Assembly (NCBI GenBank): GCA_046483985.1
Contig: JAWOCD010000120.1
Span: forward strand, 1-64,000
Reading direction: 5' to 3'
Origin: Promethearchaeia archaeon
GTDB taxonomy: Archaea > Asgardarchaeota > Lokiarchaeia > Sigyniarchaeales > SOKP01
Length of the DNA stretch: 64,000 bases
Part shown: piece by piece, positions 1-64,000 of the stretch
How the letters are laid out: every line of letters starts with the position of its first letter
Numbering within the stretch: the stretch's first letter is position 1
Notes under the pieces: generated by a model
What the model was told of the DNA's origin: nothing
What the model saw: only the letters and a program-made list of their open reading frames with translations
Databases searched by the model: none
Made by a program: the position numbers and the translations under genes

Positions 1-30
1 AAAAAAAGTCCCAAGCCGAGGGTTTAGGGT

Positions 31-420
31 TTAATTCATCTTTTTGTTTAAATAATCATGGATTGCAGATTTTAATGCATCTGCGGCTAAATGTGAGCAA
101 TGCATCTTATCATCGGATAATCCGCCCAACGCATCAGATATCTCTTGATCAGAAATCCCAAGTGCTTCCTTTAAGGTTTTTCCTTTTGCTAATACCGTGG
201 TCATACTGGAGGTGGCGATTACAGTCCCGCACCCGAACGTTTGAAAGGTGATGTCTTCAATTATCTCATCATTGTTTCCGTTTTTCCCTACTTTTATGTA
301 AATGTAAACTAAATCATGGCACGAAGGACTTTGAATTTCGCCTAATCCATCGGCTTTCTTTAGTTCTCCAATATTTCTGGGGTGCTTAAAATGGTCTAAA
401 ACTTCTTCTGAATATTTCAA
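31..420 (-). CDS. iscU: IscU/NifU-type Fe-S scaffold protein
   Basis: YSEEVLDHFKHPRNIG start; three conserved Cys in CHD, FGCG and KMHC. Confidence 0.93.
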   Translation of the reverse strand: MKYSEEVLDHFKHPRNIGELKKADGLGEIQSPSCHDLVYIYIKVGKNGNNDEIIEDITFQTFGCGTVIATSSMTTVLAKGKTLKEALGISDQEISDALGGLSDDKMHCSHLAADALKSAIHDYLNKKMN

Positions 421-455
421 ATCTAATTCCCCAAATTATTTTCATGATTATAAAA

Positions 456-2861
456 CTAATATTCTTGGTTTAAAATCATTAATTTCTGTTCCTCTGGGAC
501 CGAAACCCGCTTTATATCCATTTTCTTTATCTCCTTGGCTATACTCACCAACTTAGATGGATTCTGATGGAAGAAACAAACTTCTTTCGGCTCTAAATGG
601 TTTATCATTTCTTTTAATTGAATCTTGTCACCATGTAATTTTATTTTCAGATTCGTAGCAAAATTGTTTAAAAATAGCGCGCGCATGGGAACTTTCCACG
701 AATCCGTGAATTCTATCAGCTTGGTCTCCTTTTTCTTACCCGACCCATTTATCAAGTCCGCACCTGGTTTTTCCCGGATGGCTCCTGTGAGATAGACTAA
801 ATTATGGGGTTTTCTCCCAATACGACTAATAATGTTTCGAATTATCCCGTAAGATAAGTCAGGAGGATGTGAAATGATGATGTTATTCTTTTTATCAAGA
901 AAGTCAAGATTATCGTGGTCAAACCATCGGAATTTGATACTGTTAAACGGATTTGCTTTATCACGTATTAATTTTGATATCGGACCGTAAATATATTGAT
1001 AACGATGGTTAATCACTTGAATATTTTTTCTTACTATTTTATCCACATAAATATTGGGGCGTTTTTTATAATCGTGTCGGAGTTGCTTTTTTCTGAAATA
1101 TCTCCAAATTTTCAGCATGAGGGTAATTGCCAGTGACGACGGATCTGCCCCGATGAGGCAATCATCACCATATTCTGCTTTTTGCTCTAAAAACAATAAG
1201 AGGGTTTTCAGTTGTTGTGAGAAATTATCAAATTCTTCGTTTGCACATGTGCCATCAATTAGTAGAAAATCAATTGGTCTGGATATTTGATCTAAAAACC
1301 GACGAGTCCCAGCAAAGGGGGAATAATCCCAATAAGTATAGTCCCCCGTAAATAAAAAGCGAAAACCTCTTAGCTTCGAGAGGAGCATTAAGGCTCCCGG
1401 CATATGTCCTGCGTGATAGAAGGCTAAATAACAATCACGCTCCTTAAATTCGATTTTTTCTCCGTTTTCTACATAGATTACATTTTTAACAACATTTCGA
1501 TATTCCTCTTGTTCAATTTCCTCTTGTGAATCCTGCTTCAAAAAATCGGAATCTCGCAAAATGTAAAGATCCAAGGTAATTCGAGAGCAGAAAATTGGAA
1601 GATCCGGAAATTTTTTAATCAATTCGTTTAAGCCAGAAATATGATCAAAATGACTATGAGAAAGAAAAATTGCATCTATTTGAGGTATTTCTCCTTTTTT
1701 ACCGTTTAAATCTTTAACTTCTTTGCTTGTGCTCGCTTCCTTAGATTTTTCATGTGAATCCGTAACATCTTCATCGAAGTCCATTAAATTTTGAATCTCT
1801 TTTAAGGGTGCCTTTTCGTCCTTTGCTTTCTTTTGACTTTTCGTTTTCTTAATTTTTTCTAAACGATTTAATTCAGTTTTAATTAGATCGTCTTTCTTAT
1901 CTAAATATTTGTGAAATACTTCGATATCTTCTTTGGATATTCCACATTCTAATATTATGTTGAACTTTCCTATGCTAAGTACCAAACAATTTTGATCGGG
2001 TTTTAATTTTACGGGAAAAAGAGAAATTTGCACGTCCTCAATTTTTTGTCCTTCGTGCAAAATTGACACATCATCAAAGGAGTGGGCATCATATCGTTTC
2101 TCGATCTTATCTATTGCCGTGCACACATCGCTGGATCCCACGGGCACTCCGGTAATGTAGAAATACCAGCCGTATCTTTTTACAAGTTTCTTTAGATGTT
2201 TGTACATCTCATCTCCAATTAAGGATTTAACCACAATTACCCGTTCTTTCTTATAATAAAGGATTTTCCTAATTGCTTTTTTTTCTACAAGCGGGACCAA
2301 TTTATTTTTAAAGAAAAAATCGTGCAGTAATTTCTTTATCGGCATTTGAGGCACATGGTGAGACTTTATGATATTCCGATATTTAAAATATTCTTTTGTA
2401 TGATACAGGGAACGCATGTTTTTTTTCTCAACGACTGGAATGGTTAGCTCATTAAAGGTAAATTCATCCTCTGAAACCATGACCTCATCTTCTAATCCCC
2501 CGGATGATTTGGATTTTCCCTTCTGTTCAGGGCGTTCCACAAAGAAAAACCATCCATACTCTTTGACCAATTTTGTCCGTTTCCAGATAATCGGTCTTCC
2601 TTGATTGGTAAGTACAATGATGATTCTATCTTCCGGGGCATATAAAATCTTCGAAATCGATTTCTTTACCTTTTTTTCAATATAATCGTTAACGTGAAAG
2701 AAATGTTGGATAACATCTTCAATAGGTTGCCGAGGAATTTCTTTATTTTCCATATATTTCAATTTTTTCTTATAAGAAGGAATTTTATACGATGATTCTA
2801 AATCTTCAATTCTCTCAATTTTGACATTCTCCTTTCCATAGTTAAATTCCTCAATAGTCAT
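456..2861 (-). CDS. Beta-CASP metallo-beta-lactamase nuclease, divergent aCPSF1-like, with two KH-like N-terminal repeats
   Basis: HSHFDH, AGHMPG, TGDY, IDGT, LHGD and FHQ motifs; N-terminal ~70-aa duplication (K-I-L-Y...KLVK-x-YGW) resembling the aCPSF1 KH region. Confidence 0.75.
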   Translation of the reverse strand: MTIEEFNYGKENVKIERIEDLESSYKIPSYKKKLKYMENKEIPRQPIEDVIQHFFHVNDYIEKKVKKSISKILYAPEDRIIIVLTNQGRPIIWKRTKLVKEYGWFFFVERPEQKGKSKSSGGLEDEVMVSEDEFTFNELTIPVVEKKNMRSLYHTKEYFKYRNIIKSHHVPQMPIKKLLHDFFFKNKLVPLVEKKAIRKILYYKKERVIVVKSLIGDEMYKHLKKLVKRYGWYFYITGVPVGSSDVCTAIDKIEKRYDAHSFDDVSILHEGQKIEDVQISLFPVKLKPDQNCLVLSIGKFNIILECGISKEDIEVFHKYLDKKDDLIKTELNRLEKIKKTKSQKKAKDEKAPLKEIQNLMDFDEDVTDSHEKSKEASTSKEVKDLNGKKGEIPQIDAIFLSHSHFDHISGLNELIKKFPDLPIFCSRITLDLYILRDSDFLKQDSQEEIEQEEYRNVVKNVIYVENGEKIEFKERDCYLAFYHAGHMPGALMLLSKLRGFRFLFTGDYTYWDYSPFAGTRRFLDQISRPIDFLLIDGTCANEEFDNFSQQLKTLLLFLEQKAEYGDDCLIGADPSSLAITLMLKIWRYFRKKQLRHDYKKRPNIYVDKIVRKNIQVINHRYQYIYGPISKLIRDKANPFNSIKFRWFDHDNLDFLDKKNNIIISHPPDLSYGIIRNIISRIGRKPHNLVYLTGAIREKPGADLINGSGKKKETKLIEFTDSWKVPMRALFLNNFATNLKIKLHGDKIQLKEMINHLEPKEVCFFHQNPSKLVSIAKEIKKMDIKRVSVPEEQKLMILNQEY

Positions 2862-2993
2862 ATTTTTGAATGGTTTTTGTTAGCAAAAAATTTTACGAAA
2901 GTTTTCGTCCGATTAATTTTCAATTTTCAAAAACGAGTAAAATTAGTTATCATTTTTGATGGGAGTCTTCATTGGTCTTTAAAGTATAGATTA

Positions 2994-4187
2994 TTATTTT
3001 CCCTTAAAAGGAGACATCTCTCTCAGTCGTGTTACCACTTTCGGTAATGTTTCGAATAAATATTCTATCTCCCTTTCAGTCGTAAATCTGCCAATAGTAA
3101 TCCTCAAGGATCCTTGAGCTTCATGATCATTAAGACCGATTGCCTTAAGTACATGAGAAGGGTTAGAAGATTCTGATGAGCATGCTGATCCGGTAGAAAC
3201 GCCAATACCTTCCGTATCTAAATCTAAAACTATTGATTCTCCATCTATATGGTTAACGGTAAGATTTACGTTATTGGGAAGCCGTTTAGTGGGGTGCCCG
3301 TTTAAAAAGCTTCCATCGATTTCTGAGGTTATCGTAGAGATTATATTGTCCCGCAATTCAATCTGTCGTGCTTTTTCTTCCTCCATTTCTTCCCCAGTAA
3401 GCTCCGCTGCTTTTGCAAACCCCGCAACCAGTGGAACCGCGACTGTGCTGGGACGTATATCGTTCTCGTGACCCCCTCCATACATAAGTGGTTCAAGGTA
3501 TAGATTTCCATTTTCCCTCCTTCCTCCATTGCGCATATATATGAGTCCGATCCCTTTTGGCCCATAGATTTTGTGGGAACTGGCAGAAAGGAGATCAATA
3601 TTCATCTCATCTACGTCAATAGGAATCTTTCCGAACGCTTGTACGGCATCGGTATGAAAAAGTACCTCATTATCGTGGGCAATTTGTCCAATCTCGCGCA
3701 TTGGTTGGATGGTTCCAATTTCGTTATTTGCGGTCATAATACTTAGCAAGATCGTTTGATCGGTGATTTTCTCTTTTAATTGCTCTAAATCAACCATTCC
3801 ATTTTCATCCACAGATAAGTATGTGACCTTATACCCGTTTTTTTCTAAATATTTGCACGGATTTTCAATGGCATGATGTTCAATCGATGTGGTAATGATA
3901 TGGTTTCCGTTCTTTTTGTTTTTCCGCGCTACTCCAAGAATTCCCAAATTATCTGCTTCCGTTCCTGAAGAAGTGAAAAATATCTCAGAATGTCCGGCGT
4001 TTATCAATGGTGCAATCTCCTTTCTCGAATTTTCTAAAACATCAGCGGCTTTTTGCCCAATTGAATGGACGCTGGATGAATTTCCAAATGTCTCTCTAAG
4101 ATGGGCATCTATTACCTCAATTACCCTCTCATCCATTGGGGTAGTTGCCGCGTAATCTAAATATACATAATCTTCTTTACGTTTCAT
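2994..4187 (-). CDS. iscS: Cysteine desulfurase (IscS/NifS group I)
   Basis: YLDYAATTP, HTDAVQ, SSHKIYGPKG (PLP Lys), STGSACS (catalytic Cys); ATG at 4187 preferred over the track start at 4238. Confidence 0.95.
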   Translation of the reverse strand: MKRKEDYVYLDYAATTPMDERVIEVIDAHLRETFGNSSSVHSIGQKAADVLENSRKEIAPLINAGHSEIFFTSSGTEADNLGILGVARKNKKNGNHIITTSIEHHAIENPCKYLEKNGYKVTYLSVDENGMVDLEQLKEKITDQTILLSIMTANNEIGTIQPMREIGQIAHDNEVLFHTDAVQAFGKIPIDVDEMNIDLLSASSHKIYGPKGIGLIYMRNGGRRENGNLYLEPLMYGGGHENDIRPSTVAVPLVAGFAKAAELTGEEMEEEKARQIELRDNIISTITSEIDGSFLNGHPTKRLPNNVNLTVNHIDGESIVLDLDTEGIGVSTGSACSSESSNPSHVLKAIGLNDHEAQGSLRITIGRFTTEREIEYLFETLPKVVTRLREMSPFKGK

Positions 4188-4337
4188 ATCATTATTAATC
4201 ATTGATAATTTTAATTTATAGCGAAAGAAGATCTTCAATAATCTATAACTATTAAAATTTTAAATTAACTCAAGTTATAATGTATCTATAATAAAAAATT
4301 AAGTATAAAATAAATACATCAATTTTCGTGAAGGTTT

Positions 4338-4898
4338 ATGACTCTAAAAATTATGTGGGGAATTACGGGCACCGGATATCTTTTAGAAGAATCAATAGCT
4401 CTGATGAAAGAATTGCAAGAAGATTTTGATGTGGAAATCACCGTAATGCTCTCCAAGGAGGGGGCGGTTGTTGTCAAGTGGTATAAGCAATGGGATGACC
4501 TAAATGCAGTGGTTCCCAGAGTGAAGGTGGAAAAAACACCGAATAACCCATTTTTAGCAGGACCGCTACAAATTGGAAAGTATGACTTCCTAATCGTTGC
4601 TCCTCTCTCTGCAAATAGCGTTGCAAAAATTGTGTATGGGATCGCAGACTCTTTAATTACTAATTGTGTGGCACAAACTATTAAAGGGGGAGTTCCAGTT
4701 TATCTTTTACCCAGCGACCAGCATAAAGAACCAATTATCACTTCAAAACCGGATGGAGGTAAGTTAGTCCTTAAGATTAGGGATATTGAATTAGAAAATG
4801 TGGAGAAACTTAAGAAGATGGAAGGGATCACGGTCTTTTCCGATTTTGAACATATGAAAGATTTTTTACTAAAAGAAGCGAAAGATAAAACCAGTTAG
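4338..4898 (+). CDS. afpA: Archaeoflavoprotein AfpA family flavoprotein
   Basis: WGITGTG, APLSANSVAKIVYGIADSLITN, LPSDQ. Confidence 0.85.
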   Translation: MTLKIMWGITGTGYLLEESIALMKELQEDFDVEITVMLSKEGAVVVKWYKQWDDLNAVVPRVKVEKTPNNPFLAGPLQIGKYDFLIVAPLSANSVAKIVYGIADSLITNCVAQTIKGGVPVYLLPSDQHKEPIITSKPDGGKLVLKIRDIELENVEKLKKMEGITVFSDFEHMKDFLLKEAKDKTS

Positions 4899-4915
4899 CA
4901 CATTAGCAATTTTCA

Positions 4916-5365
4916 TTACTTTACCTCGTCCGGGTTATATTTTATAACCTTTATTGCTCCTTCCGGGCAATTTAATTCGCATTTCTCACATCCTTGACAT
5001 TTTGAAATCTCAGAGTGCTTATATACCACTCCTTCTACTTTTTTCCCGTCTCTCATCACCTTACCCACTTCAAAAAGATGGTTCGGACATATTGCGCCAT
5101 CCATATCGGTACAAAGACCGCACATAGTACACTTATCATAATCGATTTTGACATTGGCCACTTCATTGGGGACAACATAGGTCACTTGTATTAAATTCCT
5201 GGGACATACCCGCTGACAATCCAAGCATCCTTTACATTTACTGTAATCTACAAATCGCAGACTTTGCTCAAAGTAAATTGCATCGTTTTTACAAGCATTG
5301 TAACATCGCTTACATTTCGTGCACCGCTCTTGATCTATTTGAATAGGGATAAATGTTTCTTTCAT
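4916..5365 (-). CDS. Polyferredoxin (multiple 4Fe-4S)
   Basis: Repeated CxxCxxCxxxC(P) motifs, about four clusters. Confidence 0.9.
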   Translation of the reverse strand: MKETFIPIQIDQERCTKCKRCYNACKNDAIYFEQSLRFVDYSKCKGCLDCQRVCPRNLIQVTYVVPNEVANVKIDYDKCTMCGLCTDMDGAICPNHLFEVGKVMRDGKKVEGVVYKHSEISKCQGCEKCELNCPEGAIKVIKYNPDEVK

Positions 5366-5599
5366 TTTTTATACCGTCATTATATTCTTGTGTAAACACT
5401 ATTTTAAAGATGATTTCAATACATTTAAAATTGAGTTTTATAAGAAATTAGATTAAGTTGTGGATAGAGATCCATAATTATCTCCAATTTAGGATTATGA
5501 TGGAAGAAAAAGCATTAATTTTTTTGTCCGAAAAATTGATAATATTAAAATGGAGAGGAGTCTAGATAACGGGTAACTGGATTTAGTGGTAAAATCCAG

Positions 5600-6394
5600 T
5601 TATTGATAATACTCCGTGTAACCACCTTGTCCACCTTGTGTGAGTTGTTTCTTTTGATATTCCTTGGCCTTTTCAGCAAGTTCTAACATCTTTTCCTTTA
5701 TTTCTTTACCCTCATCGATTAACGGTTTGGTGTTAATTTCTAACCCATAAATCTTATTGAGGATCTCAATAATTGCGGCAGCTCCTTCTGGTGTGGGAAT
5801 CTGAAAGACAGGAGTAAAAAAAGCGCGAGGATCCAAACGATTGGTTAAGGCTTCATTTAGAATAGTTGCTTCTGGTCCCGCAATAACTCCCTTTTCAACT
5901 TTCTCAACCCCCAAATTTTCCACTTCTTCCAGCTTTTTTTCTGCTGCATAAAATACCGGAAATTCATCAATCATTCCTTTTTTAGGGATGCCTTGAAACA
6001 CCACCACTTGGGAAGCTTTGACATCGTCCGATAGTGCCCAATTACAGATGGTTCGAGAAAGATCATTATAGGCTGACGGTGCTTCAAAGGGAACTTCTAT
6101 AATGCCTACAATTACATTATACTTAGGGCTGTAATATAAGCGAAAGGGATGTTTAAGCAATCCATTGTAAAACACACTAATCGGAGGGAGATATTCAGAT
6201 GTTATAAAGCCAATTTGTTTAATATCGGGGATTTGGTCAATTAAAGCATTGGCGATTATAGGTCCTATTAACCCTACCCCCGCAAAACCCAACATCATAG
6301 TCGCTTTTGGCTGGATATCGACCCCAACATCTTCAATTACTACAGATGACTTCTTTCCTGGCGGGCAAACATAAGTTTTCTTTATTTTCGTCAT
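5600..6394 (-). CDS. PAC2-family proteasome assembly chaperone
   Basis: GFAGVGLIG, PPISV...HPFRLY, PTPEGAAAII and a YYQ-type C-terminal tail; ATG at 6394 preferred. Confidence 0.85.
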   Translation of the reverse strand: MTKIKKTYVCPPGKKSSVVIEDVGVDIQPKATMMLGFAGVGLIGPIIANALIDQIPDIKQIGFITSEYLPPISVFYNGLLKHPFRLYYSPKYNVIVGIIEVPFEAPSAYNDLSRTICNWALSDDVKASQVVVFQGIPKKGMIDEFPVFYAAEKKLEEVENLGVEKVEKGVIAGPEATILNEALTNRLDPRAFFTPVFQIPTPEGAAAIIEILNKIYGLEINTKPLIDEGKEIKEKMLELAEKAKEYQKKQLTQGGQGGYTEYYQ

Positions 6395-6574
6395 ATTCTC
6401 ACTATAATTTTTAATTATACTTAACAACTAAAAATCTATTAAATAATATAAAATCTGAAACTTTTTTTATATTTTGTTTACTGGTATGAAAAGTAATTTT
6501 TTATTAAACTAAATGTTAAATAATATACAAGTTAATTTATTACAAAAAAGATGGAAGAAGGCGTTTAGTTAAAG

Positions 6575-7375
6575 ATGGACTTATTACAACTAGAGAATGT
6601 TACCATCCCAACATTTGAAGGGGATAGTATCATCGTAGATGACGCAAGCTTCGGTGTAAAGGAAGGATCAATCCACGCAATTATTGGTCCGAACGGAAGC
6701 GGGAAATCTACACTTGCATATAGTATTATGGGAATAGATACCTATACCCCCTCTCACGGAAAAATCTATTTTGACGGAAAAGATATAACTGATCTCGATA
6801 TCACAGAGAGGGCAAAAAGGGGGATTACATTGGCATGGCAAGAGCCTGCTCGCATCGATGGACTTTCGGTCTTTAAATACATTTCATTGGGAATAAAAGA
6901 CAAGTCAAATTTATTGGAAGATGTAAAAAACTTTCTGGAGATTGTCAACTTAGAACCTAAGGAATACCTATCCCGGGAGATTAATGAAACCTTAAGTGGA
7001 GGAGAGCGGAAACGAATTGAATTGGCAGCTGCTATTGCAATGCAACCCCGACTAATTATACTTGATGAGCCCGATTCTGGGTTAGATGTGATTATCACAG
7101 AGGATTTTCTTAATATTTTTAACAAAATCAAGAATCTTAATATGACCATTCTGCTGATTACTCATAGAGAAGAGATTGGGATGGTTGCTGATTACGGAAC
7201 CCTTCTCTGGCACGGAAATATGGTGATTACCGATGAATTTCCCGAAGTTATGCTTCGTTATTGTAAAAAGGCAGGCTTAAAAGAGTTCTGTAAGCGCACG
7301 TTGTTTAAGAATGGTGAGCGATGCTTTTCAGAAGATTATATTGACAAAATATTTGAGGGAGAGGAAGAATTATGA
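6575..7375 (+). CDS. sufC: SufC/SmsC-type Fe-S assembly ABC ATPase
   Basis: GPNGSGKST, AWQEP, LSGGERKRIE, LDEPDSGLD; directly upstream of a SufB/D gene. Confidence 0.88.
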   Translation: MDLLQLENVTIPTFEGDSIIVDDASFGVKEGSIHAIIGPNGSGKSTLAYSIMGIDTYTPSHGKIYFDGKDITDLDITERAKRGITLAWQEPARIDGLSVFKYISLGIKDKSNLLEDVKNFLEIVNLEPKEYLSREINETLSGGERKRIELAAAIAMQPRLIILDEPDSGLDVIITEDFLNIFNKIKNLNMTILLITHREEIGMVADYGTLLWHGNMVITDEFPEVMLRYCKKAGLKEFCKRTLFKNGERCFSEDYIDKIFEGEEEL

Positions 7376-8331
7376 GCGAAGAGGAATATCCGGAGGACAT
7401 TTTAAAAAGTTTAGAAGATTATGAGATTGATGTGGAGGATTTTATCCCTGGACATGGAAAGGGCGCAAAATTGCTTTTAGATTTTAATAATGTGAAAGGA
7501 GTCGAAGAAAAAGAGGGCGTTATATTAAAGGCTCGGGAAATACCGAATGGAATCGTTGCAGATGTAATTATAAAAGAGGGAACAAAGTTAGAAGAACCGG
7601 TCCACCTCTGTTTTGGAGTGAATAAACAAACGGGCGTTCAAGAATTATTTCCACGAATTATCGCAGAAGATAATACGGATGTTACCGTTCAAGCGCACTG
7701 CAGTTTTCCGAATGCGGATGGATTAATTCATAAAATGTTCGGACATTTTTACATCGGAGAGAATTGTAACTTTGAATATGCTGAAACCCATTATCATGGG
7801 GAAAAGAGCGGAGCAACCGTTGCACCCGTGGGATATATGTATGTAGGGGAGAATAGTGTATTTGAAAATAGTTTTCGATTAACTCGAGGCACTCCTGGAG
7901 ATGTGAAAATCATGTTAGATATCTACGCCATGAAAAATAGCATCATTCGATCAAATGTGAAGGCTTTCGGAAAAAATAAAAACGATTCCGTGCGAATTCG
8001 GGATTCCATCTTTTTAGAAGGAGATAATTCCCGTAGTATTCTCAAAATGAAAGCTGCTGCGAAAGATGGTGGTGAAGTCTTGATGTATGGGGTTACCGAA
8101 GGAAATGCCCCCAATTGTAACGGTCATGTAGAATGTAATGAAATTGTTTTGGGGAAAGGCTCCATTTGTCGAGCAAGACCCTTTATTCGTGCCACCGATC
8201 CGAATTCTAGCGTATCACATGAAGCATCGCTCGGGCGATTTCCCCGTAAGTGGTTAAACGAACTCCAAGCGAAAGGGTTAACGGAGGAAAAAGCCACAGA
8301 AGTGTTAATTGAAGCTATGTTAAACGAATAA
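7372..8331 (+). CDS. sufB: SufB/SufD (SmsB)-family Fe-S scaffold
   Basis: PVHLCFG, AHCSFP, GHVEC, SHEASLG; ATGA overlap with sufC. Confidence 0.88.
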   Translation: MSEEEYPEDILKSLEDYEIDVEDFIPGHGKGAKLLLDFNNVKGVEEKEGVILKAREIPNGIVADVIIKEGTKLEEPVHLCFGVNKQTGVQELFPRIIAEDNTDVTVQAHCSFPNADGLIHKMFGHFYIGENCNFEYAETHYHGEKSGATVAPVGYMYVGENSVFENSFRLTRGTPGDVKIMLDIYAMKNSIIRSNVKAFGKNKNDSVRIRDSIFLEGDNSRSILKMKAAAKDGGEVLMYGVTEGNAPNCNGHVECNEIVLGKGSICRARPFIRATDPNSSVSHEASLGRFPRKWLNELQAKGLTEEKATEVLIEAMLNE

Positions 8332-8376
8332 TATTTAAAATAAACTTTAGAATAATTTAAAATAAATGTGTGAAAG

Positions 8377-9021
8377 ATGAAAGAGGAGACCAAATATCAT
8401 AAGTATCGCTTTGTTGGCAAAATAAATGTAGATGAGATTCAACCTTGGTTTGATTTCACGTCATCTAGACCGTGGGATGAAGCAGAAATCCCATGGGTGT
8501 TGGACAATCGTGTGAGAAGAGAAATTTTATTTATCCTATCCGATGGACCGTTAAGTTTTGAGGAATTGCACGAGAAAGTTAACTTTGCTCCTCAACCCCT
8601 ACTTGTATCTCAAGAAGAACATGAGTGTCATATGACATATCAGTGGCCTCGTAAAACATTGGAGAATCACTTGCTAAATCTCGAATGGTATAATTTAATT
8701 CAAAAAGAAGGAGAGAAATATCATCTCTCGTTTCCGGTGGTAAAAACCGATAAAATGGACAAGGTAAAATCTTATGTCACCAAATTCGCAAACCATTGGA
8801 TTAAAGTCATACAAGACCTCAAAGCAGAGATCAAAACCGATTTGACCTCGATTGAAGATCAAACAGCGCTGTATGATTTATTGATCGAAAATGCGGTTGA
8901 AAAACTCCATACCCTGTTAAAAGCAGAGGGAATTCTCCCGGATGAATCGAATCTCAAAGCATTATGGGCAGAAGAACTTAGGGACATCAATTTTGAAGAG
9001 TGGGTGCAAAAAAATTATTAG
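8377..9021 (+). CDS. ArsR-like winged-helix protein
   Basis: RREILFILSDGPLSFEEL...LENHLLNLEWYNLI pattern. Confidence 0.5.
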   Translation: MKEETKYHKYRFVGKINVDEIQPWFDFTSSRPWDEAEIPWVLDNRVRREILFILSDGPLSFEELHEKVNFAPQPLLVSQEEHECHMTYQWPRKTLENHLLNLEWYNLIQKEGEKYHLSFPVVKTDKMDKVKSYVTKFANHWIKVIQDLKAEIKTDLTSIEDQTALYDLLIENAVEKLHTLLKAEGILPDESNLKALWAEELRDINFEEWVQKNY

Positions 9022-9112
9022 AGGACTTAACCCTCTCAAACTTTTAAATATTTAAAATTTAAAATTTTCAGTTTTTCCGGTATGGGATTTTGTTTTTTCA
9101 GTATTTTTCATT

Positions 9113-9463
9113 TTACTTTTTTTTCCAAATATTATATTTATAGCAAATTTCTTCGGATATGTAAATTCGGTTAGTAAATTTTAAATTTAAATCATCATAT
9201 TCTCTGTATTCTTCATTTTCAATAAGTTTTTTACCATCCTTTTCCGATATAATAAGGGGATATAGATACTCACCGTTAATTAAATCATCAAAAACAACAA
9301 TATAATCATCTTCATTTTCTTCCAAATCTTCATTTTGATAAGTCTCTAAAACAGAAGATTTCAAAGCATCTTCTTTTATGAATCTTTTATAGAATTTATC
9401 TTTCAATAAATTTTTAATTTGTACTATTATAAAACGCTTGTTTCTAATCAATTTTCTATTCAC
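9113..9463 (-). CDS. Hypothetical protein in an AT-rich patch
   Basis: 116-aa ORF with no recognisable motif. Confidence 0.4.
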   Translation of the reverse strand: MNRKLIRNKRFIIVQIKNLLKDKFYKRFIKEDALKSSVLETYQNEDLEENEDDYIVVFDDLINGEYLYPLIISEKDGKKLIENEEYREYDDLNLKFTNRIYISEEICYKYNIWKKK

Positions 9464-9892
9464 TTCTTTTATTTTTTTTTTTTAGTAAAAGCCGTTTCAA
9501 AATCAAGATCTCCGGTTTGATCCGTAAATCCGGTATAATCTTCTTGATTTTCGTAAATCCTAATTGTATTTTTTTTTTGCATATTTGAGTAACCTTTTAT
9601 TTTTTGTAGTTTTTTAATGTTTTGATATAATATAATTATATCTTATCCTATTTAAAGCTTTAGGCGTAATAGAAAGGCGTATAATATATTTTCTATGATT
9701 TAGATTATTCAGAATAATAATATCACTATTATGCTTTATATTATCCCTTGTATTAGTATCTGTATTAGTAATTGTTAAGTTATCTAACTTAACAGGGTTA
9801 ATAAGAAAGAGTAAAAAAAGTATTAAAAACCCTCTAAATCCATTTATAGGGTAAAAAAGGAAAAGATAATAAATTACTAATCTTGACTTTAT

Positions 9893-10395
9893 TCATTCTT
9901 GAATCACCCTGTAACGTAATTTATCTTTTGATTTTGGATTATATTCAATTGCATTTTCTTTTACTAATTGATTACAAAGATTTGTAATAGTTTCTTCATT
10001 TTTTCCTAAGATTGCAGCGATCTCCCCGGAATTAAACGATCCTCTTTTTATTATTTTAAAGACTTTAGCTTTTAGGTCCGTTTCTTTTTGTACGTTTATT
10101 TTTTCGGCCATGGATTTTTGAATTTCGGTAAGTTTTTTTATTGCTTGTGTAATCTCCTTATCTTTTTCTTTTCGTTCTTTTTTAAGGAGTTTTAATAGTT
10201 CTTTTGTAGTATTTTTATCCGTTTGATCTTTCCGGTTTAAGGCTCCAAAATCCCCTCATGTTCTATAAACTCATTTACGGAATGCGTAATTAGATATGTT
10301 AAGCTCCTTATCTCCGGTCTTTCACTTATAAAATTTTCCCAATATTCTTTTACATTGGGATTTATTCTGATTTGTATGTAAGCCTTAAAAAACAT
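9893..10395 (-). pseudogene. Frameshifted RHH - coiled coil - wHTH DNA-binding protein
   Basis: ORF 10395-10237 (MFFKAYIQIRINPNVKEYWENFISERPEIRSLTYLITHSVNEFIE, RHH-like) joins the open frame of ORF 9893..10111 if one base is added at GAGGGGATTTT (~10250-10257). Confidence 0.55.
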
Positions 10396-10544
10396 TACAT
10401 TTTCATTACCTTTTCATTATATTATCTACATATTACACTTATTCTTAAAGAAATTTGTAATCTCTAGATATATATCTAAATATTCTTAGGCTATAATTTG
10501 GATAATATTTTCTAATTGAATAATGAAAAACGATAGTAAATAAA

Positions 10545-13500
10545 ATGGTATATATCAAATCTCTCATTTGCAAAGGGTTTAAGAGTTTTAAAGAACGTAC
10601 GAAAATTAATTTCAACAAAGGATTTACCTCAATTGTGGGCGCAAACGGGTCGGGGAAATCGAACATTTTAGATGCCTTTGTATTTGCGCTTGGAGAATTA
10701 TCGAGCAATACATTAAGGGTCAACAATATTCGGGACTTAATCTGTAACGGAGGAAAAGAAGGAAAGCCTTCAAAATATGCCCGAGTTGATGTCATCTTTG
10801 AAAACTCGTCTCGAGAAATTCCAGTAGATTCGGATACGGTAAAGATTTCACGAAAAATAAATTCTGATGGACGGGGAAAATATTATTTGAATGATAAACG
10901 AACAACTCGAACGGAAATACGAGATATTTTGGACTTAGCAGGACTAATGCCCAATTCAACTAATCTAATCTTACAAGGTGAACTTTTTAGGATAATCAAC
11001 ATGAATAATGACGAACGCCGGGAATTAATCGAAGATATTTCGGGAATCGCAACCTATAATGAAAAAAAAGAGAAAGCCGAAAAAGATTTGGAGAAAGTAG
11101 AGGAAAATATTTCTCGCATCACCCTTTTGCTCAATGAATTGTCAACGCAACTTGATTCTCTCGAGAGAGAGAAAGATGAGGCACTAAAATATCAAAAAGT
11201 GGACGATAAAGAAAAAAATGCCAAGAAAGCGCTTATCGTACTAAAAGTTCAGAAATTTGAAGAGGAAATAGATGATCTTAACGAAAAAAAAGAAGCGTTA
11301 CAAGAAGATATCGAAGAGATTAAAGAATCAATAAGAAAAAAACGGGGAACTCTGGGCAATATTACAACTAATATAGATAAAGTAAAGCGGAAGATTAAAC
11401 AACTTCAATCAAATGAATTGAAAGAGCTGACAATGAACCTAAATAAACGTAAAACGCAAGTAACGGAATTAAAAACCCAGCTGAAGAACAATAAAAAGGG
11501 GAAACAGAGATTAGAGAAGTCGCTGTCGAGGAATAAAGAGAAAAGGCAAAAATTAAAGAATAAATCGGACAAATTGAGTGACCAACTTGAGAATAAAGAG
11601 AAAATTAAAAAATCTATCGAAACAAAATTGGAGAATAAGAACAAAGAGCTAAATGAATGTCAAGATCAAATCAAAGAATTTGACTCCGAATATCAAGAGT
11701 ACAATAAAGCGCACGATTCAATAACCACTCGATTAGAAAATAAAAAACAGGAAAAAAATAATATCAAATCAGAAATCAAAGTATCGAAAAATAAACTCGA
11801 GAATATCAGAGAACATCTTCGAACCACAAAGACAAAAATAGATAAAACCGAAGGTTCCATCCAAAAAATCAAAAAGCAGATAAACACATATCAGCGGAAA
11901 AAAGAAGAATTCAACAATAAAAATGACTCTAATATTGATTTTGCGCAATTGAAAAAGAACAAGCAAACGCTCAATAAAAAGTTAAAAACAGTAAGAGAAA
12001 AAATAGAAAGAAAACACACCGAAGTAATATCGTTGAAAAGCAAATTAAAGGCGGCGAAAAAATATTCAAACAGTCGTGCAGTAGAAGCCATTTTGAATAT
12101 AAGAGATTCCCCCGAATTACAAACAAAATATAACATCCATGGACGGATATACGGAACTATTGCCCAATTAGGGAAAGCAGATCAAAAATATAATACAGCA
12201 TTACAAGTAGCCGGGGGCGGACGATTCAATTTCATTGTGGTTGATAATCAGCAGACAGCAAAGGAATGCATCAATTATCTAAAGGAAACCGACATAGGAC
12301 GTGCATCTTTTATACCCTTAAGCATTATAAGAGCCAATCCAATAAATCTTAGGGTGCCCACCGATGATAAAGTGATCGGAAGGGCAGTGGATCTCATCGA
12401 ATTTGATCCAATGTTTACAAAAGCTTTTGAGTACGTGTTCGGCCGCAGTGTGATAGTAAGTGATATTGATACCGCTACAAAATTAGATGTTCCTGCGTCA
12501 CGCGTTACGTTGGGCGGCGATACCGTGAACTCTTCTAATTTGATGACGGGTGGAAAGGTTCGAAAGCGAAAAGGAAGGGGATTCGGTCCCAAAGCAGAAT
12601 CGAAATTACCTGAATTGGAGAGCCAATTGAATCAGTTGAAAAATAAAGAGCAGAAAATTGTAAAAAAACTAAAAGACATCGAAGATGCAATAACTTCCAA
12701 TTATAAAGATCGGATTTCAAGCAATAATAAAATGAACGAAATTAAGCAGAAATTAGCAATCTTGGAAGATAAATTGAAGGATAAATCAGGGGATTTGGAG
12801 GAATTAAATGGGAACAGAAAAGAATGGGAAGGTAAATTAAAAGATGCCCAATCGGAGTTGGAAAAATTAACCGATCAATTAACCATCCTTGATTCTGAAT
12901 TTGAAACTATTAAAAAGGAACAAGAAGATATCGAACATCAGATGGAACAGCTCCAAAAAAATGATTTTTCGAAGAAAATATCAACTCTGAGAGATGCGAT
13001 TGATACTTTGGAGAAGAAAAAGATGGAATGTAAAGTTCAAAGCACTAAAATTGAAACACAACTACAAGAGATTAATGAAAATCAATTTGATGAGATTAAA
13101 TCCGAGATTAGAACCCTTAAATCGACTCTCAAGAAGAATATCGAGAAGAATGGAGATTTAACCAAAAAGTTACGGAAAAGTAAATCAAAAATTGAAGAAT
13201 TGAAGGAAAAAATTGCCAAAAAGAATGAAATTATGGGTGAGATTTATGAAAGGAAGGAAAAATTGCTCAAGCGGCAAACCGATATTAAATTAGCGATAGA
13301 AGATCTTAAATCGAGCATACATCCAAAAAATCTCAAAATAAATACCTTGAACACAAATCTTCGGAATATTGAAGCGCAAAAGGAAGAATTGGAAACCAAA
13401 CATAAGCTTGAAAAGTTAAAAGACCATATTGCGGACTCAGAGGACTTTTCGGACTATCTAAATGATTCCCCAAGAAAACTGAAAAACCTCATCAATGAAT

Positions 13501-14138
13501 GTAAAGCCAGTAAATCAGAATTGGAACCGGTCAACATGAGAGCAATTAAAAAATATGACAAAATTAAAAACCGATATGAAGACTTAATCGATAAACATGA
13601 GGAAGTTGTAGAGGAGAGAACTGCGATACTTGAATTCATTGAAAAAGTTGAAAAAGAGAAAAGACGAACCTTCCTTGATACTTTTAATGGCATTAATAAA
13701 CATTTTAAACGGATATTTGCCCGCCTTTCTCCAGGAGGCGAAGCAAAATTAGAATTAGAGAATAAAGAAGACCCGTTTGAAGGAGGGGTTAAAATGTTGG
13801 CACGCCCCGGCGGAAAAAAGTGGTGTCTTACGCAATCAATGTCAGGAGGGGAAAAAACCCTTACGGTTGTTGCGTTAGTATTAGGCATTCAAATCTATAT
13901 TCCTTCGCCTTATTATATTTTAGATGAGATAGACGCCGCATTCGACGATCATAACGCAAGTCAAGTTGCCTCACTTATCAAGGATCTTTCTGAAGAATCG
14001 CAATTTATTTTAATTACCCATAGAGATGTGACAATGACCAAGACGGACCAACTTTTAGGAGTATCAAACGTCCATGGGTTGACCTCAGTACTGAATCTAA
14101 ATATACAGGAGGCGTTAGAGCAAATTGCTTCAAGCTAA
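10545..14138 (+). CDS. smc: Chromosome segregation protein SMC
   Basis: GANGSGKSN Walker A, long coiled coils, hinge (GRASFIPL), MSGGE signature, LDEIDA Walker B. Confidence 0.97.
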   Translation: MVYIKSLICKGFKSFKERTKINFNKGFTSIVGANGSGKSNILDAFVFALGELSSNTLRVNNIRDLICNGGKEGKPSKYARVDVIFENSSREIPVDSDTVKISRKINSDGRGKYYLNDKRTTRTEIRDILDLAGLMPNSTNLILQGELFRIINMNNDERRELIEDISGIATYNEKKEKAEKDLEKVEENISRITLLLNELSTQLDSLEREKDEALKYQKVDDKEKNAKKALIVLKVQKFEEEIDDLNEKKEALQEDIEEIKESIRKKRGTLGNITTNIDKVKRKIKQLQSNELKELTMNLNKRKTQVTELKTQLKNNKKGKQRLEKSLSRNKEKRQKLKNKSDKLSDQLENKEKIKKSIETKLENKNKELNECQDQIKEFDSEYQEYNKAHDSITTRLENKKQEKNNIKSEIKVSKNKLENIREHLRTTKTKIDKTEGSIQKIKKQINTYQRKKEEFNNKNDSNIDFAQLKKNKQTLNKKLKTVREKIERKHTEVISLKSKLKAAKKYSNSRAVEAILNIRDSPELQTKYNIHGRIYGTIAQLGKADQKYNTALQVAGGGRFNFIVVDNQQTAKECINYLKETDIGRASFIPLSIIRANPINLRVPTDDKVIGRAVDLIEFDPMFTKAFEYVFGRSVIVSDIDTATKLDVPASRVTLGGDTVNSSNLMTGGKVRKRKGRGFGPKAESKLPELESQLNQLKNKEQKIVKKLKDIEDAITSNYKDRISSNNKMNEIKQKLAILEDKLKDKSGDLEELNGNRKEWEGKLKDAQSELEKLTDQLTILDSEFETIKKEQEDIEHQMEQLQKNDFSKKISTLRDAIDTLEKKKMECKVQSTKIETQLQEINENQFDEIKSEIRTLKSTLKKNIEKNGDLTKKLRKSKSKIEELKEKIAKKNEIMGEIYERKEKLLKRQTDIKLAIEDLKSSIHPKNLKINTLNTNLRNIEAQKEELETKHKLEKLKDHIADSEDFSDYLNDSPRKLKNLINECKASKSELEPVNMRAIKKYDKIKNRYEDLIDKHEEVVEERTAILEFIEKVEKEKRRTFLDTFNGINKHFKRIFARLSPGGEAKLELENKEDPFEGGVKMLARPGGKKWCLTQSMSGGEKTLTVVALVLGIQIYIPSPYYILDEIDAAFDDHNASQVASLIKDLSEESQFILITHRDVTMTKTDQLLGVSNVHGLTSVLNLNIQEALEQIASS

Positions 14139-14706
14139 GGATCAATTGGAAAAATTATCGACAGATGAAGAGCATTTTCAGCGGCTCAAAGACGCAGAAT
14201 TTAAAAAGAAAATTGAGGCTATCTTGTTTGCAGCTCATGAAATCGTACCGATAAAGGAATTAAGAGACCAGTTACCGGAGTTGTCTAAACAAAAAGTGAT
14301 AAAACTTACCAGGGATCTTATTCAAGATTATCGTTCCTACAATACTTCTTTGGAAGTGGTAGAGCTTTCAGATTATCGGTTTCAGCTTAAAATTAAGGAT
14401 AAGATCGTAAATTCCATTGATAAATTTATCCACGGCAAGCTGCTACGACCAAGTGCAGTCAAAACATTGGCGGTGATCATATTTTTGCAACCTTCCGCTA
14501 CACGAAAAAACTTGTATAAAAAACGAGGAAGAAGCTCCACCGTGTATCGAAACATTCGAACGCTAATTGAGTATGATTTTATTAAGGAAGTCGACAGAAC
14601 CTTCTACCTCACGCAGACTTTTTATGATTATTTTCAGCTTAAGAACAAGGATCCCCATAAGGCAAAAGAAATTCTACAAAAATTCCTTGAACGCGTCCAA
14701 AAATAA
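14125..14706 (+). CDS. scpB: SMC-Scp complex subunit ScpB
   Basis: IEAILFAA, KTLAVI and YLTQTFYDYF motifs; overlaps the smc stop codon. Confidence 0.85.
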   Translation: MLQAKDQLEKLSTDEEHFQRLKDAEFKKKIEAILFAAHEIVPIKELRDQLPELSKQKVIKLTRDLIQDYRSYNTSLEVVELSDYRFQLKIKDKIVNSIDKFIHGKLLRPSAVKTLAVIIFLQPSATRKNLYKKRGRSSTVYRNIRTLIEYDFIKEVDRTFYLTQTFYDYFQLKNKDPHKAKEILQKFLERVQK

Positions 14707-14711
14707 AGCAA

Positions 14712-16454
14712 TTAAAGATAATATCTCTTTACTTCTTTAATGACCAAATTGATGAGGTCTTTTTGGGATCTGATCGGATAAAAGGTCACTTTCTCTAAAA
14801 GGTCTTTAAATTTCTTTTGTGGAATAGAACGGGCACCAATAAAAAAACCAACTATTTTATGTCCTAAATTTGCTAGCTGCGAAAGGAGTTTCTTGGATTT
14901 GCCCCAATTATATATTCCAAAATCAGTAATGATAAAGACCAATGTATTGCGCTCAGCTTTCTTACATTGTTGAAAAATCTTTTCAGTCGGTAAATGCGTA
15001 CCGCTCCCTTGATATTTAAGGAGGGTCTTTTCTGCTTTCCGATAATCACTGGTCCACGGGCATGTGAGGGCTGAACCGGAAAAATTGATCACGCTGAAGT
15101 TTGCCCCCTTTTTTGCCGCGTAATGAAGGGCCGCAAAGGAGGAAACTAATGCGGTATGATAATTCCCTTTTCCTTGATCTGTACGGGCATCGATATTCCA
15201 ACCCATGGATCCGGAGGAATCCAAAACAATTAACAGATCTGGAATTTTCTTTTCCTCCAAATGCCCTGGACCTTCCCTATGTGTCCACTTTCTCGTCGTG
15301 ATGTTGGGGATAATCAGCGGGCTCGCCAATAAACTCTGAACGATGTCGAGCTCTTCAATGGGATCTCCAATTCGCCACACTTCGGGATAGACCGGTAATT
15401 GTCCACTGGGATTTTTCTCAAAGATTCTTATTTGGATAAGATCTTTAGCCAAACCGCGGTACCAAGTTGCTAATGTATCCCCCTCGATCAAAATCCCTGC
15501 TTGACTTGCGGGAGCTCCAAACTCGGAGTAGGGGACATCTTTTGCGTATTCTTCTGCTTTTTGTCTTAATTCATCGCCATTATCTTGTTTCAACTTATCG
15601 GAATTTTTATTTTCCATAGGATTATCCATTAATTCTACGAGATCCTTGGGCATTTCTACTTTTTGCCCGCCTTTTGAAGGATCGTCTTTACTTGTCATCC
15701 CATCCCGTACTTTTACCCCACGCCCGATAAGTGTGAAGGTATTTTCGATTAAGTCTTTAAGTAAAGAAGCGACAACACGCATTTTATCCGGCCACGTAGT
15801 TTCATCTTCGAAATTCTTCATAATGACACCTTTGATTTGGTCAATAGGGTCATCAAATTGTTTCGATGTATCTTGACTATCTATCTCAATACCCCAAAAT
15901 TTTTCATATGCATGCAATAAAAATTTCGATATCGGGCTTATATTGTTTTTATATTTTGCTTTAATATTAGCCGCTGTTTTCTTTAACTCCCACTCCATTA
16001 ATTCCGGGTATTTATTATGTAATTTTGTATCGATTATTAAGTCAGAAAAGATATTGACTGCAATGGATGCAAAATTCCGGCTTAGAGATTTCATCGCTGC
16101 ATTTAATAATTTTGCATTCATAAGCCCATCATAAGGAATGATTTGATAGTGGGACACCTCATGCATTTCTATTGCATGGTAATATTTAATGTAGTCCTCC
16201 TCATCGATAAAGACGGGTGTATTAGCCAAATTCATAGTAATTTGCCATCGATTATCGGGGTCAATATAGAACCCTTCTTTTTCTGAATGATCGAATAAAA
16301 ACTTTGGCTCGTTCAATGGCGGAAAATAAAATTCCTTAAGCGTTTTTTGCCATGCTTTCTTTGCCAATTTAATTAATTTTTCTTCTTTCTCTTCCTGGAT
16401 GCTTTTGGGAACTTTTTGTTTTTTTTCTTTAAAAATCTGTTTAATTCTCCACAC
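14712..16454 (-). CDS. VWA-domain protein with an N-terminal HEXXH metallopeptidase-like region
   Basis: MHEVSH; MIDAS motif DSSGS, GSGT, ITD. Confidence 0.82.
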   Translation of the reverse strand: MWRIKQIFKEKKQKVPKSIQEEKEEKLIKLAKKAWQKTLKEFYFPPLNEPKFLFDHSEKEGFYIDPDNRWQITMNLANTPVFIDEEDYIKYYHAIEMHEVSHYQIIPYDGLMNAKLLNAAMKSLSRNFASIAVNIFSDLIIDTKLHNKYPELMEWELKKTAANIKAKYKNNISPISKFLLHAYEKFWGIEIDSQDTSKQFDDPIDQIKGVIMKNFEDETTWPDKMRVVASLLKDLIENTFTLIGRGVKVRDGMTSKDDPSKGGQKVEMPKDLVELMDNPMENKNSDKLKQDNGDELRQKAEEYAKDVPYSEFGAPASQAGILIEGDTLATWYRGLAKDLIQIRIFEKNPSGQLPVYPEVWRIGDPIEELDIVQSLLASPLIIPNITTRKWTHREGPGHLEEKKIPDLLIVLDSSGSMGWNIDARTDQGKGNYHTALVSSFAALHYAAKKGANFSVINFSGSALTCPWTSDYRKAEKTLLKYQGSGTHLPTEKIFQQCKKAERNTLVFIITDFGIYNWGKSKKLLSQLANLGHKIVGFFIGARSIPQKKFKDLLEKVTFYPIRSQKDLINLVIKEVKRYYL

Positions 16455-16462
16455 CCTTTAGT

Positions 16463-18184
16463 TTAGCTTTTTTCGATATATTTGCTCTCTTCCAGAATTT
16501 CTTGAATCTCGATTGCATCAGAACCGCCGGAAATCTGAATGTTCACCAACGAGTCGTCATCCGTTCCAGTCACATTAACCTCCAATAGTAAATCCTCAGT
16601 CCGAATCTGTCTTGTTTGCCGCTTACTGAATACTTCCTTTAGAGTTTTCTCTAACACGGGAAATTCAAGAGATAAATCAGCCCATACTTCTTTCCAATAT
16701 TGATATTCAAATAAGTAATCCGTTACAGTTTGTTTATACAACTCCCGATTGCACCAATTAATTAAATCACCCCTGTTGGGAAACTCCATATCCTCCATCA
16801 GTTCATCTCTTATTTCCGCTAATTTGTCTATTTTTCCCTTATCGGATGCTTCCAGTATTCTTTGGGCGATCCCTTTATATTTTTTGTTTTTTATGGATTG
16901 TACAAACGGAATAAGGTCTAATTTTACAATCAGATCATTTTTCTTAGCGTTCTTTAGTTCCCGCAACTCACCAGATTTTGCTTTTCCCTTCCGAAATTTA
17001 TCAGCAATATCATAATATTTTTCACGTTCTCTAAAGCGCTCTGTTATCAACTTTAATAAATGTTTCGAAAGATCGTACTTATTTCCCCAATACGGCGATT
17101 TATTAAGGGCTCTATCCGTATATTCCACCCGATGGGAGATCACATAAGGAGCAACAGAATTGACAATATTTATATCGACTTTTTCTAAACCTAATAACCA
17201 TGTCAACGCTTTTGAATAGCGAAGTAAATCTTTCGCCACGCGGACGCTTAAAATAGTATCAATTTTATTACATACATTTTTATCTGTATTAAAATGACAT
17301 CCCGAACAGAGCCCTGTACTGGGTTTTAAATCATCAGTATTTCCTTTATCAACGCGGTTACATAATGTAAATTCCCGGATAATTGCATGGATATAATCAC
17401 TCGCTTTTGAAGTATATTTTATTCTATTGACAAAATACCAAATTTCCATGAGCTCATCAATAATTAATATTTTGGGGACTTGAATGAGTTCATCGTAGTT
17501 GGAGTATTTCTCATCTTTTCCAGAAAGTATTTGCTTTAGGTCATGGCTTGCTGGCATTGAAATTGGCACGGATACCCCAAATCTATCTAAAAATGGTCCT
17601 GATAACTCAAATGTGCCTACATCTTGAGGGTTAATGGTCGCATAAAGACTAAATTTATTAATTTGGGTAATGGAATCATAATATTTTACGGTACCCTCGG
17701 CCAAAAGCGATAATAATATGTCTTGCGCATAGGGAGTTAGCCGATTTACCTCATCAATAATCTTCCAGAAACTTTGAATGAAATCCCTCCAAACCACTTC
17801 TTCTTTTCCTTCATGCATAAGTTTTCCTAATTTTAACGTGCCCACTAATTTTTCCTCAGTGAGCTGAGGATGCCCGCGGATAATTGCGTTTTCAATCTCG
17901 TTTAAGGAATGTGAGGTAAACATCCGTCCCAAAAGTTTTACGAGTGTTGTTTTTCCCCCTCCATGTCCGCCGATTAATAACATCGCAGAATTGGGGACAA
18001 TTGCATTTAATACACATAATGTAAGTATCTCTGGTAATTTTCGAGCCTGAACAATTTCGGAATCTTGATTAAGATATTTTATGTTAATCTTCTTATGATG
18101 GACAAAGAGCTGATTTGCTTGGGTAAGATTAATGATTTTCCATACTTTTAGCCTTAAATCCTTTTCCTCAATTTCTGTCGTCAT
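16463..18184 (-). CDS. MoxR-like AAA+ ATPase
   Basis: GGHGGGKTT, IIDEVNR, ATIN, FLDRF, SVR; adjacent to a VWA gene. Confidence 0.85.
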   Translation of the reverse strand: MTTEIEEKDLRLKVWKIINLTQANQLFVHHKKINIKYLNQDSEIVQARKLPEILTLCVLNAIVPNSAMLLIGGHGGGKTTLVKLLGRMFTSHSLNEIENAIIRGHPQLTEEKLVGTLKLGKLMHEGKEEVVWRDFIQSFWKIIDEVNRLTPYAQDILLSLLAEGTVKYYDSITQINKFSLYATINPQDVGTFELSGPFLDRFGVSVPISMPASHDLKQILSGKDEKYSNYDELIQVPKILIIDELMEIWYFVNRIKYTSKASDYIHAIIREFTLCNRVDKGNTDDLKPSTGLCSGCHFNTDKNVCNKIDTILSVRVAKDLLRYSKALTWLLGLEKVDINIVNSVAPYVISHRVEYTDRALNKSPYWGNKYDLSKHLLKLITERFREREKYYDIADKFRKGKAKSGELRELKNAKKNDLIVKLDLIPFVQSIKNKKYKGIAQRILEASDKGKIDKLAEIRDELMEDMEFPNRGDLINWCNRELYKQTVTDYLFEYQYWKEVWADLSLEFPVLEKTLKEVFSKRQTRQIRTEDLLLEVNVTGTDDDSLVNIQISGGSDAIEIQEILEESKYIEKS

Positions 18185-18346
18185 ATAGAAATCCTCAAGT
18201 AATAAACATGAAGAATATATTAATCTAAGTATATATTTTTTTTGTAAATTATTGGCTGTTTTATATTTTAAACCCTCCTAAAATTTTCAGATTTTAACCT
18301 TTTAAATTAAATTTTTATATGATTATTCTTTTTAATTAAAAAGTAT

Positions 18347-18979
18347 ATGCCTAAGAAACGCAAGAAGCGTGACGAATTAGCCCACAATCCAAAATTATCC
18401 GAGGATAATAAAGATAAGAAGAGAGCGACCAAAAAACCCTCCTATAAAGACGAGTATTACGAATATGAAAAGAGTTATACGAAATATTATATGATCGCCA
18501 TTTTTATAGGGCTTCTCGTGGTGATACTTGTCATCTACTCAACAGTATATAACGCTCCGGGCCCAAGAGTGGAACAATATGACGGGGTAAAGCTCAATTA
18601 TGAAATATATACCGTAGACCAATATGATAACCAAGAGGACCCCACTATAGAGGAAATCAATACATGGGTGAACGCGTGTGCATCAAATACGGACGACACA
18701 TGTGAAAATGGAGTGTTTGAAAGTTTTTATAAAAAACTCTTGGGAAAGAGAGAAGGAGATGTGTGTAATTATGAACCGATTGAGGATTGTGAGTGTGAGA
18801 ATTATGGAGATCTTGACGGAGAGGACGTAGTTTTATGGTTTAAGGTATTAGAGATCAATAAAACGGCGCAAACAACCGAATTGGAATCTTCTTTTTGTTC
18901 GACTTATCTTAGTCCTTTCCTTGGAATTGTTCCAGGCGTCTTTATTTATCAATATCTTCCCTTGAGAAAAACAGAATAG
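18347..18979 (+). CDS. Membrane-anchored degenerate FKBP-like protein
   Basis: One TM segment, then DGVKLNYEIY...FYKKLLGKREGD...LDGEDVVLWFKVLEI, resembling the FKBP fold. Confidence 0.45.
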   Translation: MPKKRKKRDELAHNPKLSEDNKDKKRATKKPSYKDEYYEYEKSYTKYYMIAIFIGLLVVILVIYSTVYNAPGPRVEQYDGVKLNYEIYTVDQYDNQEDPTIEEINTWVNACASNTDDTCENGVFESFYKKLLGKREGDVCNYEPIEDCECENYGDLDGEDVVLWFKVLEINKTAQTTELESSFCSTYLSPFLGIVPGVFIYQYLPLRKTE

Positions 18980-18994
18980 ATGCCTGTAATGGAT

Positions 18995-19678
18995 TCAGAG
19001 AGTAAAAATCTCAGTTAAATTATCTATTACAGAATCCGGTTTATAGTCCCAATTTTCAAATCCATCGGGATATCTGTTCTCTTCGCGCTTGATCAAGCAA
19101 CCGTGGATATTTGCTTGTTTAGCAGCAAAAATATCGACGTGTGAATCACCGACCATGATAGCCTCTTGGGAGTTATTGAAATCATAGTTTAGGTCTATTA
19201 ATACCTTTTTTATCCCTTGCGGGGAGGGTTTAGCGAGCCTTTCGTCTTTATTCGGTCCCATTCCAAAGAATTTATGGAAATATCCTTCCAACTCAAACTG
19301 TTTTAGAATATAATTGATAATTGCATCGCTAGTATTTGAAACCAAGCAGATTTTCTTTTTATTGGTTTTTAATTTTGTAAGAACGTGAAGGACATCATCA
19401 AAAAGCTTGATCTTTTGTTGTTTGATCAATTTTTTCCGGTTTTTAAAATCAATGTCATCAAAAATATTCCAGAACTGTTCGGGTTGATTTACCCCCCACT
19501 CTTGTAAAACGAGATGATAATCCTCCCCTGCAGACCAAAAGCGAACTATTTCGGAATTATTTGGTATTATATCTGAATTTAATAGTTTCAAGGACTCAAT
19601 AAGAATATTATTAAAGTAGTTTGATGTCAGTTTGATGAGACAATTATCAAGATCAAAGATGTAGTAATTGAAGTTCAT
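18995..19678 (-). CDS. HAD-family hydrolase (phosphoglycolate phosphatase-like)
   Basis: FDLDN, VSN, KPSP, GDSHVD. Confidence 0.9.
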   Translation of the reverse strand: MNFNYYIFDLDNCLIKLTSNYFNNILIESLKLLNSDIIPNNSEIVRFWSAGEDYHLVLQEWGVNQPEQFWNIFDDIDFKNRKKLIKQQKIKLFDDVLHVLTKLKTNKKKICLVSNTSDAIINYILKQFELEGYFHKFFGMGPNKDERLAKPSPQGIKKVLIDLNYDFNNSQEAIMVGDSHVDIFAAKQANIHGCLIKREENRYPDGFENWDYKPDSVIDNLTEIFTL

Positions 19679-19730
19679 TTTGGGTCCATTCCACTTTAAT
19701 AAAATAATTTAAATAAAAAAATATCAAGAT

Positions 19731-20117
19731 TTAAAAATATCCGATATGCCCTAAGTTTTTTCCGTCTTTATCCAATACATAAGCGACTCCCAAAGAAAGT
19801 GCTTGTTCTTCCTTGGAATTGTTTTTATCTGAAGTAGTCGGTTTTGCAACTCTTTTAATGGTATCTAATTTAAAGATAAAGGTTCCGTCACACTTATGAC
19901 ACTTCATATGTACTTTTTTCACCGTTTTATTTTCTTCTTCCTTCTCTTCAATCTTTAAAACCTCTAATTTATCTCTGTCAGCATTATCACAACCTTCTAA
20001 GAAGCATTGGTCTAATTTAATTTTCTCCCTCCCTCTGCGTGCAAGCGCTACAAATACGTAAGATGGATAATCTCTTTTTAGATCATCGATATCTTTTCCG
20101 CCTATTTTCTTTAGCAT
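19731..20117 (-). CDS. Hypothetical Zn-ribbon-like protein
   Basis: CxxxxC and CxxC pairs. Confidence 0.6.
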   Translation of the reverse strand: MLKKIGGKDIDDLKRDYPSYVFVALARRGREKIKLDQCFLEGCDNADRDKLEVLKIEEKEEENKTVKKVHMKCHKCDGTFIFKLDTIKRVAKPTTSDKNNSKEEQALSLGVAYVLDKDGKNLGHIGYF

Positions 20118-20253
20118 TATTTCTTCACATCATTATCTATTTTATTGTAAGACATCTTCTTAATTGGTAAATATAATAAAAATTAATTATTCTTTCTTCT
20201 TATATTATATAATAAATATATCATATAAATTCTATATTTTTATTTATTAAGCA

Positions 20254-20559
20254 ATGACCGATGAAAAAGAATTTTCTAAAGATTCCATTGACCATATTTC
20301 TAAATTAGCGTTATTAGATCTATCCGATGATGAGAAAGAACAATATGCTTCCCAATTAAATGATATTTTAGACTATTTTACTAAGTTGGAAGACTTGGAC
20401 ACCACGGACGTAGAGCCCACTACTCATACAATAGAAGACTTAAACAATCAATTCAGAAAAGATAAACCATGGAAATCCCTTTCTTCCAAAGAAGCACTTA
20501 AAAACGCTGATGAGAAAAAGGACGGTTATATTAAGGCACCCAGAATTCTCAAAGAATAA
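20254..20559 (+). CDS. gatC: Asp/Glu-tRNA amidotransferase subunit C
   Basis: HISKLALL...ILDYFTKL...EALKNA...GYIKAPRI. Confidence 0.92.
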   Translation: MTDEKEFSKDSIDHISKLALLDLSDDEKEQYASQLNDILDYFTKLEDLDTTDVEPTTHTIEDLNNQFRKDKPWKSLSSKEALKNADEKKDGYIKAPRILKE

Positions 20560-20563
20560 CTGT

Positions 20564-21589
20564 TCATTCTTTATATTTTTTCGTCAAGACACGGAGAGCA
20601 TCTGCCATATCTTTCAATGCCTGCTGTCTTTCTGTGGGCTTGAGATTTCGGAAATCGTCACCTAAATTCAGACCTATTTTTTGGGTATCTGCTAATTTTT
20701 GGTATTTTTTAATTACTAATTGGGTAATGTAGTCTTCATATTTTTCTAATACTGCTTGCAATTGTTGATTGTCCTTAATTTGGTCCCATAACTCCAATGT
20801 TTGAAGGGAATTTATCCCTAAGTCAATCCGAAACCAACTAATGGGAAATAATACGTCAGCATTTATTCCATATTCAATCATTTCTTTATTCTCTTTGTCA
20901 ATGTAAAGGGAATCGTTAGTGTTTCCCTCCTTCTTGAAAGAAATATTATCCGACATGATATACAAGTTCGCGACCTTTTTTGAGGTACAGACAAGGCCCG
21001 TTGCAAAACCATGAGCCATTTTTAGTTTATAAGCGAAATCTTCTAATTTTGATCCGAAATAATGTAAATTATTTTTTTTGGCACCCTGAAACTGGATTTT
21101 TATTTTATTGGCACGAGTCTTACTTTTATCTAATTCTTTTAGCAGCTTTGGAAAGAGATCTTCATCGCGATTTTTTTTATGGGCTTTCATTAATTTATTA
21201 ATAAGTTCATAGTCAATCTTTAATCCAGGGATGACTGTATTTTCATTCATAAAAGCATCTACTTCAAAATCTACAATACCGTAAAACAATTTTCTTTCTT
21301 TGATAATTTTTTCTAACGTCTCAATGATTACTTCAATAAGTGCTTCAGAGTTCCCTCGAACGGTCGTCATCTCTCTGGGAGTGAAGGTATTAATTTGATC
21401 ATCAATGCCTTCTTCCTTATAAAACTCCGCCCAACTCATCTCCGAAAAAATGTTGCCCTCGGCATAAAGATTATGAGCCGAATCAATACTAACTAAACTC
21501 ATATTTCCACCTAACTCTACGCCATCTTTTGTGCCAGACGCCAATATTGCAGACGGAGGATTATAGAAGAATATAAAATCGTTTGGCAA
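20564..21589 (-). CDS. Hypothetical protein
   Basis: 341-aa ORF with natural composition; no motif recognised. Confidence 0.7.
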   Translation of the reverse strand: MPNDFIFFYNPPSAILASGTKDGVELGGNMSLVSIDSAHNLYAEGNIFSEMSWAEFYKEEGIDDQINTFTPREMTTVRGNSEALIEVIIETLEKIIKERKLFYGIVDFEVDAFMNENTVIPGLKIDYELINKLMKAHKKNRDEDLFPKLLKELDKSKTRANKIKIQFQGAKKNNLHYFGSKLEDFAYKLKMAHGFATGLVCTSKKVANLYIMSDNISFKKEGNTNDSLYIDKENKEMIEYGINADVLFPISWFRIDLGINSLQTLELWDQIKDNQQLQAVLEKYEDYITQLVIKKYQKLADTQKIGLNLGDDFRNLKPTERQQALKDMADALRVLTKKYKE

Positions 21590-21759
21590 AAAATCACCTT
21601 AATAATATTAAATTTATATATCGATAATTATTGCTTTTTATTAACCTAAAATTCCAATTATAATAAGTTTTAGAGTTATAAATATTTAAGTTATAGCGAA
21701 AGAAGTCGAATGAAGTTGTAATTCAATAAAAGGAACCTTAAAAATTGAGATTAACCGCC

Positions 21760-22542
21760 TTAAATTCGAGGTAATTTCACATAAAAGGTGGATCCCTTAT
21801 TTATCCCGTCCGATTCGACCCAGATTTTTCCATCGTGCAACTCTATAATTTTTTTGGAAAGATACAATCCTAGTCCTGTTCCCTTCATATAAATATCAAA
21901 ATTTAGTGATTTTCCTCGTTCCAAGACTGTAAACTTTTTAAATAATTTATCCATTTCCCCTTCGGTCAACCCTATCCCTGTATCTTTCACAGAAAAAATA
22001 ACGTAATCCTTGTTTTCCGACTTCTCTTCTTTTACGGTAACTGTTATTTCTCCTTGAGCAGGTGTATATTTAATTGCATTTGAGAGCAAATTGGTAATAA
22101 CTTGTTCCATTTTTACATTATCAAACTTTACAATCATTTGCTCAGGCAAGTTAAGGTAAATTTCATGCCGTCGCTTCTCAATAAAAAATTGTAAGTCTTT
22201 TTTGCACTTTTTAATAAGAGCAATAAGATCTTTTTCTTCTTTTTCAAATTTATTGTCATTGCTGTCCCACCTTGAATATTCGAAGAAATTCTTTAACAAA
22301 TATTTTAATTTTTCGCTTCCGTTCAAGATGAGGTCAAGCAGTTCTTTTTTATCACCAGCAAGGTTTGATTCTTTGAGTAATTGAGCCGCCGAATAGATTT
22401 GGCTTAAGGGGGTTTTTAACTCATGGGAAGCACTGTCTAAGAACTCTTTTTTCTTCTCCATCTTTTTTTCTTTTTTCATTTTTTTCGCATCATCTGCAAT
22501 TCGAGTTTTGTTCGAAGATTTATGAGATTTAGATAAAGTCAT
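21760..22542 (-). CDS. Sensor-less histidine kinase (HisKA + HATPase)
   Basis: SHELKTPL, NLLSNAIKY, DTGIG, GTGLGL. Confidence 0.9.
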   Translation of the reverse strand: MTLSKSHKSSNKTRIADDAKKMKKEKKMEKKKEFLDSASHELKTPLSQIYSAAQLLKESNLAGDKKELLDLILNGSEKLKYLLKNFFEYSRWDSNDNKFEKEEKDLIALIKKCKKDLQFFIEKRRHEIYLNLPEQMIVKFDNVKMEQVITNLLSNAIKYTPAQGEITVTVKEEKSENKDYVIFSVKDTGIGLTEGEMDKLFKKFTVLERGKSLNFDIYMKGTGLGLYLSKKIIELHDGKIWVESDGINKGSTFYVKLPRI

Positions 22543-22679
22543 TTAGTATATCAATTCAAAATATTTTTATTTTCTAAGAAGATTGAATCAGAAGTTACTT
22601 ATTAATCATCAAGATTATAGGATTTGTTCGTTATGATAATGAGCAAAAGTTTCTGAGAATGTTAAAGATCAATTTGATT

Positions 22680-25600
22680 CTAATCTTCAAAATTTTCGAG
22701 CGGTAACTCAATAAAAAATGTAGACCCTTTATATCTCCCCTCGGACTCGGCCCAAATCTTTCCACCGTGCATCTTAACAATTGTTTTAGAAATAAATAAT
22801 CCTAGTCCTGTACCTTCTGTGTTTACTTTATGTCCTTTTCCATATCTTTCTATTTTACTGAATTTTTTAAATAGTCTTGGTTTCTCTTTTTCCGTTAATC
22901 CAATTCCGGTATCTTTTACGGAAAGAAGTAATGAACCCTTTCTTTTTACAACATTTATTGAAATATTTCCATGGGGAGGAGTATTTTTCAGCGCATTTGA
23001 AAGAAGGTTAGTAATTACTTGTTCAAAACGGATTTTATCAAGTTTTATTTTTGGAATTGGTTCTTTACAATGAAGTTTAATTTTGGTTTTTCTTCTTTCA
23101 GCTAAATATTTAATTTCATTGATACAATCATCGATAATTTCTTTAAAATTATAGGATTTTAATTTTAGCGGAATTAATTTATTTTCTTCCAACCGAGAGA
23201 TATCTAAAAGACTTGATATTAATTTTTTAAGCCGAGTACTCCCCTTAAGAGCTATCTGGATGAATTCTTTACCTCTCTCATCTAACTCTGAGTTGTACAG
23301 TTCCAAGAAGAGTTGTAAAGCTCCATGAATTGAAGTTAAGGGAGTTTTTAGTTCATGGGAAGCACGTTTCACGAATTCTGTTCTTATTTCATCGAAATGC
23401 TTCAGTTTCTTATTTTCTTCTTTGATTATTTTTAATGCCCGTTTTTTTTCTGTAACATCAACAGACTCTACTATTATGCGGGAATTCTTATTTATAAGGA
23501 CTAAATTGTAATAAATTTCAATCCATTTATTTCTTCCTTGATAATCTCTATAATTTATTTCAATCGGTTTTTTGCTCCCTTTCTTTAATCGTGCTACAAA
23601 TGTTTTAAGGAGTCTCTTTACCTTCTTTTGGGGAATATCAAGTATTTCAAAAACTCTTTTTCCAACCGCTTCTCGTTTTGAAAAATTAAGATTCTCCATA
23701 GCAGCATCATTAAAATCAATTATTTTGGAATTTAAATCGAGAAGGATAATAGAGTTAGGGGATACATCTATAATTTTCCGGTTTTTTTCCTCTAGTTCTC
23801 TTAATTTAATATTTTCCTTGGTTAAAAGGGATTTTGCTAACTTCAAGTTTGATATATCTTGAGTTTCGAGTAAGACAAGATTTTTTCCCCCTATTTTCAT
23901 CAAGGAATAATAAAGGTGGAGCCATTTTTTAGCGCCCTTGGCATTTACGAATTGAATTTCAATGGGTTTAAATGAGCGGTGTTTAATTCGATCGAATAGC
24001 TCATTTAAAATGTATCTTATCTTGTCCTCGGGAAAGTCCAGTAATTGAAATATATTGTGGCCGATTATTTCTTTCCGAGATTTGGAGAAGGTTTTAAGAG
24101 CTAATTTATTGCAATCCACAATTTCGCTGTTTAAGTTGACCAAATAAATCGCGTTGGGAGAATTTTCTATTAAAGTGCGATATTTTTTTTCTGATTCTCG
24201 TAGCTTTCTCTCTGCCCGCTTTTTTTTACGGTTATCCCTGGCAATAAAAATTAGTCCACGTTTTCCCTCATATTCATACACACTTCCCTTAGAATAGGTC
24301 GGTATCCATTCTCCGTTCTTGTGGTGTCCCCGGTATTCGAGAGTTAAATCCTTTTTAGTCTTAAAGATGCTTTTCATTTTCTTAACTATACACGGTAAAT
24401 CTTCTGGATGCACAAATTGATATGCTCTTTTTCCTATAATTTCATCGGGACTATACCCAAACATCTTGTAAAGTTGAGAACTACAAAATTGAATCTTGAG
24501 TTTTTCATCCAACTCAATAAGCATATCTGACATATTGTTAATTAAATGGGCAAATTTGGTCTCGTTTTTCTGAAGTTTTCTTTTGGCATCTTTTTGCTCC
24601 GATATGTCCAAGCCAACACCGAGAATAGCCGTTTTTCCTTGATATGTGATTGTATTACTATATAATTCTGCCCAATAGGTCTCACCGTTTTTTTTGATTC
24701 CCTTGAATTCATAGTGGGTGATAACATCCTTTTCCCCCTTCTGTTTTTTTGCTGCTTGTTCCTGAATAAATTGGCGGTCATCAGGATGGATCACTTTCTT
24801 ATAAAAAACATTTGGTTTCCAATTTAATATTTCTTGTTTAGGATATCCCATCATCTGGACTAACTTTTGGTTTACATATTTGAACGTATCGTTTTGCAAA
24901 ATGAAAATGCCCATTATCGTTTGTTGAGATAAAGATTTAACAACTTTCCTTGCCTCTCTCAATTGACTCTTTATCCAATTTTCCTCTGTAATATTACGTA
25001 ATACAATAAGATCCGCAGAATCTCCGTTGAATTCAATTGTATGTGAAACAATCTCAGCCCAAAATGGAGTTCCGTCTTTTTTTAACGCCTTAAAAATATA
25101 ATTATTTTTTGTTCCCTTTTTCCCTTGCTGTTTTTTTCTTGCTTGGTTTTTGCTCTCTGAGCGAAAATCCGGGTGAATATAATTAAGATATTCTCCAGCT
25201 TTTAAATGGAGCATTTCTTCTTTTGAAGCTCCAAACATCTGTGCATATTTAGAGTTCACATATTGAACTTTATCGTTTTGAAGGATGCAAATGCCAATGA
25301 GGGATTGTTCCGCAATAGATGCAAACTCTCGGGAAGGGCTTATAAGTTGAGGGGTGTTTTTATAATCTTGGATATTCGTAAAGGTAAGCTGAAAAAACGG
25401 CGAACTTTCGATGGTAAATTTGGAGAAGTTTATCTTAAACCATTCATATCTGTTCTTTGTTGTTTTAATTTGGGCTTCTAAGGAAGGTAGGGATTTGAGA
25501 TTCCCGTTATCTCTGATTTTCTTTAATTTATCTCGAAAATTGGATTTAATTATATCTAATTTCAAAACTTGTATATTGAGAATTGGATCTTTATTGTCTT

Positions 25601-25742
25601 CAAAAAAAGAGTGTTTTGCTTCCTCATTCAAAAAAACAATTTCCAAATCTTGATTTATTACCAAAGTAGGTAAGGGAGATCGCTGCAAGATCGTTTTATA
25701 TTGCTTTGAGGAAAAACAATCCTCAGCATCTAAATTTTTCAT
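22680..25742 (-). CDS. Cytoplasmic multi-PAS histidine kinase
   Basis: About six PAS repeats (IHPD/VHPED), SHELKTPL, N/G1/G2 boxes; no TM segment. Confidence 0.92.
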   Translation of the reverse strand: MKNLDAEDCFSSKQYKTILQRSPLPTLVINQDLEIVFLNEEAKHSFFEDNKDPILNIQVLKLDIIKSNFRDKLKKIRDNGNLKSLPSLEAQIKTTKNRYEWFKINFSKFTIESSPFFQLTFTNIQDYKNTPQLISPSREFASIAEQSLIGICILQNDKVQYVNSKYAQMFGASKEEMLHLKAGEYLNYIHPDFRSESKNQARKKQQGKKGTKNNYIFKALKKDGTPFWAEIVSHTIEFNGDSADLIVLRNITEENWIKSQLREARKVVKSLSQQTIMGIFILQNDTFKYVNQKLVQMMGYPKQEILNWKPNVFYKKVIHPDDRQFIQEQAAKKQKGEKDVITHYEFKGIKKNGETYWAELYSNTITYQGKTAILGVGLDISEQKDAKRKLQKNETKFAHLINNMSDMLIELDEKLKIQFCSSQLYKMFGYSPDEIIGKRAYQFVHPEDLPCIVKKMKSIFKTKKDLTLEYRGHHKNGEWIPTYSKGSVYEYEGKRGLIFIARDNRKKKRAERKLRESEKKYRTLIENSPNAIYLVNLNSEIVDCNKLALKTFSKSRKEIIGHNIFQLLDFPEDKIRYILNELFDRIKHRSFKPIEIQFVNAKGAKKWLHLYYSLMKIGGKNLVLLETQDISNLKLAKSLLTKENIKLRELEEKNRKIIDVSPNSIILLDLNSKIIDFNDAAMENLNFSKREAVGKRVFEILDIPQKKVKRLLKTFVARLKKGSKKPIEINYRDYQGRNKWIEIYYNLVLINKNSRIIVESVDVTEKKRALKIIKEENKKLKHFDEIRTEFVKRASHELKTPLTSIHGALQLFLELYNSELDERGKEFIQIALKGSTRLKKLISSLLDISRLEENKLIPLKLKSYNFKEIIDDCINEIKYLAERRKTKIKLHCKEPIPKIKLDKIRFEQVITNLLSNALKNTPPHGNISINVVKRKGSLLLSVKDTGIGLTEKEKPRLFKKFSKIERYGKGHKVNTEGTGLGLFISKTIVKMHGGKIWAESEGRYKGSTFFIELPLENFED

Positions 25743-25861
25743 TCAACAATCCCAAATTATACAAAATTGCTTTAAGAGATTATATCATTTAATCCAATTA
25801 TAACATATGCCTAAAAAAACTTTTTCGTTATGATAGATGTTTCAAATTTTAAACCGAAACT

Positions 25862-27376
25862 TCATAATGTTTTGAGGCGTTTTTTGCGAAAGGTTGCATA
25901 TTTAACAAGTGCATCCATACACTTCGTGGGTTGATCCCAGAAATCAAAGACTGGTAAGTTCATTGCAATCAATTTTTGATAAATTGATTTTTTATACGGT
26001 TGCGGTCCGACAAAGAAGATAGGGGCTTGATACTTTTCCATTATCCGTTTGCTCGGTTTTAAAAAGGCTCTATCAATTGCGCTCGAAAATTGCCGCATGT
26101 GTTTATCCACTTCAAACCCACTCTCTTCTATAACGTCAACGACTTCTTCAAAATCAAAAACACCGTAGACAATTACTGCGTCCACCTCACCTGATTTAAC
26201 TAATAGTTTCGGAAACTTTACAAAAAGATTATAGAAGTTCATATCAAAGGTAACATCGATGGGGTTTCGAGCTCCAGCAGTAGGAGGAATATGTTGCCGA
26301 ATTTCCTCTTGCAACTCATTTGAAAATTCGGGTACTTCCAAGCCATATAACTCAGCAGATTTAACCATCATAGAACCCGAACCGCCAGAATCTGTAATTA
26401 TCCCAACTTTATTTCCTTGCGGGTAAATACGTAATTCTTGAGCGATTTCAAAGATTTTCAATAAGTAAAGAAAGTCAGTAATTGAATTAGTGGAGATGAT
26501 GCCGGTCTCTTTAAACACGGCATTGTAGATGTCTTGATTGCCGCCCATAGCGCCTGTATGGCTCATAATGGATCGAGCGGCAGCTTCGGTACCGCCGGCA
26601 TAGATAGCAATAATTGGTTTATGGAGCGTAATCTCTTTTGCTAATTTAATGAATTCTCTCCCTCGTTTGATTTCCTCAATATAAAGTCCAATCACTTCTG
26701 TTTCCGGATCATCTTTAAAATAGGCCAAATAATCAACTATATCAATATTTAATTCATTTCCTATTGACAAGGATTTCCCGATCTTTGTTCCCATATTATT
26801 TGCATGCCACACCGTATGACATGCAATAGTGCCCGATTGACTCGCGATAGAGATTTTTCCTTTTTCGAATGTTTCATATATCCACATAGTATTAAGGCGA
26901 GAGTTGTCATCCTCTGGATCATACCAGCCGTTATATACCCCTAAACAATTAGGACCGATAAATCGCATATCATATTTCTCCGCGATTTGAGAAATCCGTT
27001 CAGATAACTGTTCTCCTTGTTCTCCACTTTCTCTAAATCCGCCCGAGGTGATTATAAGTCGCTTAATTCCTTTTTGCCCGCATTCTTCCATAACTTCTGG
27101 GACAACTTTCGGGGGAAGGATAATAAAGGCTATATCTGGGGTCTCTGGAACGTCAAGTACTGATTTGTAGGCTTTATATCCTTGCACCTCGTCCAACTTA
27201 GGGTGAATCGGATATATATTTCCCTTGAATCCCCCCGCAATGATGTTTCTCAATTGCATGGATCCCATCGTCGTGAGTAAATTATTGTTAGCACCGAAGA
27301 TGCATAAGCTTTTGGGATTTAATAAGGGATAAAGGCAATGTTCTTTACATATTGAATATTTATCGGATTCTGTCAT
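25862..27376 (-). CDS. ADP-forming acyl-CoA synthetase, alpha subunit
   Basis: GPNCLG, SQSG, SIGN, SHTG (phospho-His), NPID. Confidence 0.9.
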   Translation of the reverse strand: MTESDKYSICKEHCLYPLLNPKSLCIFGANNNLLTTMGSMQLRNIIAGGFKGNIYPIHPKLDEVQGYKAYKSVLDVPETPDIAFIILPPKVVPEVMEECGQKGIKRLIITSGGFRESGEQGEQLSERISQIAEKYDMRFIGPNCLGVYNGWYDPEDDNSRLNTMWIYETFEKGKISIASQSGTIACHTVWHANNMGTKIGKSLSIGNELNIDIVDYLAYFKDDPETEVIGLYIEEIKRGREFIKLAKEITLHKPIIAIYAGGTEAAARSIMSHTGAMGGNQDIYNAVFKETGIISTNSITDFLYLLKIFEIAQELRIYPQGNKVGIITDSGGSGSMMVKSAELYGLEVPEFSNELQEEIRQHIPPTAGARNPIDVTFDMNFYNLFVKFPKLLVKSGEVDAVIVYGVFDFEEVVDVIEESGFEVDKHMRQFSSAIDRAFLKPSKRIMEKYQAPIFFVGPQPYKKSIYQKLIAMNLPVFDFWDQPTKCMDALVKYATFRKKRLKTL

Positions 27377-27505
27377 GATTCTTTTACTATAACCTTAAAA
27401 AAATTCCTATTCTATGATTTCAAAATAAGATACTTAATTTGAATTTTTTGATCCCCGTCCTAAAGGATGATGACTCCTTTTACTATAAGTTAAAAATAAT
27501 ATTCC

Positions 27506-28036
27506 TTACTCCTTCCCGGTTGATCCAAAACCTCCCAGACCCCGTTCTGAGGGAGGAAGTTTATCTGCTTCATGAAATTCGTACGGATACATTTTTGCTA
27601 AAATTAATTGGCAAATTCTTTCTCCCTTTTTTAAAATCACTTCTTTATTGGATAAATTGACCACGATTGCCATCCATTCGTTTCGATAACCAGAATCTAT
27701 GGTTCCTGGAGAATTTACGATACTAATCCCTTGCCAGAGGGCTAGTCCACTCCGCGGGACAACTTTGAAAAAATATCCTCTCGGAATGGCCGTGGCAAAC
27801 CCTAACGGGCATCCGATTCGTTCAAGCGGTTTTAAGGTATACGTTTCAGCTTCGATATCAATCAGTTCTTTGTGATCGTCTTCCACTAAGATTTTCTTGA
27901 ATCCGTGAATCCGCGCATCAACACCAGCATCTCCGGCCTTCGCAAATCTCGGGACTTTAACCCCCTTCCTGAGCTTTTTAAAGGGAATAGAGAGAGGTGA
28001 AGATGCTTTTTTTTTCTTTTTATTTTGTTTACTCAT
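27506..28036 (-). CDS. dut: Trimeric dUTPase
   Basis: AGVD, PRSG, GTIDSGYR, RICQ, RGLGGFGSTG. Confidence 0.95.
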   Translation of the reverse strand: MSKQNKKKKKASSPLSIPFKKLRKGVKVPRFAKAGDAGVDARIHGFKKILVEDDHKELIDIEAETYTLKPLERIGCPLGFATAIPRGYFFKVVPRSGLALWQGISIVNSPGTIDSGYRNEWMAIVVNLSNKEVILKKGERICQLILAKMYPYEFHEADKLPPSERGLGGFGSTGKE

Positions 28037-28177
28037 TATCCTATGAACTTTCTTATTTTATCCTAAAAAAAAATTATTATTAAGGATATGATAGGACACA
28101 TACCATAAAGAACCTAAAAATTTTATTTATTTTTATTAATTTGTCTAAAGAATAATCGAATTCGTGAATTAATTAAT

Positions 28178-28633
28178 ATGATCGAAATAGAAAGATATGA
28201 TCCAAGAAAAGATAAAGATGCATTAAAAGAAATCTTCGAGGATTTTATACAAAATAAGTGCTATTTCTCATCCAATTGGGAAGAATTTGAAAAGGAACTT
28301 GATAAACGGTCCATGGATTTACAATATCGTAATGGAATGGTAGTCGCAAAAGAAGATGGTAATTTGGTGGGGTTTGGAACATACACGATGTTTACCGATT
28401 ATTTAGGGAATAATTGGGTCCTAATCCATCAAGTCATCACCAGAAAACAAGATGCATATCGAAAAGGCATTGAAGAGAAAATTATCGAAGAACTTCAATT
28501 ATATGTGAAGCGATCCCTAGGTGAGGATAAAGCATATTATATTTGCCTTGATTCTGATGGTTCTAAACGAAGTACATTGATGAAAATGGGAATTAAGAAA
28601 TCCGATAAGGAATGGTATGAAAAAGAATTATAG
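28178..28633 (+). CDS. GNAT-fold-like protein
   Basis: VVAKEDGNLVGFG and YRKGI resemble GNAT motif A. Confidence 0.55.
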   Translation: MIEIERYDPRKDKDALKEIFEDFIQNKCYFSSNWEEFEKELDKRSMDLQYRNGMVVAKEDGNLVGFGTYTMFTDYLGNNWVLIHQVITRKQDAYRKGIEEKIIEELQLYVKRSLGEDKAYYICLDSDGSKRSTLMKMGIKKSDKEWYEKEL

Positions 28634-28798
28634 TAAGTCAATTAAACTTTTATTTAACTTTTTTTTTTTCGTTAATCCGACATTTTTTTAATACATTTTT
28701 TCTTTTTGTGGCAAAGATAAACTTTTTAACAAATTATGGATTGAAATTTCAGGAATTTTAAGGAATTTGGATCTAAAAAAAGAATATCGATCAAGTCA

Positions 28799-30211
28799 TT
28801 ATTCTGGGGTTTTTGTTCTGATATCCGGGGTTTTTGACTTGATTTTGTCCTCTTGAAGTTTTTCTAATTTTTTTATACGCTTTTCTAATTCATTTCGTCT
28901 TTTATGGAGTTCTGATTTCTCATTTTTAATTTTGTTCCGCTCTTTTCTGATAATTTTCTTTTCTTTTTGGATATCTGCTTTCTGTTTATCAAGTCGTTTC
29001 TGGTCCCGTTGAATTTCCGAGTTTAATTTGCTTTTTTTATCCTCTAAATTGTCCACATCATTGCGCAAAGTATCATATTGATTTTTTAACTTATCTAAGT
29101 TTTTTTTCAATTTTTTTTCCTTTTTTTCAAGACGGTTTGTTTTTTTTCGGATCTTTTTCATCTTTTTCTTCTCTTTTCTTCGGGTCTTCTTTGCCTTTTT
29201 TCTTTCTTTCTTCAATTCATTTTTAGTATCGTCTAAGTCGTCTTGCTTATCTTCTAACTCATCGATTTTATAATCCACTTCTTGCTTTTTATGTCGTAAT
29301 TTTTCTTTTTGCTCATCGATCTTTCTCCGTTCTTCATCTAACTTATACTTTTGCCGAGAAATATCATTTTTGATTTTTGCCATTTCATCCTCTAAGTCAC
29401 TCTTTTGATCCGATAAATCTGAAACCTCATCTCTTAGACTCTCTACTTTCCCTTTGAGATTATCATAATCCTCTTTTAATTTATTTCTGGCCGCCTTCAG
29501 TTTGCCCAAATCTTCTTTTAAATCCTCACTATCTGCTCTTTTCTTCTTGATGTTCTTTTTGAGATTATCCAATTGTTCTTCAAGATCATCATGTCGTTTT
29601 TGGTCCCGTTGAATTTCCGAGTTTAACGTGCTTTTTTTATTCTCCAATTTGTCCGTTCTATCCTCTAAGTCACTCTTTTGATCCGATAAATCTGAAACCT
29701 CATCTCTTAGACTCTCTACTTTCCCTTTGAGATTATCATAATCCCCTTTTAATTTATTTCTTCCCGCCTTCAGTTTATCCAAGTCTTCTTTTAAATCCTC
29801 ACTATCTGCTCTTCTCTTCTTAATGTTCTTTTTGAGATCATCCAATTGATCTTCAAGATCATTTTTTCTCTGAGAAAGATCATGAATTTTCCTTTTAATG
29901 AGCGATAATTCCTTTTTTTTCTCAGTTAACTCTTGATTAATGTTATCCAGTTTCGCTTGCTCTCTTTTTTTCCGTTTTAATAATTTGTGATGGTTAGTTT
30001 CCAAATATTTTTGTTTTTCTTCAAGTTTTTCTACTTTATTTTTTTTCTTTTGTGCCACTTTAGCAATTTTTTCCCATTTTTCACGTTCTTGTTTAAGCTT
30101 TTGTTTTTCTTTCCTGATATCGTCTAATAACTGCTCATTTTTTCGAATAATATCGACTTTATCCGGGGTTTTCTCCTTTATTTTATATTTCGGGGGTGTT
30201 TTATCGTTCAT
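28799..30211 (-). CDS. Long charged coiled-coil protein with a 91-aa internal duplication
   Basis: Continuous heptads; DNA duplication with 273-bp period. Confidence 0.85.
   Translation of the reverse strand: MNDKTPPKYKIKEKTPDKVDIIRKNEQLLDDIRKEKQKLKQEREKWEKIAKVAQKKKNKVEKLEEKQKYLETNHHKLLKRKKREQAKLDNINQELTEKKKELSLIKRKIHDLSQRKNDLEDQLDDLKKNIKKRRADSEDLKEDLDKLKAGRNKLKGDYDNLKGKVESLRDEVSDLSDQKSDLEDRTDKLENKKSTLNSEIQRDQKRHDDLEEQLDNLKKNIKKKRADSEDLKEDLGKLKAARNKLKEDYDNLKGKVESLRDEVSDLSDQKSDLEDEMAKIKNDISRQKYKLDEERRKIDEQKEKLRHKKQEVDYKIDELEDKQDDLDDTKNELKKERKKAKKTRRKEKKKMKKIRKKTNRLEKKEKKLKKNLDKLKNQYDTLRNDVDNLEDKKSKLNSEIQRDQKRLDKQKADIQKEKKIIRKERNKIKNEKSELHKRRNELEKRIKKLEKLQEDKIKSKTPDIRTKTPE
29388..29860. repeat. 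Intragenic direct repeat, 273-bp period
   Basis: tcctctaagtcactcttttgatccgataaatctgaaacc... at 29388 and 29661. Confidence 0.9.
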
Positions 30212-30367
30212 CGCTATTTATAAAATTCTTTTTCTCATTTGAGATTTGAATCTAATATTTAAAATGATGGTAATTAACTTTTAAAACATTTATTTAAATA
30301 TATTTATAATTAATAATTATATATACAAATATATTGTCATTATAAGCAAAAATAGTAGTGATATAAT

Positions 30368-30763
30368 ATGTCTTTTGATGATGAATTTGATGAGGATTTA
30401 GACGAAGACTTGGAGTTTGAGGAAGAAGAGCCAGAGCCGATTCAATCCAAAACACCTAATGCTACACCAGCTGAAAAGACACCAGCTGCAAAGACACCTG
30501 CTGGAGGAGGAGGTAAAAAAATTACCTTATATTTTACCTCTACAATCGGACCTGGAGAAAAGAAACAGAAGTTAATCGTGAATGATGGAAATACCGTTGG
30601 AGATATAAAAGAGACCGTAGGTAATATTTTTGGTTTAAACCCCACAGATTTCCATCTCTCTTCTGGAGGAGTAACCATGGATGACGCTAATCCACTTAGT
30701 GACTACTCCGTTTCAGAAGGCGATGATGTCTTGTTAATACCTGCTAGTACTGCAGGTTTCTAA
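30368..30763 (+). CDS. Ubiquitin-like modifier, UFM1-like, with an acidic disordered N-arm; ends IPASTAG-F
   Basis: Beta-grasp pattern (TVGDIKETV...LSDYSVSEGDDVLLIP); first gene of the E1/E2/JAMM operon. Confidence 0.88.
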   Translation: MSFDDEFDEDLDEDLEFEEEEPEPIQSKTPNATPAEKTPAAKTPAGGGGKKITLYFTSTIGPGEKKQKLIVNDGNTVGDIKETVGNIFGLNPTDFHLSSGGVTMDDANPLSDYSVSEGDDVLLIPASTAGF

Positions 30764-30828
30764 AAAAGGTTCAAAATTTATAATTTTTTCTTTATTTTTT
30801 TATATTCATATTAAGGGTAGATAGCAAA

Positions 30829-32052
30829 ATGAAAGAAAGATCAGAATTTTTTAGCAAAGAATTAACCGATGAGGAACGAGAACTTTATGATCGCCAATTT
30901 CGATTAGAAGGGTGGTCTCAAAAGATAGTAAAAAACTCCCGTATTCTTATAATTGGGGTTGGAGGGCTTGGATGTGAAATTGCTAAAAACTTGGCTATGT
31001 TAGGGGTAGGTCATTTAGATTTAGTAGATTTAGATATCATTGAACATTCCAACTTAAATCGCCAGTTATTATTTGCAGGTGCTGAAATGGGAGCTCCAAA
31101 AGCTTTAGTGGGCGCCGAAAGACTTTCAGAAATAAACCCAAACATCGAGATTAAAGGATATCATACTTCACTCGAACAAGTTAATCCCATTTTATATAAA
31201 AAAGCAGATGTGGTGATTGGGGGGCTCGATTCGATGAATGCCCGCCTTAATCTTAACGCTCAATGTATTAGATTTAAAAAACCTCTAGTTGATGGGGGTG
31301 TTTCTGGTTATTACGGACACACCTATACCGTTTTTCCCTACGAAAATGCGTGTTACGAGTGTAACCCGCTACCAGTTGGAGAAAGTGAGGAAATGGCCGC
31401 CTGTACGGTGGTTGGAATTCCCAGAAAACGGATCCATTGTGTATTTAAGGGAAGCATGGCTTTTGAGGAAGAATTTGACAGAGAACCTAATCCTCAAAAT
31501 CTTGAGGATATGAAATTTATTAAGCAAAAAGCAAATGAATTAGTGGAAAAACATGATTTTTACCCTTATTATACGGAATCTGATATCGTGCAAATTATAG
31601 ACAGACATGATCCCGGTATTATAACGATAAACGCAGCAATATCGGCATTCCAATCCCATGAGGCTATGAAAATCCTACATTGGAATAGCGGAAATAAAGG
31701 ATTAGGAGAGCCCGTAAAAACTTATGTGATCTTTAACGCGGTCACTATGAAAATTTACCATATTGAAAAGAATAGAAACCCTGATTGTTTGCAATGCGGC
31801 GAACATGTACGAAGAGTCTCGGTCAAAATGAAAAAGGACTATCCTTGTTCTCGGATAGTTGATATACTTGAGCAAAATGGATTTCAAGTGGATCCTGAGT
31901 TTGAGCCAACCTTGACCGTGATGGATTTCAACAATATTAAGGTAGTTGACTTGGACAAAACTCCCCAAGAAAATGAATTAAGAAATTATGAACTTATCAC
32001 AGCTGCGGGATTCAGAGAGGGAGAAATATTTGTTACGCTAAAATTACATTAA
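30829..32052 (+). CDS. Ubiquitin-like activating enzyme E1 (UBA3/UBA2-like)
   Basis: YDRQ, GVGGLG, SNLNRQ, CYEC/CLQC Zn pairs, catalytic ACTVVGIPRKRIHC, C-terminal UFD-like extension. Confidence 0.93.
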   Translation: MKERSEFFSKELTDEERELYDRQFRLEGWSQKIVKNSRILIIGVGGLGCEIAKNLAMLGVGHLDLVDLDIIEHSNLNRQLLFAGAEMGAPKALVGAERLSEINPNIEIKGYHTSLEQVNPILYKKADVVIGGLDSMNARLNLNAQCIRFKKPLVDGGVSGYYGHTYTVFPYENACYECNPLPVGESEEMAACTVVGIPRKRIHCVFKGSMAFEEEFDREPNPQNLEDMKFIKQKANELVEKHDFYPYYTESDIVQIIDRHDPGIITINAAISAFQSHEAMKILHWNSGNKGLGEPVKTYVIFNAVTMKIYHIEKNRNPDCLQCGEHVRRVSVKMKKDYPCSRIVDILEQNGFQVDPEFEPTLTVMDFNNIKVVDLDKTPQENELRNYELITAAGFREGEIFVTLKLH

Positions 32053-32140
32053 AAATAAACAAACAAATAAACTAAATTTATTTATATGTTAAGTTTCTTT
32101 AATTATTAAAGGAAATAGAAATAAACTAAAGGATTGAGTT

Positions 32141-32668
32141 ATGAGTGTAAGAAGTAGTAGGATTAGTCAAGATTTTGCAGCCTTAAAAAAGCTTAAAAAG
32201 AAAGGGGAAATTTTACAATTAAAACCCTTTAACCCTAAAAAGAAGAGTATTGATCATTTAGCGATTTTAATTAAGGGACCCGAAGGAACCCCTTATGAGA
32301 AGGGGATTTTTAAGATTGAAATGAAATTCCCCCCTCAATATCCAAAACGACCGCCCTTTGTTCGTATGCACACGCCAATCTGGCATCCCAATTTCTGGCC
32401 TAAACCAGGCGAATACAAAGGACAGCGAAATATTTGTTTGGCTCTCGTAGATCCAAGTTTAATAGGAAAGAAAGGTGGGTGGAGCCCTTCAAAAACCGCA
32501 GTAACCGTAATTCAATCAATAAAAGCAATGTTGGATACTCGCGGAAAATATGTTAACCCCATGGATGTATTTAATAAGAAAGCTGCTCTAGAAATGATGA
32601 AAAAACCGAAGCGTTTTGAGAAAAAAGTAAAACATTTAGTTAAGAAATACGCAAATAAAAAATGGTGA
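32141..32668 (+). CDS. Ubiquitin-conjugating enzyme E2
   Basis: GPEGTPYEKG, FPPQYPKRPP, WHPNF...ICL (catalytic Cys), WSP. Confidence 0.95.
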   Translation: MSVRSSRISQDFAALKKLKKKGEILQLKPFNPKKKSIDHLAILIKGPEGTPYEKGIFKIEMKFPPQYPKRPPFVRMHTPIWHPNFWPKPGEYKGQRNICLALVDPSLIGKKGGWSPSKTAVTVIQSIKAMLDTRGKYVNPMDVFNKKAALEMMKKPKRFEKKVKHLVKKYANKKW

Positions 32669-33465
32669 AATATTTAATGCCCGATGCTCCAGAAGATACA
32701 GAAAAAATTAAAAAGGAAATAAAAGAAAAAATAAAAGGCAAACTTAAAAAACAGATAAAGAAAGAGCTTATGGACGAGATTTATCAAGAGCTCTTAAGTG
32801 AAGAAGAAGAAATTGCGGGTGATATTTCTTCTCATTTCAGTAAATCAAGTGAAACAAAGCAAAAAGAACAGAAATTAGAAGCCCCCAAACCAAAGAGAAA
32901 ATCTGCGAAAACATTGATCACGGTGAAAGCAGTATTGAAGATTGCGAGTCATTCATTAAAATATGCCAATGAAAAAATCCCAAAGGATGAATGGGTGGAA
33001 GTAATTGGGTTACTTGCAGGTAAGATCAATAATGAGAATGTTTTGGTTATCGAAGATGTTTATCCGATGGGGCATGGGTCTGCAGTGAATGCTGAAATAA
33101 AGGATTATAATAATTACATCAAGGCGTTTAAAGATATTAAAAAAAATAACCTTTTTATTTGCGGATGGTATCATTCTCACCCTTCCTATGGGTGTTTTAT
33201 GAGCGATGAGGATATGGGGACTCAAAAACGATATCAAAAATTATGGAAAAAGGCTCTTGCACTAGTAATTGACCCTTATGAAATAGACGGAACTTCCTAT
33301 GGTTTTCAAATTTTCAGAGCTAATCTGAGAAAGAATAAATGGTACCCCGTTTCTTATGATATTAAAGGATCTCTTGACCCAAAAACCCTACCGCAATTGG
33401 TCGATTTTATCAATCCAATTGTAGACGGAAAAGCAATTTATTTAGAGTATGATGAGAAAGAATAA
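32662..33465 (+). CDS. JAMM/MPN+ metalloprotease (Rpn11/CSN5-like)
   Basis: EVIGLL, WYHSHPSYGCFMSDED, VIDP; overlaps the E2 stop codon. Confidence 0.93.
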   Translation: MVKYLMPDAPEDTEKIKKEIKEKIKGKLKKQIKKELMDEIYQELLSEEEEIAGDISSHFSKSSETKQKEQKLEAPKPKRKSAKTLITVKAVLKIASHSLKYANEKIPKDEWVEVIGLLAGKINNENVLVIEDVYPMGHGSAVNAEIKDYNNYIKAFKDIKKNNLFICGWYHSHPSYGCFMSDEDMGTQKRYQKLWKKALALVIDPYEIDGTSYGFQIFRANLRKNKWYPVSYDIKGSLDPKTLPQLVDFINPIVDGKAIYLEYDEKE

Positions 33466-33492
33466 GCAAGTTATGAACTTTCCTACTCATCT

Positions 33493-34659
33493 ATGGTGAT
33501 ATTATTGATAAGAAATCGTAATTATCTTTATCTTTTTGGAATATTTGTGATTATTGGGCTGATTCATGCCCTTATAAGGTATTCTGCTCTTATTTTTTTA
33601 ACTTGGATGTTAATGGGGATATGGAGCGCATTTACAGTAAAATTATTTGAAAATATTAAATTATCGCGAGAACTAAATTCACCTAAAAATACCGAATTTT
33701 TTATTCTCTTCCCCATTTTTATCGGATTTTTTTTTCTCTTTTGGGGTCATTATACCCCTTTTCTAAATCAAAATATTTTCGGCAATAGTAATTTGTACCT
33801 TAGCCCTTGGATATTGATCTTTTCTTTACCATATCTGCTTTATTCTCTCTTTTCCCTCTTTTTATGCTTTCGAAATTATGATTTTGTCTATATTGGGAGC
33901 AAACCCTTTGAAGCAAATAAATTTGCGTTGTTTTTATCCATTTTGTGGATAATTTTTGGCCTTTTTTCATCTGTTTTTATTGAGGTGGGATATGGCATAA
34001 TGGAAGGGGTCTTTTCATTTACCGTTACAAATTTCTTTTTTGATTCATTTATTTTAGTCTTAACTGTAATCTCGGGATTATTATTAATATACGGACTTGC
34101 GAAACTACGAGGTCCATTACCTGAAATTAATCAAGAGATTATCGCAAGGAGAAGGAATCGGATTTCCCGTATACAAAATGAGCAGCCTAGAACCATCCAA
34201 AATACGAGAACCCGTTCCCGGGCCTCTTCGAGGAGGAGTACTCCAACTGGAAGTTCTGCTCGAACAAGTAGAACAAGTAGAACAAGTAGATCTCGATCAC
34301 GAAGAAAACGTAAGAAGAAAAAGAAGAGGAGGGCACCATCAAGAAAAACCACTAAAACCACTAAAACTATAAAATTAGGACAACTTAAACCCCGAACGGG
34401 AAATTTAAGCCTTGATGATTTTAAATGCATTCATTGCTTTCGCCTTCCAGAGTTAAAGAAAGACAAGGATAGGGGGATTGTTGTGTGCCCTCATTGTAGG
34501 TTCCCCTCCCATGCCGATGAGTTTAGAGAATGGTTGCGTAATTCAACATTATGTTCACGTTGCGATACTCCATTACCGAAATCATATGTCAGAAATCCTC
34601 CTATTATTCCCGTAGATGTTTATCTTAAGGCTATGAAGAAATTACTTAAGAGAAAATAA
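33493..34659 (+). CDS. Multi-pass membrane protein with a C-terminal RING-like domain (putative E3)
   Basis: About 6 TM helices, R/S/K-rich linker, C-x2-C-x16-C-x2-C-x4-H-x2-E-x3-W-x6-C-x2-C. Confidence 0.75.
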   Translation: MVILLIRNRNYLYLFGIFVIIGLIHALIRYSALIFLTWMLMGIWSAFTVKLFENIKLSRELNSPKNTEFFILFPIFIGFFFLFWGHYTPFLNQNIFGNSNLYLSPWILIFSLPYLLYSLFSLFLCFRNYDFVYIGSKPFEANKFALFLSILWIIFGLFSSVFIEVGYGIMEGVFSFTVTNFFFDSFILVLTVISGLLLIYGLAKLRGPLPEINQEIIARRRNRISRIQNEQPRTIQNTRTRSRASSRRSTPTGSSARTSRTSRTSRSRSRRKRKKKKKRRAPSRKTTKTTKTIKLGQLKPRTGNLSLDDFKCIHCFRLPELKKDKDRGIVVCPHCRFPSHADEFREWLRNSTLCSRCDTPLPKSYVRNPPIIPVDVYLKAMKKLLKRK

Positions 34660-34701
34660 AAATAAAATTTTGCCATAAAATTATATTAAGATGGTGAGAG
34701 A

Positions 34702-35469
34702 ATGGCTGAAATTAGAAAAGAGAAAGATGAAAAACCCTTAATAATAAAAAAAGAATATCATTGTTCTGTATGTCAAACAACGCATACGATAGAAATTCCA
34801 AGCAATTTAGCAGAAAGTAGAAAAAAATATCCATTTCCGTATGTATTTATTCATTCTAGCGAAGATGATAAAAATGATATAGTATCTATGCTCTATTTTG
34901 ACAAGAATTTAAAAATCCGAGGGTCAGAAGCCGTTAAGCTGGAGCAGAGTAATCTCGTTTCAAAGAATCTCACCAAACAACTTGTGAGCAAACTGACTAA
35001 TATTATCATGGACTTGGAAGAAGAAAACTTCCAACTTAAAAACCTCTTAAATTCTCCTCATATTGAAGAAATAATAAGGGAAGAGAGTAGAAATTTGAAG
35101 AAATCACTATTGGGGGAGTATAAGAAGAGGAAAAAACGCCAAAAACCCCAGGGATCGCATCATCGCAAAAAGAAAGTAAAGCCTAAAGTTCCAAAGAAGG
35201 ATACTTCAAGGGAAATATTCGTCTATTTTACCTCTACCGTTGGTCCAGAGGAACAGACAAAAAGACTAATCATTGATAAAACCATTACTATTGCAAAACA
35301 AAAGAGAAAAATCGGAAAGATTTTTGGGTTAATCCCTGCAAACTTTCATTTAGCTTCTGGGGGTCTTAGCTTAAAGGAAACCCGTACCTTACAATCTTAT
35401 AATATCTCACCTAATGATGAAATCTTGATAATCCCCTCAAGCACCGCAGGGGCATTTTATTTTGGGTAA
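34702..35469 (+). CDS. Zn-finger - coiled coil - Ubl fusion; ends IPSSTAG-AFYFG
   Basis: CSVC..H, YPFPYVFIH, IRGSE; C-terminal domain clearly homologous to 30368..30763. Confidence 0.82.
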   Translation: MAEIRKEKDEKPLIIKKEYHCSVCQTTHTIEIPSNLAESRKKYPFPYVFIHSSEDDKNDIVSMLYFDKNLKIRGSEAVKLEQSNLVSKNLTKQLVSKLTNIIMDLEEENFQLKNLLNSPHIEEIIREESRNLKKSLLGEYKKRKKRQKPQGSHHRKKKVKPKVPKKDTSREIFVYFTSTVGPEEQTKRLIIDKTITIAKQKRKIGKIFGLIPANFHLASGGLSLKETRTLQSYNISPNDEILIIPSSTAGAFYFG

Positions 35470-35480
35470 AACCTCTTTCC

Positions 35481-35513
35481 TGAACTACCGCGCTCTAATG
35501 AGTTATGGATTCG
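35481..35513 (-). mobile_element. Degenerate IS200/IS605-like right-end remnant
   Basis: Minus strand reads ...cattagagcgcggtagttca, like the copies at 37566 and 47671. Confidence 0.4.
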
Positions 35514-35763
35514 TATTCCGTTGCAAACTGCTCGCCTAAGTACAGAGGATTACAGTAACTTCAAACGCTAACATTTCAGGGCTTGCGGTTACAAGATGAA
35601 CTTGGTTATCGTCCATCAATATTTTTATAGTATTATGCGTTTATAGATGTATGTGAAGGGAGAAAAATAAATTATGGTTTTAATTCAATTTAACCTAGAA
35701 AAAATTATAAAGATATAAAATAACTTAAAATTATACTACTTAAATTTCTGTTGTGGTTAAAGA

Positions 35764-36657
35764 ATGTCCGAAAAGAAAAAAGAAAGGAGAGAAACCCCTT
35801 CAACAGTAAGGAAGATATATCATTGTCCCGTGTGTAAAACGAATCATACGATCAAGCTTCCCAGTAATTTATCTGAAGACCGAAAGAAATATCCTTTTCC
35901 CTATGTTTTTATCCACTCCAGTGAGGATAATAAACATGACATTGTATCAATGCTTTATATTGATAAACACTTGCAAATACGCGGGTCAGAGGCCGTTAAA
36001 CTGGAAAATAGTAATTTAGTTTCAGAGGATGTTTCCAAACAAGTTGTAAATAAATTAACGAATATTATTATGGATCTGGAAGATGAGAACTTTAAACTTA
36101 AGAGTCTCGTTCAATCTCAAAATATTGAAGACATGATAAAAGAAGAAACCAAAAATTTAAAGGAAGCCTTGTTAGGTCCTGATAAGAAGAAGTCCAAAAC
36201 CGAAGAACGTGGAGAGAGTAAACCTCTTTCTTTTGAAGTTAAAGATACTCAAAATCAGCAGAATATGACGTTTCAGGAGAACCTAGATTCTATACCGAAA
36301 CCGGAGCATCCAAAAGAAAAAGAAATCAATTCAAAAACATCTGAAGATAGTTCCGCGGTCCATTCAAAAACCCCCCAGGAAGTCAAAGCCGAGAAAATTG
36401 CAGTCTATTTTGCATCTACTATCGGTCCCGAGAAAAAAAAACAAAAGCTGGCTGTTAACAAGACCGTACCAGTAAAGGAACTAAAAAAAACGGTAGGAGA
36501 GATTTACGGGTTAATCACGGCAAATTTTCACTTATCTGCCGGTGGCCTTACCTTAGATGAAAATCGCACTCTCAACTTTTATAATCTGTCTCATAATGAT
36601 GAAATTTTAATAATTCCCTCAAGTACTGCGGGAATTCATTCAATAACTTCCAGATAA
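35764..36657 (+). CDS. Zn-finger - coiled coil - Ubl fusion; ends IPSSTAG-IHSITSR
   Basis: Close paralog of 34702..35469 with the same Ubl C-domain. Confidence 0.82.
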   Translation: MSEKKKERRETPSTVRKIYHCPVCKTNHTIKLPSNLSEDRKKYPFPYVFIHSSEDNKHDIVSMLYIDKHLQIRGSEAVKLENSNLVSEDVSKQVVNKLTNIIMDLEDENFKLKSLVQSQNIEDMIKEETKNLKEALLGPDKKKSKTEERGESKPLSFEVKDTQNQQNMTFQENLDSIPKPEHPKEKEINSKTSEDSSAVHSKTPQEVKAEKIAVYFASTIGPEKKKQKLAVNKTVPVKELKKTVGEIYGLITANFHLSAGGLTLDENRTLNFYNLSHNDEILIIPSSTAGIHSITSR

Positions 36658-36802
36658 TTTTATCTGTTTTCTTTTTCTCCTTTTTTTCCCTTATATTCCT
36701 TAATAATTGTCAAAATATACAAACCTAATCCGTAAAAAATTAGTATAATCAATTATTTTGTTAATTATAAAACTCTTGTTTCTCCCCGTTTAAGTGAAAA
36801 AA

Positions 36803-37534
36803 ATGACAAAGGATGCTGAGGTTATAGAGGAAGTATTAGAATTGAGGGAAAATGCGGAATATAAAAAGGCGTATCAGAAAATCAGTAAGCTCTATGAACA
36901 AAATAAAAAATCGTCAGAAGTTAAACAAACATATATTGATACATTATTTGCTTATGCCTTTTATTTGAGTGATGATTGCGTTTTGCAATTTGAAAAGGCA
37001 GCAGAATGCCTTAAAGAAATTCTACAGTTAGATCCCGAAAATTACCGTGCTTATTACAATTTAGGAATAACTTATTATGATATGGACAAAACTGAAAAAG
37101 CTCTTAAGATGTATAATGAAGCGTTAAAGCTTAAGCCGGATAATAAATACGTTCATTATAATATTGGAATAATCTATGAGGATAAGAATCAATTTAAGAA
37201 AGCGCTCAAATATTATAGACGCGCGATAAATCTTGATAAGGATTTTTTATACGCAAAACAAGCAAAACATTCGTTAGAACGGTATATTGAAAACAATCCA
37301 GAGAGCATAAAATCCGAACGACATCCTGAAAAACTTAAACGCCTTAAATCCTTATTTCGCGTTTCTAATAAGGTGAGGCTCGACGATATTCAAGAAATCA
37401 TAAATTTTAGTCGAGAAAAAACACTTGATTTAGTGGTAGATTGGGCAGAAGATTATGGGTTGCATATTAATGGAGATTTCTTGGTTTTAAATGAAAGAAG
37501 TAAATCGGCTTTTCTTAAAAATTTAGAAATCTAG
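36803..37534 (+). CDS. TPR protein with a C-terminal wHTH/PCI-like domain
   Basis: AYYNLG...ALK.KP and HYNIG...YYRRAI TPR repeats; C-terminal VRLDDIQEII...INGDFL. Confidence 0.8.
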   Translation: MTKDAEVIEEVLELRENAEYKKAYQKISKLYEQNKKSSEVKQTYIDTLFAYAFYLSDDCVLQFEKAAECLKEILQLDPENYRAYYNLGITYYDMDKTEKALKMYNEALKLKPDNKYVHYNIGIIYEDKNQFKKALKYYRRAINLDKDFLYAKQAKHSLERYIENNPESIKSERHPEKLKRLKSLFRVSNKVRLDDIQEIINFSREKTLDLVVDWAEDYGLHINGDFLVLNERSKSAFLKNLEI

Positions 37535-37565
37535 AATTTTTTATTGTTTAGGATTACTTAGTCTT

Positions 37566-37934
37566 TGAACTACTCACGCTTGACGGCATGATGTAGTCGT
37601 TATCAATACGATACCAGTCGTTTCGACAAATAATCTGCTCAGTCCCTTAGCTCGGAGGATAGAGCTTACGGTGCTTTAAGACGTGTTATTGCTCTGTAGA
37701 GGCTGAAACTTCTTTATCCTTATCAAAAAAGGGTTGTCTCCTGTAATAATTAACTAAGTTCCAGATAGCACCTCTTCTGACCAACATCGCCTTTAGAATC
37801 CGCTGTTGTGGTTTATTTGGTTTCAATTCTATAGTATTAGTGCGAAGCATAGAGAATCTTTTGGTTAATGTGGTTCTTAGGCTAAAATTAGGGCAAAATT
37901 CATCCTCGCCCTAAAGACGGGGTATTCTTTTGCC
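37566..37934 (-). mobile_element. Non-autonomous IS200/IS605-like element (~370 bp)
   Basis: Hairpin GGCAAAA..CCTCGCCCTAAAGACGGGG..TTTTGCC at one end, hairpin plus GTAGTTCA at the other; no ORF. Confidence 0.6.
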
Positions 37935-38045
37935 TTTAATAAAAAAATGAGAGGTAATGTTCTTTTTGAATAATATTTAAATATGAGCTATGTAATAAAT
38001 AGTATTACCAATTAAATATGTAAAGTATTAAAGAGGTTAAAAAAT

Positions 38046-38252
38046 ATGGGAGTATACAAAAGCGTTGAGCTAGTAGGTACCAGTGAAGAGAATTGGGCTA
38101 CCGCAGTTAAAAATGCTTATAATGAAGCCACAAAGACACTTCGCGGTATCCGTAATATTACAATCCTTCAATCGGATGTAAAGGTAAAAGAAGATGAGGA
38201 TCTGTTAATTTATCGCGTCCGATGTCAGGTCAATTTTGAAATTGAAAAATAA
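38046..38252 (+). CDS. Dodecin-family protein
   Basis: VYKSVELVGTSEENWATAVKNA...YRV...VNF. Confidence 0.88.
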   Translation: MGVYKSVELVGTSEENWATAVKNAYNEATKTLRGIRNITILQSDVKVKEDEDLLIYRVRCQVNFEIEK

Positions 38253-38406
38253 ATTCGTAATTTTAACTATTTTAATATAATTTCTCTTTCTTTTTTTTAT
38301 CCTCCTTTCTTATTCAAATTAACCTCTAAAAATTAATGGTAGGAAGAAAAGGAAAAATAAAAAAAATAGGTAGTTAAGAGAATCTCTAAATTAATAAAAT
38401 CGCTGA

Positions 38407-39738
38407 TTATGCATCAGGGTTCTCTAAAAGAACTGCGACTCCTTGGCCGCCCCCACAGCACGCATTTGCTAACCCGTATTTTGCTCCTTTATCTCTTAAA
38501 ATACGTGCTAAGGTACCAGGAAGTCGAATCATTGTGGCGCCCAACGGATGGCCGATTGCCGTACTTCCGCCCATTACATTAACTTTTTCCATTGGAATAT
38601 CAAACTTATCCATACAATTGAGAGCAACAACGCAGAATGCTTCATTAATTTCCCAGTAGTCAATATCATCCGCTTCCATACCTGCATTTTCTAATGCCAT
38701 TTTTGTAGCAGGAACCGGTCCTCGACCCATCACGGATGGATCAACTGCTCCCCAGCCTACTGAGACGATTTTTGCAAGGGGTTCAAGCCCTCGCTTTTTT
38801 GCCTCTTCAGCTTCCATTAGTACGCATGCAGTTGCACCAGCATTGAGAGGAGAAGCATTACCAGGAGTAATAACTCCTTTTTTCGTACCTTCACGTTCTT
38901 TGTATCCGCTTCGACCACCAATGTCTTCGCCCTGAATGTTCTTCTCCAAATAGAAGGGTTTAGAAAGTCGTGGAAGTTGAGAAACTGTCTCTAAATCGGA
39001 CTTTCGAGCAGCCATATCCTTATTAATCATCTTTTCTTCATCGACGTTTCCTTCGGCGTGACCTTTAATTGGGATAATTTCACCGCCCCAAACGCCCGAA
39101 GTAAACCAATTCTTTTCCTGGCTTTCAATGGTCAGATTATGAGAACGTACACCGAGTTCATCCAAGTCCTCTTTGGTAAAAGTTGGAGTTTCTTGTTCGT
39201 AGAGCTTCTGAGCGGTTTGAATCATGTTAACTGTAGTCATAATGTCGTATTTAGGTCGGTACCATTTCGATTTCTTATTAATCATGTTCAAATTTGGCTT
39301 GATATGCTTGTTGTATTTGATGTTCATGGAAATTCGTGTCATATGTTCGAACCCTGCAGCGAGTACAACCTTACTGTTTCCGGTCATAATTTCCATCGCA
39401 CCGTTAGACATAGCAGTTCCCGCGGAACCACATTGCCGTTCACAGAAATAAGCTGGTGTATCAACGGGGAAATCCGCCAAAAAGATGGGTAATCTGCCTC
39501 CATAGGTCCAATTTTCATGAACCGGAAGAGCACAAGCCATGATAACTTGGTCTATTTGTTCTTTGGTGATGCCTTTATCATTTAATTTTTGATCAAAAAA
39601 TTTCATTAATAAAGTCGCGGTTAATTCATCACCACGAATTTCGCCGAATACATCTCTTTCTGGCTTTCCCGGGCGAGAGCGGGAAAAGGGAGTACGAGCA
39701 TAATCAATCAGCCAAACTTCTTTTAATTCTTTTGCCAT
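38407..39738 (-). CDS. Acetyl-CoA C-acyltransferase (thiolase)
   Basis: RQCGS, NEAF, GHPLGA, CCGGGQG. Confidence 0.95.
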   Translation of the reverse strand: MAKELKEVWLIDYARTPFSRSRPGKPERDVFGEIRGDELTATLLMKFFDQKLNDKGITKEQIDQVIMACALPVHENWTYGGRLPIFLADFPVDTPAYFCERQCGSAGTAMSNGAMEIMTGNSKVVLAAGFEHMTRISMNIKYNKHIKPNLNMINKKSKWYRPKYDIMTTVNMIQTAQKLYEQETPTFTKEDLDELGVRSHNLTIESQEKNWFTSGVWGGEIIPIKGHAEGNVDEEKMINKDMAARKSDLETVSQLPRLSKPFYLEKNIQGEDIGGRSGYKEREGTKKGVITPGNASPLNAGATACVLMEAEEAKKRGLEPLAKIVSVGWGAVDPSVMGRGPVPATKMALENAGMEADDIDYWEINEAFCVVALNCMDKFDIPMEKVNVMGGSTAIGHPLGATMIRLPGTLARILRDKGAKYGLANACCGGGQGVAVLLENPDA

Positions 39739-39808
39739 TTTATATTTCACTTTTTAAATAATTTTTTTACGTTTGTAAGTTAGATTAATAAAACAAATTA
39801 TAAAAAAT

Positions 39809-39866
39809 ATTTTGAAATTTGATAAATTTCATTTTGAATTTGATAAATCTCATTTTGAATTTGAAA
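39809..39866. repeat. 21-bp tandem repeat (~2.7 copies) in a divergent promoter region
   Basis: attttgaa(a)tttgataaat(t/c)tc units; the first contains the palindrome gaaattt-gat-aaatttc. Confidence 0.6.
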
Positions 39867-39921
39867 AGATTTAGGTAAGCAAATATTAGAATTTTTATTT
39901 CTGAAATTCTTTACCTTAAGT

Positions 39922-40347
39922 ATGACAAGTTTAGAAAATAGGAAATCGAATAAGATTCTGGTTGCACTGATAGCGGGAAGTAAGTCCGACAAAGAGGTGT
40001 ATGAGAAGGCAGAAAAAGTATTAATTGAAAATAAAATTCCCTATGAGTTGAAAATTATTTCCGCGCACCGTAATCCCGATAAACTGGATACGTATGTAAA
40101 GGAAAGTCCGGCATTGGTATTTATTGCGGTAGCAGGCTTGGCTGCCGCCTTGCCCGGCGTGATCGCTTCAAAGACAGATAAACCGGTCATCGGAGTTCCG
40201 GTGAATGCTAAATTAGACGGATTGGACGCGCTCCTTTCCATAGTGCAAATGCCTCCCGGAGTTCCGGTCGCATGCGTGGGAATTGATCGCGGAGATAATG
40301 CGGCCTATTTGGCAATTCAAATATTAAAATTAACGGGAAAAATCTAA
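39922..40347 (+). CDS. purE: N5-CAIR mutase / AIR carboxylase PurE
   Basis: [35 protein letters not shown]. Confidence 0.96.
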
Positions 40348-40364
40348 TTGGGTAGTTCGAAAGA

Positions 40365-41078
40365 ATGAGTAAAGAGTTAATAGAAAAAGGAAAAAAAAGT
40401 GCCGCAGTGAAGGCAGTAGAAGAGCATGTGAAACCAGATATGGTTTTAGGGATCGGAAGCGGCTCTACCGTGGTGTACGCAGTGGAAAAGATAGCCGAGA
40501 TGAATCAATCCCAAGATCTAAATCTAAAGTGTATTCCTACCTCCTTTCAATCGTATCAACTAATAGTGGACAATGCCTTAACCTTGGTAAACTTAGATCA
40601 ATACCCAAAAATTGACTTAGATATCGATGGCGCAGATGAGGTCGATAAAAATTTAAACCTTATTAAAGGTGGTGGCGGATGTTTGGTGCAAGAAAAAATT
40701 ATTGCCTCAAATTCCAGAGAACTTATCATTATAGCCGATTTTCGGAAACACGCGCAGACCTTGGGAGAAAAATGGAAGAAAGGAGTGCCAGTTGAGGTCA
40801 TCCCGATGGCATATGTGCCGTTAATGAAAAAACTGAAAAAATTAGGGGGCACCCCCAAACTTCGTATGGCGAAATCAAAAGCGGGCCCGTTGGTCACAGA
40901 CAACGGAAATTTCATTCTTGATGTGGATTTCGGATTAATTAAAAGCCCAGCAGCGTTAAATGACCAATTATTACATATTCCCGGGGTAGTCGATACCGGA
41001 TTGTTTATAAAGATGGCATCGCACGCCTATATTGGTCAAGAAAATGGCGAAGTATTATGTTTAACAAGCGAGGATTAA
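40365..41078 (+). CDS. rpiA: Ribose-5-phosphate isomerase A
   Basis: GIGSGST, DGADEVD, KGGGG, TDNGN. Confidence 0.97.
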   Translation: MSKELIEKGKKSAAVKAVEEHVKPDMVLGIGSGSTVVYAVEKIAEMNQSQDLNLKCIPTSFQSYQLIVDNALTLVNLDQYPKIDLDIDGADEVDKNLNLIKGGGGCLVQEKIIASNSRELIIIADFRKHAQTLGEKWKKGVPVEVIPMAYVPLMKKLKKLGGTPKLRMAKSKAGPLVTDNGNFILDVDFGLIKSPAALNDQLLHIPGVVDTGLFIKMASHAYIGQENGEVLCLTSED

Positions 41079-41179
41079 TATTCTTTTTTCTTAACTCTCT
41101 CTAATCTACTGCTATTTCAAGCGACTAAGAAGGCTGTTCAAAAAGAAAAAGAAAAAAATGTAAAAATTTTTTTTTCAAC

Positions 41180-44100
41180 TTAATAGTTGGTGTATCGATT
41201 TTCCTCTCTTTTTTTGGAAACAATTATTGCGATCACAATGAGCGCAAGCACCGCAATTATAATAATTAAGACAAGCCAGAGAAGCCAATCCTCAGTTTCT
41301 TGAATTGGATCAATAGCGAGGAAGATGGTAAATTCATTAACACCGCCTTCGTTATCATAAACGCTGATATAAAGAAGTCCAAGATAAGATCCACCGCTTT
41401 GGATATCTGTCTCCGTAGAAATATTCTTTGCCCCGGTAATCGAAGGATATTTCATTTCCTTAGGGATGGTAATACTTCCTTCATGTTGTTTTGATTCAGA
41501 GTCATAGTCAACCTCAGAAACCAACAGTTCTGCGGGGTATATTAAGGACACATAATTATCACTTGATGCACTACAGATGAAAAAGTTCACAAATACTCGC
41601 ATATCATCGGGGTCATCCTCATAATTCACCGAATCTTCCACTGAAATCTTAAAATTGACTATGTCCTCTTGTATCGTCTCGTAGATATAGCTTCCACCCT
41701 CATCTGAGGTGATGTCTGTAAATGATACCTCATTTCCGCTGTCTATAGAAAAAGACGATTCATCCTTATTAAACTCCGGGGGATTATTGTAGACATAAAA
41801 ATTCTCTCTCGGAACGAAGGCGTTTTTATAACTCCCCTCTGTGCTATTAGGAGTTATATAAACCATTCCCAAACCCGCAGGTACTGAATCAGGAGAAGGA
41901 TCATATGAATTCGAATAAGAGGAACCTTCTTCTTCTTCTACTAGCGTTATGTTTGTGGTGTATGTTTGTTCTTGGTTAAAAAATGAATCGGCATAGAATG
42001 CTAGATGGCCATCAAACTTTTCATAGGTATCATCCGAGCTTGCTTCAATTTCAACGCTCTCGGACTCTCGCGTGATATTATACGGATCTCCATCATTTTC
42101 ATCTGCTGTTAACTCTTGAATCTTAGGCATTAAGGTACTGTTGTAGTAGAGTAATTTAGAGCTTGTGTTATAGGTTGTCCCGCTCACCGTTAAATTTGCT
42201 TCGATTGTATAGGGTTCATTACTCGGACTGGAGATGGTATAGCTATTGTTCAGAGCAGTCCCGTTTTGGGGGGAAAACATATTAATATTTTCCGAATTTG
42301 TATTGTTTTTTAGGGCAACGGATAAACTATCGTTCAAAATGTCGCTCGGTATTAACGAATTATTAGTCGCATATTTTGCATAGAGAGAAAGGTCGAGAGT
42401 TCCTGTTGTTGTTTGTTGTGACCGAAGTCTCGTTTGAATCGACACATTCTCATCGTTTTGATAATAGTTAATCAGATTTTCCATTAGCAAGGAATGCTCA
42501 CTTTCATAGTCCGATAAATCATAATATTTCCCCATCCAATGCAGATCTCCGAAAGCGACTAATTTCCCTTTTCCATCGCTGCTTCCATCGTATGAAGCTG
42601 CCACTGTCTCACCATCTAAGGATGCAATAGATTCGGCCTCTTCCGACGTGCTTAATGCAGTCCCATCAGACCAACTAAATCCATTGACTCCAGAGAAAAT
42701 CTCTCCGTGATTTAGATCTGTAACGCTCTGGGGAGTAACACTTGCACCCAGTCCAAGCCACTCATCATCCATAATGTTCGCATCAGCAACTTGTATTCCT
42801 GTTCCGAGGGTCGATAAAAGATTGTTGATATTATCCTTACAGAGTTGCTCCGATCTCGTACCCATGAATAATAAGTTACTTCCGTTGGAAAAATAGGAAT
42901 TAAGGGCATCCATCTCTCTTGGACTATAAGGAAGAATTGGCGATTGTAAAACTACTAAATCGTATTGACCTAATCGTTCTTCGGTGAGCATGGAATTGTT
43001 TAATTGCGCATCATAATTTGGAGTCCATGAGACCGCATTATAGTCAAGGGATACATTTTCGGAGGCCATTTTCTTCATCGATTCATAGAAGTCCATCTGA
43101 TAGAACGAAATTTCGGGTAAGAAATCGTTTAATCCGTGGAACGAGTCCATTAACACGCTGTATTCTGGAAGCTTAATTTCAAATGAGACATTGATAGTAT
43201 TGACTATATTAGGTGTTAATTCATCACTTGTAAGATTAATTTGAAAATCATAGAGACCCGGTTTTGCATCATTATCAATTTTTATATCCAAAGCAGAGAA
43301 ATTAACACCGGGATTTGAAAAACTAATTGGGTTTTTATCCAAATTAATTGTTAATCCTTCAACAGAGGGAATATCAATATTATAAGTTCTATTAGATCCA
43401 CTAATGAGAGTTAAATTATATTGTTGGTGATCTCCCGGGAAGTTCAGTAGATCATAAGGTTCGACTGGTAAAACACCGGGATACACTTTTGCGACCTCAT
43501 TCACATCTTCATTATCTTCTAAATCTTTTAAAAACTCCAATGAAGCGCTTACATTTATTATTCCGGCTCCCGATTTAAGGATGTCATCTTCATCTGAGTC
43601 CGTAAGTGATCGTGCCCCTTCTAACAGAGCGATTCTTGCAGTTTCTGGAGTTATTGAAGAATTGAAGTCCTTTAAGATCGCCAACGCACCCGCCACCATG
43701 GGACATGACATACTGGTTCCGCTTAAGGGGAGATAATCAGCATCTCCTTCAAAATCGAAATAATCACCAATAAAACGATTTCCTCCTGAAATGACTGAGT
43801 CCTTTGCTTCGCACGAGATAATATCTACCCCCGGAGCAACCACATCTGGATATCCCAAATAGGTATAGGTTGGACCCCAACTGCTAAAAGAAGCTAATTC
43901 GTCATTACGATTTGATGCCCCTACAGAGATCGCACTGGTACCAGCAGCAGGAGAGCCTCCGGTAAAGTACTCTGGACCGGAATTCCCGGCTGAGACGACA
44001 CAAATTGTACCATTCTCGACTGCTACATCAATAGGTGCTGTAATTGGATCGTGCGCAGCGGGTTGTCCGCCCCCAAAACTCATTGAAATTATATCGGCAC

Positions 44101-45022
44101 CAGCATCATTTGCCTCTTGAATTCCGTTTATGATAGATGAATCTCTCAAAGCGCCATTACTGTCCGCCGCTCGTACGTTTATAATCCCGGCACCTGGTGC
44201 TACCCCTCTAAATTCTCCATCCGAACCCGCGCCATCTCCTGCGGCGATCCCGGCACAATGGGTTCCATGCCCGTTTTTATCTTCGGTCGTACTCTCACCT
44301 ACTGCATCTATACTGTCAACAATATTTAATCCCGAGTGGTTATACACTCCCGAATCAATAATCGCAACCGTAACGCCGCTTCCATCGTAGCTTAAACTAT
44401 CGCCTCCAATCGAGGAAAGCCACCAATTAGGATAATTCTCTTTTTCTAATGCGGAGGGAGTAATTGAATTTCCTTCACTACCGTCTGCTTCCTCGGTTAT
44501 CACGGGTTGGCTGAATGTTTTCGATTTATAAACCTTCTTGATCGCCTTGATTTCGGCAATTTCGCTTTCAGCGTCCATTAATTCATAGGGATCCACTTGC
44601 AGATACATTCCGGAGATAATATCATAATTATAAATCACTTCAAAGTCGGTAAAGTGCGATTGCAGTATGTCTAAACGTTTTTTCTTGGAAAGCCCCTCGT
44701 CAAACATAACTATAGTTTTGACTTTTTCAAGATCACGTCCATTCTTTTCTGAACTCACCTCTTGCAAATGGCTCTTTAATGACTCATCATATTTGGTATC
44801 TTCGCCTAACGAAGTTTCCGTATTCAATTGGGTTCCTTCGTCCGACTTATCCGGAAGATCGTCTAATTCAAACTGATCTAGGGAAGCTTGATTATTCTGA
44901 GCCAAGGGTTGATTAACTGATTCGAGCCCAATAAAGAGCGGAATTGACCCGTAACTAAGAAGTATGTAAAACAGAATAAGTGTTGCATTGTATTTTTTTC
45001 TCGATTTCATATTCTCATACAT
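41180..45022 (-). CDS. Membrane-anchored S8 subtilase with Site-1-protease-like architecture
   Basis: Signal/TM N-terminus; IDSG, HGTHCAG, SAGN, SGTSMSCP; Ig-like and GATase-like domains; C-terminal TM. Confidence 0.9.
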   Translation of the reverse strand: MYENMKSRKKYNATLILFYILLSYGSIPLFIGLESVNQPLAQNNQASLDQFELDDLPDKSDEGTQLNTETSLGEDTKYDESLKSHLQEVSSEKNGRDLEKVKTIVMFDEGLSKKKRLDILQSHFTDFEVIYNYDIISGMYLQVDPYELMDAESEIAEIKAIKKVYKSKTFSQPVITEEADGSEGNSITPSALEKENYPNWWLSSIGGDSLSYDGSGVTVAIIDSGVYNHSGLNIVDSIDAVGESTTEDKNGHGTHCAGIAAGDGAGSDGEFRGVAPGAGIINVRAADSNGALRDSSIINGIQEANDAGADIISMSFGGGQPAAHDPITAPIDVAVENGTICVVSAGNSGPEYFTGGSPAAGTSAISVGASNRNDELASFSSWGPTYTYLGYPDVVAPGVDIISCEAKDSVISGGNRFIGDYFDFEGDADYLPLSGTSMSCPMVAGALAILKDFNSSITPETARIALLEGARSLTDSDEDDILKSGAGIINVSASLEFLKDLEDNEDVNEVAKVYPGVLPVEPYDLLNFPGDHQQYNLTLISGSNRTYNIDIPSVEGLTINLDKNPISFSNPGVNFSALDIKIDNDAKPGLYDFQINLTSDELTPNIVNTINVSFEIKLPEYSVLMDSFHGLNDFLPEISFYQMDFYESMKKMASENVSLDYNAVSWTPNYDAQLNNSMLTEERLGQYDLVVLQSPILPYSPREMDALNSYFSNGSNLLFMGTRSEQLCKDNINNLLSTLGTGIQVADANIMDDEWLGLGASVTPQSVTDLNHGEIFSGVNGFSWSDGTALSTSEEAESIASLDGETVAASYDGSSDGKGKLVAFGDLHWMGKYYDLSDYESEHSLLMENLINYYQNDENVSIQTRLRSQQTTTGTLDLSLYAKYATNNSLIPSDILNDSLSVALKNNTNSENINMFSPQNGTALNNSYTISSPSNEPYTIEANLTVSGTTYNTSSKLLYYNSTLMPKIQELTADENDGDPYNITRESESVEIEASSDDTYEKFDGHLAFYADSFFNQEQTYTTNITLVEEEEGSSYSNSYDPSPDSVPAGLGMVYITPNSTEGSYKNAFVPRENFYVYNNPPEFNKDESSFSIDSGNEVSFTDITSDEGGSYIYETIQEDIVNFKISVEDSVNYEDDPDDMRVFVNFFICSASSDNYVSLIYPAELLVSEVDYDSESKQHEGSITIPKEMKYPSITGAKNISTETDIQSGGSYLGLLYISVYDNEGGVNEFTIFLAIDPIQETEDWLLWLVLIIIIAVLALIVIAIIVSKKREENRYTNY

Positions 45023-45188
45023 TTTTCAGATTATTTATTTGTTGTTATAATACCCTAAAAAAAATAAGGTTTATTTATAATTAGGTATAGTTTTTTCCAT
45101 TTTCCTCAATTAGTTGAATGGAAATAAATCTTAATTTTGATCGAACAATCGCATGAGATGAATATTAATTGTATACATAAGTTTATAT

Positions 45189-45359
45189 TTGGCAATAAAA
45201 GGATATGCGAATGGAAAATATTCAATCGGTAAAGCAGCATATTTAGCCAATCAGCCATTATCGGAATTCATGGATCTTATTATGGACTTAGGAATCAAAT
45301 TAAAAATAAGTAAAGCAGATCTCTTGGAAGGTTATGAACATCTGAAAGAATTCTTCTAA
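45189..45359 (+). pseudogene. UPF0175-family antitoxin-like fragment
   Basis: LAIKGYANGKYSIGKAAYLANQPLSEFMDLIMDLGI; no ATG, in-frame TGA at 45159. Confidence 0.6.
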
Positions 45360-45531
45360 CGAAATTTCAAGAATGACCAAAAATTTTCCATCTCTTCCCT
45401 TTTACCTAATAGGTTATTGGAATCTTTAATTCAAAAATTTAGGGTTAAAGAATCGAAAAGAATATAAATTTTCTTTTATTCTCTAAAATAGATTATACCT
45501 TATTTTAGCATAATCTGTTGCCTTTTAAGGT

Positions 45532-45668
45532 GGGGCTGTGGATTAGTGGCAGATCACTCGCTTGGCATAAAGGAAAAGCTTCGGTTTTTCTCTTACAATA
45601 TGCGAGAGGCCGAGGGTTCAATAAGAATACCCATTTCGGGTAAATTGAGAATCCCTCCAGCTCCACCA
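45532..45668 (+). tRNA. tRNA-Ala(GGC) with two introns (37/38 and T-loop); CCA encoded
   Basis: GGGGCTG/CAGCTCC acceptor stem with G3:U70; CTCGC-TTGGCAT-GCGAG after removing 45568-45600; GAGGG/CCCTC T-stem after removing ~29 nt. Confidence 0.9.
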
Positions 45669-45889
45669 TTTTAAATATCTTATATTTCAAAAATTCTCAC
45701 AAAATTCACATGAGATTCTTATAAAAGAGCCTAAAATCAAAAATTTTTTATTTTTTTAGCTTCTTTAGTTTTATAGTAATGTAAAAATAATAAGGAAGAA
45801 AGGGGATAGAACTCAAAATTTCTGAGCAAGAATTACGCCAAATAAAAAGAGATATACGGGATGGAGAGTTTAGAAAAGCATTAGATAGC

Positions 45890-47608
45890 TTGATATCCTT
45901 AGCTAACGAAGATAATTTTGATTCGTTACCTGAGATTTTAAATGGGATATTAGAAGTGCAAAGCAAAGGATATGAGTTAGATGAGGAACAGCTTCGAAAA
46001 TTGGACCCCTTACTAAAACTATATGATGAAACAATACAAGATTTAACCTTAGAGATACAAATAAATAATCTTAAGGGAAGTTTAAATAAGGTCAAAGAAA
46101 AAACGGAGATAATGGTTTCGAATTATGAAATTATAGAACCGCCCGTGAGAGATAAGATAATTTCTTTTTTAATCAATCATTTTTATGAATATTATAACCG
46201 TGAGAAAGCCCTCATTAGAAAGTTAATATCTTTCTTAGATGATCAAATATGGACCATACGAATTAGGATTATCGAATTTTTAAATGATATTTTTTCTGTG
46301 CGACCCAATTTTATTAAAATGTTCGATAAGGAATTGGAAATTCTCTACAATGAGAAGGATATAGATGTAATCCGGGAGGGTTTAGATTTGTTACTCAGAG
46401 TCTTCTTAAAAACATATAATCCCGAAGACCTTAGTAAATTAATCAATTCGATTAATGAAAGAGAATGGGTTGCACAAGAAAAAATATTAATGCTAATAAG
46501 CAAACTCTGTATTGAAAGACCCGAGTTATTAGAAGAATCTGTTATAAAAAATCTGATCAATTTGTTAGATCACACCGATTATTTAGTTTCTGAAACAGTT
46601 AAAAATACAATGGAAGAAATTATGGAACATTATCCGAATATATTTGATGATATCTTTTTTTCGGTGATTCAAGAGGACTCAATAGACAATATGGAATCGC
46701 TCGAGCAATTATTGAGAAGTTCAATAATAGAGAATGGGTATTCACGTTTTAAAGAGATTTTTGAAATTATCTCGTTTCGATTTTGGTCTTTAAGACACAC
46801 TTTGGTGAATTTGATACGTAAATTAACTTCTTTCAATAAAAAGATGACATCGTCTTTTTTTTCCCAGATTATCCCCGAAGTCCTAAAAGAGGGCGAACTT
46901 TACCAGAAATTTACTAAAGTCTTGAAGCAAATTCAAAACCTTGATCTGTATATTGCATGTTATCAGACATTAAATAATGTAAGTTTGATAGAAAACCCAG
47001 AGATTGAAGCTCGGAGAAAGGAACTATTAACCATCTTAAAAGAAAATATGCCGGAATTGAAATTTCTGGAAGTAAAAAAGTGGTTACAAATAGAACTAAA
47101 AGAAGGACCTGTCTCCATTCATCAAGTCTGTGAGAAATTTCAATTGGATAAGTCAAGGGTCATCTCTCTTGTGAATAAATTCCAAAAATATGACGACTTT
47201 GAAACTTCTATTACGAATGGTTATATTATGCAAAAAGCCAACGAGGAGGAAAAGGAGGAAGATCTTCTGTTTTTAAAGCAATGGAAAGTTCACCGAAACC
47301 CTGAAATAAGTGAAAATGAAATTAAACTCTTCATTCAAGTAAAAAATATCTCAGGAAAAAAAATAAGTAATTTTGATATTGACATAGATTATCCCGAGAA
47401 CATCTTGACCCTCCATCATCAAGATCCCTCTAGCATACGTAGTATATTAGAAAATGACCAAAATATTATTATGACGTATATCTTCAGAAATGAAGGGAGA
47501 CCTAAAATGAAAAATTCCCATATAGACAAAATAAAATTCACTTTTTCATATTTAAAAGACGAAACCTCTCTCCAGATAGAAAAAGAACTTGATCTTCTTC
47601 TTCTCTAA
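45890..47608 (+). CDS. HEAT/ARM-repeat protein with C-terminal wHTH-like and Ig-like domains
   Basis: LDDQIWTIR, EKDIDVIRE and LDHTDYLVS HEAT-like units; terminal beta-sandwich pattern; frame stays open ~30 codons upstream. Confidence 0.7.
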   Translation: MISLANEDNFDSLPEILNGILEVQSKGYELDEEQLRKLDPLLKLYDETIQDLTLEIQINNLKGSLNKVKEKTEIMVSNYEIIEPPVRDKIISFLINHFYEYYNREKALIRKLISFLDDQIWTIRIRIIEFLNDIFSVRPNFIKMFDKELEILYNEKDIDVIREGLDLLLRVFLKTYNPEDLSKLINSINEREWVAQEKILMLISKLCIERPELLEESVIKNLINLLDHTDYLVSETVKNTMEEIMEHYPNIFDDIFFSVIQEDSIDNMESLEQLLRSSIIENGYSRFKEIFEIISFRFWSLRHTLVNLIRKLTSFNKKMTSSFFSQIIPEVLKEGELYQKFTKVLKQIQNLDLYIACYQTLNNVSLIENPEIEARRKELLTILKENMPELKFLEVKKWLQIELKEGPVSIHQVCEKFQLDKSRVISLVNKFQKYDDFETSITNGYIMQKANEEEKEEDLLFLKQWKVHRNPEISENEIKLFIQVKNISGKKISNFDIDIDYPENILTLHHQDPSSIRSILENDQNIIMTYIFRNEGRPKMKNSHIDKIKFTFSYLKDETSLQIEKELDLLLL

Positions 47609-47641
47609 TCCAGACCTTATTTGCGCATTTTTATCATAGAC

Positions 47642-47680
47642 GGCAAAAGAAAACACCGTCCTTTAGGGCGTGGTAGTTCA
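47642..47680 (+). mobile_element. Collapsed IS200/IS605-like end hairpin (solo element)
   Basis: ggcaaaagaaaacaccgtcctttagggcgtggtagttca combines both end sequences of the 37566-37934 element. Confidence 0.55.
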
Positions 47681-47686
47681 ATAAGC

Positions 47687-47750
47687 AAAATCCAAATCAT
47701 TAAAAATCCAAATCATTAAAAATCCAAATCATTAAAAATCCAAATCGTTA
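47687..47750. repeat. 16-bp tandem repeat x4 overlapping the LuxC-like stop codon
   Basis: aaaatccaaatc(a/g)tta four times. Confidence 0.92.
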
Positions 47751-49417
47751 AAAAAGGAAAGTTGATCCTCTTCTTTGACTTTTTGATCTAAATGACCAAT
47801 GTATACCCATTTAGTTAGATCTTGAAGTACATAATGACCGTCCCACGGCATTCCAATGGGATGATTATTATGTTCGCCGACCTTCGGAAATCTATAAGCT
47901 CCGGCTAATGATAATTCCTCTGCTACCTCTTTAATAAAATTATCAGACCCATAAATAGAGACCGTTTGAAGATAACGCTGTAACTTTTCTTTTCGAATTG
48001 AATGGATTAAATCTTCAATACTCGAAATTCGGGTAACGATAAGAAAACGATTTTGGCACATATCAATTTCTTTTCTGTTGGGTAAATCTCTTAAGAATAC
48101 AACGGTCCAATCTAATTTATCCATCGGCGGGGTTAAGATTGTTGCCCTTTTTTTCGTCACATAATTCATAAAAAAGTATTCTCGTTTCCTTTCCACGGAA
48201 AGACCATCTGAGTGAGTTAAGTTTGCACGAGGTAAAATTTTATCCGTCAATTTTAACCCGTCTGCGAGCATTTTCGCAAATCCCATGGGAGAGAGTTCAG
48301 AATATTGGTTTCTGAGTTGTTTAATTGATCTTTGCATGAGAGTTTCTATGTTTGTTCCATTTTCGTTATTCCTCGTAGGAATATCGGAAAGAGAATCCAA
48401 TACGGGATTATCCAAGGTTTTGCGATCGTTTTGTGATTTATTTGAAAGGGTATTTTGTCCCTCCTCCTTATAAACTGCAGATTCCTGGGGATCATCCATT
48501 ATATAAATTACCCTCGGACTTAAACAAGCTTTTTGATTCCAACATACAGCGTCTACGGCGATTTTTTGAGCGATTTCTTCCATTTTATTTTTATCTTTAA
48601 AGATGCTCTCCGAAATAACGCTAAATGAAATTTTTGGACCGTGGTCAATTATTTTAATTCCAAAACGGTTTGCTCTACGTCTTATTTCTTCAATAGAGTG
48701 AATACCTCCCCAAGCCAACACACCATCGACCCATCCTGAATTAAATAATGCATCATAAATCTCTGTTTTACTCCCCCTCCAATAGAGCGCGGCAATTTCT
48801 TTAGCGATTTTGTCATCAACATCTGCTATAGATTCGCATAATTTTATTGCCATAAAAGGCTCTCCATGAGAAAGCTTTATTAAATTTACGTTTTTTGTAA
48901 TTAACCCATAAAAGAGGCTCAACATTCCCAAATTAAAAGCATTTCCGGCCATATTGTGAAGAATAAGACCTCTCGGTTGAGCATGAATTCTTGTCGATCG
49001 CTTTTGAACCCACTCCTCTAAGTATTCCTTTCCTCCGAGTTCACTTTTTAATTGAATCTCTGTGTACTTCCGATCCCACATTTCTAATGTTCCATCAAGC
49101 TCCACCTCACATAATTTCTTGGATTGACCGGTCATTATGGGTAGAACTTCGAGTACTTCCTTTCTGATATCATAATTAGGATCGCGCCATAAATTTCCAA
49201 CTTGATCAATGATGTCAAGAACTTCGTCTATATGGCGATTATGTGCCCTCCGTTTCTTTTTGGCAAGTCTCGAGGCAACTTCTAGGACCTCATTCTTTTG
49301 AAAAATGGGAAATTCCAGTTCTAATACATCATCTTGACGTTTTATGGTTTTAGATGTGGTATTTTCACCATACCCGGATTTAAATATAAAAGCTGGAATA
49401 GAAATACTTTTTTTCAT
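47732..49417 (-). CDS. LuxC-like acyl-CoA reductase
   Basis: PRGLILHNMAGN, WGG, HGPKISF, QKACLSP (catalytic Cys), WDG. Confidence 0.88.
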   Translation of the reverse strand: MKKSISIPAFIFKSGYGENTTSKTIKRQDDVLELEFPIFQKNEVLEVASRLAKKKRRAHNRHIDEVLDIIDQVGNLWRDPNYDIRKEVLEVLPIMTGQSKKLCEVELDGTLEMWDRKYTEIQLKSELGGKEYLEEWVQKRSTRIHAQPRGLILHNMAGNAFNLGMLSLFYGLITKNVNLIKLSHGEPFMAIKLCESIADVDDKIAKEIAALYWRGSKTEIYDALFNSGWVDGVLAWGGIHSIEEIRRRANRFGIKIIDHGPKISFSVISESIFKDKNKMEEIAQKIAVDAVCWNQKACLSPRVIYIMDDPQESAVYKEEGQNTLSNKSQNDRKTLDNPVLDSLSDIPTRNNENGTNIETLMQRSIKQLRNQYSELSPMGFAKMLADGLKLTDKILPRANLTHSDGLSVERKREYFFMNYVTKKRATILTPPMDKLDWTVVFLRDLPNRKEIDMCQNRFLIVTRISSIEDLIHSIRKEKLQRYLQTVSIYGSDNFIKEVAEELSLAGAYRFPKVGEHNNHPIGMPWDGHYVLQDLTKWVYIGHLDQKVKEEDQLSFFNDLDF

Positions 49418-49492
49418 ACTTATAATATTAAAAAAATAATTAGTTTATTTATAATTAAAGTTTATCAGCTATTGGACTTTTTCCTTCCGTGC

Positions 49493-50677
49493 CTATTCAG
49501 AATACGTATCATCGACAATCTGGGCGCCGCATCCTCTAGCTTCAACGCCTTCAGCCCTTCCTACGACCTCAACAATTTTACCTTTTCTTCCGCAAGGACA
49601 TTCATCTTCCATTGTAATCTTCACTATATCATCTTGAAGAACAGAAACTCCCGCGTAACTGTGGGCAAGCGGATTAATTACGTTGATTAATCCTTCTTCA
49701 CCGATTCCTACAGGCTCAAGGGTTTCTACATCCCGGACAATTACATCTTGCCACGGAAGGCTGTGTTTGTTATGATATTCACATTCTGAAAACGCACAAT
49801 CGGTTTCCGTAAAGCTATATGTATCAGTTATGTGAGGCTTAGGAATTCCGAGAATGTGGCACATGTCTTCTCGAAATTTTTCAGGTGATACAGCCTCTCC
49901 AGAATATGTTTTCCACCCTCCCCCCGATAGCATGAAAGAATCCTCCCCAATATTAAATGTCTGTCCAGTTTTTTGGTGATAATTCGTTAAGCTCTGGTAA
50001 ATCAAGGGGATCGAGCCCGCAACCCACCCATTTCCTTTTTCAGAAGGATTATCATTTAAAAATCTGAAAGTTTTTTCGGGAGCAAATTCAAAGCGTTTTC
50101 CTTGCTTTTTTGCTTCTTCTCCCGCCGGTTTGAGGGCATAAACCCGTTTATCCATAGGAAGTTTATTCTCAACATTAAAAATATAGCCCATATGATGTAC
50201 TGGCTCTGGGACCTTATCTTCAATTGTGAGTCTTTTTTTCGGCGGAGGTTGGAAGAATAAACTCCAATTATACTCCCTAATATTCGCAAGTTCTTCAATA
50301 ATAATATCAAACATCTTGAAAAATCTTTGTATATTTAATTTATCCCTTCCGATTATAGATGGATCCCCGGATGTTCCACTTGATAACGTCCACACATAAA
50401 TTTCATCCTCGGGAACACATAATAGTTCCTTTGGTCTTCCGGACTCGCGCTTGAAGTTTGCAGAAGTCAAATATGGAATATGCTGAACATCTTCGTAAGA
50501 TTTCAAGTCTCGACGGGGATTGAAACTTTTTTGTTTACAAAATTGACGATAGACATTACAATTTTCAAACTGATATCTTGTTGTTTCACTGATCGCTTTA
50601 AATCGTTTTTGAATGATTTCTTGTTTCTCTTGGTAAAAAGTGTCCTTACCTTCATCTAAGATTTCATCGATTATCAT
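49493..50677 (-). CDS. LuxE-like acyl-protein synthetase
   Basis: SSGTSG, GGGWK, YSFTE, CPCGRKG, GRAEGVEARGC. Confidence 0.9.
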   Translation of the reverse strand: MIIDEILDEGKDTFYQEKQEIIQKRFKAISETTRYQFENCNVYRQFCKQKSFNPRRDLKSYEDVQHIPYLTSANFKRESGRPKELLCVPEDEIYVWTLSSGTSGDPSIIGRDKLNIQRFFKMFDIIIEELANIREYNWSLFFQPPPKKRLTIEDKVPEPVHHMGYIFNVENKLPMDKRVYALKPAGEEAKKQGKRFEFAPEKTFRFLNDNPSEKGNGWVAGSIPLIYQSLTNYHQKTGQTFNIGEDSFMLSGGGWKTYSGEAVSPEKFREDMCHILGIPKPHITDTYSFTETDCAFSECEYHNKHSLPWQDVIVRDVETLEPVGIGEEGLINVINPLAHSYAGVSVLQDDIVKITMEDECPCGRKGKIVEVVGRAEGVEARGCGAQIVDDTYSE

Positions 50678-50984
50678 ATTTTATACCTTAAAATGGCTTA
50701 TTTTATGTAATAGTGTTATAGTTTTGGAAATTTATTATTTTTGATTTTTTATTTTATTTGTCCCAATATCACGAAATAGTTATCAAAAAAGTAAAAGAAA
50801 ACTTATTATTAATAAAGAAGGACTAAATGTTAAGTTTTTTGTATGAAATATCGTTTTTTAATAAAAGCGTCCCTATTATTATTATTATTATCAGAATGGA
50901 TAAAAGTCCTTAAAATTGTGGTTTTCCTCTACAAATGATATAACAATTAATCTAAAAAAGAAAATATTAATTAATTCTTAAAGA

Positions 50985-52301
50985 TTATTTTCCGCCCGCT
51001 AAGGTCACAAAGGTCATGTTATTGAAATAGTAATCAATATCCTTATTTCCGAATATTTCTCCACCGGACCCTACTATCATTCTGGGGATATCTTTTCCAA
51101 TTGCATCATCAATTGTTTTTATTATTCTGGGAAAATTATCTCCATATGCAAAGAATCTAATAGCACAATCAAAACCTAATAAGAATTGAGGATCTGATAT
51201 ATTTTTTAAAGATTCCTTTACCGCTTTTTCTGCGGTTCTATGGAGGATCTCCATGTTACTCTGAAAAATATCAACTTCATCGGGAACTTTTTCAAAAGGA
51301 AACCCCGTATTAATTAAATTTTCCAACTCTGGATCCGTTATGGTGGCAGTAAGATGAGGGATGGTTTCTCCATTATGCTCTTCCGTCGTTCCAATGATAG
51401 TGTGATAATTCAAATAATCGGAACCTTTAAGTTCTCTCAAGGCTTTCTTTTTGATATCCGCTGCTTCACATAATCCCTCAATTGCCGATTCTCCGTTGAT
51501 TTTTAGAAGAAAACTGCCGATATTTTTATCAATCGTACAACTTTTTCCGGTGGGTTCTGCTCCCGCGGCAAATCCAAACCCAAATTTGTCAGACCCCATG
51601 GGTGCAATCGTTGCTCCTACGATATTATCATCACCAATTTGATCATTATAAAATTGAATCGAATCATAATTTCGTAGGTTAGAAGCGATGTTCCCAATAA
51701 CTTGATTACTCCAACTTAAATCATATAATTCTTCAAGGAATTCTTGAACGGAAGGCATTCCCATCCCTTTTTCCTTTAATTGGTCAATTTGCTTCATGAA
51801 AAATCTTTTAATTATTCCAGTAAAAATGGAAACGAAACGGCTATTTAAAGATTTTTGCTTATCCAAAACTTCTTGCGGAAGTTTTATTCCGTCTTGAAAG
51901 AGCAGCATGAATCTATCATCATTTGGTTCCAGTTTTTTGTTTTTTTTATAGATCTTTTTGGCAATTTCTTTATAATTTATCCTCGAATGGGGATAGTTGA
52001 AGGTATTCTCAATATTTATATCTCCTCCAAGTAACATGAGCCCCACACTTCTAAGAGCAATTCGATCTTCGACCAAAATCCCATTAACTGTGCTTCCGAT
52101 TATATCAATCCCAGGTCCGAGTTCTTCTCTAACGCCTTTCAGTACGTTACTGTAATTATGGGGCTTACGGGCTAATGAATCTACTACTAAGATCCCTATT
52201 TTTGGGTTGGCGGTCATAGTTTCTTGAGCACCTCTTGCAACTTCTCTTCCCGCCTTATAACCATCCTTTTCGGTTGATAATTCCACTCCTGCATCTATCA
52301 T
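50985..52301 (-). CDS. FIST N/C-domain protein
   Basis: DGYKAGREVA, IIGST..G, FDCAIR, GGEI, FNNMT; ATG at 52301 preferred. Confidence 0.82.
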   Translation of the reverse strand: MIDAGVELSTEKDGYKAGREVARGAQETMTANPKIGILVVDSLARKPHNYSNVLKGVREELGPGIDIIGSTVNGILVEDRIALRSVGLMLLGGDINIENTFNYPHSRINYKEIAKKIYKKNKKLEPNDDRFMLLFQDGIKLPQEVLDKQKSLNSRFVSIFTGIIKRFFMKQIDQLKEKGMGMPSVQEFLEELYDLSWSNQVIGNIASNLRNYDSIQFYNDQIGDDNIVGATIAPMGSDKFGFGFAAGAEPTGKSCTIDKNIGSFLLKINGESAIEGLCEAADIKKKALRELKGSDYLNYHTIIGTTEEHNGETIPHLTATITDPELENLINTGFPFEKVPDEVDIFQSNMEILHRTAEKAVKESLKNISDPQFLLGFDCAIRFFAYGDNFPRIIKTIDDAIGKDIPRMIVGSGGEIFGNKDIDYYFNNMTFVTLAGGK

Positions 52302-52390
52302 ATTATTTTTTCCTCTTATCGTTTGATAAAACACATTTAATTTGTATTCTTTATCTTTTTATTTATTTTTCCATTTATCTTTATTTTTTT

Positions 52391-52939
52391 TTAAAGTTCT
52401 TCAATAAATTCATCAATTTGATCTAAAACATCCTTGAGAGTCTCCGAAACGTTAAGCAAAAGCGTTTCTACCTTTTTTGCCGAAATCTCCTCCGTATCCT
52501 TCACTTCTTTCGGTTCGTTAGATTTAATTTTCTTTTCCGGAGCTGGTTCGGGGGTTGGTTCCTCAACTTTTCGTAATGACTGTTGAGTTTGCATTTTCTC
52601 ATATTTCGGGATTTGTTCCGAGTCAAGAGAGAAAGACTTTCCTTGCTCTGAAGGTTTAGAGATAGTAGTGCTCGAGAGAATTGGAAAATTTTCTGGTTCA
52701 TCTCCACTTTCAACCACTTCTATACTTGCTCCGTACAATTGTTGATTCGACTTGATCTTTGTTGCGGACACACCTGCGAAATATCTATTGACTTTACTTG
52801 AATTTGGACCACTCCATACCCATATTTTTGACCGTTTCATATGTTTATCTACAATAATATAAATCCCATCATCCTTTAGTTCCTTCTCATCGGTGGGATA
52901 TATCTTTCTCTCATCTACTCTGTATATATTCAGACTCAT
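52391..52939 (-). CDS. Single gelsolin-domain protein with a disordered linker and C-terminal helix
   Basis: YIIVD...IWVWSGPNSS...A...IEVVESGDEPENF gelsolin signature. Confidence 0.8.
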   Translation of the reverse strand: MSLNIYRVDERKIYPTDEKELKDDGIYIIVDKHMKRSKIWVWSGPNSSKVNRYFAGVSATKIKSNQQLYGASIEVVESGDEPENFPILSSTTISKPSEQGKSFSLDSEQIPKYEKMQTQQSLRKVEEPTPEPAPEKKIKSNEPKEVKDTEEISAKKVETLLLNVSETLKDVLDQIDEFIEEL

Positions 52940-52958
52940 TTTATTTTAATCATCTCCT

Positions 52959-53897
52959 TTATTTAATAATCCTCTGAGCCCAATTTTCGACTCGGGATTG
53001 ATAATTTTTGATTTCTTCTGGTTGAATTTTCTCTTGGATCTTCTGTAATTTCCGTGCACATTTTGAGAGATCAAATAGAGCTAATGATGTTCCAATATTG
53101 TTTAATATTTTATCTTTCAAGATCTTAAGCTCTTCGGCTATTTCAACTCCTCTCTTATATTTAAATTCGGTTTTTAAAGTTTCAAAAATCTTTCTTAGGG
53201 TTTCCGATTGTTGTTCCTCGTCTAAATCCCCCAATGAATCGATAATTTCTTCCAGATTTACCGCTTTTACTTTTTCTTTTGGAACTTCTGAAGTAGTCGA
53301 GGTTGGTTCTGATATTTCTTCCGCAGTCGGAACGTGCACTTCTTCTCTCTGGGGACTGGGGATAGATTCTTCAGGGGTTGTAGTGCCGGCCGTCATTTTG
53401 GGAGTTTCAGCTTCACCCGCCTGAGGCCGAGTTGACGTTTTTGAAGAAACTTGAGCTTTTAAGGAAGATGGCCTTGTTCTTGCCCTCTCAACTTCGAGCA
53501 TTGGCGCCTCTTCTGGTGGGCTTAAGACTTCTTCTCCACGTTCCCGGATAAAGGTCTTGATTCTATCAAGAATGTCTAACATTGCTAGTTTAACATAGGA
53601 TAAATTAATATCATCTCGACCCAAGGCCAATAAAATACAGTTTGGCGGAATATGATACACTAAAATATATCCATTATCACCTTCCAACATTAAATCATTG
53701 AGCTCGCCGTGACCGATTCCAGAGGCAAATTGTCTGAAAGTATCCCGTAAAACACATATTTCCCATAAGATATCTTCCGACGGTGTGTGAGATATGGTCG
53801 ATTCAATGACTTTTTTTTCCTTGATATTCACAAAATAACAACCATTTAACTCAGTTATCGTCTCAATCTCGCGTAAAAAATCAATTAATTCAACCAT
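52959..53897 (-). CDS. Roadblock/longin-like N-domain, P/T/E-rich linker and helical C-domain
   Basis: GELNDLMLEGDNGYILVY...INLSYVKL roadblock pattern. Confidence 0.7.
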   Translation of the reverse strand: MVELIDFLREIETITELNGCYFVNIKEKKVIESTISHTPSEDILWEICVLRDTFRQFASGIGHGELNDLMLEGDNGYILVYHIPPNCILLALGRDDINLSYVKLAMLDILDRIKTFIRERGEEVLSPPEEAPMLEVERARTRPSSLKAQVSSKTSTRPQAGEAETPKMTAGTTTPEESIPSPQREEVHVPTAEEISEPTSTTSEVPKEKVKAVNLEEIIDSLGDLDEEQQSETLRKIFETLKTEFKYKRGVEIAEELKILKDKILNNIGTSLALFDLSKCARKLQKIQEKIQPEEIKNYQSRVENWAQRIIK

Positions 53898-54318
53898 TTA
53901 ACCCCCCTCCTTTAATATCAGAGACATCATTATAATCAAAATCCTCTAAGACCTCCTTAAGATCTATTGCTAAATTGCTCATTCTGAATGCAATTCTGAA
54001 TAAATCCGCCTCCTTATCTGCGATTGTGGTTAAAATCGCTTTAGGTCCAGCATTTTGTATGATAGCTCTGCCGTGCTCATTCGTCATATATAAACGTTTT
54101 AGGTTTCCTTTCCTCAAATTTTTGCACAGGTTTTGAAAGGTTAATTTTACTGCCGAGGATAGAGCCCCTATAAGGATGGGATTAATCTTTCCCCGCCACG
54201 AGTTTGAAATTGGAACCCCTTGGGGGTAGGAAATAACGATTTGTCCCTGAACATCACTTTGAGATTGTGTAAACTGTTCTATCAACTCATCGACTTTTTC
54301 TATTTTATCTTCAGACAT
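53890..54318 (-). CDS. Roadblock/LC7 (MglB-like) protein
   Basis: QGVPIS...IGALSSAV...LRKGNLKRLYMTNEHGRAIIQNAGPKAIL. Confidence 0.88.
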   Translation of the reverse strand: MSEDKIEKVDELIEQFTQSQSDVQGQIVISYPQGVPISNSWRGKINPILIGALSSAVKLTFQNLCKNLRKGNLKRLYMTNEHGRAIIQNAGPKAILTTIADKEADLFRIAFRMSNLAIDLKEVLEDFDYNDVSDIKGGGLNG

Positions 54319-54465
54319 ATAACATCAATCTTTTTACTTAAAATTCCTAAAAAATCATACCATATAACAAGATATTCTAAAATTATATATAATAATCTGT
54401 TCTCATTATTTATATCTTTTTTATGTTTAGGCTTGCGATTCTCACAAGGAGATTTTTTTTTAAAT

Positions 54466-54516
54466 TGTTAAGTTTGCTAAGTTTATAGGCTTAAAGTATT
54501 TAGTTTAATACATTTA
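54466..54516 (+). repeat. 51-bp direct repeat, copy 1
   Basis: 43 of 51 bases identical to 59242-59292; last 20 nt identical. Confidence 0.75.
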
Positions 54517-54573
54517 CGGTCTTTATTTGCTTTAACTTGATTGCTCTAATTGTTTTCAATCTGCGAATCTTTT

Positions 54574-55665
54574 TCAATAATCCAAAATAATCTTTAACTT
54601 CATAATTTTGATAAATTTCTTAAATATCTTTTTAACTTTTTGCTTTCCAATATTTATTTTATTTGCGATATCTTTTTTAGAAAACCCTCGAGCGATCCAT
54701 CTTAACCAGACTTCTTTCGAATAACCTGCATAATATTGCGCATTTTGTTCCAAAAGTTCTTCTACTTTCTCCCAATCAGATTCTAATTCTAAAGTGAATA
54801 TTTCACAAATATTTTCAATATCCCCTTCTAAGAACTCAAGTCCATAGCTCCACTCTAGAAAGCAACCATTCATTAATTCTGCATTTTTAAATCTTAAATA
54901 TATTTCATTTCTACTAATTCCTCTAGAATCTAAATGCTCAATAATTGGTCTTAGAAATTTTTCTTGAGCAAGGTAAGATCCACCGAAAAAATTATCAATT
55001 TTTTCTTGGACAGTACGAATTTTACCAACTGGTATGCAATAATTATTAATTAAAATCTCTGAAATTTGGGGTGCTGATAAACCAACTGCAATCATAATTG
55101 CAATATCATAAAGAGGTAAAGATATACCCGATGCTGACATCCCACCTGGAAGAGTGTTTAGCCCGTCCTTCTTAAGGTCTATGTACTCGGCATCAATATC
55201 TTCATGAAAATCCAATTCTAGAATTTTATTTTCATATAAATCCTTAACCGGAAATTCATCGATGTACAGAGCCTCACGCTCACACAAAACCCGCCCTCCA
55301 AAATGAATTTCAATAATATGTGGTTTTATAAAAGGGCTAAAATCGATGAAGATTTTTTCCAGTAATCTTTTTCTCTTCTCATATTGTCTTAATAAACTTA
55401 AAGATTTAATATATTTGTATGTTTCTTTAATATCATAACCAGATGATTCCAAAACTCTTACAATAGATTGATGTAGTTTTGTATATCCAGCTTCATCGAT
55501 GTTACCGTCTGTTATATAATACCCTCTTAAAGCATCCTTAATATGCTCCTTAAATCTAACCTCGTAAGGGCGCTCCGATAAACCAGCATAATATGAATCC
55601 CTAACTTCGATTGTATAAATTACTCCTCCAAATCTATTACTGTTAGCTTTATATAACTTGAGCAC
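54574..55665 (-). pseudogene. GIY-YIG nuclease - HTH protein, probably truncated or frameshifted
   Basis: GVIY...YYAG...RFKEH...EREALYI...GLN..PGG; frame open ~21 codons upstream without ATG; possible 3' frameshift. Confidence 0.55.
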
Positions 55666-55761
55666 ATCTTGAAAGTCTGGTTCATTATAACTTACATATT
55701 CTCTTCCTTTCTTATCAAATATGTGAAATTAGTTACAAGCCCACTAAATATATTATGAAGT

Positions 55762-56163
55762 TCAATCCAAAAGTGAGAGTAATTCATCCTTGGTAAGTTC
55801 TTGTCTGTGCTTTTGATCTGCCCATAATTTACGAAACCGATAGAAATACTCGAATAGTTCCAATTCATCGGGCGAATAGACAACAATTCCATTTTGAATC
55901 ACTTTTATTTGGATATAGAGCGGTAATTCCGAGAAAAATTTCAGATCATATCGCTTTGTAAATATATCGATTTGAACCGAACAGAGAGAATACAGATCGT
56001 GTGGGTCCTCCTCGGGAGCTACCATACAGAGATCGATATCGCTTCGATTTGTCTGTGTTTCATTTGCGTACGACCCGAATAGCAATAAGCCTAAGACCTT
56101 CTTTTGCTTTAAAATAGGCATAAAATCGGTTCTAATCTGATTTAAGAGTTTTTCCGGAGCCAT
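55762..56163 (-). CDS. MNT-family nucleotidyltransferase antitoxin
   Basis: LFGSYA...SDIDL. Confidence 0.9.
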   Translation of the reverse strand: MAPEKLLNQIRTDFMPILKQKKVLGLLLFGSYANETQTNRSDIDLCMVAPEEDPHDLYSLCSVQIDIFTKRYDLKFFSELPLYIQIKVIQNGIVVYSPDELELFEYFYRFRKLWADQKHRQELTKDELLSLLD

Positions 56164-56600
56164 TCCCGCATCACCTCGTAAAAGTCTTTCATTGTTCTTA
56201 TATTTGTTTTTATCCCTTTAAATGCCAATAACTCATCTATCCCGTTGTAATCGTGAACTATTACATTTCTTAACCCATTCATTTTTTTTAAACTTTCAGT
56301 TAACTCCTCGGATAGAAATTTTGTCTCTTTTAAATATCTGATATTGGCATAGTCGTCTCTTGGTTTGATTTTCAAATCTTTTACGGTCATTGCAATTAAA
56401 TCTGTTATGATTTCGACTGATAACTGAAATGCGTGATAGATTGCAAATTGATCTTTTAGGTTAATTGCCAAGAAATCTTTTTTTCCAATATCCTTGATCC
56501 AATTTTCAAGGTTTTTCATATAGCTCTTAAAATGTTCCAACTTTTCGATATAACGTTCAATTCGCTCATTCGTAAAAGAGACTTTGTTATTATCTTCCAT
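56142..56600 (-). CDS. HEPN (DUF86/HepT-like) RNase toxin
   Basis: RNVIVHDY (R-x4-H-x-Y); overlaps the MNT gene. Confidence 0.9.
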   Translation of the reverse strand: MEDNNKVSFTNERIERYIEKLEHFKSYMKNLENWIKDIGKKDFLAINLKDQFAIYHAFQLSVEIITDLIAMTVKDLKIKPRDDYANIRYLKETKFLSEELTESLKKMNGLRNVIVHDYNGIDELLAFKGIKTNIRTMKDFYEVMREWLRKNS

Positions 56601-56849
56601 CCTAATATATTAACTGCATTTGTTAATTTAAATTTGATCATTCAAACATATTCATAATGGAAATATTAACGACTTCAATCTCTACAATTCCATTTTGATG
56701 CGTCTATGGAATAGAATCAGAGAATCACTTAACAAAAAATGCTAAGTTTGTTAAGTTCTGGCTCTTTATTAACCCCTAATCTTTAAATATGTGAATTTTC
56801 ATCTAGTATTCAAGCAAATAAAAAGGCAAAATTCACTTTGAGGTTCACT

Positions 56850-57710
56850 ATGGATAATTTAGAATATACTCATATTAGTGAGGAAGAAATAGCAAGGGAC
56901 AACGCAAAGGAACTTGAGAAGGTGAAGAATCCAAAAGATAAACCGGTTGAAACTGTGTATCATGTTGAATCCTTTACGACAAGCGGAAAATATTATCAAA
57001 TCCTTGAATACGAGGATGGAGATTTCCAATGCGCGTGCCCTGACCACTTCTATCGGCACCGGGAATGCAAACATATTAGAATGATAAAATATCCGGGTCC
57101 CCCGGTGCAAGAGACAACTGAGCCGCAGACTACAACGGAAAGCGAAGGTGGAGACGATGAGGTTGTCGAAATCAAATACAATCCGCCCAGATACCAAATT
57201 AATGAATATCTGGAGGTACGATTGGAAGAGGGGAACACCAAAATTTATGTGAACCACGAGGAATTTATGCACTGCAAATATCTGCTCATTATTAATCCGC
57301 AAGTATCTCAAAAACAGCAAGAAATTGACTCGATTGATGAGGCGAAGGTATATCTCAGCAATAAACTCGAAACGCAGGTAACACCGCGCGATTTGGGGCT
57401 GAGTTTACGGGAAGAATTCTGGGGGCATTGTTCAAATCTTCAAGCATGGGCCGACAACGATTATGATACGCGCATTCTGCACAGTAACCTTGCATTTCCT
57501 TTATTGAAAAAGCTAACCGAGGCCGGCGACCCTGTGGCGAGGAAGGTCTTCAAAGACGAAATCGCCAAGCGCATAGAAAGTAACTTTGCACCGGTCATTA
57601 GATTTCTCGTGCAGCAAGGCTATATTGATTTATTGAACGAAACGGAACTGAAATATTTGATGCAAGGTCCTGCGGGAGAGAAACTACGCCGGATTTTAGC
57701 ACAAGGGTAA
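56850..57710 (+). CDS. SWIM zinc finger fused to a Lokiarchaeia-typical domain
   Basis: CACPD...CKH; EEFWGHCSNLQAW...DTRILHSNLAFPLLKKL. Confidence 0.75.
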   Translation: MDNLEYTHISEEEIARDNAKELEKVKNPKDKPVETVYHVESFTTSGKYYQILEYEDGDFQCACPDHFYRHRECKHIRMIKYPGPPVQETTEPQTTTESEGGDDEVVEIKYNPPRYQINEYLEVRLEEGNTKIYVNHEEFMHCKYLLIINPQVSQKQQEIDSIDEAKVYLSNKLETQVTPRDLGLSLREEFWGHCSNLQAWADNDYDTRILHSNLAFPLLKKLTEAGDPVARKVFKDEIAKRIESNFAPVIRFLVQQGYIDLLNETELKYLMQGPAGEKLRRILAQG

Positions 57711-58023
57711 TGAGAAAAGAGTTTTATATTTTATCGCAAGTATTTCGAAGAAGTGAGAAAAAACGACACGAGCTAAGGGGCGAATAGAAAGCGATATTCA
57801 TATATTTTACAAATTAGATAAAGCCTCAATGGAAATATCGGACAAATACGCATCTTTATACTGCTTACACACCTCAATTTCAGCATATTCTCTTAATTTT
57901 TCTACTAGTTCTGCTCACCGGAATTTATAGTAAGCGTGCAAAGATTTAAATAAGTAAAACGCTATGTGGTATCCATATTAGTCAAAAGAATAATCAGAAA
58001 TTAGAAATCTAACGGGATAAAAA

Positions 58024-59208
58024 ATGGAATTAGCATATAAAGATGGTAAATTAATTATAAAAGAATGGACGATCAATGAAAGCGAGGTTTTGGAGAGAAT
58101 TAATGATTTTAACGGAAACGAAGACAAAATCAAACAATACTTACGTCGCTGTTTGAGAACCGGAGCTTTAGCTCTTAAAGGGGCTCAAGTAGGCGAACAA
58201 GTCGACTTCATCCAGAAACGGTTTAATTCCCTGCAGAATGAGTTCGACAAGTTATTGGAAAATTATCACGATGAAATAGCGGAGACCTTCAAAGAGCACC
58301 AGAATGAGTTTTCAGAAATGATTAAAGGCGATGAGGGCGTAAAATCCTGTATGGAAGATTACTTGGGCGAAAAAGGTGCCCTAAATGAAACGATAGAAGA
58401 CTATTTTGGAGAGAACGGGGCGTTTATGGACTTATTTAGCTTAGAGAAACCCGATAGCCCTCTGAAATTAATCGATAAAACCTTTAATGAAAGGGTTGAG
58501 GAAATTAAAATTAAAATGGCCGAGCATTTTGCGGATAAAGCTGCCCGCGCCGAAGAGCGAGAGAAATCCGCATTAAAGGGTTACGATTACGAAGACCAAG
58601 TGGAGATCATATTAAATAAAATTACAAAACCCTTTGGGGATGTGGTGCAGCCCGTTCAAACGAGCACCAGCGGAACCAGCGGAAAAAAGGGAGATTTTAA
58701 CATTGAAGTGAACGTAGGGACGTCAGATACACCTCTTAAAATAACCGTGGAAGCCAAAGCGGGAGATCAACATATGGGAGGGAAAAGCAGTTTATTAGAT
58801 ATTCTCGACAAATCTATGAATGAAAGAGCTGCAGACTTCGCCATCGCCACCGTGAGAGACCTCGATGCTTTACCCCAAGAGCATCAGTCAATTGGACATT
58901 TAAGAACATACGGGATCGATAAGATAGTATGCGTGGCAAATACAGACGAAGGCTGGCTACCCCTTGATGTCGCATATAAGATTGCTCGTTCACGCCTCCT
59001 TATGGAGAATAATGAAACCACGGAAATAGACGGAGGGGTAATTAAAACGGAGATCGAATCGGTCATCAATAAAATCAATACGCTTAAGGGAATCCAAGGA
59101 CAATTGACTTCAATTTCGAACAATATTAAAGAACAGAGAGATAAAATTAAAGGATTGAAGAACGAAGTGAAAGATCAGCTGAATGGAATTCTCTCCGAAC
59201 TTGCGTAA
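58024..59208 (+). CDS. Coiled-coil protein with a PD-(D/E)XK nuclease domain (RmuC/DUF2130-like)
   Basis: KGYDYE...KGDF...VEAK flanked by coiled coils. Confidence 0.65.
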   Translation: MELAYKDGKLIIKEWTINESEVLERINDFNGNEDKIKQYLRRCLRTGALALKGAQVGEQVDFIQKRFNSLQNEFDKLLENYHDEIAETFKEHQNEFSEMIKGDEGVKSCMEDYLGEKGALNETIEDYFGENGAFMDLFSLEKPDSPLKLIDKTFNERVEEIKIKMAEHFADKAARAEEREKSALKGYDYEDQVEIILNKITKPFGDVVQPVQTSTSGTSGKKGDFNIEVNVGTSDTPLKITVEAKAGDQHMGGKSSLLDILDKSMNERAADFAIATVRDLDALPQEHQSIGHLRTYGIDKIVCVANTDEGWLPLDVAYKIARSRLLMENNETTEIDGGVIKTEIESVINKINTLKGIQGQLTSISNNIKEQRDKIKGLKNEVKDQLNGILSELA

Positions 59209-59241
59209 TGGATTTTTTTTTCAAAAGGGAATTTTTTAGTC

Positions 59242-59292
59242 TGTTAAGTCTGTTAAATTAATAACATTAAAATATTTAGTTTAATACATTTA
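59242..59292 (+). promoter_or_regulatory. 51-bp direct repeat, copy 2 (likely promoter/operator of the next gene)
   Basis: Two TGTTAA(G/A)T 9-mers plus a TATA-like TTAAAATA, ~37 bp before ATG 59329. Confidence 0.55.
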
Positions 59293-59328
59293 ATTATGGA
59301 AACCTAAAATATGGTATGAGGTAAAAAA

Positions 59329-60894
59329 ATGACATCAGTGACAATTTATGATGGGGCCCGAACCATCGGGGGAAGCAAGATATATCTGGAGGAGGAAAAT
59401 AATGGCATGTTCCTTGATTTTGGGATGAATTTTAAAAAATACGGGGAATATTTTCAGGAATTTTTAAATGCCAGGGGAACACGGGGAATCCACGATTATT
59501 TCACCTTAGATCTCATTCCAAAATTGAATATTTATCGAAGAGATTTAATTCCGGGGGACATCTCAATTTCGCAATATCCTTCTCTTAATATTCAAGGCGT
59601 GCTTCTTAGCCATGCTCATTTGGACCATTTCGGGAATATTTCCCTCTTGCGGAGAGATATTCCGATCGTGGCTTCTTCCACCAGTATTGCGTTAATGAAG
59701 GCAATCCTCGATACTTCACGGGGAAATCTGAGTAATGAAGCGGCATTTTTCAGCGAAAAGGTTCCCAAACAAAATGAGGATAGGGTGCTTGTCTCCAACG
59801 GGGAAGAATACGTGGGGCGGCAATTTTTTAGCACGAGTCACATTTCCGATGACTTACGGTATTTTATGGAATCGTGTACGCGATCCGGAAGAGGTATCCA
59901 GAGCAAGGAACTTTCCTCCCTCGCTGAACTTCGTTTGCCCTTTCATATCACACCATATCCGGTAGATCATTCTATTTTGGGCGCGAATGCTTATCTTATT
60001 GAAGGTGACACCACTATTGCCTATACCGGAGATTTTAGGCTCCACGGTCGCCGAGGCGCTCAGAGTAAAGAATTCATCAAGAATGCTACCAACGCTTCCG
60101 TGTTAATTACTGAAGGGACAAGAGTATCGAGGGAAGATGATTCGGTAACTTCCGAAGAGACAGTGTATGAAAATTGTCTCAGTACCATTGAAACTGCAAA
60201 GAATTTAGTTGTCGTCAATTTTTCTAATCGCAATATTGAACGATTTCAAACATTTAAACGCATTGCCGAGCAAACAGGCCGGCGATTGGTTGTTCCCGCA
60301 AAGATCGGATATCTGCTGAAAACCTTAGAATGTGTGGATGGAAAAAACTATTCAACGAATGTTTCTCTTTTGAAGAATCTCAAACGAAGGCAAAGGATAT
60401 GGGAACGCTGCCTTACCAAGCCGGAGGGTAATAAGGAAAACGGTAGATTATCGAATTTATTCGCCGGATATTTCACCTGCGTAGATCCATTGGATATAGG
60501 CAGATCGCCCGAGCAATTTATCCTCTGCATGTCATTTTATGACCTCAAATACTTATTGGATATTAAACCCGATACTGGCATGTATATCCACTCCTCAAGT
60601 GAGGCATTTACCGAGGAGTCCGAGTTCGATTTCGTCCGGTTCTACCACTGGCTTGATCGGTTCGGGTTTCAAGTGCATGGAATGTCGATGAAAGCGGTGA
60701 ATGGGACCGAAACCCCCATGTTCACGGAAGGATATCATTCATCAGGTCACGTGAATAAGGACGGGCTCCGATGGGCGATTGACACAATCGATCCTGACTT
60801 GATCATCCCAGTCCATACGGAAGAACCCGAATGGTTTCAACGGGAATTTGATGATGTTGTATTACCGGTGGAGGGGAAGAAACTTGAGTTTTAA
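59329..60894 (+). CDS. RNase J-related beta-CASP/MBL hydrolase
   Basis: IGGSKI, LDFG, HAHLDH, DHS, TGD, EGT, HSSGH, PVHTE. Confidence 0.85.
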   Translation: MTSVTIYDGARTIGGSKIYLEEENNGMFLDFGMNFKKYGEYFQEFLNARGTRGIHDYFTLDLIPKLNIYRRDLIPGDISISQYPSLNIQGVLLSHAHLDHFGNISLLRRDIPIVASSTSIALMKAILDTSRGNLSNEAAFFSEKVPKQNEDRVLVSNGEEYVGRQFFSTSHISDDLRYFMESCTRSGRGIQSKELSSLAELRLPFHITPYPVDHSILGANAYLIEGDTTIAYTGDFRLHGRRGAQSKEFIKNATNASVLITEGTRVSREDDSVTSEETVYENCLSTIETAKNLVVVNFSNRNIERFQTFKRIAEQTGRRLVVPAKIGYLLKTLECVDGKNYSTNVSLLKNLKRRQRIWERCLTKPEGNKENGRLSNLFAGYFTCVDPLDIGRSPEQFILCMSFYDLKYLLDIKPDTGMYIHSSSEAFTEESEFDFVRFYHWLDRFGFQVHGMSMKAVNGTETPMFTEGYHSSGHVNKDGLRWAIDTIDPDLIIPVHTEEPEWFQREFDDVVLPVEGKKLEF

Positions 60895-61019
60895 CTTGGT
60901 GAAAGACGGCGGGAAGCATATCCATGAGGGTTTTCCATTTTACATTCATATACTCAATACAATAATAAACTTAAGATATATCAAAATATAAAACAATTCA
61001 ATTGGTAAAGGCTTAAAAA

Positions 61020-62987
61020 ATGAAGATAAAAAAAGTAACAATCAAGAATTTTCGCTCGATTAAGAGCATTGCTGTGAATTTTTTAGATTACATGGTTTTC
61101 GTGGGCAAAAATAACTCGGGAAAATCCAATATTTTGAAGGCACTTGACAATTTTTTTAATTATAATGCCGAATTGGATGATTTCCGGAAGGAAGACGATA
61201 CAAGGATTCCTAAATTTACCGTGCAAGTTGAATTTACCGATCTGACGGATACCGAAAAAGTAATTCACGAGGGACACATTTTAAATGAGGGAACGGACAA
61301 CGAAAGGTTGGTAGTCCGATTTGTTGCAGAGTTGACCGGTGCCAATAACATCGACAAGGAATATCAATTCTCGGGTGTCTCGTTGAAACAAGATACTCAA
61401 CAACTCAGAAATCATTATGCCGGCTTATTTGAAGAAAACATCTATAGATCCAAAAATAAAATACAGAACCACGAACACATTCCCGAGAAGTTCAAGGAAA
61501 TGGCCCACGAATTCTTGGAGAATAAGGAATCATCTAATAGATTCAAGAAAACAGAATTTAAACGACTGCGGCAGCAGTATATCTCCGAATTAATTGACCA
61601 ATATCCGAATTTAGCTAAGTATAAATATGCTGAATTGGGAATACATAAAAGAAATCCAGATAAGGACCTTGGTACTTATTTTTTCATTCCCGCGATTCAA
61701 GATATCGAAAAGGAAACCCAATATTCCGGGAGGGGAGATCGAAGTTTAAATCATTTAATCGATTATATCTTGGATGAAATGACGGATATCGAAGAGGAAA
61801 AGGAAAGCGCGGAGAGAATTGAGGGCATTTTACGTGATTATTATAAGATAGATGATGAGGATTCAGAAATGAAGGAACTGGAGGGAATTTTAAATGAAGA
61901 GCTCCAAATTTTTGATAATTCTCGGATTCAATTTAATACCGAACTCCCCAATCTCGGGAAAATCATCAGGGATTCACTAAAAGTCTATGTCAATGACGGA
62001 ATCATGACGGAAGTTCAATATAAAGGGCACGGGTTGCAACGGTACTTGATGATGGTCCTTTTCAAGGTGTGGTCCCAAAAGTTGTTGGAGAAAAAATCCG
62101 GAGGATCCTCGAGCGGTAGTTCCGGTTCTGCTAAATCGGTTAGCACTTCCACGTATTTTGCCATTGAAGAGCCGGAACTCTTTTTACATCCGCAATATCA
62201 GCGAATTATCCGTACCTATCTACAGAATATAGCCTCCTACGACCGACATCAGATTATTTTAAATACACACTCTCCGAATTTCATCGAATTTGAAAACCTA
62301 TATCAACTTGCAAAAGTGTATAAGCGCACGTTGGAAGAAGGAACAAAAGTTATTCAGCCGCTTGAGTTCGACGACGATGGTCAAATTGTGGAAAACCAAT
62401 TTGTTAAAACGTGGGGCCGTTCAGAACAACAAAGAATATACTGGAAAAGAATTAATAAAGTTAACATGAATTATTACTTTAATCCCAATCGCAATGAAAT
62501 CTTTTTCGCCGATAAAGTCGTATTAGTTGAAGGACAAACAGAGAAAATGCTTTTCCAAGCGTGGGCAAATTACTTTTTCCCGGAGGATTTTGCTATTCTT
62601 CAAAGAGTAACATATGTAGATTGCCTCGGTAAGCGTAATTTGGAACAATATGTCAAAATCTTAGGAGAATTTGAGATTCCCATGGTAGTGATTATCGATA
62701 AAGATCCAGATAATCCAAATTCACAACAAAACAATCCATACATTAGACGAGGCACATTGCGAGCTGACGGAACATATTTTGAGATTGATCCAGATTTTGA
62801 GGGTGAGTTTAACATAGTTGAAGCTGAATATGATAGTGATGGAAATAAGAAACACAAACCATATTACGCGTACAAGCAGTTTTTTGAAATTGACGGAACA
62901 CCAAAGGAGGATAGGTTAGAATCTATCCGGGGTCATGATAAGTTACAAGCCATCTTCAAGGCGATCTATGACCTAGATTTAGGTTAA
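61020..62987 (+). CDS. OLD-family ATP-dependent nuclease (ABC ATPase + TOPRIM)
   Basis: GKNNSGKSN, GHG, IEEPELFLHP, THS, LVEGQTE, IIDKD. Confidence 0.9.
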   Translation: MKIKKVTIKNFRSIKSIAVNFLDYMVFVGKNNSGKSNILKALDNFFNYNAELDDFRKEDDTRIPKFTVQVEFTDLTDTEKVIHEGHILNEGTDNERLVVRFVAELTGANNIDKEYQFSGVSLKQDTQQLRNHYAGLFEENIYRSKNKIQNHEHIPEKFKEMAHEFLENKESSNRFKKTEFKRLRQQYISELIDQYPNLAKYKYAELGIHKRNPDKDLGTYFFIPAIQDIEKETQYSGRGDRSLNHLIDYILDEMTDIEEEKESAERIEGILRDYYKIDDEDSEMKELEGILNEELQIFDNSRIQFNTELPNLGKIIRDSLKVYVNDGIMTEVQYKGHGLQRYLMMVLFKVWSQKLLEKKSGGSSSGSSGSAKSVSTSTYFAIEEPELFLHPQYQRIIRTYLQNIASYDRHQIILNTHSPNFIEFENLYQLAKVYKRTLEEGTKVIQPLEFDDDGQIVENQFVKTWGRSEQQRIYWKRINKVNMNYYFNPNRNEIFFADKVVLVEGQTEKMLFQAWANYFFPEDFAILQRVTYVDCLGKRNLEQYVKILGEFEIPMVVIIDKDPDNPNSQQNNPYIRRGTLRADGTYFEIDPDFEGEFNIVEAEYDSDGNKKHKPYYAYKQFFEIDGTPKEDRLESIRGHDKLQAIFKAIYDLDLG

Positions 62988-63328
62988 TGGAGGTGCAAAT
63001 AATGGGTGTAAAAGATATTATAAAAATCGTGGAAGATGCTTTCCTTGGTTATGAAAAACCCTACTATGAGAACGAAGTGCTGTGTAAGAAAGTGGGAAAG
63101 GCGGTGTTACAAGTTATTTCGGAGATGCGCCGGATCCAAACCAATAAAACATATGCATCGGTCCTCAATCATAGTAATGCGGTCCAGTTTATTGACCAAG
63201 TCGAGGAGTCGGATCAGCGGGTGTATATCTGGAAAGGAAATACTCTTCGTAATATCCAAGATTTAGACGACCAAGATCTTGCCTTAGTTGCCGAGATTTT
63301 GGAAAATGTAAGAGCGAGTAGGGACTAA
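62987..63328 (+). CDS. Small hypothetical protein coupled to the OLD gene
   Basis: TAATG stop/start overlap. Confidence 0.6.
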   Translation: MEVQIMGVKDIIKIVEDAFLGYEKPYYENEVLCKKVGKAVLQVISEMRRIQTNKTYASVLNHSNAVQFIDQVEESDQRVYIWKGNTLRNIQDLDDQDLALVAEILENVRASRD

Positions 63329-64000
63329 CGGGAATATCTTTATAATGCAAAATATAAATGAAAGCTAATAATAAAAAAAAATTAGTTATTTACTTCCTTT
63401 TTGTTTTCTTCTCCGGAATAATAAGACTTGTCCTTTTTCAAGAGCCACAATTGATTTAGTCTCAAATTTAGCCGATTTGCTACTTTTTATTTTTGAATGT
63501 TGGGCATTTAATTCCACCCATTAACTTTTGGGGGATAATGTCCAACTGCAGCAGTTTGTAATTGATCTGTACTATTTTTCTTCCCCAAGATCGGTATCGT
63601 CTTGCGGAGTGGTTTTCCTCTTCTTTTTCTCCTTTGGTTTGATTACAATTTTTTTCTCTTTGAGAAATTCAAAAAATTCTGTTATTTCCTTCATGGTTAT
63701 TATCAGTAATAATATGTCCAATTACCCTAATAAAGCTTGAGTTTCTTCTCCGAACATATAATATTTGCTTCAGATGATAAAAAACTTTAAAAAGTTTCCG
63801 AAGAGACGAGAGATCGGGATCTGGGCTTTGAATCCGATCGTTTTCTTGTTTTATCGGTTCTAAGAAAAATTTTATGAGTAACTTTTAGGAAAAAAGCGCA
63901 TGGCTTACAATCACTTACTCTTTCAAAGTTAGCAAAACAAGAAATCAAGGACATCTTTGTCTTATGGGTAAAGTTGTCAAAAATGAAGTAAGGTCAGAAA

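Follow-up and report, generated by a model that had tools for sequence, protein, structure and literature searches.

Organization and conservation of the locus

Does a cluster of eight genes in a Promethearchaeia archaeon encode a ubiquitin-type conjugation pathway with a modifier of its own, one that ends in Ala-Gly instead of Gly-Gly? To answer this, we analysed the cluster within the whole stretch of 64,000 nucleotides that contains it (the window; contig JAWOCD010000120.1). An earlier note on this DNA had described eight co-oriented genes at 30368-37534 on the + strand, and all eight ORFs were confirmed there. They encode, in order, a ubiquitin-like (Ubl) precursor, an E1, an E2, a JAMM metalloprotease, a membrane protein, two proteins in which an N-terminal domain is fused to a Ubl, and a TPR protein. 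In the core formed by the first five, the E2 and JAMM genes overlap by 7 nt and gaps between genes measure 27-88 nt. A hint of transcription comes from one RNA library, which contains two identical contigs. The genes flanking it are housekeeping genes, and no ESCRT gene was found near it.

We then looked at the conservation of this arrangement. The order Ubl-E1-E2-JAMM-membrane protein was identical in 17 of 20 relatives' loci, and in an 18th the contig end falls inside E2. Among species-representative Asgard genomes, the five-gene core kept its order in 50 of 78 loci, most of the remaining ones being interrupted by contig ends. A search of 301 Asgard genomes detected the Ubl family itself in 122. 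These results indicate that the linkage is strongly conserved, as expected of the self-contained cassette that the note had proposed. Moreover, the same genome carries elsewhere a separate GG-type Ubl, which scores better against the ubiquitin model than the operon Ubl (41 vs 26 bits), and a second E1/E2 pair, whose E2 is 39% identical to that of the operon. The operon therefore need not borrow a GG-ubiquitin, in line with the pathway having been described as self-contained.

The modifier family ends in Ala-Gly

The Ubl precursor (131 aa, 30368..30763, + strand) was characterized by its Pfam ubiquitin match, an AF2 model and Foldseek. Its residues 1-48 form an acidic arm, disordered in the AF2 model, that carries I-Q-S-K-T-P at positions 24-29. 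The ubiquitin-fold domain (residues 49-130, pLDDT about 91) terminates in P-A-S-T-A-G and is followed by a single extra residue, F131. The three Ubl domains of the operon, the free one and those of the two fusion proteins, matched Pfam ubiquitin with E-values of 1.8e-5, 6e-5 and 4e-3, at or just under the cut-off. S-T-x-G-P, F-H-L-x-x-G-G and I-P-x-S-T-A-G are invariant in all three, the last motif being preceded by I or L, and none ends in GG, STAG being followed by 1, 5 and 7 residues. The alignment thus agrees with the common motifs and non-GG ends first seen by eye.

The best Foldseek match of the Ubl was Caldiarchaeum ubiquitin, and ubiquitin, NEDD8 and ISG15 were among the best 50. Its nearest sequence-profile matches also belong to the ubiquitin family (Caldiarchaeum ubiquitin, ISG15, NEDD8, ubiquitin), and every one of its atlas neighbours carries PF00240. 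When the profile alignment with ubiquitin was extended without gaps, the final Gly corresponded to G76 of ubiquitin and the Ala to G75. At E<=1e-3, 875 Ubl homologues were collected, and this number, with the gene order shared by dozens of genomes, lies far outside what chance would produce. Among those with STAG, 62 of 108 end precisely on the Gly, the others continuing for 1-4 residues that are not conserved, and over half of the best 120 Ubl homologues likewise end on the Gly. Proteins made of two or three tandem Ubl units were also found, as well as 15 clusters of fusions (HerA-Ubl and CDC48_N+vWA-Ubl included) where A-G always lies at most 6 residues from the end. The P-x-S-x-A-G end was retained over about 45 clusters (50% identity). 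Such retention of Ala-Gly and P-x-S-x across divergent clusters implies selection, and the idea of a non-diglycine modifier family is borne out, with Ala-Gly in place of Gly-Gly. We found no published description of this tail or of the membrane ligase.

E1, E2 and JAMM enzymes

The single-chain E1 (407 aa, 30829..32052, +) matched ThiF at 1.3e-58 over residues 22-321, the model having 238 positions. It contains G-x-G-x-x-G, two C-x-x-C zinc motifs and an A-C-T motif whose Cys aligns with the catalytic Cys of L-C-T in Uba1, and this catalytic-Cys segment is inserted within the ThiF adenylation domain. Among solved enzymes it comes closest to Uba1, SAE2 and UBA3 (about 133 bits), UBA5 reaching 57 bits. 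Its C-terminus is extended by about 85 aa, possibly an E2-recruiting domain. The E2 (175 aa, 32141..32668, +; UQ_con 6e-27) has H-P-N and a catalytic Cys99 (N-I-C-L), the two being separated by a 7-residue insert. It is a canonical UBC, closest among solved structures to UBE2T, Ubc13 and UBE2L3. Across four families it is 68-81% identical, with HPN and Cys invariant.

The third enzyme is an Rpn11-like JAMM/MPN+ metalloprotease (267 aa, 32662..33465, +; JAB 3.5e-17) with the catalytic set Glu, H-S-H, Ser and Asp. Direct reading or alignment to solved enzymes thus located the catalytic residues of E1, E2 and JAMM that the earlier note had listed. Solved JAMM deubiquitinases cut after Gly-Gly, whereas the operon enzyme would have to cut after Ala-Gly; variable pro-tails and tandem poly-Ubl precursors argue for such cleavage. 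Its nearest solved relative is the Rpn11-like enzyme of Caldiarchaeum (6fjv), followed by Rpn11 and CSN5, and the Caldiarchaeum enzyme processes the ubiquitin precursor of that organism (PMC6043591). By homology, the JAMM is probably the enzyme of both maturation and deconjugation. It is always present with the Ubl, and the tails and tandem precursors argue for the dedicated maturation protease postulated at the outset.

A candidate membrane ligase

The fifth gene (33493..34659, +) encodes a 388-aa protein that we analysed by hydropathy, invariant Cys/His, AF2 and Foldseek, Pfam giving no match. Hydropathy and charge reveal six hydrophobic helices, then a strongly basic Ser/Thr-rich linker of 95 aa. 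The C-terminus (residues about 296-388) is a RING/U-box-like zinc domain modelled with a pLDDT of 94, in which C312, C315, C332, C335, H340, C354 and C357 are invariant, i.e., seven ligands against the canonical eight. RING or U-box domains made up the whole of its top 50 Foldseek matches (E 3e-3 to 0.1), the best of them being modest (E 2.7e-3, TM about 0.55).

A modelled complex of this domain with the E2 scored 0.48, the best control scoring 0.00, and gave weak support to an interaction; at least 97% of the contacts agreed between runs and partner pLDDT was at least 88. RING and E2 are a textbook pair, and the score may reflect mere likeness to known RING-E2 pairs. Altogether, the modelled fold makes the six-helix protein the probable ligase of the operon, and the membrane-localised ligase that had been predicted thereby has a candidate.

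Fusion proteins, TPR protein and candidate coiled-coil partner

Fusion protein 1 (255 aa, 34702..35469, +; ORF list, Pfam and Ubl alignment) consists of an N-terminal H-C-x2-C-x3-H domain, a linker that is helical and basic, and a C-terminal Ubl ending in S-S-T-A-G plus 5 residues. Its paralogue, fusion protein 2 (297 aa, 35764..36657, +), ends in S-S-T-A-G plus 7 residues and has V-H-S-K-T-P before the Ubl. The two N-domains are 68% identical, have no Pfam match, and their homologues are exclusively Asgard hypothetical proteins. What had been called a Zn-finger is a putative one, an H-C-x2-C-x3-H motif in this Asgard-specific domain. The TPR gene (246 aa, 36794..37534, +; TPR_1 8e-21) starts 136 nt 3' of the second fusion gene on the same strand. 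In one relative (L039), a TPR gene of like size adjoins a fusion gene, on the opposite strand. The fusion and TPR genes were found in few relatives and do not belong to the conserved core. In this window, the two fusion genes and the TPR gene are lineage-specific additions, the TPR gene being an accessory whose link to the system is uncertain.

Beyond the span described earlier, the ORF list showed a divergently transcribed gene for a coiled-coil protein (470 aa, 28799..30211, - strand), for which Pfam gave coiled-coil-type noise only. It carries I-x-x-K-T-P motifs at both ends, and 11 of 18 loci of relatives have, at the same position, a divergent gene for a coiled-coil protein with K-T-P motifs at its ends. 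Genome-wide, the motif is not enriched (18 observed vs 16 expected), and 3 of the 18 occurrences are in the coiled-coil protein, the highest number of any ORF. A role for I-x-x-K-T-P is thus suggested by position and conservation only, and the coiled-coil protein may be a built-in substrate or a partner of the system.

Nature of the encoded system

With a probability of about 0.7, we propose that the operon encodes a ubiquitin-type conjugation cascade, a homologue of the operon-encoded ubiquitin system of archaea, and that this cascade would use an Ala-Gly modifier and act at the cell membrane. The Rpn11-like JAMM would trim the residues past the conserved Gly, 1 from the free Ubl and 5 and 7 from the fusions. 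The exposed Gly would be adenylated by the single-chain E1, and the Ubl would be moved onto the A-C-T cysteine, then handed to Cys99 of the HPN E2. On the cytoplasmic side, the RING/U-box-like domain of the six-helix protein would bind the charged E2 and promote transfer to lysines of nearby proteins, and the JAMM would also remove the tag. Likely acceptors are lysines within I-x-x-K-T-P, whose presence in the disordered arm of the modifier would lead to chains and which recurs at both ends of the coiled-coil protein. Since the fusion proteins keep a seemingly conjugation-competent C-terminal Ubl, the same enzymes could conjugate them to targets in their entirety. We infer all these steps from homology and conservation.

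The operon could instead be a Loki-lineage orthologue of the ordinary archaeal or Asgard ubiquitin system, neither distinct from it nor orthogonal to it, with a tail that drifted (G75 to Ala) without functional consequence. All components are indeed nearest to ubiquitin-system proteins, and Asgard operons with Ub, E1, E2, RING and JAMM genes were already reported (PMC5654768, PMC6043591, PMC9192718). However, we hold this to be unlikely, given the Ala-Gly and P-x-S-x retained across the divergent clusters, the higher-scoring GG-ended Ubl, second E1 and second E2 of the genome, and a ligase candidate that spans the membrane several times and is no small soluble RING protein. The claim of a distinct pathway therefore stands for the Ala-Gly modifier class and the self-contained cassette, but not for a system set apart from archaeal ubiquitin operons.

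Three further readings have far less in their favour. An archaeal UFM1-type system, ancestral to UFMylation, is suggested by the tail (a single C-terminal Gly, an I-P-x4-G end, a short pro-tail) and by structure-based 'Ufm1 homologues' with partial and multiple hit regions in nine Asgard clades (PMC12962969). Those homologues could be the Ala-Gly Ubl family. Yet Pfam Ufm1 matched none of the operon proteins, nor anything genome-wide at E<=1, and had no above-cut-off match in 301 Asgard genomes; UFM1 is also missing among the best 60 sequence-profile and best 50 Foldseek matches, and the atlas neighbours are all PF00240. Moreover, the E1 is of the Uba1/2/3 type, not the UBA5 type, the E2 has the HPN that UFC1 lacks, and the protease is a JAMM instead of a UFSP cysteine protease, so that this reading is largely refuted. 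An antiviral module akin to E1/E2/JAMM systems of bacteria (CBASS Cap2/Cap3, Bil), putting the Ubl on viral or signalling proteins, seems highly improbable: the E1 ThiF domain matches PADLOC 'E1-E2' models with at most 59 bits and the JAMM gives a weak match to a JAB model, but only at domain level, and the E2, Ubl and membrane protein match nothing. The cassette occurs in 60 of the 68 genomes of the family, is syntenic and lies among housekeeping genes, and its proteins are highly conserved, unlike patchy, fast-evolving defence islands. Just as little weight goes to a sulfur carrier (MoaD/ThiS/SAMP/Urm1-like) that would join the E1 in thiolating cofactors or tRNA, conjugation being secondary or absent. 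The E1 does score against MoeB/ThiF models through the common adenylation domain, but always far under curated cut-offs and below other ThiF/MoeB-type genes of the genome. It also carries the inserted segment with the catalytic Cys, the genes for E2, RING and JAMM are linked without exception, and the modifier is a true member of the ubiquitin family.

Comparison with known systems

The candidate ligase resembles Hrd1 and the MARCH family, membrane RING ligases of eukaryotes, in being polytopic and in having its RING-type domain in the cytoplasm, and the HRD1 RING is among its fold matches; however, the membrane parts have no sequence relationship and nothing ties the operon to ER-associated degradation. 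The flexible N-terminal arm of SUMO bears a consensus lysine that serves as acceptor in chain formation. Similarly, the arm of the operon Ubl is disordered with one conserved lysine motif, which recurs on the linked candidate substrate, but the motif is I-x-x-K-T-P and not psi-K-x-E, and the analogy would be one of layout only. With the eukaryotic modifiers UFM1, ATG8 and ATG12, the operon Ubl shares a single-Gly mature end, exposed at the stop codon or by removal of a short pro-tail, whereas its fold and sequence are closer to ubiquitin, NEDD8 and ISG15, and a canonical E1, HPN E2, RING and JAMM stand in place of UBA5/UFC1/UFL1/UFSP or ATG7/ATG3/ATG10/ATG4.

The ESCRT-linked Gly-Gly ubiquitin cascades of Hel-, Odin- and Heimdallarchaeia (PMC9192718; preprint 10.1101/2023.07.25.550441) are likewise Asgard E1/E2/RING cascades with a pro-ubiquitin. 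They use di-glycine ubiquitin and soluble RING E3s beside ESCRT and UEV-Vps23 genes, whereas the present operon has an Ala-Gly tail and no nearby ESCRT gene, its genome keeping a GG-ended Ubl elsewhere. The operon of Candidatus Caldiarchaeum subterraneum comprises Ub, E1-like, E2-like, a small RING finger protein and an Rpn11-like JAMM (PMC5654768, PMC6043591). Both loci bring together these five types of component and encode the modifier as a short-tailed precursor, and the best solved-structure matches of our modifier and JAMM are Caldiarchaeum proteins. In contrast to Caldiarchaeum, the modifier ends in Ala-Gly and bears an acidic, disordered arm some 48 residues long, the seven-ligand RING-like domain terminates a six-helix membrane protein instead of being a small soluble RING, and there are a conserved divergent coiled-coil partner and fused and tandem Ubl forms. 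Since every enzyme and the modifier are nearest to Caldiarchaeum or eukaryotic ubiquitin components, the system is a variant of the archaeal ubiquitin operon, made distinctive by its Ala-Gly-ended modifier.

Genome Context and Conservation of the Operon

We looked at the organization of the operon in the genome to which the window belongs (4.06 Mb, 97% complete). Close homologues come from groups labelled Promethearchaeota, Lokiarchaeota or Hodarchaeota, or from comparable Asgard groups. ORF reading and Pfam searches showed that the eight co-oriented genes described in the earlier note are present on the plus strand between positions 30368 and 37534. The ubiquitin-family domain PF00240 was detected in the 131-aa protein (Ubl) and as the last domain of the 255-aa and 297-aa proteins (fusion 1, 34702-35469, and fusion 2, 35764-36657), ThiF in the 407-aa protein (E1, 1.3e-58), UQ_con in the 175-aa protein (E2), JAB in the 267-aa protein (JAMM, 3.5e-17) and TPR repeats in the 246-aa protein (36794-37534), while the 388-aa membrane protein gave no Pfam match. 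The start of the JAMM gene overlaps the end of the E2 gene by 7 nt and the remaining gaps within the core, formed by Ubl, E1, E2, JAMM and the membrane protein, measure 27-88 nt.

The proposed linkage of these genes was found to be conserved. A complete and co-linear Ubl-E1-E2-JAMM-membrane protein set was detected in 17 of 20 loci from relatives belonging to four families, and in an 18th the contig end falls inside the E2 gene. Likewise, the full five-gene set was present in the same order and on the same strand in 50 of 78 loci from species-representative genomes, most of the others ending at a contig or flank boundary. The zinc-finger-type fusions and the TPR gene, which had been counted as parts of the operon, were seen in few of the relatives' loci; they are accessories of the window's lineage, outside the core. 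The N-domain of the fusions (34702-35100 and 35764-36160), in which a conserved segment rich in beta structure comes after H-C-x2-C-x3-H, is also found by itself, in Asgard proteins of 114-134 aa.

In the commonest locus layout, an extra free Ubl is accompanied by a divergent membrane protein whose Ubl-like domain has no Ala-Gly end. This protein of about 264 aa, absent from the window, lies between two free Ubl genes (for instance at 7139-7927 in locus L042, 9144-9938 in L043 and 8057-8851 in L050) and begins with a hydrophobic segment. Since its Lys-rich end lacks Ala-Gly, it is probably non-conjugatable. Altogether, members of the Ala-Gly Ubl family were detected in 122 of the 301 Asgard genomes; the family is common in nine families (e.g., 60/68, 22/28 and 17/21 genomes) and was not found in other Asgard families (e.g., 0/76 and 0/19 genomes).

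The Modifier Ends in Ala-Gly

The three Ubl domains of the operon are 43-51% identical in pairwise comparisons. The motifs S-T-x-G-P, F-H-L-x-x-G-G and I-P-x-S-T-A-G, reported from the first reading as shared by all three, are indeed invariant, and 1, 5 and 7 residues follow the tail. A Gly-Gly end after processing was not found, the three operon domains and about 45 family clusters all ending in x-A-G. Searching 5.8 billion proteins returned 875 Ubl homologues. Among the best 120 of these, the tail reads S-T-A-G in 108 and S-(I/V/M)-A-G in the other 12, and the terminal Gly is the last residue in 62 of the 108 S-T-A-G homologues, the others having 1-4 further residues that are not conserved. 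The same picture emerged when representatives at 50% identity were searched exhaustively with a profile: about 45 clusters end in P-x-S-x-A-G plus 0-6 residues with an invariant Ala-Gly. This pattern is the signature expected of a modifier with a reactive C-terminal Gly that is either encoded exposed or freed by trimming.

Two metagenomic representatives, P0121 and P0122, contain three and two head-to-tail units, respectively, each consisting of an acidic arm, S-K-T-P, the Ubl and x-S-x-A-G, which implies cleavage after the Gly. Moreover, the Ubl is the last domain in 15 clusters of fusion proteins, and in all of them Ala-Gly lies at most 6 residues from the end. Among the domains fused to it are those of a HerA-type ATPase and of CDC48_N+vWA proteins, as well as the N-domain of the operon's own fusions; in P0140, P0162 and P0194, representatives of the HerA-type ATPase and CDC48_N+vWA forms, the C-terminal Ubl stops on Ala-Gly or at most 5 residues beyond it.

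We then considered the family to which the modifier belongs. The AF2 model of the 131-aa Ubl is a confident beta-grasp (pLDDT about 91) with a disordered arm of 48 residues, and Foldseek placed Caldiarchaeum ubiquitin (6fno_D, 6fj7) on top, followed by ISG15, NEDD8 and ubiquitin. When the family profile was compared with PDB sequences, ubiquitin was the best match, with an alignment reaching V70 of ubiquitin; extending it without gaps sets P-A-S-T-A-G against L-R-L-R-G-G. The entries 8HM1-3, annotated as putative ubiquitin, outscored eukaryotic ubiquitin with this profile and proved to be ubiquitin homologues from Bacteroides rather than from an Asgard archaeon. All ESM-Atlas neighbours of the modifier belong to the ubiquitin family. 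Because the fold, profile and Atlas matches are of the ubiquitin type and the Ufm1 model finds nothing in this genome and nothing above the cut-off in 301 Asgard genomes, the modifier is a member of the ubiquitin family in which Ala replaces Gly75, and not a relative of UFM1. The operon Ubl has no Lys or Arg in the 49 residues before its C-terminal Gly, so standard di-Gly remnant proteomics would miss a modification by it.

The Enzymes and the Membrane Ligase Candidate

The E1 contains an adenylation domain, and in the alignment with Uba1 the cysteine of its A-C-T motif falls opposite the catalytic Cys. The enzyme is closer to Uba1, SAE2 and UBA3 (about 133 bits) than to UBA5 (57 bits), and stays far under the curated NCBIfam cut-offs for MoeB/ThiF/UbaA (for UbaA, 106 against 450). 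The E2 has a canonical UBC fold with H-P-N and Cys99 separated by a 7-residue insert, and is 68-81% identical over four families. In the JAMM protein, the metal site E...HxH...S..D of Rpn11-like enzymes is readable in the sequence; the closest solved structure is the Caldiarchaeum Rpn11-like enzyme 6fjv, followed by Rpn11 and CSN5. The Caldiarchaeum enzyme trims the Caldiarchaeum ubiquitin precursor (PMC6043591). About ten more proteins with JAB/MPN domains, several of 450-540 aa, are encoded on several contigs of the same genome (loci L137-L143), two of them side by side on contig C39.

The 388-aa protein consists of six hydrophobic segments, a linker of 95 residues, of which 34 are Lys/Arg and 3 are Asp/Glu, and a conserved C-terminal domain of about 90 residues. 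In this domain, C-x2-C, C-x2-C, H and C-x2-C are invariant and provide only seven conserved ligands. Its AF2 model (pLDDT 94) matched a RING or U-box in all 50 of the 50 best Foldseek matches, although these were modest (best E 2.7e-3, TM about 0.55); they include a human E3 U-box, Rad18, CHIP, HRD1, RING1B and zinc domains of IFT-A and GATOR2. At the sequence level, the domain resembled no solved structure significantly, the IFT144/WDR19 zinc domains (E 0.2-0.7) being the only matches. The predicted complex of the E2 with the RING-like domain was weakly supported, with a score of 0.48 in a range (0.60 or less) where passes are wrong more often than right unless the pairing is likely beforehand. 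Moreover, RING domains and E2 enzymes are a textbook pair, and the score may reflect likeness only. The best of three controls scored 0.00, contacts were at least 97% alike between runs and the pLDDT of the partners was at least 88. In calibration, the mark was reached by 58 of 80 solved complexes and by 2 of 110 mismatches.

A Second, Gly-Gly-Type Set in the Same Genome

A Ubl of 84 aa ending in Q-A-G-G plus one residue is encoded on contig C70 (3975-4166, minus strand; locus L001, 1486-1740). It scores 41 bits with the ubiquitin Pfam model versus 26 for the operon Ubl, and no E1 or E2 gene adjoins it. Contig C116 (locus L017) encodes a second E1 of 529 aa, whose ThiF domain has a large insert (4835-6424), and a second E2 of 169 aa with a UBC domain, HPN and Cys (9200-9709), which is 39% identical to the operon E2. 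These two genes are about 2.8 kb apart, with HAD, PIN/VapB and thioesterase genes between them, and may serve the Gly-Gly-type Ubl. Thus, a concrete alternative partner set exists for a Gly-Gly ubiquitin encoded elsewhere in the genome, and it is plausible that the operon pathway is orthogonal to it.

A Candidate Coiled-Coil Partner Shares a Motif with the Modifier

Directly upstream of the Ubl gene and divergent from it, a 470-aa coiled-coil protein is encoded (28799-30211, minus strand) which carries I-x-x-K-T-P near both ends. The arm of the Ubl contains I-Q-S-K-T-P, and V-H-S-K-T-P precedes the Ubl in fusion 2. Of 18 relatives' loci, 11 have at the matching position a divergent gene that likewise encodes a coiled-coil protein with terminal K-T-P motifs. 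Neither S-K-T-P nor I-x-x-K-T-P is enriched genome-wide (18 I-x-x-K-T-P seen versus 16 expected); the two adjacent genes hold 4 of these 18, and the coiled-coil ORF has the most of any. What stands for the motif is thus its local clustering and its conservation, and I-x-x-K-T-P is a candidate acceptor or docking site.

Discussion

The proposal of a distinct and self-contained modification pathway holds in part. What stands is a cascade of the ubiquitin type that is real and conserved, in which the end of the modifier is distinctive and the ligase candidate is a membrane protein; it is a variant of the known archaeal ubiquitin operon. The mechanistic steps of this cascade are all predicted from homology and conservation. 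Two short contigs from one salt-lake metatranscriptomic library are identical to the window at 32224-32419 (E2 gene) and 34318-34582 (RING-domain region), and may possibly be DNA carry-over. Among DNA data the best match is a freshwater-sediment metagenome; a DNA run containing identical fragments may represent the source sample, and parts of the window without read cover in sequencing runs carry no meaning.

Other classes of Ubl systems were weighed against these data. For a UFM1 system, nine Asgard clades have been reported to contain 'Ufm1 homologues' inferred from structure, the hit regions being partial and multiple (PMC12962969, 2026), and these may be the Ala-Gly family under another name. 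No PF03671 match was obtained in the operon proteins or the genome, and none above the cut-off in 301 Asgard genomes; one weak match to the Ufm1 model in another Asgard genome, when inspected, lay in a protein that lacks a Ubl end, and is most likely due to chance. UFM1 is also missing from the PDB sequence matches listed and from the top 50 Foldseek matches. As for its enzymes, a UBA5-type E1, a UFC1-type E2 without HPN and a UFSP cysteine protease are expected, whereas the operon E1 scores 133 bits to Uba1/SAE2/UBA3 and 57 to UBA5, its E2 has HPN and its protease is a JAMM.

The data speak against a bacterial defence system of the CBASS Cap2/Cap3 or Bil type, as the PADLOC matches were at the domain level only (ThiF with 59 bits or less, and JAB weakly). 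Such systems are expected to show a patchy, island-like distribution, and the cassette is near-universal within one family (60 of 68 genomes). Sulfur carriers of the SAMP/MoaD/ThiS/Urm1 type pair an E2-independent E1 with a Gly-Gly carrier; this reading fails here, since the curated scores were missed and E2, RING and JAMM genes are linked. No ESCRT or UEV gene was detected among the neighbours scanned.

Taken together, the data could be read as a second modification system that several Asgard lineages possess. Such a system would be orthogonal to the Gly-Gly ubiquitin pathway and would target the membrane; its own acceptor motif, I-x-x-K-T-P, would lie in the modifier arm and in a coiled-coil substrate inherited along with it, and whole proteins (ATPases, vWA proteins and the two fusions) would be attached via a C-terminal Ubl. 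We hold this joint reading as tentative, with a probability of about 0.3. No known group is more closely related to eukaryotes than the Asgard archaea, whose ubiquitin systems inform ideas on the origin of eukaryotic protein tagging. If a non-di-glycine tag does work with a membrane-embedded RING ligase, the diversification of Ubls (ubiquitin, NEDD8, SUMO) and membrane-directed tagging would be older than eukaryotes, and the Ala-Gly family would supply simple operon-encoded protein sets for reconstitution.

Operons encoding Ub, E1, E2, RING and JAMM are established in Caldiarchaeum and Asgard archaea, the Caldiarchaeum cascade and one Helarchaeial cascade have been reconstituted, and the ubiquitin in these studies is di-glycine throughout (PMC5654768, PMC6043591, PMC9192718, 10.1101/2023.07.25.550441). 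Our literature search, which covered few subscription journals, found no report of an Ala-Gly tail, of the RING protein anchored in the membrane or of the Ubl fusions. The tandem layout of the Ala-Gly family resembles that of polyubiquitin. In the Caldiarchaeum-type operon the E3 is a small soluble RING, whereas here the RING-like domain is anchored in the membrane.

Follow-up and report, generated by a model that had tools for sequence, protein, structure and literature searches.

No known organisms are more closely related to eukaryotes than the Asgard archaea, whose ubiquitin systems are regarded as precursors of the eukaryotic ones. ISG15 and FAT10 of vertebrates are conjugatable two-domain ubiquitin-like proteins (Ubls), in which the reactive Gly is confined to the C-terminal Ubl. 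Rad23 and Dsk2 are integral Ubl-domain proteins; their Ubl is N-terminal and has no reactive terminal Gly. Asgard ubiquitin operons in general are already known (PMC9192718; bioRxiv 10.1101/2023.07.25.550441). The operon of Caldiarchaeum subterraneum encodes pro-ubiquitin, E1, E2, a small RING protein and an Rpn11-like JAMM protease (PMC5654768, PMC6043591). The protease is reported to cut the ubiquitin precursor exactly after Gly-Gly (PMC6043591), and the cascade has been reconstituted in vitro (PMC6043591, PMC5654768). In CBASS with Cap2 and Cap3, a whole cGAS-like enzyme is conjugated via its C-terminus (PMC10097602). Eukaryotic ubiquitin fusions mostly carry ubiquitin at the N-terminus and thus provide no model for a layout with a C-terminal Ubl (PMC6332867). 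Our literature search found no paper on the fusions described below or on the STAG-type Ubl that they carry, and none testing such a Ubl.

We have analysed a stretch of 64,000 nucleotides (the window) from a Promethearchaeia archaeon. Between 30368 and 37534 its + strand carries a tight set of genes for a free Ubl, E1, E2, JAMM, a membrane protein, two Ubl fusions and a TPR protein. As in Caldiarchaeum, this is an archaeal operon with a Ubl precursor that has a short tail past its terminal Gly, together with E1, E2 and JAMM. The genes around the fusions are:

28799..30211, - strand: coiled-coil protein, divergently transcribed, 470 aa, with K-T-P motifs at both termini
30368..30763, + strand: free STAG-type Ubl, 131 aa; acidic N-arm, SKTP/KTP repeats, Ubl, STAG followed by F
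30829..32052, + strand: E1 (ThiF family; ThiF 198 bits), closest solved relatives UBA1, SAE2 and UBA3
32141..32668, + strand: E2 (UQ_con, 94 bits), HPN motif and Cys
32662..33465, + strand: JAB/MPN metalloprotease (JAMM; JAB 63 bits), HSHP...S..D motif intact
33493..34659, + strand: polytopic membrane protein, 388 aa; basic linker, Cys/His-rich C-terminus; candidate RING-like E3

Judged by their motifs and relatives, the E1, E2 and JAMM of the operon look competent and of a eukaryote-like kind. The E1 matches UBA1, SAE2 and UBA3 at E about 1e-37, and the nearest solved relative of the JAMM is the Caldiarchaeum Rpn11-like protein (E 1.3e-15). A UFM1 system was considered and finds no support, since the E1 is far nearer to UBA1, SAE2 and UBA3 than to UBA5 (about 1e-14). 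The modifier itself gives no Ufm1 Pfam match at E up to 0.1, and UFM1 is absent from its 60 best PDB matches. The Cys/His-rich C-terminus of the membrane protein is conserved in a related locus (L013), and no Pfam RING match is found in the protein at E up to 0.1. The gene for the 470-aa coiled-coil protein stays beside the Ubl gene in related loci, and its product appears to belong to the Ubl system. The genome has a second Ubl, of 84 aa and of the GG type, that ends in ...QAGG plus one residue (contig C70), and a second E1/E2 pair on contig C116. The tail of the fusions is the STAG of their own operon, not the GG of the C70 Ubl.

The two fusion genes follow that of the membrane protein and are laid out as follows:

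34702..35469, + strand: fusion A, 255 aa; the terminal Gly of STAG is Gly250
34741-34941, + strand: fusion A, beta-domain with CxxC-x3-H...H, residues 14-80, five strands
34963-35112, + strand: fusion A, coiled-coil helix, residues 88-137
35113-35211, + strand: fusion A, basic, disordered linker, residues 138-170
35212-35451, + strand: fusion A, Ubl ending in STAG, residues 171-250
35452-35466, + strand: fusion A, tail AFYFG, then stop
35470..35763, + strand: A+T-rich spacer of 294 bp from fusion A to fusion B
35764..36657, + strand: fusion B, 297 aa; the terminal Gly of STAG is Gly290
about 35803-36003, + strand: fusion B, beta-domain of the same type as in fusion A
about 36026-36175, + strand: fusion B, helix
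about 36176-36393, + strand: fusion B, long linker, mixed or acidic, containing SKTP
about 36394-36633, + strand: fusion B, Ubl ending in STAG
36634-36654, + strand: fusion B, tail IHSITSR, then stop

The tandem fusions are a real, conserved and well-delimited feature. They are paralogues with 59% identity by pairwise alignment, and in the fusions 170-210 residues (zinc domain, coiled coil and linker) precede the Ubl. AlphaFold, run on fusion A with family alignments, gives a beta-domain (pLDDT about 87-96), a long helix, a linker (<50 over residues 138-166) and a beta-grasp Ubl at 171-245 (83-91). The initial annotation had described tandem paralogues with a CxxC-x3-H...H domain, a coiled coil and a C-terminal Ubl, and the open reading frames, the alignment and the AlphaFold model agree with it. 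It was also right that the linkers diverge, that of fusion A being basic and that of fusion B long and mixed or acidic, and that similarity ends exactly after STAG, beyond which the tails (F, AFYFG and IHSITSR) are unrelated; the same abrupt end is seen in 27 homologues and is no accident. Rfam gives no match in 28000-39000, the 294-bp spacer included. In public reads, matches cover small shares only, and stretches without coverage carry no information. Short contigs from a freshwater-sediment DNA run match over 240-277 bases with at most one difference. Salt-lake RNA libraries yield two 151-base contigs, on 35683-35833 and 36282-36432; since RNA libraries can contain DNA, these do not establish transcription.

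The C-terminal domains are recognizable as Ubls, mostly at the margin of the ubiquitin profile. All three fall just short of the PF00240 gathering cut-off (25.4 bits), with 23.2 bits for fusion A, 17.3 for fusion B and 24.9 for the free Ubl. The family profile matches ubiquitin chains in the PDB (best single-domain E 2.5e-5), with Dsk2 among its weak matches. In the model of fusion A the beta-grasp comprises strands at 171-178, 185-192, 215-219 and 240-245 and a helix at 197-208. Identity with the free Ubl is 44% for the Ubl part of fusion A and 53% for that of fusion B, and all three proteins share ...IP(A/S)STAG before the tails. The last Lys or Arg lies more than 20 residues ahead of the Gly. 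A search of 5.8 billion proteins returned the 27 homologous fusions. Where a source is named it is Promethearchaeota or Hermodarchaeota; one member from Thorarchaeota came to light in a further search. The homologues are 36-59% identical overall, yet ILIIPSSTAG is invariant in all 27, and after its Gly there are 0-11 residues without conservation. In a wider set, five of 32 motif-bearing fusions stop exactly at the Gly. The free modifier behaves in much the same way: among 120 cluster representatives, 106 end in STAG and 14 in an S(I/V/M)AG or LMIP variant, and the 106 have either no residue after the Gly (61 cases) or one to four (45 cases). The end is Ala-Gly in every one of the 32 motif-bearing fusions and the 120 free Ubls, and Gly-Gly in none.

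In fusion A the last strand stops at residue 245 and pLDDT falls below 50 from residue 249. The STAG tail thus lies outside the fold, past the last strand, and fold stability cannot account for its invariance, which points instead to recognition by partners such as the E1 adenylation site and the protease cleft. Conservation is not confined to the tail. In 25 of 80 columns, including those of ST.GP.EK, FHL and LIP.STAG, the same residue is at least 90% conserved in both fused and free Ubls. Mean pairwise identity is 63% among fused Ubls vs 76% among free Ubls, and 16 columns are conserved only in the free form; by these comparisons the fused Ubls are evolving faster than the free ones.

The N-terminal domain belongs to no family on record in Pfam or NCBIfam. 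Across 49 family members C21, C24, H28 and H51 (residue numbers of fusion A) vary little or not at all and fit a Cys2His2 site that would bind metal; D67 and R73 are conserved to the same degree. When two copies of residues 1-140 were submitted to complex prediction, they formed a parallel in-register coiled coil with contacts from 98:98 to 116:116. The ipSAE of the model is 0.45, a mark attained by 20 of 30 solved homodimers and one of 23 solved monomers, vs 0.00 for the best control. Three runs share at least 69% of contacts, with partner pLDDT of at least 67. The prediction supports dimerization of the N-domain with its helix. Foldseek against the PDB gave no convincing structural match for the N-domain (best E 0.1). 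In a wide search with VIA-align, single-helix matches to residues 85-140 dominate (Z at most 5.5), so that the beta-domain was barely probed. Atlas searches with the N-domain return clusters from Promethearchaeota and, besides these, weak leads to CPXCG/Zn_ribbon_21 and DUF1062. A Mod(r)/Vps37 match in P0037 was set aside, being below the cut-off (17.8 bits) and in a coiled-coil region.

The N-domain occurs almost only in Promethearchaeota-type archaea, and in several settings there. With its helix it occurs as a stand-alone protein of 114-146 aa, it opens some 739-aa TPR proteins, and weak paralogues of the module are present in roughly 200-aa proteins of the same genome. The stand-alone proteins show no context pattern; one adjoins an Arf/Ras-like GTPase gene, and a second case is on a very short contig.

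The STAG-type Ubl has also been joined to other partners. A database search for longer proteins ending in it returned the same family only, and a scan of genomes revealed two further fusions. One is a HerA-like P-loop ATPase of 592-602 aa (L029, L030), with HerA_C and DUF87 over their cut-offs, and the other a Roadblock-like protein of 307 aa (L032), with Robl_LC7 at 17 bits, under the cut-off. Both stop exactly at STAG, and their Ubls score 28.5 and 30.1 bits with PF00240, over the 25.4 cut-off. In a tree of 99 Ubl domains and 80 columns, in which many forks are unresolved, free Ubls and HerA Ubls form one clade (support 98/98), within which the sister of the HerA Ubls is the free Ubl from the same genome (98/91). 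The Ubls of the zinc-domain fusions are on the opposite side of the branch that leads to this clade. Since the HerA Ubls nest among the free Ubls, apart from the zinc-domain fusions, fusion has at least two independent origins. That independent fusions both keep the reactive end is, of the new evidence, what speaks most strongly for a conjugatable module.

A few members depart from this pattern. The diverged representatives P0029, P0030 and P0040 end in IPAQI, VPAQNFRYIS and IPAKYKVK, with the Gly absent. They are also without the STIGPGEK block, and two of them have an extra N-terminal region. Absence of the Gly, which characterizes integral type 2 Ubls, is found among the relatives of the fusions in these three only, and in neither fusion of the window. 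In locus L033 a membrane protein with a Ubl-like end, also without Gly, is encoded between two free Ubl genes.

In two related loci, L013 and L016, a Ubl-E1-E2-JAB set like that of the window lies a few kb away from the fusion and adjoins a proteasome beta subunit and a coiled-coil protein of roughly 690 aa. The latter has a Cys/His-rich, RING-like end, with a Pfam zf-RING_2 match on record for L013 only. In L015 the fusion adjoins a proteasome subunit, the roughly 690-aa protein and the KTP coiled-coil protein, and the contig ends in a cut free Ubl. Around the fusion of the Hermodarchaeota locus L014, Pfam finds no gene of the ubiquitin system within 10 kb. The family profile has a match in 155 of 301 sampled genomes of the phylum, nearly all listed matches being Ubl-only. 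A full-length fusion is present in four of the 301, namely the genome of the window and three others from a sister genus. The fusion is thus sporadic and no core part of the system. In three genomes of another genus the same scan finds, in place of the fusion, a close stand-alone protein of N-domain and helix.

The tandem fusions are most likely ubiquitin-like modifiers that carry a dimeric zinc domain. On balance we favour, with somewhat better than even confidence, the reading that they are N-terminally extended and conjugatable: a Cys2His2 zinc beta-domain borne by a coiled coil that forms a parallel dimer, followed by a disordered linker and then a paralogue of the STAG-type Ubl. The Rpn11-like JAMM would trim the tail of five or seven residues after the Gly, and the exposed Ala-Gly carboxylate would be adenylated by E1. 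The fusion protein would then be handed on to E2 and joined to lysines of targets, perhaps with help from the membrane RING-like protein. If the coiled-coil carrier dimerizes, each particle would offer two attachable ends. The fusions share with type 1 modifiers a terminal Gly, bare or followed by a short unconserved propeptide, a flexible tail, and E1, E2 and protease in the same cluster and on the same strand. The initial annotation had proposed that fusions matured by the JAMM are ligated and so deliver a zinc-domain payload. Sequence and evolution support the idea of maturation and ligation in part, through the STAG end, the tails, the gene context and the other fusions; cleavage, charging and ligation are what we infer, and delivery of a payload, like any role of the zinc domain, is conjectural. 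The genome-wide search for other proteins ending in the STAG-Ubl that it had suggested did find them, in the HerA-like and Roadblock-like fusions that keep the Gly. Overall, the fused proteins are probably attached whole, and covalently, to other proteins. We counted against the reading the Ala-Gly end, the faster evolution of the fused Ubls, the Gly-less subfamily, the context of L014, the rarity (4 of 301) and the stand-alone N-domains.

A short motif, (S/T)-K-x-P, recurs in the proteins of the system. K162 and P164, shortly before the Ubl and usually within S-K-T-P, are invariant in 27 of 27 homologous fusions. The Lys is invariant and the Thr varies; in fusion A the motif is degenerate (KVP, with no Ser/Thr before it). 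The N-arm of 108 of the 120 free Ubls contains (S/T)KxP. The 470-aa coiled-coil protein of the window has K-T-P twice at each end, and its relatives in L013, L015, L030 and L033 have the motif at both ends (the N-terminal copy in L030 is KVP). The relative in L016 has it at the N-terminus only, which makes both ends in five of the six loci examined. Genome-wide there are 175 copies of KTP in 4238 open reading frames, the richest being those for the coiled-coil protein (four) and the free Ubl (three). A KTP-rich protein on C116 was dismissed as incidental, its motifs being within a Pro/Gln-rich repeat. By analogy with the SUMO consensus, our guess is that the motif may be an acceptor site or an E2-recognition site. 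A doubtful extension, which we regard as improbable, is that bivalent dimeric fusions, linked via the lysines of (S/T)-K-x-P, could build a cross-linked coiled-coil scaffold near the membrane-bound candidate E3, with the STAG-Ubl as a portable attachment module.

Other explanations of the fused Ubl assign it a different role. It could be a docking or regulatory module that is never ligated and recruits the dimeric zinc protein to E1, E2, JAMM or the proteasome; the protein would then be an adaptor, shuttle or competitive regulator, with the tail conserved because it is held in an enzyme cleft. The diverged subfamily is in keeping with this, as it retains N-domain and Ubl without the Gly, indicating that the pairing can serve without conjugation. 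So are the membrane protein of L033, whose Gly-less Ubl-like end is encoded between two free Ubl genes, and the 16 positions that are conserved in free Ubls and relaxed in fused ones. However, docking leaves unexplained both the exact stop of conservation at the Gly and the tails, which vary over 0-11 residues in the same manner as in the free modifier, and in proteins such as Rad23 and Dsk2 the integral Ubl usually stands at the N-terminus or within the chain, with no terminal Gly. We consider docking rather unlikely, yet a serious rival.

The invariance of K162 and P164 in the 27 homologues allows another role, in which the fusions are mainly acceptors or scaffolds: the Lys of the motif would be modified by the free Ubl, and the fused Ubl would recruit E2/E3 in cis. 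The (S/T)KxP in 108 of 120 N-arms of free Ubls, and the adjoining coiled-coil protein with KTP at both ends in five of six loci, are what such a role might predict. The invariant Gly and the disposable tail would have no explanation, however, and fusion A has a degenerate motif (KVP, without the preceding Ser/Thr), which makes this role a long shot in our estimation. Still less credible, and close to negligible, is that the fusions are storage precursors from which a second protease, cutting the linker, frees an ordinary Ubl and leaves the N-domain as a separate product. The linker is indeed disordered in the AlphaFold model, and stand-alone proteins of N-domain and helix (114-130 aa) are common. 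However, we know of neither a candidate protease nor a conserved cleavage site, a deubiquitinase cleaves behind the Ubl and not ahead of it, and the ubiquitin of eukaryotic precursor fusions is mostly N-terminal (PMC6332867). In the tree, moreover, the fused Ubls form their own group apart from the free Ubls and so are not spare copies.

If the fusions are indeed extended modifiers, the ligation of functional cargo, be it a zinc domain, a HerA-like ATPase or a Roadblock-like domain, would have been an early use of the cascade beside tagging. ISG15 and FAT10 would be parallels, as would the conjugation of cGAS-like enzymes in bacteria. With a single E1, E2 and JAMM and three modifiers in the window, the system is small and should therefore lend itself to direct tests in vitro. 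The presence of a STAG Ala-Gly tail and a GG-type Ubl in one genome also makes a natural case of two orthogonal cascades. Our analysis contributes the tandem arrangement, a comparison of the fusions with 120 free Ubls, a predicted dimer, the GG-type system of the same genome, the HerA and Roadblock fusions, the tree and the Gly-less subfamily.

From the operon of Caldiarchaeum this one differs in several particulars. The modifier ends in Ala-Gly here and in Gly-Gly there, and in place of the small RING protein there is, as putative E3, a polytopic membrane protein in which Pfam finds no RING. Unlike in Caldiarchaeum, the modifier also exists behind 170-210 residues of extra domains. As with ISG15 and FAT10, an N-terminal extra domain would travel with the C-terminal Ubl to the target. 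However, their extra domain is a second Ubl, whereas the zinc beta-domain of the fusions, on its dimeric coiled coil, is unrelated and Asgard-specific. The use of a whole functional protein as the unit, with an E1/E2-type enzyme and a JAMM acting at its C-terminus, is proposed here and is also the way of CBASS Cap2/Cap3. The end of the CD-NTase has no Ubl fold, however, and in CBASS E1 and E2 are fused in one protein; CBASS is moreover a bacterial defence system, whereas no defence context is seen for the fusion genes. With Rad23 and Dsk2 the fusions share the plan of a multidomain protein with one ubiquitin-fold domain. Unlike theirs, the Ubl of the fusions stands at the C-terminus and has an invariant Gly ahead of a disposable tail, and only P0029, P0030 and P0040 resemble the integral type.

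The Ubl ending in STAG is also fused to domains other than those of the tandem window genes, with STAG as the exact C-terminal end (L numbers denote other DNA stretches):

L029:238-2016, minus strand, HerA-like P-loop ATPase with Ubl
L030:911-2719, plus strand, HerA-like P-loop ATPase with Ubl
L032:2583-3506, plus strand, Roadblock/LC7-like N-domain, SKTP linker and Ubl (307 aa)

The HerA-like fusions, 592-602 aa long, carry the same Ubl as the window fusions and come from another Asgard family, not the window's. In L030 the fusion gene has as neighbours a free Ubl gene and the gene of a coiled-coil protein with KTP ends; neither is present within the L029 stretch. The host of the L032 fusion belongs to the same taxonomic family as the window organism, and the Roadblock/LC7-like match of its N-domain is below the Pfam cut-off.

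Further features of the window and of other loci:

Window 28799-30211, minus strand, divergent coiled-coil protein with K-T-P motifs (also in L013, L015, L016, L030 and L033)
Window 30368-30520, plus strand, N-arm of the free Ubl
L033:4191-5000, plus strand, membrane protein with Ubl-like C-terminus (269 aa)

The K-T-P motifs are conserved at both termini of the coiled-coil protein (at the N-terminus only in L016), which together with the free Ubl is the richest in KTP among the ORFs of the whole genome. The invariant K-x-P preceding the Ubls may be the same signal. The free Ubl N-arm begins with a conserved acidic-aromatic motif (e.g. FDDEFDEDL), found again in all four complete orthologues read (L013, L015 and two copies in L033), with looser versions in L016 and L030. 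The two free STAG Ubl genes of L033 flank the membrane-protein gene, with E1, E2 and JAB adjoining; the Ubl-like end of the membrane protein lacks Gly (...IPSRKEK...).

Two kinds of protein have a Cys/His-rich C-terminal part:

Window 33493-34659, plus strand, polytopic membrane protein with Arg/Lys/Ser-rich linker and Cys/His-rich C-terminus
L013:516-2603, L015:7497-9551 and L016:899-2968, coiled-coil proteins of ~690 aa with C-terminal Cys/His-rich RING-like segment

The polytopic protein, a candidate membrane-bound RING-like E3, has no Pfam match; its Cys/His-rich C-terminus is conserved in L013. In the related loci the ~690-aa protein is encoded next to the Ubl operon and to the gene of a proteasome beta subunit; none was seen beside the Ubl operon in the window. 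A Pfam zf-RING_2 match is on record only for its L013 copy.

The window's own genome (4.06 Mb) contains 10 JAB/MPN-domain ORFs above the Pfam cut-off, as well as the following:

L007:1078-1698, L007:1808-2407, L008:1534-2142 (minus strand) and L009:1045-1701, ~200-aa proteins with related C-terminal module
Contig C70:3969-4199, minus strand (L004:1492-1746), GG-type Ubl (84 aa, ending ...QAGG plus Ile)
Contig C116, L034:4835-6424, second E1 (529 aa)
Contig C116, L034:9200-9709, second E2 (169 aa)

The module closing the ~200-aa proteins, CxxC...P.P.V..H...RG, is joined to weak longin or adaptor-sigma-like N-parts in L007 and L008 and occurs twice in L009. The GG-type Ubl and the second E1 and E2, encoded elsewhere in the genome, suggest two orthogonal cascades.
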